Virus genome (UHGV): UHGV-0121437 | Source: a virus | DNA length: 13,778 nt | Direction: 5' to 3' (one strand) | Part shown: one piece after another, positions 1 through 13,778 of the stretch | Position numbering within the stretch: the stretch's first letter is position 1 | Layout of the letters: every line of letters begins with the position of its first letter | Made by a program: the position numbers and the translations under genes | The notes under the pieces: generated by a model | Told to the model about the DNA's origin: nothing | Seen by the model: only the letters and a program-made list of their open reading frames with translations | Databases searched by the model: none

Positions 1-112
1 TTAGTGATTGTCCAGTCCTGCTCGTCTATGACGCGCTTAAAACCTGACACTTTGACCGGCGTTTCCGTGTAAATATCTGCCCGGCCGGTAGCCAGGCTGA
101 TGGAGAACTCTG

Positions 113-541
113 CTAACCGGCACCCGGCAGGGACGCCCAGATATTGCGACAGCGTGAAATGGCGCGCTCAATGCGTCCCGCCCGGATGTCATCCAGTGCA
201 CCGCGTTCGCGGATCAACTGAATGGCGAGTCTGTCCTGCGACAACGGACTGAAATCCGGCAGGGCAAGCTGTTTGCGGTAGTGCGGCCAGAACAGGTAAA
301 GCTGCTGATAGCGACCGGAGGCCGTGGATTTTTCACCGCGACGGTTAAACACCTTCGCCGGTCGGCCATGTGCGAACGGGTGGTCACTGTAGTCGGTGAA
401 GATTTCCGGCTTCCCGTCCAGTCCGGTGACTATCACGTCATAGCCCCGGTTTTTCGTCAGCGGGTGATTCGCCGTCCCTTCGGACACGGCCAGCATGTCG
501 AGAAAGGCAGCGATATTCTGATGCGTGTTAATTACCGGCAT
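113..541 (-). CDS. K: Endolysin (P2 gpK-type lysozyme)
   Basis: 142-aa ORF beginning MPVINTHQNIAAFLDMLAVSEGTANHPL, recognisable as P2 K. Its ATG shares one nucleotide with the Y stop (TAATG on the minus strand at 539-543). Confidence 0.85.
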   Translation of the reverse strand: MPVINTHQNIAAFLDMLAVSEGTANHPLTKNRGYDVIVTGLDGKPEIFTDYSDHPFAHGRPAKVFNRRGEKSTASGRYQQLYLFWPHYRKQLALPDFSPLSQDRLAIQLIRERGALDDIRAGRIERAISRCRNIWASLPGAG

Positions 542-822
542 TACGGTTTCCCCCTGCCCTTAAAACGGCGCTGAATGGCAATCTCAATCACCTGATAACC
601 GGCGATACCCAGCATGGAGCCGATGCCGCACACCGCAGGCAGTGACAGGTCAGGAAACTGCACCAGAACAACACCGGCAACCATCGAGACAAAACCACCG
701 AGCAACATGCGCCCGATAAACAGACGCGGGGTGATGGGTTCACCACCGGCAAGCACCTTGCCGACAACAATCAGCACCCCAATCATGAAAAGCGACAGGA
801 CGCTTTTTTCTTCTGCTGTCAT
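541..822 (-). CDS. Y: Holin (P2 gpY-type)
   Basis: 93-aa ORF, MTAEEKSVLSLFMIGVLIVVGKVLAGG..., hydrophobic membrane segments; lies between X and K as in P2. Confidence 0.85.
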   Translation of the reverse strand: MTAEEKSVLSLFMIGVLIVVGKVLAGGEPITPRLFIGRMLLGGFVSMVAGVVLVQFPDLSLPAVCGIGSMLGIAGYQVIEIAIQRRFKGRGKP

Positions 823-825
823 GCG

Positions 826-1029
826 TTACTCCCACAGATTGACAGTTTCAGCCACGGGTGCGGTCTGAACGTCGGGCAGTTCGACGGCGGTGCCGTGCGG
901 CAACACCGCACCCAGTTCAGCCAGTCCCGGATTTGCGGCGAGCACGGCCTCGACCACGCCCTCAGTGCGCCCGTAATACCGGACACAAATGGCGTCGAGC
1001 GTGTCGCCCTGTAGCGCAAAGGTCTTCAT
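826..1029 (-). CDS. X: Tail protein gpX (small LysM-like protein)
   Basis: The 67-aa product starts MKTFALQGDTLDAICVRYYGRTEGVV and ends TVNLWE. The start ATG (1027-1029) shares a nucleotide with the L stop (TGATG). The longer ORF-track version (826..1098) is an in-frame upstream extension running into L. Confidence 0.8.
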   Translation of the reverse strand: MKTFALQGDTLDAICVRYYGRTEGVVEAVLAANPGLAELGAVLPHGTAVELPDVQTAPVAETVNLWE

Positions 1030-1538
1030 CAGATTTGACTCACGATGCAGCGCGGCTTGTCCTGGATACGCGCCCCCGCCCAGCGCATATCCCGCCACAG
1101 TTCATCAATGGTGCTGTCAATGCTGTCAGCCTTCTTGTCGCCTTTCGCACTGGCATCCACGCCGCGATAACGCTCATAAAGCGACGCGGTCGCCATCGCA
1201 CACACGGCGCGCTCGTAGTAAAAAACTTTGATGCTTTCACCGTCGATATCGTCCGCCGGGACGTCCGCCAGACGCGTAAAACCGGCAGCAATTTTCTGTT
1301 CGCGGTACTCGTACAGCTCCGCATTCGTCTCCGCCATGCCTGACTTGATGGCCTCACGCAGACGGGCGGGGGCGACGGTCTGCTCAAGGCGCATACGTTC
1401 CCGGACGCGCTTCGGGTCGATATTGGGAAAAAAGAACGTGTTTTTAATCACCGGCTCGTCGCCTGCCGGTTGCGGGATGACCACCGTACCCTCACCGGAC
1501 ACGGGAGCCTCCTTTCGCGGAATAATCAGCGTCATCAT
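1029..1538 (-). CDS. L: Head completion/stabilisation protein gpL
   Basis: 169-aa product starting MMTLIIPRKEAPVSGEGTVVIPQPAGDEP. The ATG at 1536-1538 is preceded by GAGG (plus-strand cctc at 1544-1547). The ORF-track start at 1598 is an upstream extension without a ribosome-binding site. Confidence 0.85.
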   Translation of the reverse strand: MMTLIIPRKEAPVSGEGTVVIPQPAGDEPVIKNTFFFPNIDPKRVRERMRLEQTVAPARLREAIKSGMAETNAELYEYREQKIAAGFTRLADVPADDIDGESIKVFYYERAVCAMATASLYERYRGVDASAKGDKKADSIDSTIDELWRDMRWAGARIQDKPRCIVSQI

Positions 1539-1637
1539 GACTACCTCAGAAAAGTCGGGCGGTGGACGCCGGTGCAGTGTCAGGTGATTCACCCTCACTG
1601 ACCGGCGTGCCGCCCTGGCGCGGGGCGCATTCGGTTG

Positions 1638-2381
1638 TTAACTGGCTTTCTTTTTCGGGCGTCCACGTTTTGCCGGTGTCACGCTCCGGGTCTTACGCGG
1701 GGCGCGGGGGGACGCTTTGGGCTGCGGCTCCGGCTTCGGTTTCAGCTCCCGCTCCAGTCGTTCAATCTCTTTTTTGACGCCTGCCTGACAGTCGAGCTGT
1801 GTCGCACGTTGCAGGTGAGCCAGCGCACCGGCGGCATCACCAGCGTCACGCAGAAACAGACCGGTGATTTTGTGCAGCTTTGCGCGCACTTCATCAGGCA
1901 TGTCAGCCGTGGCGGTCAGTTCAAGGGTCTCCGTCAGCAGGCGGGTATCCACAGACTCACCGGCAGCGTGAGCGCGCATGGCCGCAAGCGCTACCTCCTC
2001 GGTGAACATGTACGGCGGGGTACGGCGGTGTTTACCCGGCATGGTCAGACCGTACTTCAGGACATAACGGGCAATCTCCAGCGCACCGGCAATATCGCCG
2101 GTATCCAGACGCCACAGCATGACCGTCATCAGAATGTCATCCTGTGCACCTTTGCCCTGCTCCAGCACGCCGTTCACCCACGGCAACCAGAACGGCAGCA
2201 GTTCGCGTTTTTTCGCGGCCTTCAGCTCTTTTGAATAAATCGCTTTCAGTGTGCGCTGGTCTGCGGCGAGCTTAACCAGCATCTGCTCATAGACAGTTGC
2301 ATGTCGCAGCGGGGCGGCTTCCCGCTGCGCGGTCATCGCTGCCGAGACCCGCATCATGTGGCGCTGTGCGGGACTCGTCAT
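1638..2381 (-). CDS. M: Terminase endonuclease/small subunit gpM
   Basis: 247-aa ORF, MTSPAQRHMMRVSAAMTAQREAAPLRHATVYEQ..., with a basic C-terminal tail (RGRPKKKAS), matching P2 M. GGGAG ribosome-binding site upstream of the ATG. Confidence 0.9.
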   Translation of the reverse strand: MTSPAQRHMMRVSAAMTAQREAAPLRHATVYEQMLVKLAADQRTLKAIYSKELKAAKKRELLPFWLPWVNGVLEQGKGAQDDILMTVMLWRLDTGDIAGALEIARYVLKYGLTMPGKHRRTPPYMFTEEVALAAMRAHAAGESVDTRLLTETLELTATADMPDEVRAKLHKITGLFLRDAGDAAGALAHLQRATQLDCQAGVKKEIERLERELKPKPEPQPKASPRAPRKTRSVTPAKRGRPKKKAS

Positions 2382-2384
2382 CGG

Positions 2385-3458
2385 TTACGCTCCCGGCTCT
2401 GCGGTCGCTTTATCCGGTGTGGAGAAATCACCGACCTTAATTTTTTCCACCAGACAACCGGCGGCGTAGTCCTCCACCACGTAATCAATGTTCATTGACT
2501 CGTAGTTCTCCACGCGGTCGAGTTTCGGGTTTTCCACAATCACGCGGCGATGGCTGTCATCCATGTAGTAGATGGACAGGTTTTCCAGCTTTGTGATGAG
2601 CATCGCATCCGCCGGGAAGTACGGGACGCGTACCGCCGGCAGGTTACCGATGCGTTTCTGGCTGATGATGACGTCAGCGGCCAGCATCTCGCTGTTGTCC
2701 TGCTCTTTGTTAACGATGGGGAAATACTTGTCCGCCAGTAGCTGACGCCCCACAATCACCACAAGGTCAGGGTCTTCCTGATACCACGGCTCAATCAGGT
2801 TGTTGGTCGCATCCATCACCAGTGCATCGAGGCTGGCATAATCACCGCCCTTACCCACGCGGATGACCTCAGAGGTGGTGTGCCCTTCCTCGTCCGTAAC
2901 CTTGCTCATCACGCGCGCCGGGGCTTCATTGCGGTATTTCTGCAGCCAGCCGACCGCCACATCCTGCAGCATCGGATTACTGCTGCGGTCAGAGGTTTCG
3001 GCACGCTTCACGCCGTTAAAACCGGCCATGATGAAATCAAGGGACTGGCGTTTGATAATGGCGTTACGGATACGGAGCTGGAAATCCTGATAACGCGCCC
3101 ACAGGTCCAGCGTTTTGTAGCGGATATAAAAATCGAAGTTAATCTGGTCGCATTCGTACTTGTTTGACGCCAGCTTCGAGAAGTCCTTCGGCTGACGCTC
3201 GGTGCCACCGGCGGTGTCGGTGGTGCTGGCGATGGAGCCGGTGACACCAATACCAATTTTTTCCCCTTTCATTTCGCTGACCGGCACAATGTTGATGCGG
3301 GTCAGAAAGTCAGAGGACTCCTGCATGGTGTTCATCAGGGTCTGGGTGACCGACGGTTCAACGGTGAATTTTTTCGACACATCACCGGCGTCGATGCTGT
3401 TCAGTTCGGCAACACGGGACAGGTAGGCATTAAATTTAAAGCGGGTTTCCTGGCGCAT
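2385..3458 (-). CDS. N: Major capsid protein gpN
   Basis: 357-aa ORF, MRQETRFKFNAYLSRVAELNSIDAGDVSKKFTVEPSVTQ..., matching P2 N. AGGAAAAA ribosome-binding site upstream. Confidence 0.9.
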   Translation of the reverse strand: MRQETRFKFNAYLSRVAELNSIDAGDVSKKFTVEPSVTQTLMNTMQESSDFLTRINIVPVSEMKGEKIGIGVTGSIASTTDTAGGTERQPKDFSKLASNKYECDQINFDFYIRYKTLDLWARYQDFQLRIRNAIIKRQSLDFIMAGFNGVKRAETSDRSSNPMLQDVAVGWLQKYRNEAPARVMSKVTDEEGHTTSEVIRVGKGGDYASLDALVMDATNNLIEPWYQEDPDLVVIVGRQLLADKYFPIVNKEQDNSEMLAADVIISQKRIGNLPAVRVPYFPADAMLITKLENLSIYYMDDSHRRVIVENPKLDRVENYESMNIDYVVEDYAAGCLVEKIKVGDFSTPDKATAEPGA

Positions 3459-3516
3459 AGTTTTTCCTGAAATTAAGGGTTAATCGTGAAGGTTTTCCCG
3501 GACTGACTGACGCCGG

Positions 3517-4074
3517 TCAGCAGTTCGTCATCAGGGCGTCACCGCCACCGCCGGTGGCTTTGCTGCGGCGCTGCTGGGTCAGACTTTCGGTGTGGTCGAG
3601 ACTGTTTTTCAGGCGGGTGAATGCCTGACTGGTTTCATCCGCCCTGTCAGTTACATCCTGCTTAAGTGCCGAAAAGGCGGTTTCCATCTCAGCAAGGCGC
3701 TGCTCAGTGGCGCTCAGTTTTTCCTGCACATGCTCAGCGACAGCGGTCACCGCTTCATGCACGTCATTCAGACGGGCGTCATCGCTGGCCTGTTTGCGGC
3801 CAAAAATGGATTTCACCTTTTCGGTCAGGGCGGTGAACACGGTTTCAGGCAGGTCTTCAAATTCCAGCTCAACAGGCGTTGCCACTGAAATCAGGTTTTC
3901 AGGGCTTAATTTGAAGCGGTTCAGAGGGTTGTGTTTTGCCGTGCGGCAGAATTCCAGGTATTCCGTGCCGAGGCTTGCCGGGTCATCGGTGACGGCCAGA
4001 CCCACCAGATAACATTTGCCTGTATTGGCAAAGTTCGGCTGAATTTCCATTGAGGTACTCGACCGCCGTGACAT
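3517..4074 (-). pseudogene. O: Capsid scaffolding protein gpO, N-terminally truncated fragment (about 100 N-terminal residues missing)
   Basis: 185-aa ORF whose body ([28 protein letters not shown] ... [11 protein letters not shown]) matches the C-terminal two-thirds of P2 O (about 284 aa as I recall). The first codons (MSRRSSTS) are read from the antisense of Q-derived sequence, so the start is fortuitous. Confidence 0.7.
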
Positions 4075-4162
4075 TCTGGATTACGTCGAGTGCATCAGTA
4101 ACGGCAGATGGTATGAGCCACCGGTCAGCTTTACCGGTCTGGCAAAAAGCCTGCGTGCTGCC

Positions 4163-4990
4163 GTGCATCACAGCTCACCGATTTACGTCAAACGTAATAT
4201 TCTGGCCTCGACATTTATCCCGCATCCGTGGCTTTCCCAGCAGGATTTCAGCCGCTTTGTGCTGGATTTTCTGGTGTTCGGTAATGCGTTTCTGGAAAAG
4301 CGTTACAGCACCACCGGTAAGGTCATCAGACTGGAAACCTCACCGGCAAAATATACCCGCCGTGGCGTGGAGGAGGATGTTTACTGGTGGGTGCCGTCCT
4401 TCAACGAGCCGACAGCCTTCACGCCCGGCTCCGTGTTTCACCTGCTGGAGCCGGATATTAATCAGGAGCTGTACGGCCTGCCGGAATATCTCAGCGCCCT
4501 TAACTCTGCCTGGCTGAATGAGTCGGCCACGCTGTTCCGCCGCAAGTATTACGAAAATGGCGCTCATGCCGGATACATCATGTACGTTACCGATGCCGTG
4601 CAGGATCGCAACGATATCGAAATGCTTCGCGAAAACATGGTGAAGTCGAAAGGCCGCAACAACTTTAAAAACCTGTTTCTCTATGCCCCGCAGGGGAAAG
4701 CCGACGGCATTAAAATTATCCCGCTCAGTGAAGTGGCGACGAAGGACGATTTTTTTAATATCAAAAAAGCCAGCGCCGCTGACCTGCTGGACGCGCACCG
4801 CATCCCCTTTCAGTTGATGGGCGGTAAGCCGGAGAACGTCGGGTCGCTGGGTGATATTGAGAAAGTGGCAAAGGTCTTTGTCCGCAATGAGCTTATCCCG
4901 TTACAGGACAGGATTCGGGAAATAAACGGCTGGCTCGGTCAGGAGGTCATCCGCTTTAAAAACTACTCACTGGACACTGACAACAGCTGA
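4163..4990 (+). pseudogene. Q: Portal protein gpQ, 5'-truncated (first conventional start is GTG at 4163)
   Basis: 275-aa ORF, (V)HHSSPIYVKRNILASTFIPHPWLSQQDF ... YSLDTDNS, matching P2 Q (about 344 aa). The frame is open from 4043 and encodes Q-like [25 protein letters not shown] with no ATG/GTG/TTG before 4163; the authentic N-terminus is absent. Confidence 0.75.
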
Positions 4991-4995
4991 ACATC

Positions 4996-5017
4996 GCCGC
5001 CTGCGGGCGGCTTTTTT
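4996..5017 (+). terminator. Intrinsic terminator downstream of Q
   Basis: GCCGCC (4996-5001), loop TGCG, GGCGGC (5006-5011), then TTTTTT (5012-5017), 6 nt after the Q stop. Confidence 0.6.
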
Positions 5018-5158
5018 ACATCCCGTCATCACGCCCTCACACACTCACCACCGCACAAAACAGCCCGCAGGCAAACCAACGCCCAACGGACAGACTAAGC
5101 GCCGTCACGACGCGCTGAGACGCTGAAAAAATAAAATCAGCAACACCGCCAGCGCGCA

Positions 5159-5177
5159 GTGCTTTCCCCGCCTCGCC
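5159..5177. other. cos site (19-nt cohesive-end sequence of P2-type phages)
   Basis: gtgctttccccgcctcgcc is the reverse complement of GGCGAGGCGGGGAAAGCAC, which I recall as the P2 cohesive end. It lies just beyond Q, as expected. Confidence 0.7.
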
Positions 5178-5200
5178 CGCCCGCTTCGTGGGGCGGTTTT
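5177..5200 (+). terminator. Terminator-like hairpin abutting cos
   Basis: CCGCCC (5177-5182), 8-nt loop, GGGCGG (5191-5196), then TTTT (5197-5200). Confidence 0.4.
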
Positions 5201-5227
5201 AATGCAGATGCATGTGAACACTCGAGA

Positions 5228-5257
5228 TTGACTGGATAAGACCTAAGGTGCATTAAT
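5228..5257 (+). promoter_or_regulatory. Candidate sigma70 promoter for the AT-rich cassette
   Basis: TTGACT (5228-5233), 18-bp spacer, then TGcATTAAT (extended -10-like, hexamer 5252-5257), about 60 bp upstream of the first cassette ATG. Prediction by eye only. Confidence 0.35.
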
Positions 5258-5315
5258 TTTTTGTTTTTTTACATGCAGTTTGATGCAAGAACATGCCCTC
5301 TAAAGTCTTGGTTTA

Positions 5316-6365
5316 ATGTGCTACACTTTTATACAAACCTATGATAAAAGCGATAAAAAATCTTCCATTTTGGCGAACATTATGACGGATATTGAAACAG
5401 CTCGATGGAACACAGAAAGTGCCGCTTTGTTGGCACTATCAGAAATACATGGCGTTAGTTATTGGACTCTATATAAAGTTGCTCAAAAGGGAATCAGATT
5501 TAGAGACATTGTTACCAGCCAAACATTAGCCAACTTTGAGTATCTACTTGGAGTAAAACTTCATCGCCAACCTTATTATTTGAATGAAGGCAATTGGTCT
5601 GTTTTTCGGGATAGCATGATTTCTACGGCTAAAATATTACTCACACATTATCATAATAGTGGTTACAAAATCATCCACCATGGTTCTCCGAGCTATCCAG
5701 ACAAGTTGAATGACCTGTCTGAGCCGCCTTTCTGGTTGTTTGCTCAAGGCAATGTATCCTTGCTAGATAAAAAGTGTGTTGGAGTTGTCGGCACCAGAAA
5801 CCCAACCGCACTTGGAATTTATTTAACTCAAGCAGTAATCTCGCAATTTATAGATTCGGATTATTCAACTGTAAGCGGTTTAGCATATGGTATAGATCAA
5901 TCTGCACATGAAGCATCCCTGTTATTTAAAATACCGACAATTGCTGTGTTAGGTACTGGCGTAAACTCAAATTATCCCAAAAATAGTGGCGAGATGAGAG
6001 GCCATATTGTAAATAATGGCGGACTGATTCTTACTGAGTATTTACCAAACCAAAAACCATCACAGGAAAACTTTGTTCGTAGAAATAGAATTCAAGCAGC
6101 TTTAAGTGATGTATTGATCCCAGTTGAATGGGGCCTAAAAAGTGGGACATCTCATACTGTGAGATATGCTGCTCAATTAAAAAGAGCGATACTTTGTCCT
6201 TTACTTAGGGGAACTACACCTCAAGAAGAGATTAAACATGCCTTGTCAGAGTACTCAGCTACGATAATGAATATTCCACTATCCGATTTTAAAGACGTGC
6301 AAAGCTTAATTAAATCAGCATCCGGTGTAAAAACACAGCAACTTTCTCTTCTGGGAGATGAATAA
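5316..6365 (+). CDS. DprA/Smf-like protein (helix-hairpin-helix-like N-terminus plus Rossmann/SLOG-type DprA core)
   Basis: 349-aa ORF in AT-rich DNA. Core motifs resemble the DprA Rossmann domain: VGVVGTRNPTALG, VSGLAYGIDQSAHEASL, TIAVLGTGVNSNYPKNS, FVRRNRIQAALSDVLIPVEWGLKSGTSHTVRYA. The start may instead be the in-frame ATG at 5382; neither has a strong ribosome-binding site. Confidence 0.7.
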   Translation: MCYTFIQTYDKSDKKSSILANIMTDIETARWNTESAALLALSEIHGVSYWTLYKVAQKGIRFRDIVTSQTLANFEYLLGVKLHRQPYYLNEGNWSVFRDSMISTAKILLTHYHNSGYKIIHHGSPSYPDKLNDLSEPPFWLFAQGNVSLLDKKCVGVVGTRNPTALGIYLTQAVISQFIDSDYSTVSGLAYGIDQSAHEASLLFKIPTIAVLGTGVNSNYPKNSGEMRGHIVNNGGLILTEYLPNQKPSQENFVRRNRIQAALSDVLIPVEWGLKSGTSHTVRYAAQLKRAILCPLLRGTTPQEEIKHALSEYSATIMNIPLSDFKDVQSLIKSASGVKTQQLSLLGDE

Positions 6366-7641
6366 TATGTATTTAAAGGCAGTTATATTTTCAATCGCAG
6401 ATGTTGTATTACCATTAACATCTAACACTCAACCTCAGGAACTAAAATCTAGAATCGACTCTGAATTACGTAAGTTGTTTGCGTTTTTGTCATCAAAAGG
6501 GATTAAAGTTATCTTCTTGACAAATAAAAATAGAAACGTGAGAACACATGACGGGATCGTAACACTAGACGAATACCTAAAAAGGAAATTCCCAGAATCA
6601 ATTCACTTTTGCCGTGAACTCGACAACAACATACCAGCAAAACAAACAGGGAAGGCCATAGATTTCATCATGGCTGCGTTAGAATTAAAACGAAACGAAA
6701 TGATCTATGTAGGGCGTTCTCAGGAAGACTTACAAGCAGCTACCAACGGGAATACCCTATTTATTAATGCGACCTGGTATGAACCGGTTACTGAGTACGG
6801 TTTTCAATTTTCAGAACCCAAAGAAATCGCTAGATTTATTGATGTCTTTTGCTTAAGAGAGCAGTTGTGGGGATGGCAAGGGCATTTTAATGAAGATGTT
6901 CACTACTACGCCTTAGCACCATTTAGCACATATGTCCCTGAATTTACAATGTATTCAGCCAATGCAAGAGACCTCGCAAAGCTATCGGTTGGAAGCCCCG
7001 ATTTTTGGATAAGATATCTTGGTGCTAGCATTTATTTCTCTGGCTTAAGTGAAGGAGCAAGTTTTATAACCACCTACGTTGGACATAACGCTGAAGATCC
7101 TTATAAACTAGCAAACATTATGGAGCATGACCTAAAAGGTTTAGCAGTCTCATTCAAAGGAAAGTATCTAAAAGATCTATTCTTACGACATACAACAGCT
7201 ATTAAATCACAGCAAGCTCGGATAGCTAAGCAAGAAGTAAACATCACATCTCAAATAAACACCGTTAATTTAAATCCTGCCCCTATTAAAAACCTCATCA
7301 CCGGCGAAAGATATACCAACCCTCCTAAATTGAAAGGTAAGAAAATATTAGTTATTGATGATTTTTGCACTGAAGGAAATGCTCATGAAACAGCCAGAAT
7401 GTATCTAAAAGCTGCAGGCGCAAATGTAATAAATATATCGTGGTTAAAAACCATCAATCGTGACGTTTCTATCTGTGAACCAACTCGCAAGATACGGCCA
7501 TGGGAGGCCAATACACTTGATGTTGATGACATTAACTATGTCGGTACGATTGGTTATGCTGAAAATGTAACTCACGGTAGTGCACCTCAAGTGTTATCAG
7601 AAAAAATTCAACAATATGATAACTGGGACTGGCCACAATAA
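6358..7641 (+). CDS. Two-domain protein: N-terminal HAD-like fold with degenerate catalytic motifs, C-terminal type I phosphoribosyltransferase (PRTase) domain
   Basis: 427-aa ORF in AT-rich DNA. The C-terminal KKILVIDDFCTEGNAHETARMYLKAAGANVI fits the PRPP-binding loop of type I PRTases (four hydrophobic residues, DD, then T-x-G). The N-terminal KAVIFSIADVVLPL, KVIFLTNKN and MIYVGRSQEDLQAATNGNTLFINATW resemble HAD motifs I, II and IV, but the nucleophile position is not Asp. It overlaps the upstream gene by 8 bp; an alternative ATG at 6367 has GGGAG 9 nt upstream. Confidence 0.65.
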   Translation: MNNMYLKAVIFSIADVVLPLTSNTQPQELKSRIDSELRKLFAFLSSKGIKVIFLTNKNRNVRTHDGIVTLDEYLKRKFPESIHFCRELDNNIPAKQTGKAIDFIMAALELKRNEMIYVGRSQEDLQAATNGNTLFINATWYEPVTEYGFQFSEPKEIARFIDVFCLREQLWGWQGHFNEDVHYYALAPFSTYVPEFTMYSANARDLAKLSVGSPDFWIRYLGASIYFSGLSEGASFITTYVGHNAEDPYKLANIMEHDLKGLAVSFKGKYLKDLFLRHTTAIKSQQARIAKQEVNITSQINTVNLNPAPIKNLITGERYTNPPKLKGKKILVIDDFCTEGNAHETARMYLKAAGANVINISWLKTINRDVSICEPTRKIRPWEANTLDVDDINYVGTIGYAENVTHGSAPQVLSEKIQQYDNWDWPQ

Positions 7642-7654
7642 ATTAATCCCATAA

Positions 7655-7690
7655 TTTAAAGTGCCCCCTAATAATGGGAGGCACTTTAAA
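7655..7690. terminator. Strong hairpin, probable (possibly bidirectional) terminator between the cassette and A
   Basis: Perfect 11-bp stem: tttaaagtgcc (7655-7665) pairs with ggcactttaaa (7680-7690), 14-nt loop, A/T-rich flanks; 14 bp after the PRTase-gene stop. Confidence 0.5.
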
Positions 7691-7816
7691 TATTAAGAAG
7701 ATAATGTCATTAAGCGAAATTTAACTATAATTTAAAACATTACAATTATTATTTTTTAAACTTTACTATTACCCAATCCATCAATAAGACCTGTATTTAT
7801 TCGTAATTTAATAGCC

Positions 7817-10072
7817 TTACCACTCATCAATCACTGGATATTTGAATTTTTTATTATCATAAATCACCATCGCCCCACGCGCCAGCGCCTCAAGCTCCCA
7901 TCGCTGAGGCCTGATACCGTTCTGAGCAAGGTCAACGCGGATACGGGTAATTTGCAATCGTTCCGGCCGGGTCAGCCTGGCCGATGGTGCAATTTCATGT
8001 GGTTTTAACGGGCTTCCGTTTCTTTGCTGACGATTTGGTGTTCTCAGGCCGTGTTTTAATGCGCCCCTGAGCACCCTCACGACCTCCGGGTCATTCCATT
8101 CGATAACACCGTCATCAACCAGATTAAGCACTGCTGCGGCGTGTTCAGAAGGTGTGGGAGCCGGTAACGAAGTATCACCACCGGTGAGCTTTCCACAGTT
8201 ATTGACAGGACTCCGAGGCGCGGCGATGCCGCTTTTTAAAGTCAAAGGCTCAACGACCGGCACTTTCGGAACAATGCGCCAGTCCGTCGTTCTGGTGATA
8301 TGAATATGACGCGCGCCGAGATGCGGCGCGTAAATGCCGACCACTCTCCCGACTTCTTCCTCGTACTCGTTAACGTCATCCGACGGACTACGGGCAACCC
8401 TGACAGTCTGACAATCGCGCGGAACATTTGCCCCACCCTGCGCGCTGATATACAACGCAAAATCACCACTGTCTGCGGCAGCGCGTGCAGCCTCGACGCG
8501 TTCGTCAAACTCATCAGCAATGCTGACGCCGCGAGGCAATTTGCGTAGTTCACGGTAAGCCCCCATTGTCGGCAGGCCAACCGTTTTAAATTGCGGAATG
8601 CGCCACGTTGACGCCCATGCGGTAACAGCCGCGGCAGTGTCTTTCAGCGGCCTGCCGGTATCGTTATCGAGCTGACCATCCAGTGCATAGCCATCGATGT
8701 TTTTTGAGATGTATTTCGCGATATATCCCGCAGCACCGCCCCGGTTAAGGTGTTTTGCCTGAAAACGGTTTCGCGCGGCTCCTCTTTCGTCACCATCCTC
8801 TTTGAGCGCATAGCGACGCATGATTTCGATAATCTGGTTACGCTGGCGTGGATTACAAAAAAGCATCATATGCCAGTGCGGCGTTCCGTCGTGGTGTGGC
8901 TCGACGACTCGCAAACCGTAGACCTGTAAATCATTATCCTTGAATGCCGTGCGCATCAGGCTCCAGATGCGGCAGAGATAACGCTGCGCATCCTTTGGAT
9001 TAAATGCCTCATCATTCCAGCCGTGATTTAGCTGGACGGTTTTACTTTCGCCTTTTCCGACCTGACGTGTCGGGTGATACTTTGACGGCGCGGTCAGAGT
9101 GATAAACATCCCCACATCACCCTCTGCGGCGGCGTAACGCTCAATACCGGCGATGGTGTTCATCAGCTCCATCCGGCGAATTTCAGGATTAGAAATACTG
9201 CCCATCACCTTACTGATAAGGTCGATGCGCTCGCCGGTTTCCCTGTTTTCGAGGTCACACGATTTAAGAAATTCCAGATTTGCCTGGCGGCGTGCACGCA
9301 CATCACGAATGGCATGTTTACTGGCATAAGGAGAACGGTCTTTATTGACCTCCCCGACAGCAATCAGTAACGCCTCATGCCAGCGCATACGCTGGCCTTT
9401 AAGCTGATGAGTCCACCATTCATCGTTAAACAGACGGGCAATGGCAGAATATGCCTGCCTCGTGGTCATCTGTCCTTTACGGTATTTTTTCCAGTAGAGA
9501 GGGGAAATATTGAAAGCACGTGCAGCGCCAGCAACATGACCATACAGATGCGCCTGCGCCTCATCTGTAAACAGCGATTCTTTCTCGCCATGTGCATCAA
9601 CCCATGCATCGCAGAGTTCCTCATACATCATGAAAAGCTGCGATGAGATACGGGCGGCAAACTTTTTCAGCTCCTTGTCATTCATTCCAGGCAGGCGCGC
9701 ATAGTGGTCACGCTCTGCCAGAAACAGCAACGACGCGTCGGTGTTCATTTCATGGCGCTGATTCACGCGCTCAATACGCGGCCATAAACGGCGCTGAAAA
9801 GTGGATGTGAGGAAATAAAACCCGTGCACCGGGCTTTTATTGCGCCGGATGTAGTCATAGCGTGAAGTAAACAGCGAGCGCAAAAAGTAAGGCAGGCGAT
9901 TAATCGTGGATAAAACACCTTGCACCTGACGCATCTCGTCACGTGTAAGGGGTCTTTCGCGCCCGACGGCCTCGCGTGGCGCGTTCCATGCATAAGCACC
10001 GGTAAACGTCTCACCGGTGCCTGCGGCAAATGCTGACGGAGGGACAAAACGCCCGGAGGCTTTAACGGCCAT
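7817..10072 (-). CDS. A: Replication initiation protein gpA (rolling-circle nicking endonuclease)
   Basis: The long ORF matches P2 A from MAVKASGRFVPPSAFAAGTGETFTGAYAWNAPREAV. The start is placed at the ATG at 10070-10072; the ORF-track start at 10114 adds 14 codons with no ribosome-binding site. Confidence 0.9.
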   Translation of the reverse strand: MAVKASGRFVPPSAFAAGTGETFTGAYAWNAPREAVGRERPLTRDEMRQVQGVLSTINRLPYFLRSLFTSRYDYIRRNKSPVHGFYFLTSTFQRRLWPRIERVNQRHEMNTDASLLFLAERDHYARLPGMNDKELKKFAARISSQLFMMYEELCDAWVDAHGEKESLFTDEAQAHLYGHVAGAARAFNISPLYWKKYRKGQMTTRQAYSAIARLFNDEWWTHQLKGQRMRWHEALLIAVGEVNKDRSPYASKHAIRDVRARRQANLEFLKSCDLENRETGERIDLISKVMGSISNPEIRRMELMNTIAGIERYAAAEGDVGMFITLTAPSKYHPTRQVGKGESKTVQLNHGWNDEAFNPKDAQRYLCRIWSLMRTAFKDNDLQVYGLRVVEPHHDGTPHWHMMLFCNPRQRNQIIEIMRRYALKEDGDERGAARNRFQAKHLNRGGAAGYIAKYISKNIDGYALDGQLDNDTGRPLKDTAAAVTAWASTWRIPQFKTVGLPTMGAYRELRKLPRGVSIADEFDERVEAARAAADSGDFALYISAQGGANVPRDCQTVRVARSPSDDVNEYEEEVGRVVGIYAPHLGARHIHITRTTDWRIVPKVPVVEPLTLKSGIAAPRSPVNNCGKLTGGDTSLPAPTPSEHAAAVLNLVDDGVIEWNDPEVVRVLRGALKHGLRTPNRQQRNGSPLKPHEIAPSARLTRPERLQITRIRVDLAQNGIRPQRWELEALARGAMVIYDNKKFKYPVIDEW

Positions 10073-10337
10073 ATGAGCCAAAAGCCTCTGAACAACGCTT
10101 GCTGAGTTGCTCAACCTGCGCGTTTAAATCAGCAAAAGACTTTGCGCTTCCGGTCAGAATATCGTGATGCATCAGGCCGGAAACGAGCTGGCTTAATTTC
10201 GGGTAATAACCAGCCACCGCCAGCCATTCCTGACCGGCGTTTTTACCGCTTTCCGCTCTCTTTTTCTCGTGGAGAATAAACTGAAAGCTGTCACTGGTAA
10301 CGACATAACGTTCGCCAATTTCAATACGAATACTCAT
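10062..10337 (-). CDS. Small early-operon protein immediately upstream of A (P2 orf83 position)
   Basis: 91-aa ORF MSIRIEIGERYVVTSDSFQFILHEKKR...; its start overlaps the preceding stop (ATGA) and its end overlaps the A start. Confidence 0.6.
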   Translation of the reverse strand: MSIRIEIGERYVVTSDSFQFILHEKKRAESGKNAGQEWLAVAGYYPKLSQLVSGLMHHDILTGSAKSFADLNAQVEQLSKRCSEAFGSYGR

Positions 10338-10558
10338 GACGTTCTCCGGTAATGTTTGTTTTTTGCTTCAAAGACTGACTGGCAGGAAACACAACGCGTG
10401 GCTGACGGATAAGCCGCACGACGGGCAGCAGGTATTGGCGCGTCACACTCTTCGCAAACCAGCGCAGAAACACCGCAATGCTTTACCCTTGCCGCGTTAA
10501 TCTGGCGCTCCAGTAATTCAGCCTGTTGTTCCTGAATAAAATCTACGTTGTCCGGCAT
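10334..10558 (-). CDS. TraR/DksA-family C4 zinc-finger protein (P2 orf82 position)
   Basis: 74-aa ORF with four Cys arranged C-x(6)-C-x2-C ... C-x2-C (HCGVSALVCEEC ... RCVSCQ), typical of TraR/DksA-like zinc fingers. Confidence 0.65.
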   Translation of the reverse strand: MPDNVDFIQEQQAELLERQINAARVKHCGVSALVCEECDAPIPAARRAAYPSATRCVSCQSVFEAKNKHYRRTS

Positions 10559-10863
10559 TACCAGCTCCTTTTGTCGTTAAGTTTTTTAAATTCATCAGCG
10601 CAATAGCTGGCAATTTCTGTCGTTAATTTCGTCAGTTCATCCACGGAGGAGATTTGCTTGTGAAATACAGCGCGTTTAACAAGTAAATTGACCACATCAG
10701 ACAGGAGATTTAATTCGTTCTGATAAATCGCGATAACAGACTCAGTTATTTCGCGTTTTTCTTTATCAAGACCAAGTTGAATAAGAGATAAATCGCCATT
10801 TTTCATAACGGCGATTTTTAAGGCGTTATTCAGTAATACAACTGAACGAGAACAGGACATCAA
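10558..10863 (-). CDS. Early-operon hypothetical protein (P2 orf81 position)
   Basis: 101-aa [34 protein letters not shown]...; overlapping stop/start with both neighbours; visibly more AT-rich than neighbouring genes. Confidence 0.55.
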
Positions 10864-11084
10864 AGCACCTCCCCGCGAGACAATCCGATATTGTGAAATT
10901 TTTCCGACTCCTGACTGAGCAGCTCGACTATCTCCACGCGGGATAACTCCGCCTTTGTGATGTGGCGAATCATGGCGTCAAGATGAGAAGAAAAGCGCGT
11001 CGCTGCGTCGGCCTGTGCTTCGGTTCTGGCCTGTTGCAGCAGTAATGCGTATTTACCGCACTGATTTTCAGAAACTGTATGCAT
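10860..11084 (-). CDS. Early-operon hypothetical protein (P2 orf80 position)
   Basis: Product starts [24 protein letters not shown]; the ATG at 11082-11084 is preceded by GGAGAAAG. The ORF-track start at 11117 is an extension. Confidence 0.6.
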
Positions 11085-11147
11085 GACTTTCTCCAGGCAA
11101 AAAGAAGCCCCGCACAATTAAGTGCGTTAAAAACTCTGGTTAATTAC

Positions 11148-11648
11148 TTAATGCAGATATTGCTCTGGTTTTACCGACGTCAGAATTGTCGGTGCATACT
11201 CAAACAGGCTGAATAATTCACGTAATGCACGGAATAAAGCATCACGCCAGTAACATGATTCTTCATTAATTCGCCAGTATGGCTGGTTGAATTCTTTTTC
11301 AGTCAATCCGGCATGCATAAATAAAGTACGACGCTGACTGACTGTTAAAAAACTAATATATGCATACTCACTTGCGCCAACCTGACGGCGTTTTGAGAAT
11401 GCCCCACGCAATTCATCAATTGCACATACCAGTCGTTCACGTTCGACATCATTCATTTCTTCAAAACGCATCGTTGCGTGACGCTGTTTTAACTGCGCAT
11501 GGAAGCAAACCGTTAGCCGTTCGCGTTCCATCATCTGATTATAATAATCGCATGTCTCCTGCCAGCGAGGGACGGCAAGATGCTTACCAATTATCCGGCG
11601 CATAGCTGCTGGCTGTTTTTCAACGAGATTAAGCGTCATCACTGTCAT
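11148..11648 (-). CDS. B: Replication protein gpB
   Basis: 166-aa ORF MTVMTLNLVEKQPAAMRRIIGKHLAVPRWQETCDYYNQ..., matching P2 B in length and sequence as recalled. Confidence 0.85.
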   Translation of the reverse strand: MTVMTLNLVEKQPAAMRRIIGKHLAVPRWQETCDYYNQMMERERLTVCFHAQLKQRHATMRFEEMNDVERERLVCAIDELRGAFSKRRQVGASEYAYISFLTVSQRRTLFMHAGLTEKEFNQPYWRINEESCYWRDALFRALRELFSLFEYAPTILTSVKPEQYLH

Positions 11649-11815
11649 TTCCAGACCCTCCGGCTTTTCAGAAAGGTCAGAGCCTTTTTTAACGGACTCT
11701 GTTTTTTGGTGCGGATAATGATTCCCTTACGCCCCTTACCGTGGGTGATGGTGAAGTCAATCGCCCTAGGGCTTTCGTTACGCAGTAACTGAGCAATACA
11801 ACGAGGCTCATTCAT
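11645..11815 (-). CDS. Small basic protein (P2 orf78 position)
   Basis: 56-aa product MNEPRCIAQLLRNESPRAIDFTITHGKGRKGIIIRTKK... with AAGGAG immediately upstream of the ATG at 11813-11815. The ORF-track start at 11839 would overlap cox. Confidence 0.6.
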   Translation of the reverse strand: MNEPRCIAQLLRNESPRAIDFTITHGKGRKGIIIRTKKQSPLKKALTFLKSRRVWK

Positions 11816-11825
11816 ACGGTTCTCC

Positions 11826-12101
11826 TTAACGTGGTTCACCGAGACCTAACCACATCAACCAGCCGTCACGAATCTCTTTAGGGCGGCTTTCATAAGCCAG
11901 TTTTAGTCCGTTATTCCATGCCGGAAGGTATACCCAATATTCACCTGCACGACCTGAAGCTGATTGTGGATCGGTCATATCAATTACAGGCAGCTTTCCT
12001 TTATCAATCATCCGACGAACCGCTCCTGTCGATTTTCCTATTAGTTTTGCGAACTCCTGATAAGGAATCGCATCAGTCATGAGTGTTACTTGCTTGCTCA
12101 T
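11826..12101 (-). CDS. cox: Cox (excisionase and lytic-switch regulator)
   Basis: 91-aa ORF MSKQVTLMTDAIPYQEFAKLIGKSTGAVRRMIDKGKLPV..., matching P2 Cox; divergent from C. Confidence 0.9.
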   Translation of the reverse strand: MSKQVTLMTDAIPYQEFAKLIGKSTGAVRRMIDKGKLPVIDMTDPQSASGRAGEYWVYLPAWNNGLKLAYESRPKEIRDGWLMWLGLGEPR

Positions 12102-12138
12102 GTCGTCCTCTAGCCCTCATGAATTGCGTTTAATGTCT

Positions 12139-12212
12139 TATAATGCCTTTTAGTGCCCACATCCAAGCACTAAACAATCTACATCTAAACTAAATACTAT
12201 TGAGATCTAAAC
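12139..12212. promoter_or_regulatory. Immunity switch region: Pc-like -10 and candidate C-repressor operator repeats over the lytic promoter
   Basis: Perfect TATAAT at 12139-12144 on the plus strand, oriented toward C. Two identical 8-bp direct repeats atctaaac at 12183-12190 and 12205-12212 (22 bp centre to centre). An 8-bp inverted repeat tttagtgc/gcactaaa at 12149-12156 and 12167-12174. P2 C is known to bind two direct repeats flanking the Pe -10. Confidence 0.5.
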
Positions 12213-12215
12213 ACC

Positions 12216-12515
12216 ATGTCAAACACGATAAGCGAGAAGATAGTCTTAATGCGAAAATCAGAGTATTTGAGCAGACAACAACTTGCTGATTTAACAGGGG
12301 TTCCGTATGGCACGCTGAGTTACTATGAAAGTGGTCGTTCAACACCTCCAACAGATGTCATGATGAACATCCTGCAGACCCCACAATTCACCAAATACAC
12401 TTTATGGTTCATGACCAATCAGATCGCTCCTGAGTCCGGGCAAATTGCGCCCGCTCTCGCACACTTTGGGCAAAACGAAACAACGTCGCCCCACTCCGGT
12501 CAAAAGACTGGTTAA
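12216..12515 (+). CDS. C: Immunity repressor C
   Basis: 99-aa ORF MSNTISEKIVLMRKSEYLSRQQLADLTGVPYGTLSYYESGRSTPP... with a helix-turn-helix region, matching P2 C. Confidence 0.9.
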   Translation: MSNTISEKIVLMRKSEYLSRQQLADLTGVPYGTLSYYESGRSTPPTDVMMNILQTPQFTKYTLWFMTNQIAPESGQIAPALAHFGQNETTSPHSGQKTG

Positions 12516-12630
12516 CAATTCATCGTGAATATATTCATCACAAGTGCCTACTATTGGTGGCTAAATTTCAGCCACCACGAAAAAAGCGATTAGTAGTCAC
12601 AAAAAAACACACCACTCGGAGGGTTTTCTG

Positions 12631-13644
12631 ATGGCAATCAAAAAACTCGATGATGGTCGATATGAAGTGGACATCCGCCCTACTGGACGTAATGGAAAAC
12701 GCATCCGTAGGAAGTTTGATAAGAAAAGCGAAGCTGTCGCTTTCGAGAAATACACGTTGTACAACCACCACAATAAAGAATGGCTATCAAAACCAACAGA
12801 CAAGCGACGTCTGTCGGAGCTGACACAGATCTGGTGGGATTTAAAGGGTAAACACGAAGAGCATGGGAAATCTAATCTTGGAAAAATTGAAATCTTCACA
12901 AAAATAACGAATGACCCATGCGCATTTCAAATTACGAAATCGCTTATCAGCCAGTACTGCGCCACCCGAAGAAGTCAGGGTATTAAACCTTCGAGTATCA
13001 ATCGTGATTTAACATGTATTAGCGGCATGTTTACAGCCCTGATTGAAGCGGAGTTATTCTTTGGTGAGCACCCTATCAGAGGGACAAAAAGGCTTAAGGA
13101 GGAAAAACCAGACACAGGCTATCTCACGCAGGAAGAAATTGCCTTACTGCTTGCAGCACTTGACGGCGACAACAAAAAGATTGCGATTCTTTGCCTGAGT
13201 ACAGGAGCACGTTGGGGAGAAGCAGCTCGTTTGAAAGCAGAAAATATCATCCATAACCGCGTCACGTTTGTTAAAACGAAAACAAACAAACCACGCACCG
13301 TCCCGATCTCAGAGGCTGTTGCCAAAATGATCGCGGATAACAAACGAGGTTTTTTATTCCCTGATGCTGATTACCCTCGCTTCAGACGAACAATGAAAGC
13401 AATAAAACCGGATTTGCCAATGGGGCAAGCCACACATGCACTAAGGCACAGCTTTGCCACTCATTTCATGATTAATGGAGGAAGTATTATCACGCTACAA
13501 CGGATACTAGGTCACACGCGGATTGAGCAAACTATGGTTTACGCTCATTTTGCGCCAGAGTACCTTCAGGACGCCATTTCTCTTAATCCGCTAAGAGGTG
13601 GTACTGAGGCCGAGAGTGTCCACATAGTGTCCACAGTAGAGTAA
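12631..13644 (+). CDS. int: Tyrosine integrase
   Basis: 337-aa ORF MAIKKLDDGRYEVDIRPTGRNGKRIRRKFDKKSEAVAFEKY... with the C-terminal tyrosine-recombinase region (HALRHSFATHFMINGGSIITLQRILGHTRIEQTMVYAHF); GGAGGG ribosome-binding site upstream. Confidence 0.9.
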   Translation: MAIKKLDDGRYEVDIRPTGRNGKRIRRKFDKKSEAVAFEKYTLYNHHNKEWLSKPTDKRRLSELTQIWWDLKGKHEEHGKSNLGKIEIFTKITNDPCAFQITKSLISQYCATRRSQGIKPSSINRDLTCISGMFTALIEAELFFGEHPIRGTKRLKEEKPDTGYLTQEEIALLLAALDGDNKKIAILCLSTGARWGEAARLKAENIIHNRVTFVKTKTNKPRTVPISEAVAKMIADNKRGFLFPDADYPRFRRTMKAIKPDLPMGQATHALRHSFATHFMINGGSIITLQRILGHTRIEQTMVYAHFAPEYLQDAISLNPLRGGTEAESVHIVSTVE

Positions 13645-13723
13645 CGTTTAAGGGCTTTCAGTGGTAATTTATGCCGCTCAAACCCGCATTGTACCGTTGA
13701 AAGCCCCTACTGGTGACACCCTA

Positions 13724-13750
13724 AATCTCCCTTACACGGGCTTATTTTTT
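13724..13750. other. 27-bp att core (P2 attP/attL-type)
   Basis: aatctcccttacacgggcttatttttt is the reverse complement of AAAAAATAAGCCCGTGTAAGGGAGATT, the P2 att core as I recall it; 80 bp beyond the int stop. Confidence 0.7.
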
Positions 13751-13778
13751 TATGCATAAGCCCTATCTCTGGTAACCG

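Follow-up and report, generated by a model that had tools for sequence, protein, structure and literature searches.

A junction of internal O with internal Q in a P2-like prophage of Escherichia coli, very probably the product of a 2,361-bp deletion

The portal gene Q and the terminase gene P of P2-type phages lie on one strand and the O operon on the other, with the Ogr-dependent late promoters between them. The initial annotation of the DNA described here started from this arrangement, which matches the P2 annotation, and pointed to a region where an O-like and a Q-like reading frame abut (positions 4043–4074) with neither the terminase large-subunit gene nor the divergent late promoters in between. 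The question raised by this locus is whether a functional prophage has lost these elements, and if so, how, and what became of the genes that remain. The stretch analyzed, termed the window, is 13,778 bp and represents an entire metagenome contig (ENA ERZ1755939, NODE_1724_length_13778_cov_5.5) with a k-mer coverage of 5.5.

The window is in reverse orientation to the standard P2 map. The P2-type order K-Y-X-L-M-N-O, P-Q, cos, cargo, A to B-cox and C-int is collinear in the window as determined by blastn and Pfam. Among 5,426 complete E. coli genomes, the closest intact relative was found in strain LD27-1 (NZ_CP047594.1), whose prophage is located between yegQ and yegR. DNA sequence identities by blastn are 98–99% to LD27-1 and 97–98% to P2 (NC_001895). 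Beside the integrase gene is a 27-nt attR core (positions 13724–13750) that is identical at all 27 positions to the attL core of K-12, and it is followed by 28 nt of E. coli flanking sequence from the yegR side (13751–13778), which matches both K-12 and LD27-1. On these matches the element is classed as a P2-like (Peduovirus) prophage at the cyaR/yegR attachment site of E. coli.

Genes on the left side of the window are on the minus strand. They begin with D', a tail-gene fragment at 1–115 (P2 23857–23745, about codons 319–356), and K', an endolysin remnant at 113–541 that encodes 142 of 165 aa and ends in a stop codon created at its junction with D'. Five full-length genes follow: Y (541–822), X (826–1029), L (1029–1538), M (1638–2381) and N (2385–3458). 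Next are O', the remnant of the scaffold/protease gene (3517–4056), and on the plus strand Q', the remnant of the portal gene (4054–4990). A tQ-type intrinsic terminator, known from the P2 annotation, is found 3' of Q (4996–5011, plus strand), and the cos site is at 5159–5177, where it matches P2 cosL 1–19 and cosR 33575–33593. The right side of the window contains the cargo genes shosA and shosT, an intact early operon on the minus strand (7817–12101), the immunity repressor gene C (12216–12515, plus strand) and int (12631–13644, plus strand). The early operon consists of A (7817–10072), orf80-83, B (11148–11648), orf78 and cox (11826–12101).

Alignment with the intact relatives by blastn locates the junction precisely. 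Window positions 114–4056 align to positions 1501–5443 of the LD27-1 locus, i.e., P2 nt 7424–3482, and positions 4054–13778 align to 7802–17525 of the same locus (P2 nt 1123–1 and onward). The alignments have 3 nt in common, GGT at positions 4054–4056; this triplet is present in both parental sequences and represents a 3-bp microhomology. Internal O is thus joined to internal Q, as had been proposed, and the junction falls within the interval first indicated. The missing segment corresponds to P2 nt 1124–3481 and measures 2,361 bp by the difference in alignment offset. The P2 record places Q at 187–1221 (minus strand), P at 1221–2993 and O at 3167–4021, with the P-operon start at 3016, the pO/pP activator site at 3057–3087 and the O-operon start at 3127. 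All of P, the activator site and the two starts of late transcription fall inside the missing segment, which confirms that the terminase gene and the divergent promoters are gone. A tblastn search with gpP of LD27-1 gave no match in the window at E ≤ 1e-3. Every other LD27-1 protein has a full-length match in the window with 98–100% identity, the truncated O, Q and K excepted. The clean single junction and the near-identical intact relatives conform to a cryptic prophage formed by deletion. Very probably, as judged from the aligned sequences, this is a real 2,361-bp deletion in a P2-like prophage, with RecA-independent illegitimate recombination at the GGT microhomology as the most likely route.

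The deletion has left two gene remnants. O is kept from P2 nt 3482 and has lost codons 1–105, close to the approximately 100 N-terminal codons of the first estimate; codons 106–284 remain. The first ATG of O' is Met108 at position 4050, which gives a product of 177 aa. An alternative start, ATG at 4074, adds eight foreign residues that are read from antisense Q (185 aa). gpO has an N-terminal protease domain (residues 1–141) and a C-terminal scaffolding domain (residues 195–284) (PMC7552001). O' is without most of the protease domain, and the scaffolding domain is kept. Q is kept up to P2 nt 1123 and has lost its first 98 nt, i.e., 32.7 codons, where about 30 had been estimated; Q' comprises codons 34–344. 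There is an in-frame stop 5 codons upstream of the junction in the Q frame. Reading of this frame shows that, as previously noted, no start precedes GTG 4163; this is the first ATG, GTG or TTG in Q' and corresponds to Q codon 70, from which the gene caller gives 275 aa.

Q' has no promoter. Genes Y, X, L, M and N are full length, yet pO, their sole promoter in the P2 O-operon annotation, has been deleted, and a consensus scan of positions 3400–5400 found no sigma-70-like promoter. The probable loss of the promoter for the O-N-M-L-X-Y-K operon, proposed from the reading frames, is therefore upheld. O'-N-M-L-X-Y-K' and Q' are presumably transcriptionally silent, and the element would be unable to package DNA or build heads. 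Since P, the late promoter, the start of Q and the tail genes are lost, no particles are expected from this element alone. The initial annotation had come to the same expectation, which was an understatement in that a second deletion, at window positions 113–115, takes out a further 16.3 kb and with it every tail gene. P could be supplied in trans if an intact P2-like prophage were present in the same host. The complete essential late-gene set (P, Q, O, tail genes V-G and FI-D) is not present in the window, nor are the Ogr-dependent promoters. From its gene content the element is a defective derivative of Peduovirus and not a functional member, and it should be called defective in annotation.

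The second deletion joins K (up to P2 nt 7424) to D (from P2 nt 23745). P2 nt 7425–23744 are absent, a total of 16,320 bp that carries lysA/B/C, R, S, V-G, FI-U and most of D, and with them all baseplate, fibre, sheath, tube and tape-measure genes. The overlap at this junction is the 2-bp TA when the D allele of intact prophages is used; D genes that are 100% identical to window positions 1–113 are present in intact form. In comparison with the prophage of LD27-1 and with P2, the window is similar in gene order, attachment site, ShosTA cargo, cos, att core, early operon, C and int, but is without P2 nt 1124–3481 and nt 7425–23744.

A native arrangement, in which this lineage would naturally be without P at this position and would encode its terminase elsewhere, is extremely improbable and is contradicted by the alignment. 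Apart from the absence of P in the 13.8-kb contig, nothing speaks for this reading. O and Q are truncated mid-gene relative to 97–99% identical relatives that carry P between them, and Q' is without a start before codon 70. The relatives do carry P: the O-P-Q block is intact in LD27-1, the closest of them, and among the 1,759 complete E. coli genomes in which the block is found, 1,596 have it essentially complete, i.e., with at least 80% of the block in one place. The other genomes, approximately 9%, have no place that covers at least 80% of the block.

Deletions of a comparable type are found in complete genomes. GPEC1240 (NZ_CM142783.1) has internal O joined to internal Q (P2 3772 to 599) with a 12-bp overlap, EF7-18-58 has the P/O intergenic region joined to internal Q (P2 3019 to 945) with a 6-bp overlap, and MB7671 has a deletion internal to P (P2 2651 to 1595) with a 10-bp overlap. 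All three resemble the window in that an internal deletion removes or breaks P at a short microhomology. They differ from it in their endpoints and thus represent independent events. Prophage decay by deletion is well known, and the window adds a new allele to it; the feature is real, reproducible and ordinary. Other joins, which represent large internal deletions with short overlaps, were observed in the same survey. KFu022 has U' joined to R' (P2 22129 to 8951) with a short overlap (locus L017, 4546–4747). EF7-18-58 has an additional join of J' to Y' (P2 11799 to 6944; L020, 94–96), and MB7671 has an additional join of ogr' to M' (P2 24161 to 5364; L021, 1674–1676), the latter in a remnant at the same yegQ site as the window prophage.

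An assembly artefact, in which metaSPAdes would have produced a chimera or collapsed a repeat at low coverage although O-P-Q is intact in the real genome, has to be considered for a single contig of k-mer coverage 5.5. Moreover, E. coli often has two or more P2-like prophages (a median of two places per genome), which complicates assembly graphs. However, the 26-mer that spans the O'-Q' junction is found in five further assemblies: ERZ19661888, ERZ915957 (run ERR1620366, labelled human gut metagenome), ERZ27239093, ERZ28578488 and Logan ERR11869406. With the window, there are six assemblies from different samples, of gut or other metagenomes, so the junction is reproducible in independent data. 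The five carriers have 0–1 differences from the window over 717–834 nt. Contig-naming schemes and assemblers differ among them, and the carriers differ by real alleles, which are synonymous and clustered. One contig from ERZ28578488 (sample SAMEA4431979) matches window positions 4108–1 at 99.88% without gaps over 4,108 nt and carries both window junctions; there are five differences, all synonymous, four of which are clustered in M. A 3-bp overlap is also not producible by traversal of a de Bruijn graph, which needs a shared k-mer. As the same junction is present in assemblies from different samples and assemblers, misassembly is very unlikely, and this explanation was dropped once the five other contigs were known.

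The additional carriers were found by exact look-ups of the proteins created at the junctions, K' (142 aa) and O' (177 aa), and all are short metagenome contigs. An exact look-up of the 185-aa reading of O' returned no record at all. The O'-Q' junction is absent from the 5,426 complete E. coli genomes, from GTDB representative genomes, from JGI metagenomes and from IMG/VR, and none of the complete E. coli genomes spans the O'-Q' or the K'-D' junction. Many contigs have one end precisely at codon 108 of O or codon 142 of K; a breakage hot spot was considered here and the pattern was attributed to selection by the exact-sequence look-up.

Contigs from two of the other samples, ERZ27239093 (locus L140, 3719–3798) and ERZ915957 (L143), have the O'-Q' junction in common with the window but a different second deletion. 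Here L is retained to P2 nt 6233 and is fused to D at P2 nt 23485, with TAC as the overlap. These contigs keep D sequence that is absent from the window and are without the L-X-Y-K' sequence that the window keeps. Because each variant keeps DNA that the other lacks, neither the K'-D' nor the L'-D' form is derived from the other. With two variants that each have their own second deletion, the shared O-Q deletion is probably the older event. Under this order, the late genes left by the O-Q deletion would have become dispensable, and the lysis and tail region would then have been lost independently, by the K'-D' deletion in the window and by the L'-D' deletion in the other samples. The end product is a locked-in remnant of approximately 14.3 kb with C, integrase, cox, replication genes, cos and ShosTA. 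Between the two variants, divergence is approximately 4–5% in D' and 0.4–0.6% in the head-gene region. Homologous recombination between prophages could blur the order of events or could have moved the O'-Q' junction.

As to how the O-Q deletion arose, no direct repeat longer than 3 bp is shared by its endpoints. Replication slippage or end joining at GGT would both be RecA-independent routes of illegitimate recombination. The 3-bp overlap is modestly above chance (roughly 5% by our own calculation), so the mechanism is one that we infer. A generic illegitimate recombination is favored because there is no repeat beyond GGT, no IS remnant and no likeness to the att core. An Rfam scan gave no match.

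A dedicated enzyme, either P2 Int acting at secondary att-like sites or an IS element that caused a deletion beside its insertion site and has since been lost, would be the alternative, and it is improbable. Its support comes from the other junction of the window, where D is joined to K at the start of a TACAC motif in D with similarity to the central and left part of the att core, and from the cryptic remnant PR-X of K-12, in which this motif is also the point of fusion with the att core; Int-type events may occur in these prophages. At the O'-Q' junction, in contrast, the endpoints GAGGT/GTAGAC and GCCGGT/ACTCGA are unlike the core, AATCTCCCTTACACGGGCTTATTTTTT, and there is neither IS sequence nor a target duplication. 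Comparable deletions elsewhere have different endpoints and overlaps of 3–12 bp, as a microhomology mechanism predicts. An origin of the O'-Q' junction by Int was rejected, as the endpoints are without similarity to the att core. Illegitimate recombination at GGT remains the preferred reading for this junction.

The TACAC motif in D is itself of interest. The D-side breakpoint (window 103–118) is at the start of this motif, where the D allele reads AACTCTGC TACAC CCCG. The att core (window 13724–13750) reads ATCTCCCT TACAC GGGC, and the motif in D resembles its left half and centre. PR-X (ogrK-yegZ, NC_000913 2167183–2167811; locus L015, 3800–3830) is joined to the att core within the same motif. 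TACAC could serve Int as a secondary site, or it could be a hot spot for microhomology. PR-X is similar to the window element in that it is a P2-like remnant at the same chromosomal site with a D' that ends within TACAC. It differs in its size of 629 bp, with nothing left between D' and the attR core, whereas the window still has head genes, cos, cargo, early genes and int. Common descent of the two from one D breakpoint was considered and rejected. The D' alleles differ by 3.5%, and this reading is further weakened by the intact D genes that are 100% identical to the window fragment. With the TACAC allele of D, the breakpoints of the window and PR-X need only share one 5-nt motif.

The initial annotation further suggested that immunity, integrase and a defence cassette could be retained, and this is borne out. 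C, cox, int, A, B, cos and ShosTA are intact in the window, as determined by tblastn against LD27-1 and, for ShosTA, by PADLOC. The DprA-like antitoxin ShosA (5382–6365, plus strand) and the PRTase toxin ShosT (6367–7641, plus strand) are full-length PADLOC matches (E = 1.7e-231 and 3.4e-294, respectively) that form an adjacent pair in the P2 hotspot, the interval from cos to gene A. The protein sequences of ShosA, ShosT, C, cox and Int show 100% identity to their counterparts in the intact LD27-1 prophage. Repressors of the P2 type are not known to be SOS-inducible. Differences between the window and LD27-1 are mostly synonymous, in the silent late genes and in the early genes alike. The gpA allele (7817–10072) has seven aa differences from LD27-1, and an exact look-up of this protein returned only the window contig. 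The allele looks like mosaic ancestry rather than decay because the nucleotide differences are mostly synonymous.

Retention of these genes makes domestication, i.e., maintenance by selection, plausible. The loss of P and the late promoters would disarm the prophage, and the host would keep the ShosTA defence and superinfection immunity; this is a tentative reading, somewhat doubtful on present evidence. Equally tentative is what disarming would consist of, i.e., no lysis and no transactivation by P4-type satellites. The complete protein identity of ShosA, ShosT, C, cox and Int to an intact prophage is consistent with selection, as is the fact that the deletion allele has persisted across six samples and in both structural variants. 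Protection against T7 and lambda has been reported for the DprA-PRTase (ShosTA) pair of P2 hotspots (PMC9122126). On the other hand, the silent genes N and M are equally intact with differences that are equally synonymous, and the allele is rare, being absent from the 5,426 complete genomes. As silent N and M are equally intact, the conservation would reflect young age rather than selection, and the mostly synonymous differences give no signal by which the two could be told apart.

A further reading is based on the retention of cos, the A/B replication module with its ori, int, cox, the repressor and ShosTA. The remnant could be a helper-dependent mobilisable "mini-P2" that is excised, replicated and packaged by a heteroimmune P2-like helper and spreads ShosTA in the manner of a satellite. 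Such mobilisation is quite unlikely, and so is the form of packaging that it would entail, e.g., the approximately 14.3-kb remnant as a dimer of approximately 28.5 kb in a P2-size head. If this were the case, a satellite would have been caught arising from its own helper lineage, and the presence of the O-Q allele in six samples and two variants would represent spread and not vertical descent only. The satellite P4 is a useful comparison. It is also small, integrated and cos-bearing, and makes no particles without a P2-type helper. The P4 genome is 11.6 kb, smaller than the window element. None of sid, psu, delta, epsilon or alpha is among the 20 called genes of the window by Pfam, and the element does not classify as a P4 satellite. 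In contrast to P4, the window element has arisen by deletion from the helper type itself and carries the helper's own repressor, and its genes all match P2-type genes of LD27-1.

The locus provides a well-resolved example of stepwise prophage decay, in which the packaging motor and late promoters were probably lost first and the lysis and tail genes, by then of no use, in independent events thereafter, with immunity and an anti-phage system kept intact. It is also a small data point for defence cargo that outlives its phage. The current understanding of P2-like phages is unchanged by this deletion; the added value is modest: the steps of decay are resolved, and a defence pair has survived intact in a disarmed prophage.

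Gene O shows other interruptions. In several P2-like prophages that are otherwise complete and come from unrelated samples, O has an in-frame stop at codon 102 or 99 (loci L005, 3171–4025; L007, 9680–10534; L013; L014; L141; L142). The TAG at codon 102 in L125 is in the same place as in L005, and the TAG at codon 99 in L129 is in the same place as in L007. These stops split O into products of 101 or 98 aa and 177 aa, and the prophages that carry them surfaced only through the exact look-up of the 177-aa product. In one additional contig (Logan SRR31280294_153; locus L134, 1–45), which begins 32 nt before O', the sequence next to O is unrelated and meets O only 3 nt upstream of Met108. The join is 3 nt from the O breakpoint of the window and may represent a repeat or IS boundary.

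Follow-up and report, generated by a model that had tools for sequence, protein, structure and literature searches.

The stretch analysed here, hereafter the window, comprises 13,778 nucleotides and is a complete metagenome contig with 5.5x coverage (ENA ERZ1755939, NODE_1724_length_13778_cov_5.5). Blastn comparison showed that it is collinear, in reverse orientation, with phage P2 (NC_001895). Positions 7000-3482 of P2 correspond to 538-4056 of the window (K, Y, X, L, M, N and the 3' part of O), 1123-1 to 4054-5177 (Q without its first 33 codons, the terminator tQ and cosL), 33593-33547 to 5159-5206 (cosR and 29 bp), and 30286-24356 to 7820-13750 (A, orf83-80, B, orf78, cox, C, int and the att core). 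Every gene called in the window was either a P2 orthologue or a member of the ShosTA pair, and no extra ORF was found. The surviving genes are full length, 96-100% identical to those of P2, and contain neither frameshifts nor nonsense codons (Table 1).

Window positions 13751-13778 come from the host and do not differ from the yegR-side flank of Escherichia coli K-12, so the element is integrated, and the integration locus is cyaR/yegR. Beyond the contig end lie ogr and, on the same side, the second att site. With the approximately 0.5 kb located there, made up of ogr, att and the remainder of D, the element has a size of about 14.3 kb, compared with 33.6 kb for P2. It has retained int, C, cox, B (98.8% identical to P2), A, the replication origin ori, cos, N, M, L, X, Y and the ShosTA pair. 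Since these genes are full length and nearly identical to those of P2, derepression could allow the element to excise and replicate, and packaging at a low frequency is conceivable from the sequence. A circular substrate could in principle be formed with int, cox, B, A, ori and the att core.

The ShosTA genes have a GC content of 36-40%, compared with 52-58% in the flanks, and are located in the tin/old hotspot between cos and A. A DprA-PRTase system at the P2 hotspot has been validated (Rousset 2022; PMC9122126), and activity of the family against T7 and lambda was reported (PMC9122126), while the window copy is known from its sequence. The pair in the window does not differ from this known system: both proteins match the PADLOC ShosA and ShosT models from end to end, and they occupy the same hotspot. 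The name ShosTA used in PADLOC reportedly goes back to Millman 2022. An identical ShosT protein was found in 1,387 collection blocks, and all ten of the places examined were intact prophages, encoding P of 590-595 aa, Q of 344 aa and O of 284 aa. Because identical ShosT is common in intact prophages, intact P2-like phages explain the distribution of ShosTA without the remnant, and its wide occurrence is probably owed to them.

Table 1. Coordinates of genes, sites and junctions in the window
Feature	Position	Strand	Remarks
Tail gene D, 3' fragment (D')	1-113	minus	P2 23857-23745; blastn 94.7% to P2; left side of the 16.3-kb deletion
Endolysin K'	113-541	minus	142 of 165 aa; stop codon created at the K'/D' junction 113/114
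Holin Y	541-822	minus	Full length; 98-99% identical to P2 (block 541-1538)
X	826-1029	minus	Full length; 98-99% identical to P2 (same block)
Head completion protein L	1029-1538	minus	Full length; 98-99% identical to P2 (same block)
Small terminase M	1638-2381	minus	247 aa, intact; PF05944, E 5e-48; 98% identical to P2 M; promoter PO deleted
Major capsid protein N	2385-3458	minus	357 aa, intact
Scaffold/protease O'	3517-4056	minus	Without first 105 codons; PF05929 profile positions 100-268 only
Deletion junction, 2,358 bp	4054-4056		P2 1124-3481; GGT microhomology (3 bp)
Portal Q'	4054-4990	plus	Without start and first 33 codons; residual ORF 4163-4990, in frame, no internal defects
tQ, terminator of the (deleted) P-Q operon	4996-5011	plus	P2 annotation 160-181 and terminator scan
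Conserved cos core, 62 bp	5152-5213	minus	TGCGCGC, 19-nt end, then ~36 bp on the cargo side with GC hairpin and ATGCAnCTGCAT
19-nt cohesive end	5159-5177	minus	GGCGAGGCGGGGAAAGCAC; exact P2 copy; site of the staggered terminase nicks
GC hairpin, 6 bp (putative structure)	5177-5196	plus	CCGCCC...GGGCGG, then TTTT (TTTTAAT); inside the core
Second TGCAT-N5-TGCAT pair	5273-5287	minus	~100 bp from the cohesive end
ShosA, DprA-like	5382-6365	plus	PADLOC E 2e-231, end to end; PF02481
ShosT, HAD-like and PRTase	6358-7641	plus	PADLOC E 4e-296, end to end; weak PF00156 and HAD
Replication initiator A	7817-10072	minus	751 aa; 97% identical to P2
ori nick region	8201-8226		Within A; 26-mer identical to P2
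orf83, orf82, orf81, orf80, B, orf78, cox	10062-12101	minus	All full length; cox and orf78 100% identical to P2
Immunity repressor C	12216-12515	plus	100% identical to P2; Pe/Pc operators identical
Integrase	12631-13644	plus	99.4% identical to P2
att core	13723-13750		Followed by 28 bp of host flank (whole 13723-13778), identical to K-12 yegR-side flank

The cos site and its flanks

A preceding sequence-only reading had described the 19-nt cohesive end and its flanking structure as intact and proposed that a P2-like helper could package the element and thereby spread the defence genes. The cohesive end is indeed an exact and unique match: GGCGAGGCGGGGAAAGCAC is present once in the window with 0 mismatches, while none of 200 shuffles matched even when 3 mismatches were allowed, and the region aligns to cosL and cosR of P2 NC_001895 alike. 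The order Q', tQ, cos, ShosTA, A places it in the usual position of cos in the P2 family.

For the flanks, the circularised cos junctions of P2, P4 and 186 were aligned with the window, followed by prophages with five other cargo types. The block 5152-5213 was kept in P2, P4, 186 and the P2-like prophages with all of these cargo types, and the window had no private changes inside it. The P2 and P4 cos share with the window the same 19-nt end, the same core of ~55-60 bp and the same place between Q and the cargo hotspot; the differences are the variant of the hairpin loop and a private substitution at 5143, outside the core. The loop is where the phages vary naturally, being ACG in the window, as in intact relatives, GTG in P2 and GCA in P4. 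In the prophages with other cargo, homology with the window ends at 5212-5214, and this natural cargo exchange marks the outer edge of the required cos sequence on the cargo side. Folding of 5150-5215 as DNA gave an energy no better than that of shuffles (z = 0.17), so the flanking structure rests on conservation rather than thermodynamics. Therefore, the earlier claim of an intact flanking structure stands as far as conservation of the core and flanks is concerned, but not as a fold of unusual stability.

The stretch 5159-5365 is identical between the window and most of the ten intact prophages with identical ShosT. Private changes relative to these prophages were found on the Q side only, namely at 5043, as a 1-bp deletion near 5081, and at 5143. 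The last of these, an A in the window and a C in all others, is the nearest private substitution and lies 16 bp outside the cohesive end. P4 is entirely different in the stretch around 5143, yet it is packaged by the P2 terminase. The sequenced P2-like phage 10W (OM475433), obtained from lysogens and also carrying ShosTA, is identical to the window over 5144-5289. By every sequence criterion tried, the site is a P2-family cos, and the cis packaging site is as intact as such comparison shows; the flanking packaging signals were undisrupted in the alignment with P2 and its relatives, as the sequence-only reading had supposed. A "55-bp cos" is ascribed to Ziermann and Calendar 1990 by two later papers (PMC2231350, PMC9594776), and the 62-bp core at 5152-5213 corresponds in sequence to the site as cited there.

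A second TGCAT-N5-TGCAT pair was found further into the cargo side. Its position is constant in P2, P4, 186 and all cargo types, though the surrounding sequence differs. This pair may be an auxiliary terminase-binding element; longer cos fragments gave far better transduction (PMC9594776), which would fit such a role.

Two deletions and the genes they removed

The first deletion, of 2,358 bp, takes P, the start and first 33 codons of Q, and the first 105 codons of O. The divergent late promoters PP/PO and the Ogr site (P2 3016-3127) fall inside the deleted segment, and N, M, L, X and Y are therefore promoterless. No sigma-70-like promoter was predicted in 3900-5450. Gene callers start O' at 4050 and report a 177-aa product, and an exact-product look-up of the 185-aa O' ORF returned no record. 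The absence of P noted earlier is thus explained by loss of P2 1124-3481, and M is present as described, full length and with a match to its family profile. Its presence, however, is not relevant to packaging in the way that was suggested, since a helper supplies its own M and the local copy has lost its promoter.

The second deletion is much larger, about 16.3 kb (P2 7425-23744), with the junction at 113/114. From position 114 on, the window follows K from P2 7424 downward, while the D' fragment on the other side is 100% identical to the full-length D of E. coli KFu022. This deletion took the final 23 codons of K together with lysA, lysB, lysC, R, S, orf30, V, W, J, I, H and G, as well as the Z/fun locus, FI, FII, E, E', T, U and the greater part of D. 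Consequently, every tail gene is missing, including those for the baseplate, fibre, sheath, tube and tape measure. The PV and PF late promoter regions are also inside this deletion.

The genes L, M, N, O, P, Q and T are considered hallmarks of functional Peduoviridae (PMC13100340). Of these, the window has L, M and N in intact form and lacks P and T altogether, while O and Q have lost 105 and 33 N-terminal codons, respectively. The regions of the Ogr-dependent late promoters PP/PO, PV and PF are deleted. The description of a terminase-deficient prophage in need of P and capsid functions was therefore wrong in degree: portal, scaffold and K are truncated, and the late promoters and all tail genes are gone. 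The truncation of Q and O with the loss of PP/PO, the 16.3-kb tail deletion, and the status of the window as a whole contig of low coverage had all been missed. The lesson is that one missing gene found by eye hid larger damage, namely a tail-module deletion of 16 kb and the loss of late promoters.

Prophage decay and possible routes of cargo transfer

The site at 5159-5177 is an authentic P2-family cos, and it is now probably a passive relic in a recently decayed prophage with two deletions. In intact relatives, the terminase (M and P) would bind the core on circular monomers, nick it 19 nt apart and thread the DNA into the procapsid. The smaller deletion (2.36 kb) cost the prophage P, its divergent late promoters and the 5' ends of Q and O, and the larger one (16.3 kb) the 3' end of K, lysA, lysB, lysC, R, S, all tail genes and most of D. 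What is left is a module for lysogeny, excision and replication, ShosTA, cos, and a promoterless N-M-L-X-Y block. Such a remnant cannot supply terminase, portal, scaffold or tails, its lysis cassette is incomplete, and the head genes still present are unpowered. The absence of frameshifts and nonsense codons in the surviving genes suggests that the deletions are recent. The cos would probably still be cleaved if presented on a circle to a helper terminase. The remnant appears to be inherited vertically rather than to act as a mobile element.

Decay of this kind is not exceptional. E. coli EF7-18-58 carries an independent P2-like prophage with P deleted, the portal truncated and a second deletion in the tail region, and KFu022 contains another, multiply deleted P2-like prophage of independent origin. 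At the same locus as the element in the window, K-12 has the cryptic prophage PR-X (ogrK and yegZ), a 629-bp remnant present in 358 of 5,426 complete genomes. In contrast to PR-X (0.63 kb), the 14.3-kb element keeps the whole early region, cos and the defence cargo. Since EF7-18-58, KFu022 and PR-X show it independently, decay by large deletions is routine, and the element in the window is a case of ordinary prophage decay. Its direct importance is small: a textbook P2 cos, a known defence system and a routinely decayed prophage.

A possible way out for this copy of ShosTA, which we put forward tentatively, is homologous recombination with a superinfecting or co-resident P2-like phage, replacing the hotspot cargo of the latter. 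Stretches for crossover are available on both sides, about 1.1 kb of Q'-cos on one and at least 2.3 kb of A on the other. These flanks are 96-99% identical to those of many intact P2-like phages in which the cargo differs, homology ending at 5212-5214 and resuming in A. Phage P2 Hy dis is itself a recombinant that arose with a defective P2-like prophage of E. coli B as the partner. Exchange of hotspot cargo between conserved flanks is known (PMC9122126), and there is a precedent for exit by recombination (PMC3945230). For the element in the window, this route is proposed by analogy, and immunity would stop lytic growth of homoimmune phages, leaving fewer opportunities. Moreover, intact phages with ShosTA are already common, and the window copy adds little to them.

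An alternative that we regard as unlikely is that the remnant behaves like a satellite: a helper would provide P, Q, O, tails and lysis, the Int and Cox of the element would excise it, its A and B would replicate it, and the resulting circle of about 14.3 kb would be packaged. The P2 and P4 packaging systems prefer closed circles rather than concatemers as the substrate (PMC2231350), and the P2 terminase packages circles, including P4, with just a ~55-bp cos (PMC2231350, PMC9594776). Cosmids of 5-10 kb with cos were packaged as monomers (PMC2231350), so the size of 14.3 kb would be no barrier, and P2 also transduces cos plasmids (PMC9594776). In the window, the cos core and flanks are intact, as are int, cox, B, A, ori and the att core, although excision also needs an intact att site on the ogr side.

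Because C and the operators are identical to those of P2, a homoimmune superinfecting helper would be repressed. A co-resident homoimmune P2 that became spontaneously derepressed would be expected to derepress the remnant simultaneously. Heteroimmune P2-like prophages do occur: two of them had near-identical late genes and cos and a different cox/C/int region. However, to our knowledge P2 is not SOS-inducible, and the P2 A protein acts preferentially in cis, so that a heteroimmune helper alone would neither derepress nor replicate the remnant. Cross-complementation by Cox is, in addition, allele-specific, with Hy dis Cox complementing P2 cox3 and W-phi Cox failing to do so (PMC3936717), which also counts against this scheme.

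Other observations point in the same direction. No antirepressor, Sid-like or other gene for exploitation of a helper was found in the window, the contig displays the integrated state, and the deletion junctions were seen in just one other metagenome assembly, the P-junction being absent from IMG/VR. The idea of mobilisation by a helper thus keeps its cis site, but its premise was understated and evidence of mobilisation was not obtained. Packaging in trans is mechanistically possible but unsupported, restricted by the exact P2 immunity, and unneeded to explain the spread of the cargo; if this copy of ShosTA does leave the cell, recombination is at least as plausible a route as packaging of the remnant. 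Were helper packaging nevertheless to take place, the defective P2-like prophages that E. coli very commonly carries would form a mobilisable reservoir of defence genes, and a link to the origin of satellites such as P4 would be provided.

Still less probable, and in our view a distant prospect, is that the 14.3-kb element is an incipient P2-derived satellite, a "mini-P2" without virion genes that would have retained integration, immunity, replication, cos and the defence cargo and would ride on co-resident or heteroimmune P2-like helpers, with deletions perhaps made by the integrase at att-like sites. P4 (11.6 kb) and cos-type phage-inducible chromosomal islands are likewise small and integrated, with their own integrase and replication, a cos of the helper type and defence cargo beside cos. 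The element has its own integrase and replication and a helper-compatible cos, which is trivial for a fragment of P2. Unlike P4 and PICI-like satellites, it lacks genes for helper derepression, capsid-size redirection and terminase redirection. It also differs from them in having the helper's own immunity and silent capsid genes, and in being known from only two assemblies rather than as a recurrent family. It does not qualify as a satellite by any existing definition. If it were an incipient one, it would offer a natural snapshot of helper-dependent elements arising from their helpers.

Occurrence of the junctions and their breakpoints

Both junctions are spanned by a scaffold from a second assembly (ENA ERZ28578488, scaffold_5862), which matches window positions 1-4108 at 99.88%, with 5 differences in 4.1 kb, and extends 23 nt further into D than the window. 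As this second assembly reproduces both junctions, the two deletions are real and not assembly errors. The notion that they are artefacts and that the true prophage is intact is scarcely tenable. In its favour are the low coverage (5.5x) of the window contig, the frequent coexistence of several P2-like prophages in a sample, and the many other assemblies that break within K and O. Against it, the second assembly belongs to a separate ENA analysis whose contig names follow another assembler's scheme, and the junction homology of just 2-3 bp is too little for a de Bruijn mis-join. In addition, the apparent pile-up of contig ends at K codon 142 and at O codon 108 was produced by selection through the exact-product look-up, with a contribution from real nonsense alleles.

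That pile-up was also considered as a sign that many isolates contain intact prophages alongside the remnant. This was rejected, because the exact-product look-up selects contigs that break at the codon concerned. The other cases in the pile-up were independent nonsense alleles, with TAA in K in one instance and an amber codon in O in four.

Neither junction was found in 5,426 complete E. coli genomes, and exact 30-mers across each of them were present in none of the GTDB representative genomes and none of the JGI metagenomes. The 30-mer across the P-deletion junction was likewise absent from IMG/VR viral contigs, and among 153 billion gene positions the window contig was the sole entry for the truncated Q' product; for a rare element, such absence from databases is weak evidence. 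The junctions are thus known from two assemblies only, the window contig and the second scaffold. Given the differences between these, the remnant has either been sampled twice or is maintained in more than one population. The spread of the defence cassette by way of the remnant, as suggested previously, has left no trace in these data, since outside the window the junctions occur only in this one further metagenome assembly.

The breakpoints themselves were also compared. A likeness among the four of them was considered, since K and Q share GGTGCCGGT, but it was discarded as too weak (P of ~0.02 in simulation). A tandem PR-X beside the intact ShosTA prophage in CFSAN051542 was looked for and is absent; the ogr side abuts pflB there.

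As a separate observation, the D' endpoint of the window coincides, within 0-3 nt, with the D' endpoint of PR-X. The window reads ...GGAGAACTCTGC TA up to the breakpoint and continues with ACCGGC of K, while K-12 PR-X reads ...GGAGAACTCTGC TA and continues with CACGGGCTTATTTTTT of the att core. The D alleles of the window and PR-X differ at 4 of 115 positions. The intact D of KFu022, which matches the window completely, reads CTGCTACACCCCG at the breakpoint, and TACAC is common to this D breakpoint and the centre of the att core, CCCTTACACGGGC. Judging from these sequences, the shared D breakpoint suggests a recurrent, possibly integrase-mediated event, and it hints at preferred paths of P2 prophage decay in which the integrase may take part.

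Deletion junctions and the D breakpoint

Window 1-115 covers the 113/114 junction, where the 3' portion of tail gene D (from P2 23745) abuts the endolysin gene K at P2 7424 with nothing in between, and the approximately 16.3 kb lost in this second deletion comprises the entire tail and accessory lysis module. The stop codon of the 142-aa truncated endolysin K' arises from the D/K junction itself. The D remnant (D', endpoint within 100-115) terminates at the same nucleotide as the D' pseudogene yegZ of the K-12 cryptic P2-like prophage PR-X, within the common TA/TACAC, and both elements occupy an identical chromosomal locus. The partner of D' is the att core in PR-X and K in the window, and 4 differences separate the D alleles of the two elements over 115 positions. 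At the breakpoint, the sequence of the intact D allele is CTGCTACACCCCG, with TACAC common to this allele and the att core. The D breakpoint may be a recurrent, integrase-mediated site. PR-X was found in 358 of 5,426 complete genomes.

Similarity was also seen among the other breakpoints. The sequence GGTGCCGGT(T)AC is present at both the K and Q breakpoints (113/114 and 4054-4056; intact sites in L041, the ShosTA-carrying P2-like phage 10W), and an imperfect GGTA..GACC homology is common to the O and Q sites. Since simulation gave P of about 0.02 for the longest word shared among four random breakpoints, the likeness among the K, Q, and O sites is only suggestive.

The window is a complete SPAdes metagenome contig (ENA ERZ1755939 NODE_1724, 13,778 bp, coverage 5.5x), one end of which lies in D' and the other 28 bp beyond the att core. 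At both of these points, the presence of other P2-like sequences or of empty sites would make the assembly graph fork.

Surroundings of cos and ShosTA gene starts

The cargo side of cos carries two TGCAT-N-TGCAT pairs, at 5202-5212 and 5273-5287; in the window as a whole, three such pairs were observed versus 0.47 expected. In P2, P4, 186, and prophages that carry unrelated cargo, the distal pair stays at a distance of about 95-112 bp from the cohesive end, even though the neighboring sequence is not conserved. It may represent an auxiliary terminase recognition element. Comparison with ten intact relatives and P2 revealed three differences private to the window, at 5143, 5043, and about 5081, all within the non-coding stretch between the portal gene Q and cos. 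The closest to the cohesive end, 16 bp away, is A at 5143, where all the others have C.

The longest open reading frame of ShosA begins at 5316, but alignment to the PADLOC profile does not begin until residue 23 and the gene callers place the start at 5382 (327 aa); therefore, the latter is likely the true start. The ShosT start varies among records, being either 6367 (424 aa) or 6358 (427 aa).

Other damaged P2-like prophages

Single nonsense codons were identified in otherwise intact P2-like prophages of other assemblies, and their 177-aa (O) and 142-aa (K) products match the deletion products of the window by chance.

Damaged P2-like prophages and alleles compared with the window
Locus	Gene or position	Feature
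PR-X (L038)	E. coli K-12 NC_000913 2167183-2167811	Cryptic prophage with D' pseudogene yegZ
L026, L028, L034, L035	O gene	TAG at codon 99 or 102
L016	K gene	TAA at codon 143

Independent P2-like prophages with multiple deletions were found in E. coli EF7-18-58 (L037, NZ_CP068591) and KFu022 (L040, NZ_CP091677). The former lacks P and the 5' end of the portal gene, has a second deletion from the holin to baseplate gene J, contains reverse-transcriptase cargo, and has two additional genes in the interval between the portal gene and cos. In the KFu022 prophage, U is fused directly to R. In KFu022 and E. coli CFSAN051542 (L039, NZ_CP020835), the int side of the prophage adjoins yegR/yegS, as in the window, but the ogr side adjoins pflB/focA. 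In K-12, pflB/focA lie 1.2 Mb away. This arrangement suggests that P2-type att sites or prophages were the endpoints of a large rearrangement of the chromosome.

Follow-up and report, generated by a model that had tools for sequence, protein, structure and literature searches.

The AT-rich stretch beside cos in a defective P2-like prophage carries the ShosTA anti-phage system in a known cargo hotspot

In P2, a defence hotspot has been published for the interval from gpQ/cos to gpA (Rousset et al. 2022, PMC9122126; de Sousa et al. 2026, PMC13586616). Cargo is swapped rapidly at this site, by a mechanism described in the latest survey as “still to be elucidated” (PMC13586616). A DprA-plus-PRTase gene pair cloned from the P2 hotspot protected against T7 and lambda, and PsyrTA and RqlHI have been cited as relatives (PMC9122126). 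ShosTA of Escherichia coli APEC O1 is an experimentally validated abortive-infection type IV toxin-antitoxin system (PMC11961720, PMC12961424), for which structures are available under PDB 8ZVA-8ZVD, 9VZO, and 9W2P/9W2Q (Pu et al. 2025, PMC11961720; Yang et al. 2026, PMC12961424). The experiments concern proteins identical to those described below. ShosT is toxic: it binds PRPP, interferes with purine metabolism, and impairs DNA replication. ShosA, a DprA-like dimer that binds single-stranded DNA (ssDNA) and acts with RecA, neutralizes ShosT without binding it (PMC11961720, PMC12961424; for the binding of ssDNA and RecA, PMC12961424). Phage infection releases ShosT, which aborts the infection, and T7 plating falls by about six orders of magnitude (PMC11961720, PMC12961424; for T7 plating, PMC11961720). 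Proposed triggers are the T7 Gp0.7 host shut-off combined with ShosA instability and/or the accumulation of phage ssDNA; both the trigger and the physiological substrate of ShosT are debated in the two mechanistic papers (PMC11961720, PMC12961424).

We analyzed a stretch of 13,778 nucleotides from virus genome UHGV-0121437 (the window), in which an earlier note had described, by eye, a sharp AT-rich island running from cos to the stop codon of gene A. The backbone is P2-like, with Pfam matches to Phage_GPA, P2 capsid, small terminase, and portal. The island lies between Q/cos (cos at 5159-5177) and A, in the slot occupied by tin/old in P2 itself. Its conserved left flank is a 5'-truncated portal gene Q (4163-4990, + strand; Phage_portal, 1.5e-14), which is 96-97% identical to the Q of P2-like phages from position 4054 onward. 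The conserved right flank is the replication initiator gene A (7817-10114, - strand; Phage_GPA, 3e-124), whose start as annotated in relatives corresponds to position 10072 and whose sequence from 7867 onward is 96.6-97.2% identical to the A of P2-like phages. For 186-related prophages, the tin/old (‘TO’) region is reportedly treated in work by Dodd & Egan from 1996.

Comparison with other P2-like prophages, which the earlier note had proposed as a check, revealed alternative cargos in the cos-to-A interval and allowed the breakpoints to be mapped. Seven P2-like phages whose flanks are 95-98% identical carry mutually unrelated cargos here: orf91/tin/old, vbhT, cdtABC, paraMORC3 with dcm, retron reverse transcriptases, DUF4238, and shosTA. 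The homology breakpoints are sharp, at 5206-5216 on the left and at 7820, 7856, or 7939 on the right, and the six phages other than the ShosTA carrier have unrelated cargo between identical breakpoints. Across 60 viral contigs, P2-like ones being separated from other cos-bearing contigs by Q and Psu searches, the cargo measures 928-5,709 nt. We have very little doubt that the island represents the variable cargo module which this P2-like prophage has in the known cos-A hotspot, here carrying ShosTA.

The compositional contrast seen by eye is real. GC content is 0.371 in 5200-7816, compared with 0.569 in 1-5199 (0.527 in the Q fragment) and 0.531 in gene A, a material difference from the flanking phage genes. 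A 300-nt profile falls from 0.56 to 0.35 over 5100-5400 and climbs from 0.35 to 0.50 over 7650-8100, and a two-change-point maximum-likelihood fit, which gains 100 nats over a single composition, places the edges at 5197 and 7864. The left edge thus falls where it had been drawn, directly after the GC-rich hairpin adjoining cos (5177-5196). The right edge had been assigned to the A stop; this holds for homology, which in most P2-like phages resumes at 7820, adjoining the stop, but the composition shifts about 48 nt inside A. Likewise, the island is not the only AT-rich DNA in the window, as the wording “far more AT-rich than everything else” implied, since the early-gene region contains short patches with a GC content of 0.39-0.42 (10500-10950, 11100-11550, and 12000-12300); it is, however, the longest and lowest such stretch.

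Codon usage also differs strongly between the island and the phage genes (chi2 426, df 60, p 1e-56). GC at third codon positions is 0.29 and 0.32 for the two open reading frames (ORFs) of the island, whereas phage genes have 0.54-0.71. Per 1000 codons, the island has 35.8 TTA (5.5 in phage genes), 23.9 ATA (0.6), 35.8 AAT (17.6), and 5.3 CTG (46.8), and AGA accounts for 53% of its arginine codons compared with 5%. Four codons had been singled out as characteristic of the island; AAT and TTA are clearly enriched, whereas AAA and ATT are only slightly so. Because every cargo seen at this slot is AT-rich (GC 0.32-0.42 in 60 of the 60 P2-like contigs, compared with ~0.54 in A), the composition marks mobile cargo DNA in general rather than ShosTA specifically. 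A sharp GC drop adjoining cos in a P2-like prophage is a reliable flag for a defence cassette. One may speculate that the AT-rich cassette locus is silenced by H-NS.

The cargo itself, which had been left unnamed when the island was first read as a cargo cassette, is the already characterized anti-phage toxin-antitoxin pair ShosTA. The two genes are adjacent and co-oriented, with the DprA-like antitoxin gene followed by the PRTase-domain toxin gene, and the PADLOC profiles of both are covered over their full length. shosA (5382-6365, + strand, 327 aa) matches the ShosA profile at 2.2e-231 (765 bits, profile positions 1-327 of 327) and Pfam DNA_processg_A at 1e-59. A longer ORF begins at 5316, but this is probably not the start that is used: the RefSeq start corresponds to 5382, and the PADLOC model begins at residue 23 of the long ORF. 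shosT (6358-7641, + strand, 427 aa; 424 aa if the alternative start, 6367, is used) has an 8-nt overlap with the shosA stop (ATGAATAA) and matches the ShosT profile at 4e-296 (positions 1-427 of 427), while its Pfam Pribosyltran and HAD matches are weak and below the gathering score. The domain architecture follows from 100% identity to the crystallized E. coli APEC O1 proteins, 8ZVB for ShosT over 427 aa and 9VZO for ShosA: ShosT combines an N-terminal pyrophosphatase/HAD-like fold with a noncanonical C-terminal PRTase, and ShosA is a DprA-like dimer. By analogy with these identical proteins, the module in the window would abort phage infection as described for them.

The native promoter presumably lies in the region upstream of shosA (5299-5381, + strand); in P2, transcription of old-tin begins ~169 nt from the cos end, which corresponds to ~5327 in the window. 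A consensus scan of 4950-7950 found no qualifying promoter upstream of shosA, with 6 promoter-like matches overall compared with 8.3 in shuffled sequences. Downstream of shosT, in an intergenic stretch with a GC content of 0.25 (7642-7816), an inverted repeat (I7) forms a hairpin at 7654-7691 with a 15-bp stem, 93% complementarity, an 8-nt loop, and folding energies of -21.8 kcal/mol on the + strand and -25.3 on the - strand. It probably acts as a bidirectional terminator where the shosAT and A transcripts converge; a terminator scan did not list it because it lacks a clean T-run. The remaining AT-rich cassette tail (7692-7816) is noncoding, having no ORF of at least 30 aa, and an Rfam scan of the whole window returned no family at the gathering score.

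Two phages, P24C9 and 10W, have the same cassette, and among 5,426 complete E. coli genomes it occurs in 30; its cos-A position was checked directly in P24C9, Z217-2, and APEC O1. ShosTA also occupies this slot in a 74%-identical Enterobacter P2-like prophage. The prophage in the window is defective, as a 2,357-bp deletion removes terminase gene P, so the cassette cannot at present spread by packaging from this copy. The O/Q deletion junction of the window is absent from the 5,426 complete E. coli genomes.

Such decay raises the question of whether the cassette serves mainly as an addiction module, stabilizing a decaying prophage by postsegregational killing, with phage defence being secondary. 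ShosTA is a true toxin-antitoxin pair whose antitoxin is unstable (PMC11961720), and the prophages of the window, Z217-2, and APEC O1 have been degraded by different deletions while the cassette is intact in all three. Yet the drop of about six orders in T7 plating with identical proteins and the protection against T7 and lambda (PMC11961720, PMC9122126) speak for defence, the viable phages P24C9 and 10W carry the cassette too, and a chromosomal prophage is not lost by segregation as a plasmid is. Moreover, an IS5 inserted in the cassette region of the H41 genome indicates that disruption is tolerated at least sometimes. We therefore consider addiction an improbable main role.

How the cargo arrived had been attributed to swapping by recombination at a conserved hotspot rather than to gradual divergence, and four lines of evidence support this: the unrelated cargos with sharp breakpoints, a cassette more conserved than its backbone, a chimeric A tail, and the published hotspot. 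Copies of the cassette share 99.7-99.9% identity, while the backbones around them share 96.1-97.6% (2.4-3.9% difference), a disparity that, on sequence grounds, indicates recent swapping by recombination. At the right end, the A stop codon (7817-7819) sits on the cassette side of the common breakpoint, and the A tail (7817-7866, - strand) is an AT-enriched variant that is 74% identical to the consensus A tail, compared with ~97% from 7867 onward. This variant is identical in carriers L001, L009, and L014 and chimeric in L126. Judged from these alignments, the final 16 codons of A move together with the cassette, and the L126 chimera appears to record a crossover inside the flanking homology. 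The mosaic patterns suggest that homologous recombination between P2-like genomes introduced the module; one crossover would lie in the cos core (~5206-5216), and the second would fall within the 3' end of A (at ~7867 for the lineage of the window). Breakpoints resolved to the base, the A tail linked to the cassette, and the chimera would then be direct footprints of such exchange.

Insertion beside cos by the machinery of an independent mobile element (an insertion sequence, a transposon, or an integron-like cassette) is a far less probable route. A 20-nt imperfect direct repeat, D3 (15 of 20 positions), does lie inside each breakpoint, at 5219-5238 and 7821-7840, as a recombination footprint might. 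It is only marginally unusual, however, being matched in 1.7% of shuffles (p ~0.017), and it is missing with other cargos (mean 6.1/20, compared with 5.2 in controls), so it is probably due to chance. No ORF in the island encodes a transposase or integrase, terminal inverted repeats are absent, and almost no transposable elements are found in these hotspots (PMC13586616); we thus rejected a transposon- or IS-borne insertion. Least credible of all, to the point of being refuted, is an origin of the stretch in situ, through mutational drift or relaxed selection acting on the ancestral P2 genes (tin/old), or through chance fluctuation: P2's own slot genes are also AT-rich, but nothing further favors this view, and it conflicts with the 100-nat likelihood gain, the lack of detectable homology to P2 orf91/tin/old or any other cargo, the integrity of both ORFs and their identity to active proteins, and the conservation of the cassette beyond that of its flanks.

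Returning to exchange by homologous recombination, its left boundary deserves attention. The 19-nt cohesive-end sequence GTGCTTTCCCCGCCTCGCC (5159-5177) is the reverse complement of P2 cosL/cosR and matches the annotated cosR and cosL of NC_001895 exactly. It is followed by the hairpin at 5177-5196, a part of the conserved cos core with a 6-bp GC stem that is kept in P2-like and P4-like elements, and by the last conserved cos-core stretch, TTTTAATGCAGATGCATG (5197-5214), which contains two ATGCA boxes. Information content is high as far as offset ~53 from cos, and the left homology breakpoints fall at the end of this stretch. Beyond it lies a spacer (5215-5271) of near-constant length (~1 nt of offset variation) and free sequence (~0-0.5 bit), which covaries with cargo type, the same cargo having the same spacer. 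Phased ATGCA boxes then reappear at 5272-5298 (5273-5277, 5283-5287, and a degenerate third at ~5294). Among 76 distinct flanks, ATGCA occurs at offsets 115, 125, and ~135-138 in 46, 42, and ~51, respectively, compared with a background of 0.095 per offset, and P4 as well as P4-like satellites (Psu identities of 38-100%) have the boxes in the same register.

We infer that the 5272-5298 boxes form the right arm of the P2/P4 packaging signal. Since the phased boxes are conserved in both P2 and P4, the first ~130 nt of the apparent island are probably packaging signal and not cargo. That these ~130 nt constitute a previously underdescribed extension of the signal is a tentative suggestion. If it is true, the left crossover of cassette swapping falls inside the packaging site, and each cargo must supply the boxes itself; combined with the mosaic A tails, such an arrangement would provide a concrete homologous-recombination mechanism for hotspot turnover. 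According to the conserved boxes, usable insertion space begins ~130 nt from cos and not at the GC change point, an offset that matters for the automatic delimiting of cargo and for P2/P4 cosmid engineering.

Several described systems resemble parts of this locus. ShosA shares the DNA_processg_A Rossmann-like domain with canonical DprA/Smf, yet it scores below the NCBIfam equivalog cutoffs (171.2 bits for TIGR00732, with a cutoff of 191.15, and 128.6 for NF008007, with a cutoff of 495), carries an additional region at its N terminus, and functions as an antitoxin. We therefore rejected its assignment as a canonical DprA, and the RefSeq name “DNA-processing protein DprA” is an overannotation. 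PsyrTA/RqlHI likewise has a DprA-like (SLOG-type) antitoxin, and the PADLOC PsyrA model matches ShosA (3.8e-24), but far more weakly than the ShosA profile does (84 bits compared with 765); the PsyrT model has no match on ShosT. ShosTA of APEC O1, the strain used in the ShosTA experiments, is the closest system: its two proteins show 100% identity to those of the window, DNA identity is 99.7% across 2,617 nt, and the gene order and the cos-A position in a P2-like prophage are the same. The two loci differ by a few silent or noncoding substitutions and by their prophage deletions. Finally, the locus shares with the P2 tin/old hotspot the gpQ/cos-gpA interval, the conserved flanks, and AT-rich unrelated cargo, with no essential difference. 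Slot and cargo have thus both been published already, and the feature is an ordinary, explained one, useful as a worked example; the additions to the published hotspot are breakpoints at base-level resolution, the linkage of an A tail to the cassette, and conserved ATGCA boxes within what looks like the island.

The stretch between the cos hairpin and the stop codon of the replication initiator gene A (5200-7816) differs sharply in composition from the phage genes around it. Its GC content is 0.371, compared with 0.569 in 1-5199, 0.531 in A (7817-10114, minus strand), and 0.527 in the fragment of portal gene Q (4163-4990, plus strand), with steps at 5100-5400 and 7650-8100 in a 300-nt GC profile. 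A two-change-point likelihood fit placed the edges at 5197 and 7864 and gained 100 nats over a single composition. Third-position GC was 0.29 and 0.32 for the two island ORFs versus 0.54-0.71 for phage genes, and codon usage also differed strongly (chi2 = 426, df = 60, p = 1e-56). Sliding GC and codon usage therefore bear out the AT-rich island described in an earlier note. Of the codons listed there, AAT and TTA are enriched, but AAA and ATT only slightly; ATA and AGA are enriched as well, and CTG, CGC, and GCC are depleted. The note's contrast with everything else in the window goes slightly too far, since the early genes drop to GC 0.39-0.42 in short patches (10500-10950, 11100-11550, and 12000-12300). 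The first two patches sit in DNA 96.8% identical to P2 and are therefore core P2 sequence rather than further cargo islands. The left edge lies where the note had placed it: position 5197 is the first base past a GC-rich hairpin (5177-5196) that directly follows the 19-nt P2 cohesive-end sequence (5159-5177).

The window is the right-hand portion of a P2-like prophage. To the left, on the minus strand, are the genes for small terminase M (1638-2381) and major capsid N (2385-3458); beyond A come early genes and an integrase-sized ORF (12631-13644), matched to annotated genes of Escherichia coli Z217-2. Homology to P2 ends at 11606, whereas homology to Z217-2 runs on to the window end (11606-13778); thus, the cox/repressor/integrase module appears to differ from that of P2. 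This prophage is a defective one: set against every P2-like phage in the comparison, it lacks 2,357 bp between two GGTA tetranucleotides, with the junction at 4054-4057. Scaffold gene O has lost its 5' 314 nt and Q its first 98 nt to the deletion, which also removes the pO/pP promoter region and large-terminase gene P in full; the junction affects 3517-4074 and 4163-4990. None of the 5,426 complete E. coli genomes searched has this exact junction.

The island holds two overlapping plus-strand genes. The first ORF (5316-6365) has a DprA domain (Pfam PF02481, 1e-59) and matches PADLOC ShosA (2.2e-231) from its residue 23 onward; since RefSeq also starts identical genes at the ATG at window 5382, we take shosA, the DprA-like antitoxin gene, as 5382-6365 (327 aa). 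The second, shosT (6358-7641; 427 aa), matches PADLOC ShosT over its full length (4e-296) and has weak HAD and PRTase Pfam matches. The ATG of shosT and the stop of shosA overlap (ATGAATAA), an arrangement that suggests translational coupling. RefSeq labels the 5382-6365 product “DNA-processing protein DprA” and ShosT only “hypothetical protein.” The former name is misleading: the protein scores under both NCBIfam dprA equivalog cutoffs, and it is the ShosA antitoxin. ShosA and ShosT are 100% identical to PDB 9VZO and 8ZVB, respectively. These structures are of the E. coli APEC O1 system (PMC11961720); in that strain, the cassette occupies the same cos-A slot, with DNA 99.7% identical to the window. 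The intergenic tail (7642-7816) has a GC content of 0.25 and contains a hairpin with a 15-bp stem (7654-7691; folding at -21.8 kcal/mol on one strand and -25.3 kcal/mol on the other), by its position a putative terminator for shosAT and for A, which are transcribed toward each other. Neither an ORF nor an Rfam match was found in 7692-7816.

The mechanism of ShosTA is taken from papers on proteins identical to those encoded here. ShosT is toxic; it binds PRPP and disturbs purine metabolism, and it leads to duplication of DNA and to filamentation (Pu et al. 2025, PMC11961720). ShosA, a DNA-binding protein, counteracts ShosT with no binding between the two, so that the pair is a type IV toxin-antitoxin system (PMC11961720). 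T7 Gp0.7 triggers the system through protein-synthesis shutoff and ShosA instability, and native ShosTA lowers T7 plating by about 10^6 (Pu et al. 2025, PMC11961720). Neutralisation needs ShosA dimerisation, single-stranded DNA (ssDNA) binding, and direct contact of ShosA with RecA, an interaction for which phage ssDNA has been proposed as a competitor (Yang et al. 2026, PMC12961424). A DprA+PRTase pair taken from the P2 hotspot was shown to guard against T7 and lambda (Rousset et al. 2022, PMC9122126). A mainly addictive role would agree with three carriers in which the prophages are degraded in different ways and the cassettes are intact; yet, given the published phenotypes, defence is the better-supported function.

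The earlier note had also proposed that the island is cargo swapped in by recombination. The gpQ/cos-to-gpA region is a described hotspot, with 1,650 gene arrangements in 18,150 E. coli loci (Rousset et al. 2022, PMC9122126). We mapped breakpoints by pairwise BLAST against six P2-like phages of different cargo and P2 itself, and by multiple alignment. The left flank is 95-98% identical as far as 5206-5214 by BLAST, with divergence by about 5216 in the alignment; BLAST detected no homology to these phages across the island. The right flank aligns again from 7820 (P2, STYP1, P2-T22, and pro147), 7856 (PhiR44_1), or 7939 (pro483). Between these sharp breakpoints, the slot carries unrelated cargo: orf91/tin/old in P2, vbhT (Fic) in STYP1, cdtABC in P2-T22, paraMORC3 and dcm in PhiR44_1, retron reverse transcriptases in pro147, and DUF4238 in pro483. 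In pro147, a second insertion (4577-6891, equivalent to window 4914-5151) encodes the retron Ec48 reverse transcriptase and effector; it sits between the Q stop and cos, the side matching the P4 hotspot.

Cargo is AT-rich in all 60 loci compared, namely, the 59 with both cos and A among 120 viral contigs containing the cos 19-mer, plus one phage locus (GC 0.32-0.418, median 0.377; median for A, 0.542). Its length ranges from 928 to 5,709 nt (median 2,740). The window cargo (2,652 nt; GC 0.368) is near both medians, making the island typical of its slot. Among the 5,426 complete E. coli genomes, 2,153 have the Q-cos flank, at 3,087 places in all, and 30 have the ShosTA cassette, with one chromosomal copy each; therefore, ShosTA fills roughly 1% of slots. 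In one of these 30 carriers, E. coli strain 4114 (NZ_CP071328.1, 2257-5939), the cassette match is split in two and the annotation places an IS5-family transposase beneath it, indicating that the region is interrupted there.

Compared with the window, the cassette is 99.9% identical in phage P24C9 (2 mismatches in 2,602 nt; A, 97.6%; Q-cos sequence is nearly absent from the record) and in Z217-2 (2 mismatches; Q-cos, 96.3%; A, 97.6%), 99.7% in viral contig L014 (8 mismatches; Q-cos, 96.1%; A, 96.8%), and 86% in an Enterobacter prophage (Q-cos, 73%; A, 74%). Cassettes more alike than their backbones are the signature of recent lateral exchange and, with the unrelated cargos between shared breakpoints, support the swapped-cassette proposal. 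In five other genome records (four alphaproteobacterial going by title), distant ShosTA homologs of 35-40% identity have GC contents of 0.47-0.60, near those of their own flanks; thus, AT-richness is not intrinsic to these proteins as a family. Homologs of 63-81% identity in four further loci (Dryocola, Brenneria, and a record titled Martelella alba) lie in cassettes of GC 0.37-0.38. Neither gpA nor gpQ was detected in their fetched flanks (3-6 kb each side), so the cassette is also present outside intact P2-like contexts; in one of them (L133), a 19-mer resembling cos, with 3 mismatches to it, lies about 200 nt upstream of shosA.

That the island is a self-mobile element is not supported: it has neither a transposase ORF nor terminal inverted repeats. 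An imperfect 20-nt direct repeat (15/20) does lie just inside each breakpoint (5219-5238 and 7821-7840), but it is specific to ShosTA cassettes, only marginally unusual (1.7% of shuffles reach 15/20), and probably due to chance. In-place drift or a chance fluctuation is excluded by the 100-nat gain, the lack of homology across the island, and a cassette more conserved than its backbone.

Both edges of the island can be placed more finely. On the right, a consensus A tail shared by most cargos defines the common junction at 7820, with the A stop codon (7817-7819) just on its cassette side. This agrees with the boundary proposed in the note, but the GC change point lies inside A, at 7864. This offset arises because the last 16 A codons (7820-7866) are a cassette-linked, AT-enriched variant in the window, P24C9, Z217-2, and L014, 100% conserved among them and 74% identical to the consensus, with five amino acid changes counted from the sequences. 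In other phages, A extends 24-45 nt more, into their own cargo. A second ShosTA cassette lineage, 95.6% identical, in a contig of the IMGVR_UViG_2778261348 series (L126), has a chimeric tail over the equivalent of 7820-7866, cassette-type for the first half (~25 nt) and consensus thereafter, indicating a crossover within the A 3' end. The cassette would thus have moved by homologous recombination, with one crossover in the cos core and the other in the 3' end of A.

On the left, ATGCA...ATGCA stays in register at 5273-5287 across aligned phages of different cargo, past the end of homology at ~5216. Three ATGCA boxes, phased by ~10 bp, span 5272-5298, about 115-138 nt from the cos start. Among 76 distinct cargo-side flanks from P2-like and P4-like elements (including loci L010-L129 and P4), ATGCA starts at offset 115 from the first cos base in 46, 125 in 42, and ~135-138 in ~51, against a background of 0.095 per offset; allowing ±2 nt, the first box is found in 62 and the second in 58. 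P4 and P4-like satellites have the same layout on the psu side, even where Psu is only 38-62% identical. These satellites share packaging by the P2 terminase with P2 (PMC9122126), and from a layout common to elements packaged by this terminase we infer that the boxes probably belong to the packaging signal or terminase recognition site. They fall outside the published cos core, 55 bp as cited in PMC5694545, and the ~58-nt spacer in between is free, unconserved sequence that covaries with cargo. True cargo probably begins at about 5300.

Overall, the compositional island is confirmed and its interpretation as swapped cargo is supported. Both parts are already known, as the P2 cos-gpA hotspot and as ShosTA, with solved structures of identical proteins; possibly new are only two details, the phased ATGCA boxes lying within what looks like the island and the mosaic A tails, in which the mechanism of exchange has left its footprints.

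Follow-up and report, generated by a model that had tools for sequence, protein, structure and literature searches.

The AT-rich cassette at 5207..7816 of the window (the whole stretch of DNA analysed here, 13,778 nucleotides from virus genome UHGV-0121437) is, with a probability of about 96%, the anti-phage system ShosTA, a type IV toxin-antitoxin pair that a P2-like prophage carries in its cos-proximal hotspot as lysogenic-conversion cargo. When aligned to PDB sequences, its first protein was residue-for-residue the E. coli ShosA of 8ZVA/9VZO and its second was residue-for-residue the E. coli ShosT of 8ZVB/9W2P (ShosTA structures on record: 8ZVA, 8ZVB-D, 9VZO, 9W2P and 9W2Q). With protein sequences that have already been crystallised, the cassette is a published system rather than a candidate. 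The first-pass annotation, made from the letters alone, was right to call a defence system; the pair is an already characterised system and not a discovery. That annotation also mentioned a listing of DprA-plus-PRTase pairs among hotspot-derived defence genes, which we traced to Rousset et al. 2022 (PMC9122126), where a ‘DprA + PRTase’ pair from the same P2 hotspot was validated and protected against T7 and lambda. ShosTA goes back to Kimelman 2012 and Millman 2022, the latter having confirmed its defensive function under that name, and studies of 2025 and 2026 worked out how it acts.

The proteins equal those of published ShosTA, as do the order and adjacency of the genes and their place between cos and gene A; the sole difference is the host element, here a P2-like prophage with two internal deletions. 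No observation ran counter to the identification. As a textbook copy in its textbook location, the cassette adds nothing to the list of defence systems. The case is useful as a positive control, since a reader of raw sequence found the real cassette, its domains, its catalytic loop and its hotspot.

A cargo insert in the P2 old/tin hotspot

The features of the locus, with the evidence on which each was placed, are as follows.

5159..5177, minus strand: P2-type cos cohesive end, reverse complement of GGCGAGGCGGGGAAAGCAC; left flank of the hotspot (exact 19-nt match)
5207..7816, plus strand: AT-rich cargo insert, ~2.6 kb, GC 0.37 (P2 end alignments, composition, P2 annotation)
5228..5257, plus strand: promoter-like element, TTGACT at 5228-5233, 18-nt spacer, TG-n-ATTAAT at 5249-5257 (read by eye)
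5382..6365, plus strand: shosA, DprA-like antitoxin, 327 aa (PADLOC, PDB, Pfam, RefSeq)
5382-5663, plus strand: SAM domain of shosA (limits of PMC11961720 mapped to the window)
5664-6320, plus strand: Rossmann/DprA domain of shosA (limits of PMC11961720 mapped to the window)
6321-6362, plus strand: unstable C-terminal tail of shosA (limits of PMC11961720 mapped to the window)
6353..6357, plus strand: GGGAG Shine-Dalgarno sequence within the shosA 3' end, 9 nt before the shosT ATG at 6367
6367..7641, plus strand: shosT, toxin, 424 aa, most likely start (PADLOC, PDB, RefSeq)
6367-6858, plus strand: N-terminal HAD-like/pyrophosphatase-fold domain of shosT (PMC11961720, PMC12961424)
6859-7638, plus strand: non-canonical PRTase domain of shosT (PMC11961720, PMC12961424)
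7357..7362, plus strand: D331 and D332 codons (GATGAT) in the PRPP loop VIDDFCTEGN, essential for toxicity (PMC11961720)
7654..7691, no strand: near-symmetrical strong hairpin in the gap where shosT and A converge (folding)
7817..10114, minus strand: P2 replication gene A; right flank of the hotspot (tblastn, RefSeq)

Alignment to P2 confirmed the proposed position in the old/tin hotspot, with cos on the left and gene A on the right. The cos site is an exact match to the 19 nt with which the P2 record opens (cosL in its annotation), and further left a fragment of the portal gene Q ends at 4990. Homology to the P2 right end ceases at ~5206 and restarts at the stop codon of A (7817), whose product is 97% identical to P2 gpA by tblastn and is named ‘replication endonuclease’ by RefSeq. 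From this gap in homology, the insert replaces orf91-tin-old and lies in the orientation of old. Its composition departs from the backbone as reported (GC 0.371 over 5200-7816 versus 0.522 in the rest of the window). Other open reading frames in the insert were limited to 22-49 aa and lay over the two genes or the spacers; the RefSeq relative has no annotated counterpart of them. The cassette shares with P2 old and tin its locus and role as lysogenic-conversion defence cargo, and with old its orientation, whereas the proteins are unrelated and homology is limited to ~48 bp adjoining cos. Old is a nuclease of the AAA/OLD family; Tin acts on the ssDNA-binding protein of T-even phages.

The same cassette was present in 30 of 5,426 complete E. 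coli genomes, including APEC O1, always adjoined by the replication endonuclease gene, and in the sequenced P2-like phages P24C9 and 10W. With the flanks counted in, its DNA shows 99.1-99.6% identity to these complete-genome copies. Adjacency, co-orientation and the upstream position of shosA were preserved in all nine related loci, down to 35% identity.

Domains of ShosA and ShosT

Both proteins gave full-length matches in the defence-system catalogue PADLOC: ShosA to PDLC02997 (ShosA; 764.6 bits, 327/327 profile positions) and ShosT to PDLC03012 (ShosT; 979.5 bits, 427/427 positions), with further matches to PDLC03961 (284.4 bits) and PDLC03962 (179.8 bits), respectively. Profile searches against Pfam bore out the annotated domains in part. 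The DprA-like assignment of the first protein held firmly (PF02481, DNA_processg_A, the DprA Rossmann domain; 201.8 bits against a cut-off of 29.6), while the second protein fell below the cut-offs for both type I PRTase (PF00156, 22.0 bits, below 26.3, covering only residues 306-360 around the PRPP loop) and HAD (PF00702, 21.7 bits, below 26.4).

ShosA resembles canonical DprA/Smf in its SAM and Rossmann DprA fold, ssDNA binding, dimerisation and RecA interaction. It differs in function, as an antitoxin, in its prophage context and in sequence: it did not reach the NCBIfam DprA equivalog cut-offs (TIGR00732, 171 versus 191.15 bits; PRK10736, 128.3 versus 495), and Pfam found no DprA C-terminal domain in it. 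The published protein is a dimeric, DprA-like ssDNA-binding protein that does not bind ShosT, with RecA binding, dimerisation and ssDNA sensitivity described in PMC12961424; its C-terminal tail renders it intrinsically unstable (PMC11961720).

These matches bear on whether the pair could simply be captured housekeeping genes, a competence DprA/Smf beside a purine-salvage PRTase or HAD phosphatase. RefSeq does name the shosA product ‘DNA-processing protein DprA’, and the Pfam DprA domain together with the weak PRTase and HAD matches would fit such an origin. Against it stand the scores of ShosA below the NCBIfam equivalog cut-offs and of ShosT below the Pfam ones, the toxicity of ShosT, which bound none of the purines tested (PMC11961720), and genomic context, as every related locus examined sat in a mobile or defence element and none in a competence or salvage setting. 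We therefore rejected the housekeeping origin, which we regard as extremely improbable.

Two other systems invited comparison with ShosTA. Like ShosT, retron PRTase effectors are toxic abortive-infection effectors of PRTase type, but here the partner is DprA-like and a retron or RNA-linked system was rejected. A retron has a reverse transcriptase and an msr/msd ncRNA beside its effector; the insert holds no reverse transcriptase open reading frame, and scans of the whole window for Rfam families (at gathering thresholds) and tRNAs were empty. PsyrTA/RqlHI has a DprA-like antitoxin in common with ShosTA, and the two systems were grouped together by Millman et al.; ShosA nevertheless matched PADLOC PsyrA far more weakly than ShosA (83.6 versus 764.6 bits), and ShosT had no PsyrT match.

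In ShosT, the PRTase assignment and the PRPP loop singled out by the first-pass annotation (ILVIDDF) agree with experiment, the loop aspartates being D331 and D332, whose mutation (D331A/D332A) abolishes toxicity (PMC11961720); the published, identical protein binds PRPP. The loop, DDFCTEGN, is invariant in eight homologues down to 36% identity. The HAD label is upheld by the published crystal structure, which has a HAD-like type III pyrophosphatase fold (PMC11961720) beside a non-canonical, monomeric PRTase fold (PMC12961424), but not by the sub-threshold Pfam score or by a canonical nucleophile. If motif I is placed, as we infer, at the first strand AVIFSIADVV, its DxD is absent both here and in all eight homologues, and S9, invariant among them, stands where the nucleophile Asp is expected. 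R56, the residue mutated in the published test of pyrophosphatase activity, is unconserved across the same homologues. Canonical HAD motif IV reads GDxxxD; ShosT aligns weakly to the HAD phosphatase 2HI0, with LTNK, K92 and GRSxxD lining up, and the first motif-IV Asp is missing across the homologues.

The absence of DxD from the eight homologues, along with the unconserved R56, casts doubt on the proposed coupling of pyrophosphatase to PRTase activity as a family-wide trait. Given the Ser in place of the nucleophile Asp, the missing motif-IV Asp, the unconserved R56 and the invariant PRPP loop, the N-terminal domain could instead be a regulatory or ligand-binding module, and ShosT could make a toxic ribonucleotide or modify a macromolecule. 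That ShosT biochemistry differs in this way from the published account seems to us unlikely.

Gene starts and expression signals

The open reading frames 5316..6365 and 6358..7641 are present on the plus strand as claimed, though both start codons probably lie downstream of those first given. ShosA is accepted to begin at M23 of the first frame, position 5382 (RefSeq, 327 aa; PDB and PADLOC alignments). For shosT, the start is most likely 6367, yielding 424 aa, in agreement with RefSeq, with how Pu et al. number its residues and with the GGGAG 9 nt upstream; an alternative in-frame ATG at 6358 would yield 427 aa. With the start at 6367 the genes are 1 nt apart (TAA-T-ATG), so the 8-nt overlap of the frames first given disappears, while the spacing remains compatible with translational coupling.

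A promoter-like element of the cassette's own had likewise been noted. The element upstream of shosA is visible by eye but was unflagged by a promoter consensus scan, in which promoter-like sites in the region were not above chance (6 found versus 8.0 expected). Between 5178 and 5400, the region upstream of shosA shows no difference from LD27-1, an intact relative, and in Pu et al. the APEC O1 cassette conferred defence from its ‘native promoter’ (PMC11961720). Downstream of shosT, folding recovered the strong hairpin that had been noticed there (-21.8 kcal/mol, z = -5.96; 0 of 200 shuffles as stable). A terminator scan did not flag it, and its U-tract is weak, with only TTTAAAT following. It is plausibly a terminator, possibly bidirectional, on this prediction.

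Defence, trigger and the host prophage

For proteins identical to those encoded here, toxicity, rescue by ShosA and protection from phage have been shown experimentally, and the cassette would be expected to confer all three. The abortive-infection type of defence that had been suggested for it fits the published protection against T7 and lambda (PMC9122126): ShosTA lowered T7 plating 10^6-fold and also protected against lambda (PMC11961720; PMC9122126), although cultures at high MOI showed no early collapse, which is atypical for abortive infection (PMC11961720). Expression of ShosT led to perturbed purine metabolism, DNA duplications, filamentation and cell death, and ShosA neutralised the damage via DNA binding and via RecA and other recombination factors (both from the literature on the identical proteins).

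The pair might alternatively be chiefly an addiction module that stabilises the prophage by post-segregational killing, with defence as a side effect. The two genes do form a genuine toxin-antitoxin pair, in which the toxin is stable and the antitoxin is not (PMC11961720), ShosTA survives intact here although ~17.8 kb of other prophage genes are gone, and homologues are borne on plasmids and integrative elements. The direct anti-phage phenotypes (T7, 10^6-fold, and lambda) are strong, however, and the cargo of this hotspot is overwhelmingly defensive (PMC9122126). Moreover, the 30 carriers are drawn from more than 2,000 E. coli genomes with the P2 locus, which argues for turnover rather than fixation. 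We consider a primarily addictive role improbable; addiction and defence are not mutually exclusive.

How ShosTA is triggered is a point on which its literature divides. Defence, toxicity, structures, ssDNA binding, the Gp0.7 trigger and ShosA instability were all reported in PMC11961720. Infection by T7, lambda or SECphi4/18 would cause the protection of the cell by ShosA to be lost, for which two disagreeing models have been published. In one, the phage shuts off host transcription (through Gp0.7 in T7), so that ShosA resynthesis would end and the antitoxin decay; in the other, phage ssDNA or replication intermediates would compete for ShosA and draw it off RecA. Pre-existing ShosT would then kill or arrest the cell ahead of phage release. 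The first-pass annotation had cast the DprA-like protein as a sensor paired with an effector. As an activator it fails, ShosA being an indirect (type IV) antitoxin that neither binds nor activates ShosT; as a sensor it corresponds to the second model.

Under that second model the identity of the system is unchanged, and ShosA would be a true sensor, with phage ssDNA or replication intermediates breaking up its interaction with RecA; neither transcription shut-off nor antitoxin decay would be the activating step. Three observations in PMC11961720 weigh against it: toxicity was set off by Gp0.7 but not by co-expressed T7 SSB, a transient treatment with chloramphenicol or rifampicin was enough to activate ShosTA, and ShosA protein dropped during infection. 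We regard this trigger as less likely than not, though well within consideration, and the shut-off/decay and ssDNA routes may both operate.

The host prophage is itself a remnant with two internal deletions, one of ~15.4 kb removing tail and lysis genes and one of 2.36 kb including terminase P. The remaining ~14 kb include cos, int, A and part of the capsid gene set but neither the terminase large subunit nor tail genes. Neither deletion junction occurred in any complete E. coli genome, the 36-mer across the O-Q junction was absent from the metagenome contigs searched, and no record was found of the chimeric O' open reading frame. A helper P2 phage might mobilise the remnant in a satellite-like manner with ShosTA as cargo, a possibility that, quite apart from ShosT biochemistry, we rate equally low. 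Retention of an intact ShosTA in so heavily deleted a P2 remnant is of minor interest for the domestication of prophage-borne defence genes.

The insert between cos and replication gene A and its identity as ShosTA

The two plus-strand ORFs (5316..6365 and 6358..7641) lie in a low-GC stretch (0.35-0.42 versus 0.51-0.64 on the structural-gene side), and GC content is 0.371 across 5200-7816 versus 0.522 in the remaining window. Using the annotated cosL of NC_001895 as reference, we found the 19-nt P2 cohesive end (GGCGAGGCGGGGAAAGCAC), in reverse complement, as an exact match at 5159-5177. Alignment with P2 showed that homology runs from cos to ~5206 and restarts at the stop codon of replication gene A; the DNA in between substitutes for P2 orf91, tin and old, and its genes share their direction of transcription with old. 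Downstream of the second ORF, a hairpin at 7654-7691 folds at -21.8 kcal/mol (z = -5.96), with none of 200 shuffles equally stable. Coordinates, GC content, P2 alignment and folding thus bear out the two ORFs, the AT-rich insert between cos and A and the strong hairpin described in the first-pass annotation.

Features of the insert and its border
5228-5257, promoter-like element TTGACT-18-(TG)nATTAAT, read by eye in the sequence
6353-6357, plus strand, GGGAG, 9 nt 5' of the ATG at 6367 and immediately touching the ATG at 6358
7817, minus strand, stop end of replication gene A (97% identity to P2 gpA)

The hairpin is followed only by the tail TTTAAAT, and it was not flagged by a terminator scan. 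The promoter-like element proposed for the cassette is readable, but it went unflagged in a consensus promoter scan, and the region is not enriched in sites of this kind (6 found versus 8.0 expected). Upstream DNA (5178-5400) is identical between the window and its intact relative, the prophage of E. coli LD27-1. The top promoter-like match in the region (7704-7731, ATGTCA-16-TATAAT, 10/12) sits in the AT-rich spacer immediately 3' of the hairpin, aimed at the 3' end of A and antisense to it, and is probably a chance hit in AT-rich DNA.

Profile searches and a defence catalogue, among the checks proposed with the initial reading, identified both proteins. Protein 1 carries a DprA domain (PF02481, 201.8 bits), as had been proposed, but the PRTase and HAD assignments of protein 2 stayed below the Pfam cut-offs (22.0 bits against 26.3 and 21.7 against 26.4, respectively). 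Against PADLOC-DB, protein 1 matched ShosA (764.6 bits, 327/327 model positions) and protein 2 matched ShosT (979.5 bits, 427/427 model positions). Every aligned residue was identical to ShosA structures 9VZO and 8ZVA for protein 1 and to ShosT structures 8ZVB-D for protein 2, with 9W2P and 9W2Q near-identical to the latter. These structures derive from E. coli APEC O1 (ABJ01487/ABJ01488) and E. coli KTE181 (PMC11961720, PMC12961424). The cassette is the published ShosTA system itself, rather than a relative, and is fully known already, with structures available for identical proteins; its reading as an anti-phage defence system is supported. A housekeeping DprA was ruled out for ShosA by scores under the equivalog cut-offs of both NCBIfam DprA models.

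Residue 23 of the first ORF as originally drawn is where the alignments to PADLOC and PDB start, and the RefSeq protein has 327 aa; we therefore place shosA at 5382-6365. The RefSeq ShosT has 424 aa, and the published residue numbering (R56, D331/D332; Pu et al.) fits only if translation starts at the second ATG (6367). With these starts a single base separates the genes (TAA-T-ATG), in place of the 8-nt overlap initially reported.

Published activity and the ShosT N-terminal domain

shosTA was first defined, as a toxin-antitoxin pair, by Kimelman et al., 2012. An E. coli survey of the same locus, between gpA and gpQ beside cos, cloned 'DprA + PRTase' from the hotspot and found protection against T7 and lambda (Rousset et al., 2022; PMC9122126), and ShosTA was validated separately by Millman et al., 2022. 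Pu et al., 2025 (PMC11961720) reported T7 plating down 10^6-fold and divided ShosT into a hydrolase/pyrophosphatase fold (residues 1-164) and a PRTase (165-424) that bound PRPP and none of the tested purines. In that study D331A/D332A abolished toxicity and R56A hardly altered it, while ShosT expression perturbed purine metabolism and caused filamentation and genome duplications. ShosA did not bind ShosT; it bound ssDNA, co-purified with recombination proteins and was unstable due to its C-terminal tail, and T7 Gp0.7 triggered the system, via transcription shut-off. Yang et al., 2026 (PMC12961424) described ShosT as a non-canonical PRTase that is monomeric and has a long PPi loop, and ShosA as a dimer whose RecA binding is ssDNA-sensitive, and proposed phage ssDNA as the trigger. 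Phage escape mutants are located in the genes for SSB and primase-helicase. Toxicity of the PRTase domain, indirect neutralization by an antitoxin that binds DNA and RecA, instability of this antitoxin, and defence against T7 and lambda have thus been shown on identical proteins. Infection would then take away ShosA function, through transcription shut-off or ssDNA competition, and this loss would set free pre-existing ShosT.

Across eight aligned ShosT homologues, the PRPP loop (DDFCTEGN) did not vary (8/8). The HAD-like domain (window 6367-6858, ShosT 1-164) is without the canonical DxD nucleophile: an invariant Ser (S9) occupies the expected position of the nucleophile Asp (IFS-x-x-D), and the first motif-IV Asp is replaced by R or N. 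R56, the residue of the published 'PPase' mutant, is W in distant homologues. Residue conservation suggests that the HAD fold here is degenerate, not that of a HAD-type catalyst. This fits the small contribution of the domain to toxicity, and would cast doubt on pyrophosphatase coupling, as proposed, being a family-wide property.

Distribution and genomic context

We searched 5,426 complete E. coli genomes, counting those with at least 80% of the cassette and flanks. Thirty qualified, 28 of them at ≥99% identity, and the replication endonuclease gene adjoined the cassette in every record among the matches listed; the P2 flanks alone matched in more than 2,000 other genomes. Two sequenced P2-like phages, Peduovirus P24C9 and Escherichia phage 10W, encode an identical ShosT. 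Homologues with 31-41% identity are plasmid-borne in Pseudomonas, Bermanella, Piscirickettsia, Rhizobium and other genera. The cassette region of E. coli strain 4114 (NZ_CP071328.1) contains an IS5-family transposase, and this copy is possibly disrupted.

Modularity was checked in ten loci from species-representative genomes, nine of which include upstream sequence. ShosA lay immediately upstream of ShosT in 9/9, down to 35% identity, and only the Enterobacter locus used the P2 Q-A hotspot.

Contexts of three compared loci
L007, integrase, NERD helicase, type I restriction subunit
L008, MobA relaxase, transposase
L009, ArdC, KwaB, integrase, type IV coupling protein

The pair might instead have turned up as ordinary chromosomal competence or metabolic genes, which the first-pass annotation had named as evidence against a defence role; we looked for this and it was not seen, since none of the compared loci had a competence or purine-salvage context. 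In three alphaproteobacterial loci, a second, shorter DprA-like ORF precedes the ShosA homologue by ~0.8 kb (L011 5684-6235, L012 5619-6170, L013 5684-6235), and these may represent a three-gene variant.

The remnant host prophage

The prophage carrying this ShosTA is a remnant with two deletions. The window's sequence spans ~16.0 kb in intact relatives.

Deletion junctions
~4054-4057 (within 4040-4075), O-Q deletion, 2,361 bp absent versus intact relatives, 3-nt GGT microhomology
~113-115, D-K deletion, ~15.4 kb absent versus E. coli LD27-1

The O-Q deletion takes about 105 N-terminal codons from scaffold gene O (its 5' part) and ~100 nt (about 33 codons) from the start of portal gene Q, together with the PO/PP promoter region and the entire terminase gene P; the remnant is unable to package itself. 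At the D-K junction P2 tail gene D, of which the 3' part is left (1-113), is joined to a 3'-truncated lysozyme gene K (113-541), with loss of lysA/B/C, R, S, U and most of D as well as the genes for baseplate, tail fibre, sheath, tube and tape measure. Complete E. coli genomes, metagenome contigs and the gene catalogue gave no match to either junction. Together the deletions leave a ~14 kb remnant that keeps cos, int, C, cox, B, A and an intact ShosTA. The LD27-1 prophage (L004) carries extra cargo at further P2 variable sites (L004 11233-12165 and 17369-18154), both within the region deleted from the window: a gene for a HEPN-domain protein lies between those for tail sheath and tail-fibre assembly, and a hypothetical gene on the opposite strand is found near baseplate gene V.

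Follow-up and report, generated by a model that had tools for sequence, protein, structure and literature searches.

The open reading frame at positions 6358..7641 (+) of the window, which here denotes the entire 13,778-nucleotide stretch of viral DNA that was analyzed (UHGV-0121437), codes for ShosT, which is the toxin in the two-gene anti-phage system ShosTA. The frame was verified as 427 codons and a stop, and its product is 100% identical to PDB 8ZVB, 8ZVC and 8ZVD over 427 residues and to 9W2P and 9W2Q over 425; it also matches the PADLOC ShosT model PDLC03012 with an E-value of 4e-296 across positions 1-427 of 427. The locus as a whole is very probably best explained as the ShosT gene of a type IV toxin-antitoxin and abortive-infection system, ShosTA, which is carried as cargo by a P2-like prophage and operates by a PRPP-based mechanism. 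This system was first tested as 'DprA + PRTase' by Rousset et al. 2022 (PMC9122126), and also goes under the names DprA-PRTase and 'DprA-PPRT'. For proteins identical to those encoded here it has been reported that ShosT alone is toxic, that ShosA rescues the cell and that the system protects against phages (PMC11961720, PMC12961424, PMC9122126). The preliminary description of this DNA, made from its letters alone, had implied that the domain fusion was new, which is wrong because the identical protein was characterized, including by crystallography and functional tests, between 2022 and 2026. With the protein, its partner, the structures and the defense phenotype all published, the locus has little weight as a discovery; it does illustrate that a two-domain defense effector and the anomaly in its catalytic motifs are recognizable from raw sequence. 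Single-sequence searches of Pfam and NCBIfam recovered no above-threshold HAD or PRTase match and would not identify the protein on their own. What the present analysis adds is that the HAD nucleophile has been lost throughout the family and that ComFC is the nearest solved non-ShosT fold to the PRTase domain.

The toxin and antitoxin genes are laid out as follows:

5382..6365, + strand: shosA, DprA-like antitoxin of 327 aa, with the stop codon TAA at 6363-6365

6353..6357, + strand: GGGAG, putative Shine-Dalgarno sequence of shosT, read directly within the 3' end of shosA

6367..7641, + strand: shosT, toxin of 424 aa from the likely true start, assigned by PDB identity, PADLOC and RefSeq

All peptides quoted in the preliminary description are present in the reading frame, namely KAVIFSIADVVL at residues 7-18 (427-residue numbering, used here throughout), KVIFLTNKN at 50-58, MIYVGRSQEDLQAATNGNTLFINATW at 115-140 and KKILVIDDFCTEGNA at 328-342. 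The frame it delineated is likewise real, but its start at 6358 calls for a correction: the biological start of shosT is almost certainly the fourth codon, ATG 6367, the first three codons (MNN) being extra. The GGGAG element lies 9 nt before ATG 6367 and 0 nt before ATG 6358, ShosT homologues start at the position of ATG 6367, the RefSeq annotation in E. coli APEC O1 gives ShosT as 424 aa, and the numbering in both structure papers begins at the same codon (PMC11961720, PMC12961424). Residue numbers in those papers are therefore lower by 3 than those used here, such that D331/D332 correspond to D334/D335 and R56 to R59. The stop codon of shosA is 1 nt upstream of the shosT ATG, a layout that might allow translational coupling of the two genes.

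The longest frame for shosA begins at 5316, and the annotated and crystallized protein begins at 5382. The PADLOC ShosA model matches residues 23-349 of the long frame (2.2e-231), the Pfam DNA_processg_A model matches the product with 9.8e-60, and the protein corresponds to PDB 9VZO (327 residues) and 8ZVA (313 residues), with the RefSeq annotation in APEC O1 again giving 327 aa. shosA adjoins shosT in the same orientation, as in a ShosTA pair, and a DprA-like gene is also directly upstream in all three distant ShosT homologues inspected (from a cyanobacterium, Methylobacterium and Photobacterium; 35-40% identity), which reside in mobile or defense neighborhoods. ShosA rescues cells from ShosT without binding it, acting instead via ssDNA binding, dimerization and RecA (PMC11961720, PMC12961424). 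A comparable pairing is seen in PsyrTA/RqlHI, whose antitoxin is likewise DprA-like, and the PADLOC PsyrA model also matches ShosA here (3.8e-24). The toxin of that system too carries a PRTase domain, but its companion there is a RecQ-like SFII helicase and not a HAD domain (PMC9122126), and in the PADLOC search ShosT matched no PsyrT model.

The N-terminal part of ShosT contains the following elements:

6367..6858, + strand: HAD-fold domain, residues 4-167 here and 1-164 in the papers

6379..6411, + strand: degenerate HAD motif I, AVIF-S12-I-A14-D15-V-V-L, with Ser for the Asp nucleophile and Ala for the Asp+2 acid/base

6505..6525, + strand: HAD motif II, KVIFLT55N56, aligned to 'VVSNK'/'LVTNK' of HAD enzymes

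6640..6642, + strand: HAD motif III Lys, K95 (numbered K92 in the papers), which aligns with the corresponding Lys of 2HI0 and Gph

6700..6729, + strand: HAD motif IV, MIYVG119-R120-SQE-D124, aligned to 'YIGDSEID' (2HI0) and 'FVGDSRND' (Gph)

A fold search recovered the HAD core Rossmannoid fold for this region, and its family profile matched PDB entries of HAD enzymes (E = 1.1e-5) as well as E. coli Gph (E = 1.6e-7). These results, together with crystal structures in which the N-terminal 'pyrophosphatase' domain has a HAD fold and the C-terminal one is a PRTase domain that binds PRPP (PMC11961720), bear out the earlier proposal of a HAD-like N-terminus. Individual HAD models scored below their curated thresholds (PF00702, 21.7 against 26.4 bits; PF13419, 17.5 against 23.8; TIGR01662, 16 against 44.6). 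Precomputed HAD matches exist for some ShosT homologues. In global hhalign comparisons of the N-terminal profile the GmhB alignment was spurious and the cap insertion of Gph displaced the N-terminus, and in the local comparison with GmhB motif II was the sole aligned part. The register of motif I was set by the position of S12 after strand β1 (residues 8-11 in the model), by comparison with the counterparts in Gph (GVAF-D-L-D-G-T-L) and GmhB (AIFL-D-R-D-G-T-I), and by a weak alignment to 2OM6.

In this register the canonical hhhhDxDx(T/V) signature is absent, with S12-I13-A14-D15 occupying the D-x-D positions; this non-canonical motif I, correctly spotted in the preliminary description, extends across the family. 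Among 115 homologues the nucleophile position is S in 96, G in 16, and T, A and a gap in one each, and never D, while the Asp+2 position, Ala in ShosT here, is E in 59 and variable in the others. The Ser/Thr of motif II and the Lys of motif III are both recognizable, with T55 and K95 aligning to 2HI0 and Gph; the former position is T/A/S/G in the homologues, the adjacent N56 is N in 113 of the 115, and K95 is K in 108 and R in the remaining 7. The two-acid motif IV, (G/S)Dx3-4(D/E), is reduced to its second acid: position 120 is A/S/N/R in every one of the 115 homologues, and D124 is retained in 115/115. Classical HAD catalysis is Mg2+-dependent and employs an Asp nucleophile, an Asp+2 acid/base and a Mg ligand from motif IV. 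Since the nucleophile Asp and the first motif IV Asp have been lost family-wide, such catalysis by the N-terminal domain is, judged from these alignments, impossible, a point discussed in neither structure paper (PMC11961720, PMC12961424). Compared to the HAD phosphatases (the BT2127 type III pyrophosphatase 3QU2, 2HI0 and Gph), ShosT thus has a Ser/Gly nucleophile position, no Asp+2 acid/base and no first motif IV Asp; it further differs in lacking the C1 cap, with a small β-hairpin after motif II instead, in its sub-threshold Pfam HAD scores and in the Mg2+-independence of its reported activity (PMC11961720).

That activity is a modest consumption of PPi by the HAD-fold domain, in which phosphate was bound at the motif II/III site, with the backbone of N53 and K54 (paper numbering) contacting it at motif II (PMC11961720). 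The pyrophosphatase claim comes from a single end-point assay, in which a PPi sensor was used with enzyme at 1 uM and PPi at 100 uM and for which the methods text, at least, describes no catalytic-mutant control (PMC11961720). The earlier characterization of the domain as inactive or regulatory fits the missing classical catalytic residues, but is at odds with the weak Mg2+-independent pyrophosphatase activity reported. There is an appreciable, if minority, chance that the N-terminal half is a degenerate HAD pseudo-phosphatase, i.e. a module that binds PPi, phosphate or a phospho-ligand for product capture, allosteric control or substrate recognition and is no true pyrophosphatase, with the PRTase domain alone being toxic; this alternative concerns the role of the N-terminal half only. 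The replacement of the nucleophile, the Asp+2 acid/base and the first motif IV Asp alongside the retention of the phosphate-binding elements (T55, N56, K95 and D124) favors it, as does an end-point activity that, unlike that of classical HAD enzymes, is Mg2+-independent. Likewise, the R56A mutation (paper numbering) lowers toxicity only marginally (PMC11961720), the position of this published 'PPase' residue is Trp in 72/115 homologues, and the NAR paper labels the domain 'of unknown function' (PMC12961424). On the other hand, Pu et al. did observe PPi consumption, and found orthophosphate in the site after a PPi soak to which none had been added (PMC11961720); a non-covalent, water-mediated mechanism is compatible with the sequence, and the strongly conserved D124, E114 and D15 could mean an altered catalytic center. 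The family-wide loss of the nucleophile, the acid/base and one Mg ligand, taken with the poor conservation of the 'PPase mutant' residue, nevertheless calls the pyrophosphatase assignment into question.

The C-terminal part of ShosT contains three further elements:

6859..7638, + strand: non-canonical type I PRTase domain, residues 168-427

7186..7260, + strand: 'RHTTAxKSQxAR...NQxNT' segment, residues 277-301, in the region that the papers call the flexible loop

7339..7383, + strand: PRPP loop, KKILVID334D335FCT338EG340NA, aligned to the PRPP loops of PRTases

The PRT core fold was recovered by the fold search, and the family profile of this part matches type I PRTases only. In the PRPP-bound structures 8ZVC and 9W2Q, the PPi, PRPP and flexible loops of the C-terminal domain bind Mg-PRPP (PMC11961720, PMC12961424), and the PRTase C-terminus with a PRPP loop that had been predicted from the sequence is upheld by these structures and by both types of search. 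The two acids and the T-x-G of the PRPP loop (D334, D335, T338 and G340) do not vary among 58 homologues. In the same set R277 and R288 are invariant and H278, S284, Q299 and N301 are at least 90% conserved; residues 277-301 probably belong to the flexible loop, which becomes ordered over PRPP (PMC11961720, PMC12961424). ShosT departs from the type I purine and pyrimidine PRTases (APRT, HGPRT, OPRT) and PRPP synthetase: it is monomeric, its sheet has six strands, its PPi loop spans nine residues and its flexible loop is long (PMC12961424). It also differs from these enzymes in that it bound PRPP but no purine among those tested (PMC11961720), and in its sub-threshold score against Pfam PF00156 (22 bits, under the cut-off of 26.3).

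The D331A/D332A mutation (paper numbering), which removes the acidic pair of the PRPP loop, abolishes ShosT toxicity, and expression of ShosT perturbs purine metabolism as judged by metabolomics, disturbs DNA replication and results in filamentation and genome duplications (PMC11961720). Together with the rescue by ShosA, these published data agree with the earlier suggestion of a nucleotide-pool effector acting with a DprA-like partner. ShosT might consume PRPP either by phosphoribosyl transfer to an acceptor or as a plain PRPP drain, and the PPi produced could be captured or removed by the N-terminal domain, which would pull the reaction forward. The ensuing damage to nucleotide pools and replication would be tolerable only as long as ShosA and RecA repair it, and an infection that removes or diverts ShosA would unleash the toxin. 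The triggers proposed in the two papers differ (PMC11961720, PMC12961424): host transcription might be shut off by T7 Gp0.7, the antitoxin being unstable, or phage ssDNA intermediates might divert ShosA. Phages that escape carry mutations in their SSB and primase-helicase genes.

The nearest solved non-ShosT structure to the PRTase domain in the fold search is not a salvage PRTase but ComFC of Helicobacter pylori (7P0H), and ComFC is the partner of DprA in natural transformation. A ComFC-like PRTase domain ties both halves of ShosTA to the DprA/ComFC ssDNA-handling machinery, and therefore suggests looking past free purines for the acceptor. It is conceivable, though unlikely, that ShosTA is a weaponized derivative of the DprA-ComFC pair, in which the PRT domain of a ComFC relative acts on or with ssDNA and no free nucleobase, PRPP is used on ssDNA or on a non-purine acceptor tied to replication intermediates, and the HAD domain is a PPi/phosphate-binding module. 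In its variants, a base in ssDNA would be phosphoribosylated or replication intermediates would be bound in a PRPP-dependent manner, with the damage repaired by the ShosA(DprA)-RecA pathway by analogy with DarT/DarG on ssDNA. If true, this would account both for the failure to find a free-base acceptor and for an antitoxin that works through ssDNA and RecA, rather than by binding the toxin (PMC11961720, PMC12961424). Consistent with it, ComFC binds both ssDNA and PRPP, its PPi loop is lengthened, its β-sheet is extended by N-terminal strands, and its homologues interact with DprA; the failure of ShosT to bind any free purine tested and a toxic phenotype of DNA damage and duplication (PMC11961720) point the same way, as do the genes hit by the escape mutations. 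However, binding or modification of DNA by ShosT is unreported in the literature, and the metabolomics indicated purine metabolism (PMC11961720). Furthermore, 7P0H is not among the sequence-profile matches, and hhalign comparison with E. coli YhgH/GntX, as a single sequence or as a 54-sequence profile (a shallow one, with relatives of at least 66% identity), aligned the generic PRPP loop only (34-35 columns, probability 22-44%). No ComF model was matched in the NCBIfam search of ShosT, and neither profile similarity across the PRT domain nor the zinc finger of the ComF/ComFC family is found, such that the resemblance is structural only and its additional part may reflect nothing but shared loop lengths. 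ComFC has its N-terminal zinc finger where ShosT has the HAD domain, is reported to self-associate, unlike the monomeric ShosT, is not toxic, and shows no detectable sequence relationship to ShosT outside the PRPP loop.

Even less probable is a non-enzymatic role in vivo, put forward as the second model where the NAR 2026 paper discusses its results (PMC12961424), by which ShosT would sense or sequester PRPP and thereby deregulate purine and pyrimidine synthesis, comparable to the PRT folds of PurR and PyrR. PRPP binding is indeed essential for toxicity and no product was found (PMC12961424), but ShosT has no recognizable DNA- or RNA-binding domain, stoichiometric sequestration would require high protein levels, and the family shows no variation in the catalytic DD pair and the PRPP loop; the fusion to a domain handling PPi or phosphate also makes more sense if PPi is produced. 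Finally, an ordinary housekeeping nucleotide-salvage PRTase or sugar phosphatase, present in the prophage by chance, was rejected as having a negligible probability: the matches that might hint at it (Pribosyltran, HAD, OPRT, APRT and XPRT models of Pfam and NCBIfam) are weak and none attains its curated threshold, and the toxicity of lone ShosT and the defense assays already published refute it, as do its location beside an antitoxin in a defense hotspot and its sparse occurrence in E. coli.

The genomic setting of the preferred reading, ShosT as the toxin of a prophage-borne ShosTA system, is marked by two elements upstream of the genes:

4996..5011, + strand: terminator-like GC-rich hairpin with a T run, 3' of the portal gene, from a consensus scan only

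5159..5177, no strand assigned: P2-type cos, the reverse complement of GGCGAGGCGGGGAAAGCAC, with the cassette starting just to its right

Lysis, head, portal, gpA, cox, C and int genes mark the window as a P2-like prophage, in which the ShosTA cassette has a GC content of 36-41% as against 51-62% in the flanks; ShosTA is a low-GC cargo cassette in the cos-proximal defense hotspot of this prophage. We take GGCGAGGCGGGGAAAGCAC to be the P2 cos 19-mer, and the linear records of Peduovirus P24C9 and phage 10W stop at window positions 5169 and 5188, consistent with a cos there. The consensus promoter scan yielded no site between cos and shosA, and neither the Rfam nor the tRNA scan of the window returned anything. 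From its place in the P2 hotspot, the system has been shown to defend against T7 and lambda (PMC9122126). The cassette is present in 30/5426 complete E. coli genomes, and in the viable phages P24C9 and 10W with 99.9% identity. ShosT of E. coli APEC O1 / KTE181 has the same sequence, with no protein difference, the same upstream ShosA and the same P2-prophage hotspot, but the prophage here has a 2.36-kb deletion that the best-matching genomes do not show.

The uninterrupted open reading frame that the preliminary description had read as a HAD-like domain fused to a PRTase domain is the already known toxin ShosT of the ShosTA anti-phage system. PADLOC assigned it to ShosT over its full length (4e-296) and the ORF upstream to ShosA, the DprA-like antitoxin (2.2e-231). 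The pair comprises:

5382..6365, + strand, shosA, matching PDB 9VZO and 8ZVA
6358..7641, + strand, shosT, 427 codons, from reading of the sequence

A PDB search recovered identity over 427 residues with the ShosT entries 8ZVB, 8ZVC and 8ZVD, and over 425 residues with 9W2P and 9W2Q. HAD and PRTase matches from Pfam and NCBIfam all remain sub-threshold, which accounts for the RefSeq label 'hypothetical protein'. The peptides quoted earlier are all present in the ORF and both halves of the proposed architecture are borne out, so that the interpretation stands while its implied novelty does not. ShosT itself being already published, the interpretation adds little as discovery and is of low interest in that respect; its residual value lies in the degenerate HAD domain and the resemblance to ComFC, both open to bench tests.

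The true start of shosT is likely to be the fourth codon, the ATG at 6367. A GGGAG Shine-Dalgarno sequence (6353-6357) lies 9 nt 5' of this ATG and abuts the ATG at 6358, the shosA stop (6363-6365) precedes the ATG at 6367 by 1 nt, ShosT homologues start at the same position, and the RefSeq protein of E. coli APEC O1 has 424 aa. The two structure papers (Pu et al. 2025, PMC11961720; Yang et al. 2026, PMC12961424) also number from this codon, and hence their D331/D332 and R56 are D334/D335 and R59 of the 427-residue ORF.

Sequence profile analysis of the N-terminal region (172 residues, 30 homologues) against the PDB recovered HAD enzymes, with 2HI0 as the best hit (E = 1.1e-5), and the same profile aligned with E. 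coli Gph across motifs II to IV (probability 93.9%, E = 1.6e-7). The positions of the HAD D-x-D motif are occupied by S12-I13-A14-D15, as originally noticed. We compared 115 full-length homologues, the most distant of which share about 35% identity. The residue that follows strand beta-1 (residues 8-11, taken from the model) is Ser in 96, Gly in 16 and Asp in none; at the +2 position 59 have Glu and the others vary, with Ala in the ShosT of the window. The family consensus GVIL-S-V-E-D-(T/V)-L aligns with GVAF-D-L-D-G-T-L of Gph and AIFL-D-R-D-G-T-I of GmhB. The departure from the canonical motif I is genuine and holds throughout the family. Similarly, the first Asp of the motif IV GDxxxD is replaced by A, S, N or R in every homologue, with D124 being invariant. 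The phosphate-binding elements are retained as T55, N56 (113/115) and K95 (108 Lys, 7 Arg).

HAD phosphatases act via an aspartyl-phosphate intermediate, with the Asp+2 as general acid/base and Mg2+ bound by the motif I and IV carboxylates. Because the residues of motifs I and IV needed for this mechanism are lost, the N-terminal domain of ShosT cannot carry out classical HAD catalysis, in agreement with the reported consumption of PPi by ShosT without need for Mg2+ (PMC11961720). This loss is not discussed in either structure paper, where HAD-related wording is limited to reference-list entries or absent (PMC11961720, PMC12961424). The published support for a pyrophosphatase consists of an end-point sensor assay and product phosphate in the crystal, held by R56, the backbone of N53 and K54, and K92 via water, in the numbering of that paper (PMC11961720). 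Given this kind of evidence, and a HAD nucleophile position that is never Asp in the family, we retain as a possible, if somewhat doubtful, alternative that the N-terminal half is an altered or binding-only domain. At R59 (6532-6534), the residue changed in the published 'PPase mutant', 72 of the 115 homologues have Trp and only 16 have Arg; on this count R59 is specific to a clade and poorly suited to probing a conserved function.

The inter-domain stretch (6760-6873, residues 135-172) ranks with the best-conserved regions of the family. It reads F-x-N-A-T-W-Y...Y-G-F-x-F...P-x-x-I-A-R-F-I-D-x-F-C-L-R-E-x-x-W, with W140, G148 and W171 invariant, which suggests that it may form a rigid, functionally coupled domain interface.

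ShosT itself aside, the closest solved fold to the PRTase domain (6859-7638, residues 168-427) is that of the competence protein ComFC (7P0H) and not that of a nucleotide-salvage PRTase. ComFC, a PRT protein for which no acceptor is known, binds both PRPP and ssDNA. Its PPi loop is elongated and its sheet is extended on the N-terminal side, and homologues of ComFC interact with DprA. PRTases resembling ComFC and coupled to DprA have been described in a helicase-containing relative of ShosTA (Iyer et al. 2017), and ComF is unmentioned in both ShosTA structure papers (PMC11961720, PMC12961424). The sequence-profile matches of the C-terminal region do not include 7P0H, and hhalign comparisons with E. 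coli YhgH/GntX, using a single sequence or shallow profile, aligned only the generic PRPP loop. ShosT resembles ComFC in structure and is not assigned to the ComF family. The resemblance leads to the idea, to which we attach a low probability, that the missing acceptor of ShosT is connected with ssDNA.

Studies on the identical protein show that the PRTase domain binds Mg-PRPP and none of the purines tested, that D331A/D332A abolishes toxicity with R56A causing only a marginal drop, that metabolomics points to purine metabolism, and that the cells become filamentous and gain genome duplications; ShosA binds ssDNA and not ShosT, is rendered unstable by its C-terminus, and the system is triggered by T7 Gp0.7 (PMC11961720). 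ShosT is further described as monomeric, with six strands in its sheet and nine residues in its PPi loop, and as requiring PRPP binding for toxicity, and ShosA as a dimer whose RecA binding is sensitive to ssDNA (PMC12961424). Both papers give the acceptor and toxic chemistry as unknown (PMC11961720, PMC12961424).

In a cyanobacterium, Methylobacterium and Photobacterium, homologues sharing 35-40% identity are each directly preceded by a DprA-like gene, and the genes around them are integrases, resolvases, an Abi_2 gene, a PLD-SNF2 helicase or phage tail genes. In Cyanobacterium aponinum (CP138348.1, 1-6841) the ShosTA homologue lies between an upstream PLD-SNF2/helicase gene and a downstream Abi_2 gene, an arrangement resembling a defence island.

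The window is a P2-like prophage, with the following gene order:

minus strand: lysozyme, holin, X, L, M, N, O
thereafter: portal (+), cos, shosA-shosT, gpA replication endonuclease (-), early genes, cox, C, integrase

The P2-type cohesive-end (cos) 19-mer lies at 5159-5177, ~200 bp upstream of shosA. The linear record of Peduovirus P24C9 stops within it, at window position 5169, and that of Escherichia phage 10W next to it, at 5188, which puts the cassette just within the right-hand end of the packaged genome. Both of these viable phages carry shosA-shosT at 99.9% identity, and the cassette is present in 30 of 5426 complete E. coli genomes. From shosA through shosT to the spacer that precedes gpA (about 5500-8000) the GC content is 36-41%, as against 51-62% in the prophage backbone, and the cassette looks like horizontally gained cargo. 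At this cos-adjacent hotspot 'DprA + PRTase' was found and shown to protect against T7 and lambda (Rousset et al. 2022, PMC9122126); Millman et al. identified this system with the toxin-antitoxin pair ShosTA (Kimelman et al. 2012).

A candidate native shosA promoter, read by eye, is present at 5228-5257 (TTGACT, an 18-nt spacer and an extended -10-like TGcATTAAT); a consensus promoter scan did not flag it, as the second hexamer has no A at position 2. The prophage also lacks 2358 bp that are present in APEC O1 and the best-matching E. coli genomes, with the junction at 4054-4056. The genes affected are:

3517..4074, - strand
4163..4990, + strand

Lost through this deletion are the N-terminal third of the gpO scaffold, the O/P promoter region, all of gpP (terminase ATPase) and the first ~33 codons of gpQ (portal); with these parts of gpO, gpP and gpQ lost, the prophage should be unable to package DNA. 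Despite the deletion, it retains the defence cassette, gpA, cox, C and int.

Follow-up and report, generated by a model that had tools for sequence, protein, structure and literature searches.

The DprA-like gene of the P2-like prophage remnant UHGV-0121437 is very probably shosA, the antitoxin gene of the ShosTA anti-phage system

What does a gene for a DprA-like protein do in a prophage, directly beside a gene for a PRTase? The question is raised by virus genome UHGV-0121437, a stretch of 13,778 nucleotides that is called the window below. An earlier note on this DNA had pointed to an AT-rich DprA-like gene in an accessory cassette, and inspection of the sequence bore this out. An open reading frame (ORF) runs uninterrupted from 5316 to 6365 on the plus strand, and its product carries a full-length match to the Pfam domain DNA_processg_A (PF02481; E 9.8e-60, 201.8 bits against a cut-off of 29.6 bits). 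We conclude with high confidence that this gene is shosA, which encodes the antitoxin of the two-gene anti-phage toxin-antitoxin system ShosTA; the judgement takes in, as one explanation, the role of the pair as prophage cargo and the mechanism set out below. Nothing that we found contradicts the identity of the gene pair as predicted from the sequence.

The assignment was made with PADLOC profiles and solved structures. The PADLOC model for ShosA (PDLC02997) matched the product of the long ORF with an E value of 2.2e-231 and 764.6 bits, and its whole profile (1-327 of 327) aligned with residues 23-349. Residue by residue, the protein encoded in the window is 100% identical to PDB entries 9vzo_A ('DprA-like antitoxin protein ShosA') and 8zva_A. 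On the evidence of PADLOC, PDB identity and PGAP, shosA is placed at 5382..6365 (+), with 327 codons plus a stop. Its first residues, MTDIETARW from the ATG at 5382, are common to crystallised ShosA, the PADLOC profile and the RefSeq/PGAP annotation (a 984-nt CDS in a 99.5% identical locus), and the protein is 327/328 residues long in PGAP and in both crystal structures. No convincing Shine-Dalgarno sequence precedes either candidate start, 5316 or 5382. We therefore chose 5382 because the annotation, the profile and the constructs used for crystallisation all begin there, and the start at 5316 was dropped. The 349-residue form from 5316 occurs only in the longest-ORF reading and in an older annotation of phage P2_4C9, and its 22 extra codons are probably untranslated.

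[quoted passage not shown] The earlier note had called this N-terminus helix-hairpin-helix-like, a description that does not hold in the strict sense and gives way to the SAM domain, whereas the Rossmann core it proposed holds. Residues 95-313 (5664..6320, +) form a Rossmann-fold DprA domain in the crystal structures, and PF02481 matches residues 113-317 of the long ORF. The remaining residues 314-327 (6321..6362, +) make up a C-terminal tail, described as disordered by Yang et al. (2026, NAR, PMC12961424). As reported in Pu et al. (2025, Nat Commun, PMC11961720), a ShosA truncation of residues 1-313 was stable and the instability of the protein was due to its C-terminus. The functional residues of published ShosA are all present in the protein of the window; the roles assigned to them by Yang et al. 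(2026) are ssDNA binding for R139, R234 and R261, RecA contact for K200 and R206, and the dimer interface for L181 and F182.

The PRTase gene that adjoins shosA had been taken in the earlier note for its partner, and in this the note was correct. The next protein is 100% identical to the crystal sequence of ShosT (PDB 8zvb_A, 'ShosT'; also 8zvc and 8zvd), and the PADLOC ShosT model PDLC03012 matched over its full profile (1-427 of 427; E 4e-296, 979.5 bits). The toxin gene shosT occupies 6367..7641 (+) and has 424 codons plus a stop, as supported by PADLOC, PDB identity, the published numbering and the 1275-nt CDS of PGAP. The longest ORF over the gene (6358-7641, +) would add the residues MNN. 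Its start at 6358 was dropped because the published residue numbers (D331/D332, R56, N53, K54 and K92) fit only the 424-residue form, because a GGAG motif lies 9 nt upstream of the ATG at 6367 but directly adjacent to that at 6358, and because of the PGAP call. ATG 6367 is thus the most likely start. The N-terminal part of ShosT (residues 1-164; 6367..6858, +) is a HAD-type hydrolase/pyrophosphatase domain, with weak, sub-threshold Pfam matches to Hydrolase and HAD_2, and is so described with a structure and a PPase assay in the published work. The C-terminal part (residues 165-424; 6859..7638, +) is a non-canonical PRTase domain, for which Pfam Pribosyltran reached 22 bits, below its cut-off of 26.3 bits, and for which PRPP co-crystals are published. 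The DD motif that binds PRPP, D331/D332, is present in the ShosT of the window.

The two genes form a tightly coupled operon on the same strand, with the antitoxin gene upstream. With the start of shosT at 6367, they do not overlap by 8 nt but are 1 nt apart, the TAA of shosA being at 6363-6365. No further ORF of at least 50 residues was found on either strand within 5316-7641. The GC content is 0.386 in shosA, 0.380 in shosT and 0.371 in the whole variable segment around the pair, against 0.53-0.54 in the flanking portal gene Q/cos region and in gene A, and 0.509 in the smf gene of E. coli K-12. Thirteen nucleotides past the shosT stop, a strong hairpin is predicted at 7654..7691 (+) (RNA fold -21.8 kcal/mol, z = -6.25, with 0 of 200 shuffles as stable), which is likely to be a terminator that closes the cassette against the convergent gene A. 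A scan for sigma-70 promoters in 5178-5381, upstream of shosA, passed none, and the site counts were no higher than in shuffled sequences; activity of published ShosTA from a 'native promoter' is reported by Pu et al. (2025). Rfam at gathering thresholds identified no structured RNA family in the window.

The surroundings of the pair are those of a P2-like prophage. Pfam domains of the small terminase, P2-type major capsid, GPO scaffold, portal, GPA replication protein and integrase were found around it. Homology to phage P2 extends through the terminator of the portal gene and the cos site to 5206, 29 bp beyond cos, and resumes at 7820 within gene A. The left border is portal gene Q (4054..4990, +; Pfam Phage_portal), which lacks about its first 33 codons because of a deletion. 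It is followed by a Rho-independent terminator (4996..5011, +), found by a terminator scan and homologous to the annotated tQ of P2, and by a P2-type cos site (5159..5177, -), whose 19-nt cohesive end GGCGAGGCGGGGAAAGCAC matches exactly bases 1-19 of NC_001895, annotated there as cosL. The right border is gene A (7817..10114, -), with a Phage_GPA match of 414.6 bits and the annotation of replication endonuclease in a relative. Between the two, the limits of P2 homology define a variable segment (5207..7816) that replaces orf91, tin and old of P2 and holds shosA and shosT, transcribed like old and tin from cos towards A. Variable cargo of a P2-like element is therefore what lies between Q/cos and gene A, and the earlier description of an accessory slot rather than a competence or smf context was correct: the neighbours are cos, portal gene Q, gene A and shosT. 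Here ShosTA is cargo of lysogenic conversion: it sits in the prophage's cos-proximal hotspot, where P2 has old and tin.

This slot and this cassette are known from elsewhere. Rousset et al. (2022, PMC9122126) described the gpA-gpQ interval of P2 as a hotspot of anti-phage systems, and a DprA+PRTase system which they cloned from it protected against T7 and lambda. The sequenced P2-like phage P2_4C9 (NC_049388) has the same cassette with 99.9% DNA identity, and a search of 5426 complete E. coli genomes found the full cassette in 30. Two side observations concern the neighbouring P2 genes. The homology to P2 gene A begins, at 7820, only 33 nt before the stop of that gene in P2, so that the hotspot boundary falls within the 3' end of this gene, and orf91 of P2 (DUF3850) is absent. 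In the early operon, an ORF of 166 residues at 11148-11648 (-) has no Pfam match and is annotated as hypothetical in relatives; judged by its position and length, we take it to be probably the homologue of P2 gene B.

ShosTA is intact, but the prophage that carries it is a non-inducible remnant that bears two large deletions. Compared with the prophage of strain PCP06021, which is intact and 98-99% identical, 2362 bp are missing across genes O, P and Q. Scaffold gene O has lost about 105 codons from its 5' end, the large terminase gene P is gone altogether, and Q lacks the codons noted above; the junction of this deletion at about 4054-4057 (region 4040-4070) has a GGAG-independent 4-bp homology, GGTA. 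At the left end of the window, positions 1-113 are a piece of tail gene D, from the late control D family (about codons 319-356 of 387). This fragment is fused at 113/114, with a 2-bp homology, TA, to lysozyme gene K (region 1-541), which is truncated at about codon 143 of 165. The fusion of D to K indicates that the intervening genes were lost; presumably these were the tail module, as in the gene order of phage P2. Neither junction was found in the 5426 complete E. coli genomes, and the deletions are either strain-specific or an artefact of assembly. As reported by Pu et al. (2025), ShosA promotes recombination and deletions between repeats of 6-8 bp. That such short-repeat recombination by ShosA contributed to these deletions, with their homologies of 2 bp and 4 bp at a single locus, is pure speculation and highly improbable; were it so, the prophage would have been disabled while the defence cassette became fixed in the host.

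The function of the pair has been studied with proteins identical to those encoded in the window, since the structures of Pu et al. (2025) and Yang et al. (2026) are those of ShosTA from E. coli APEC O1. In the experiments that these papers describe, ShosT alone was toxic and ShosA rescued the cells in colony-forming assays. ShosTA expressed from its native promoter lowered the plating of T7 about 10^6-fold (Pu et al. 2025). Co-crystal structures in both papers place PRPP in the PRTase domain of ShosT, bound via D331 and D332, and the toxicity was abolished by the D331A/D332A mutation as well as by R285E. Expression of ShosT shifted purine metabolism and caused filamentation and genome duplications, and the purines tested were not bound by ShosT, as reported by Pu et al. 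(2025).

Both papers describe ShosA as a homodimer with SAM and DprA Rossmann domains that binds ssDNA more strongly than dsDNA. Its binding to RecA and ssDNA was followed by EMSA, pull-downs and the mutants R139E, R234E, K200E and R206E, and its antitoxin activity was lost in R139E, R234E, R139E/R234E, L181E/F182E, K200E and R206E (Pu et al. 2025; Yang et al. 2026). [quoted passage not shown] 2026). In the co-purification and co-crystallisation described in these papers, no contact between ShosA and ShosT was detected; the system is accordingly of type IV, as ShosA does not bind ShosT. Of the gating of the effector that the earlier note had proposed, the functional pairing with ShosT remains, but not a direct contact.

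The two papers stress different triggers. Pu et al. (2025) emphasize the shut-off of transcription by the T7 protein Gp0.7 which, together with the intrinsic instability of ShosA, is a demonstrated trigger: co-expression of Gp0.7 killed cells with ShosTA, the ShosA protein fell after infection and ShosT persisted, and transient chloramphenicol or rifampicin treatment was toxic to ShosTA cells. When T7 SSB was co-expressed, no toxicity followed in the experiments of that paper. Yang et al. (2026) emphasize ssDNA. The phage escape mutants described in the two papers map to SSB, primase-helicase and Gp0.7. The sensing of phage ssDNA or replication intermediates, which had been suggested from the sequence of the window, matches hypotheses put forward by Rousset et al. 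(2022) and Yang et al. (2026), and is partly borne out by the work on the identical protein.

By analogy with the identical proteins, the cassette of the window would have both toxin-antitoxin and defence activity. The first steps of the mechanism that we favour have been shown in the published experiments on those proteins. ShosT, a fusion of a HAD-type pyrophosphatase with a non-canonical PRTase, binds PRPP and perturbs purine metabolism, and it causes DNA duplications, filamentation and death. ShosA neutralises this toxicity indirectly and needs for it R139, R234, the dimer interface and the RecA contact by K200 and R206. The later steps are inferred or debated. In uninfected cells, continuously produced ShosA may channel RecA-dependent recombination repair and so offset the damage by ShosT. 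Upon infection, two routes are conceivable. By one, which is debated, the shut-off of host transcription by the phage (Gp0.7 in T7) would halt the resupply of the unstable ShosA; by the other, likewise under debate, phage ssDNA or replication intermediates may titrate ShosA off RecA. The function of ShosA would be lost by one or both of these routes, after which the stable ShosT could block the replication of cell and phage DNA and cause abortive infection.

We then considered whether ShosA might instead be a genuine DprA/Smf orthologue, a recombination mediator for transformation or phage recombination that merely happens to lie beside a metabolic PRTase. The strong Pfam DprA domain, the PGAP name 'DNA-processing protein DprA', the binding of ssDNA and RecA as in DprA, and the presence of DprA-like proteins in other phages all speak for this idea. 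However, ShosA scores 171.2 bits with the equivalog model TIGR00732, below the cut-off of 191.15 bits, and 128.6 bits with that for enterobacterial DprA (NF008007), below its cut-off of 495 bits. It has 30% identity to E. coli K-12 Smf over 213 residues, in the Rossmann core only, and solved canonical DprA proteins match it only at E values of 1e-15 to 1e-22. The chromosomal gene lies in the arrangement smg-smf / def-fmt, and no smg or def-fmt neighbours adjoin shosA. Moreover, every one of the 5426 complete E. coli genomes searched has smf (5423 of them with at least 80% coverage), against 30 genomes for the cassette, so that the hosts of the cassette keep a separate smf, a point that the earlier note had raised for checking. 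The gene next to shosA, finally, encodes a toxin which, as the papers on the identical proteins report, ShosA neutralises. A canonical placement with host-like GC content and synteny, by which the earlier note would have been refuted, thus fails, a canonical smf orthologue was ruled out on the equivalog scores, the low identity and the universal presence of smf, and ShosA is a distinct paralogue; the orthologue idea retains next to no probability.

DprA domains are grouped in the comparative-genomics literature with nucleotide-binding Rossmann folds of the SLOG type, and the label 'Rossmann fold nucleotide-binding protein Smf' occurs in old annotations. From this, ShosA could be conceived as a protein that senses a small nucleotide ligand and thereby controls ShosT allosterically, the second possibility raised in the earlier note. 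Against such a sensor, the antitoxin activity tracks the residues that bind ssDNA and RecA, the published co-purification and co-crystallisation detected no contact between ShosA and ShosT, and no ligand bound to ShosA is mentioned in the accounts of its structures from the two papers; we regard it as extremely improbable. A third reading accepts the gene pair and concerns its role at this locus, where it might serve mainly for addiction, stabilising a decaying prophage remnant, and not as an active defence. The pair has the published properties of a true toxin-antitoxin system whose antitoxin is labile, which agrees with this reading, as does a prophage that has lost tail genes and the large terminase and has kept the cassette whole. 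The identical system nevertheless confers the T7 protection described above from its native promoter (Pu et al. 2025), the hotspot is one populated by defence systems (Rousset et al. 2022), and addiction and defence are not mutually exclusive, so that we consider a mainly addictive role unlikely.

For identical sequences, the gene pair, its slot, the anti-phage activity, the crystal structures and a working mechanism have already been published, and none of these is new here. The novelty that the earlier note implied fails for this reason, since the exact protein pair from the same hotspot has been tested and crystallised, and what it proposed for the DprA+PRTase pair has essentially been in print since Rousset et al. 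(2022). As a discovery, the finding carries little weight; it adds one more defence cassette that has outlived the prophage which delivered it. Its use lies in annotation. In homologous loci (for example, 9384-11643 of the PCP06021 prophage locus), the RefSeq/PGAP name is 'DNA-processing protein DprA' for ShosA and 'hypothetical protein' for ShosT. The former name is misleading, because ShosA falls below the dprA equivalog cut-offs of NCBIfam itself, and the RefSeq labels should read ShosA and ShosT.

Among known systems, the closest is ShosTA of E. coli APEC O1 (Millman 2022; Rousset 2022; Pu 2025, PDB 8zva/8zvb; Yang 2026, PDB 9vzo), in which both proteins are 100% identical to those of the window. 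The gene order, the spacing and the P2 gpA-gpQ slot are also the same, and the cassettes show no differences; only the carrier differs, the prophage of the window being a remnant with two large deletions. In PsyrTA and RqlHI, as in ShosTA, the antitoxin belongs to the DprA family and faces a toxin that acts on nucleotides or causes DNA damage. The match of the PADLOC model for PsyrA to ShosA, however, was weak (83.6 bits versus 764.6 for the ShosA model), and the toxin of the window matched ShosT models only. The old-tin cassette of P2 occupies the same cos-proximal slot in the same direction and is likewise anti-phage cargo of lysogenic conversion, but its proteins and mechanisms are unrelated to those of ShosTA, OLD being an ATPase-nuclease and Tin excluding T-even phages. 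The canonical DprA/Smf proteins (E. coli smf b4473, S. pneumoniae DprA 3uqz and H. pylori DprA 4ljr) have in common with ShosA the DprA Rossmann domain, conserved ssDNA-binding arginines, dimerisation and RecA binding, and the S. pneumoniae protein has an N-terminal SAM domain as well. E. coli Smf (374 residues) has a C-terminal extension to which no Pfam match was found in ShosA. In contrast to these proteins, ShosA has an extra helix, alpha14, and a destabilising tail; its AT-rich gene is carried horizontally and paired with that of a toxin, and the protein acts as an antitoxin.
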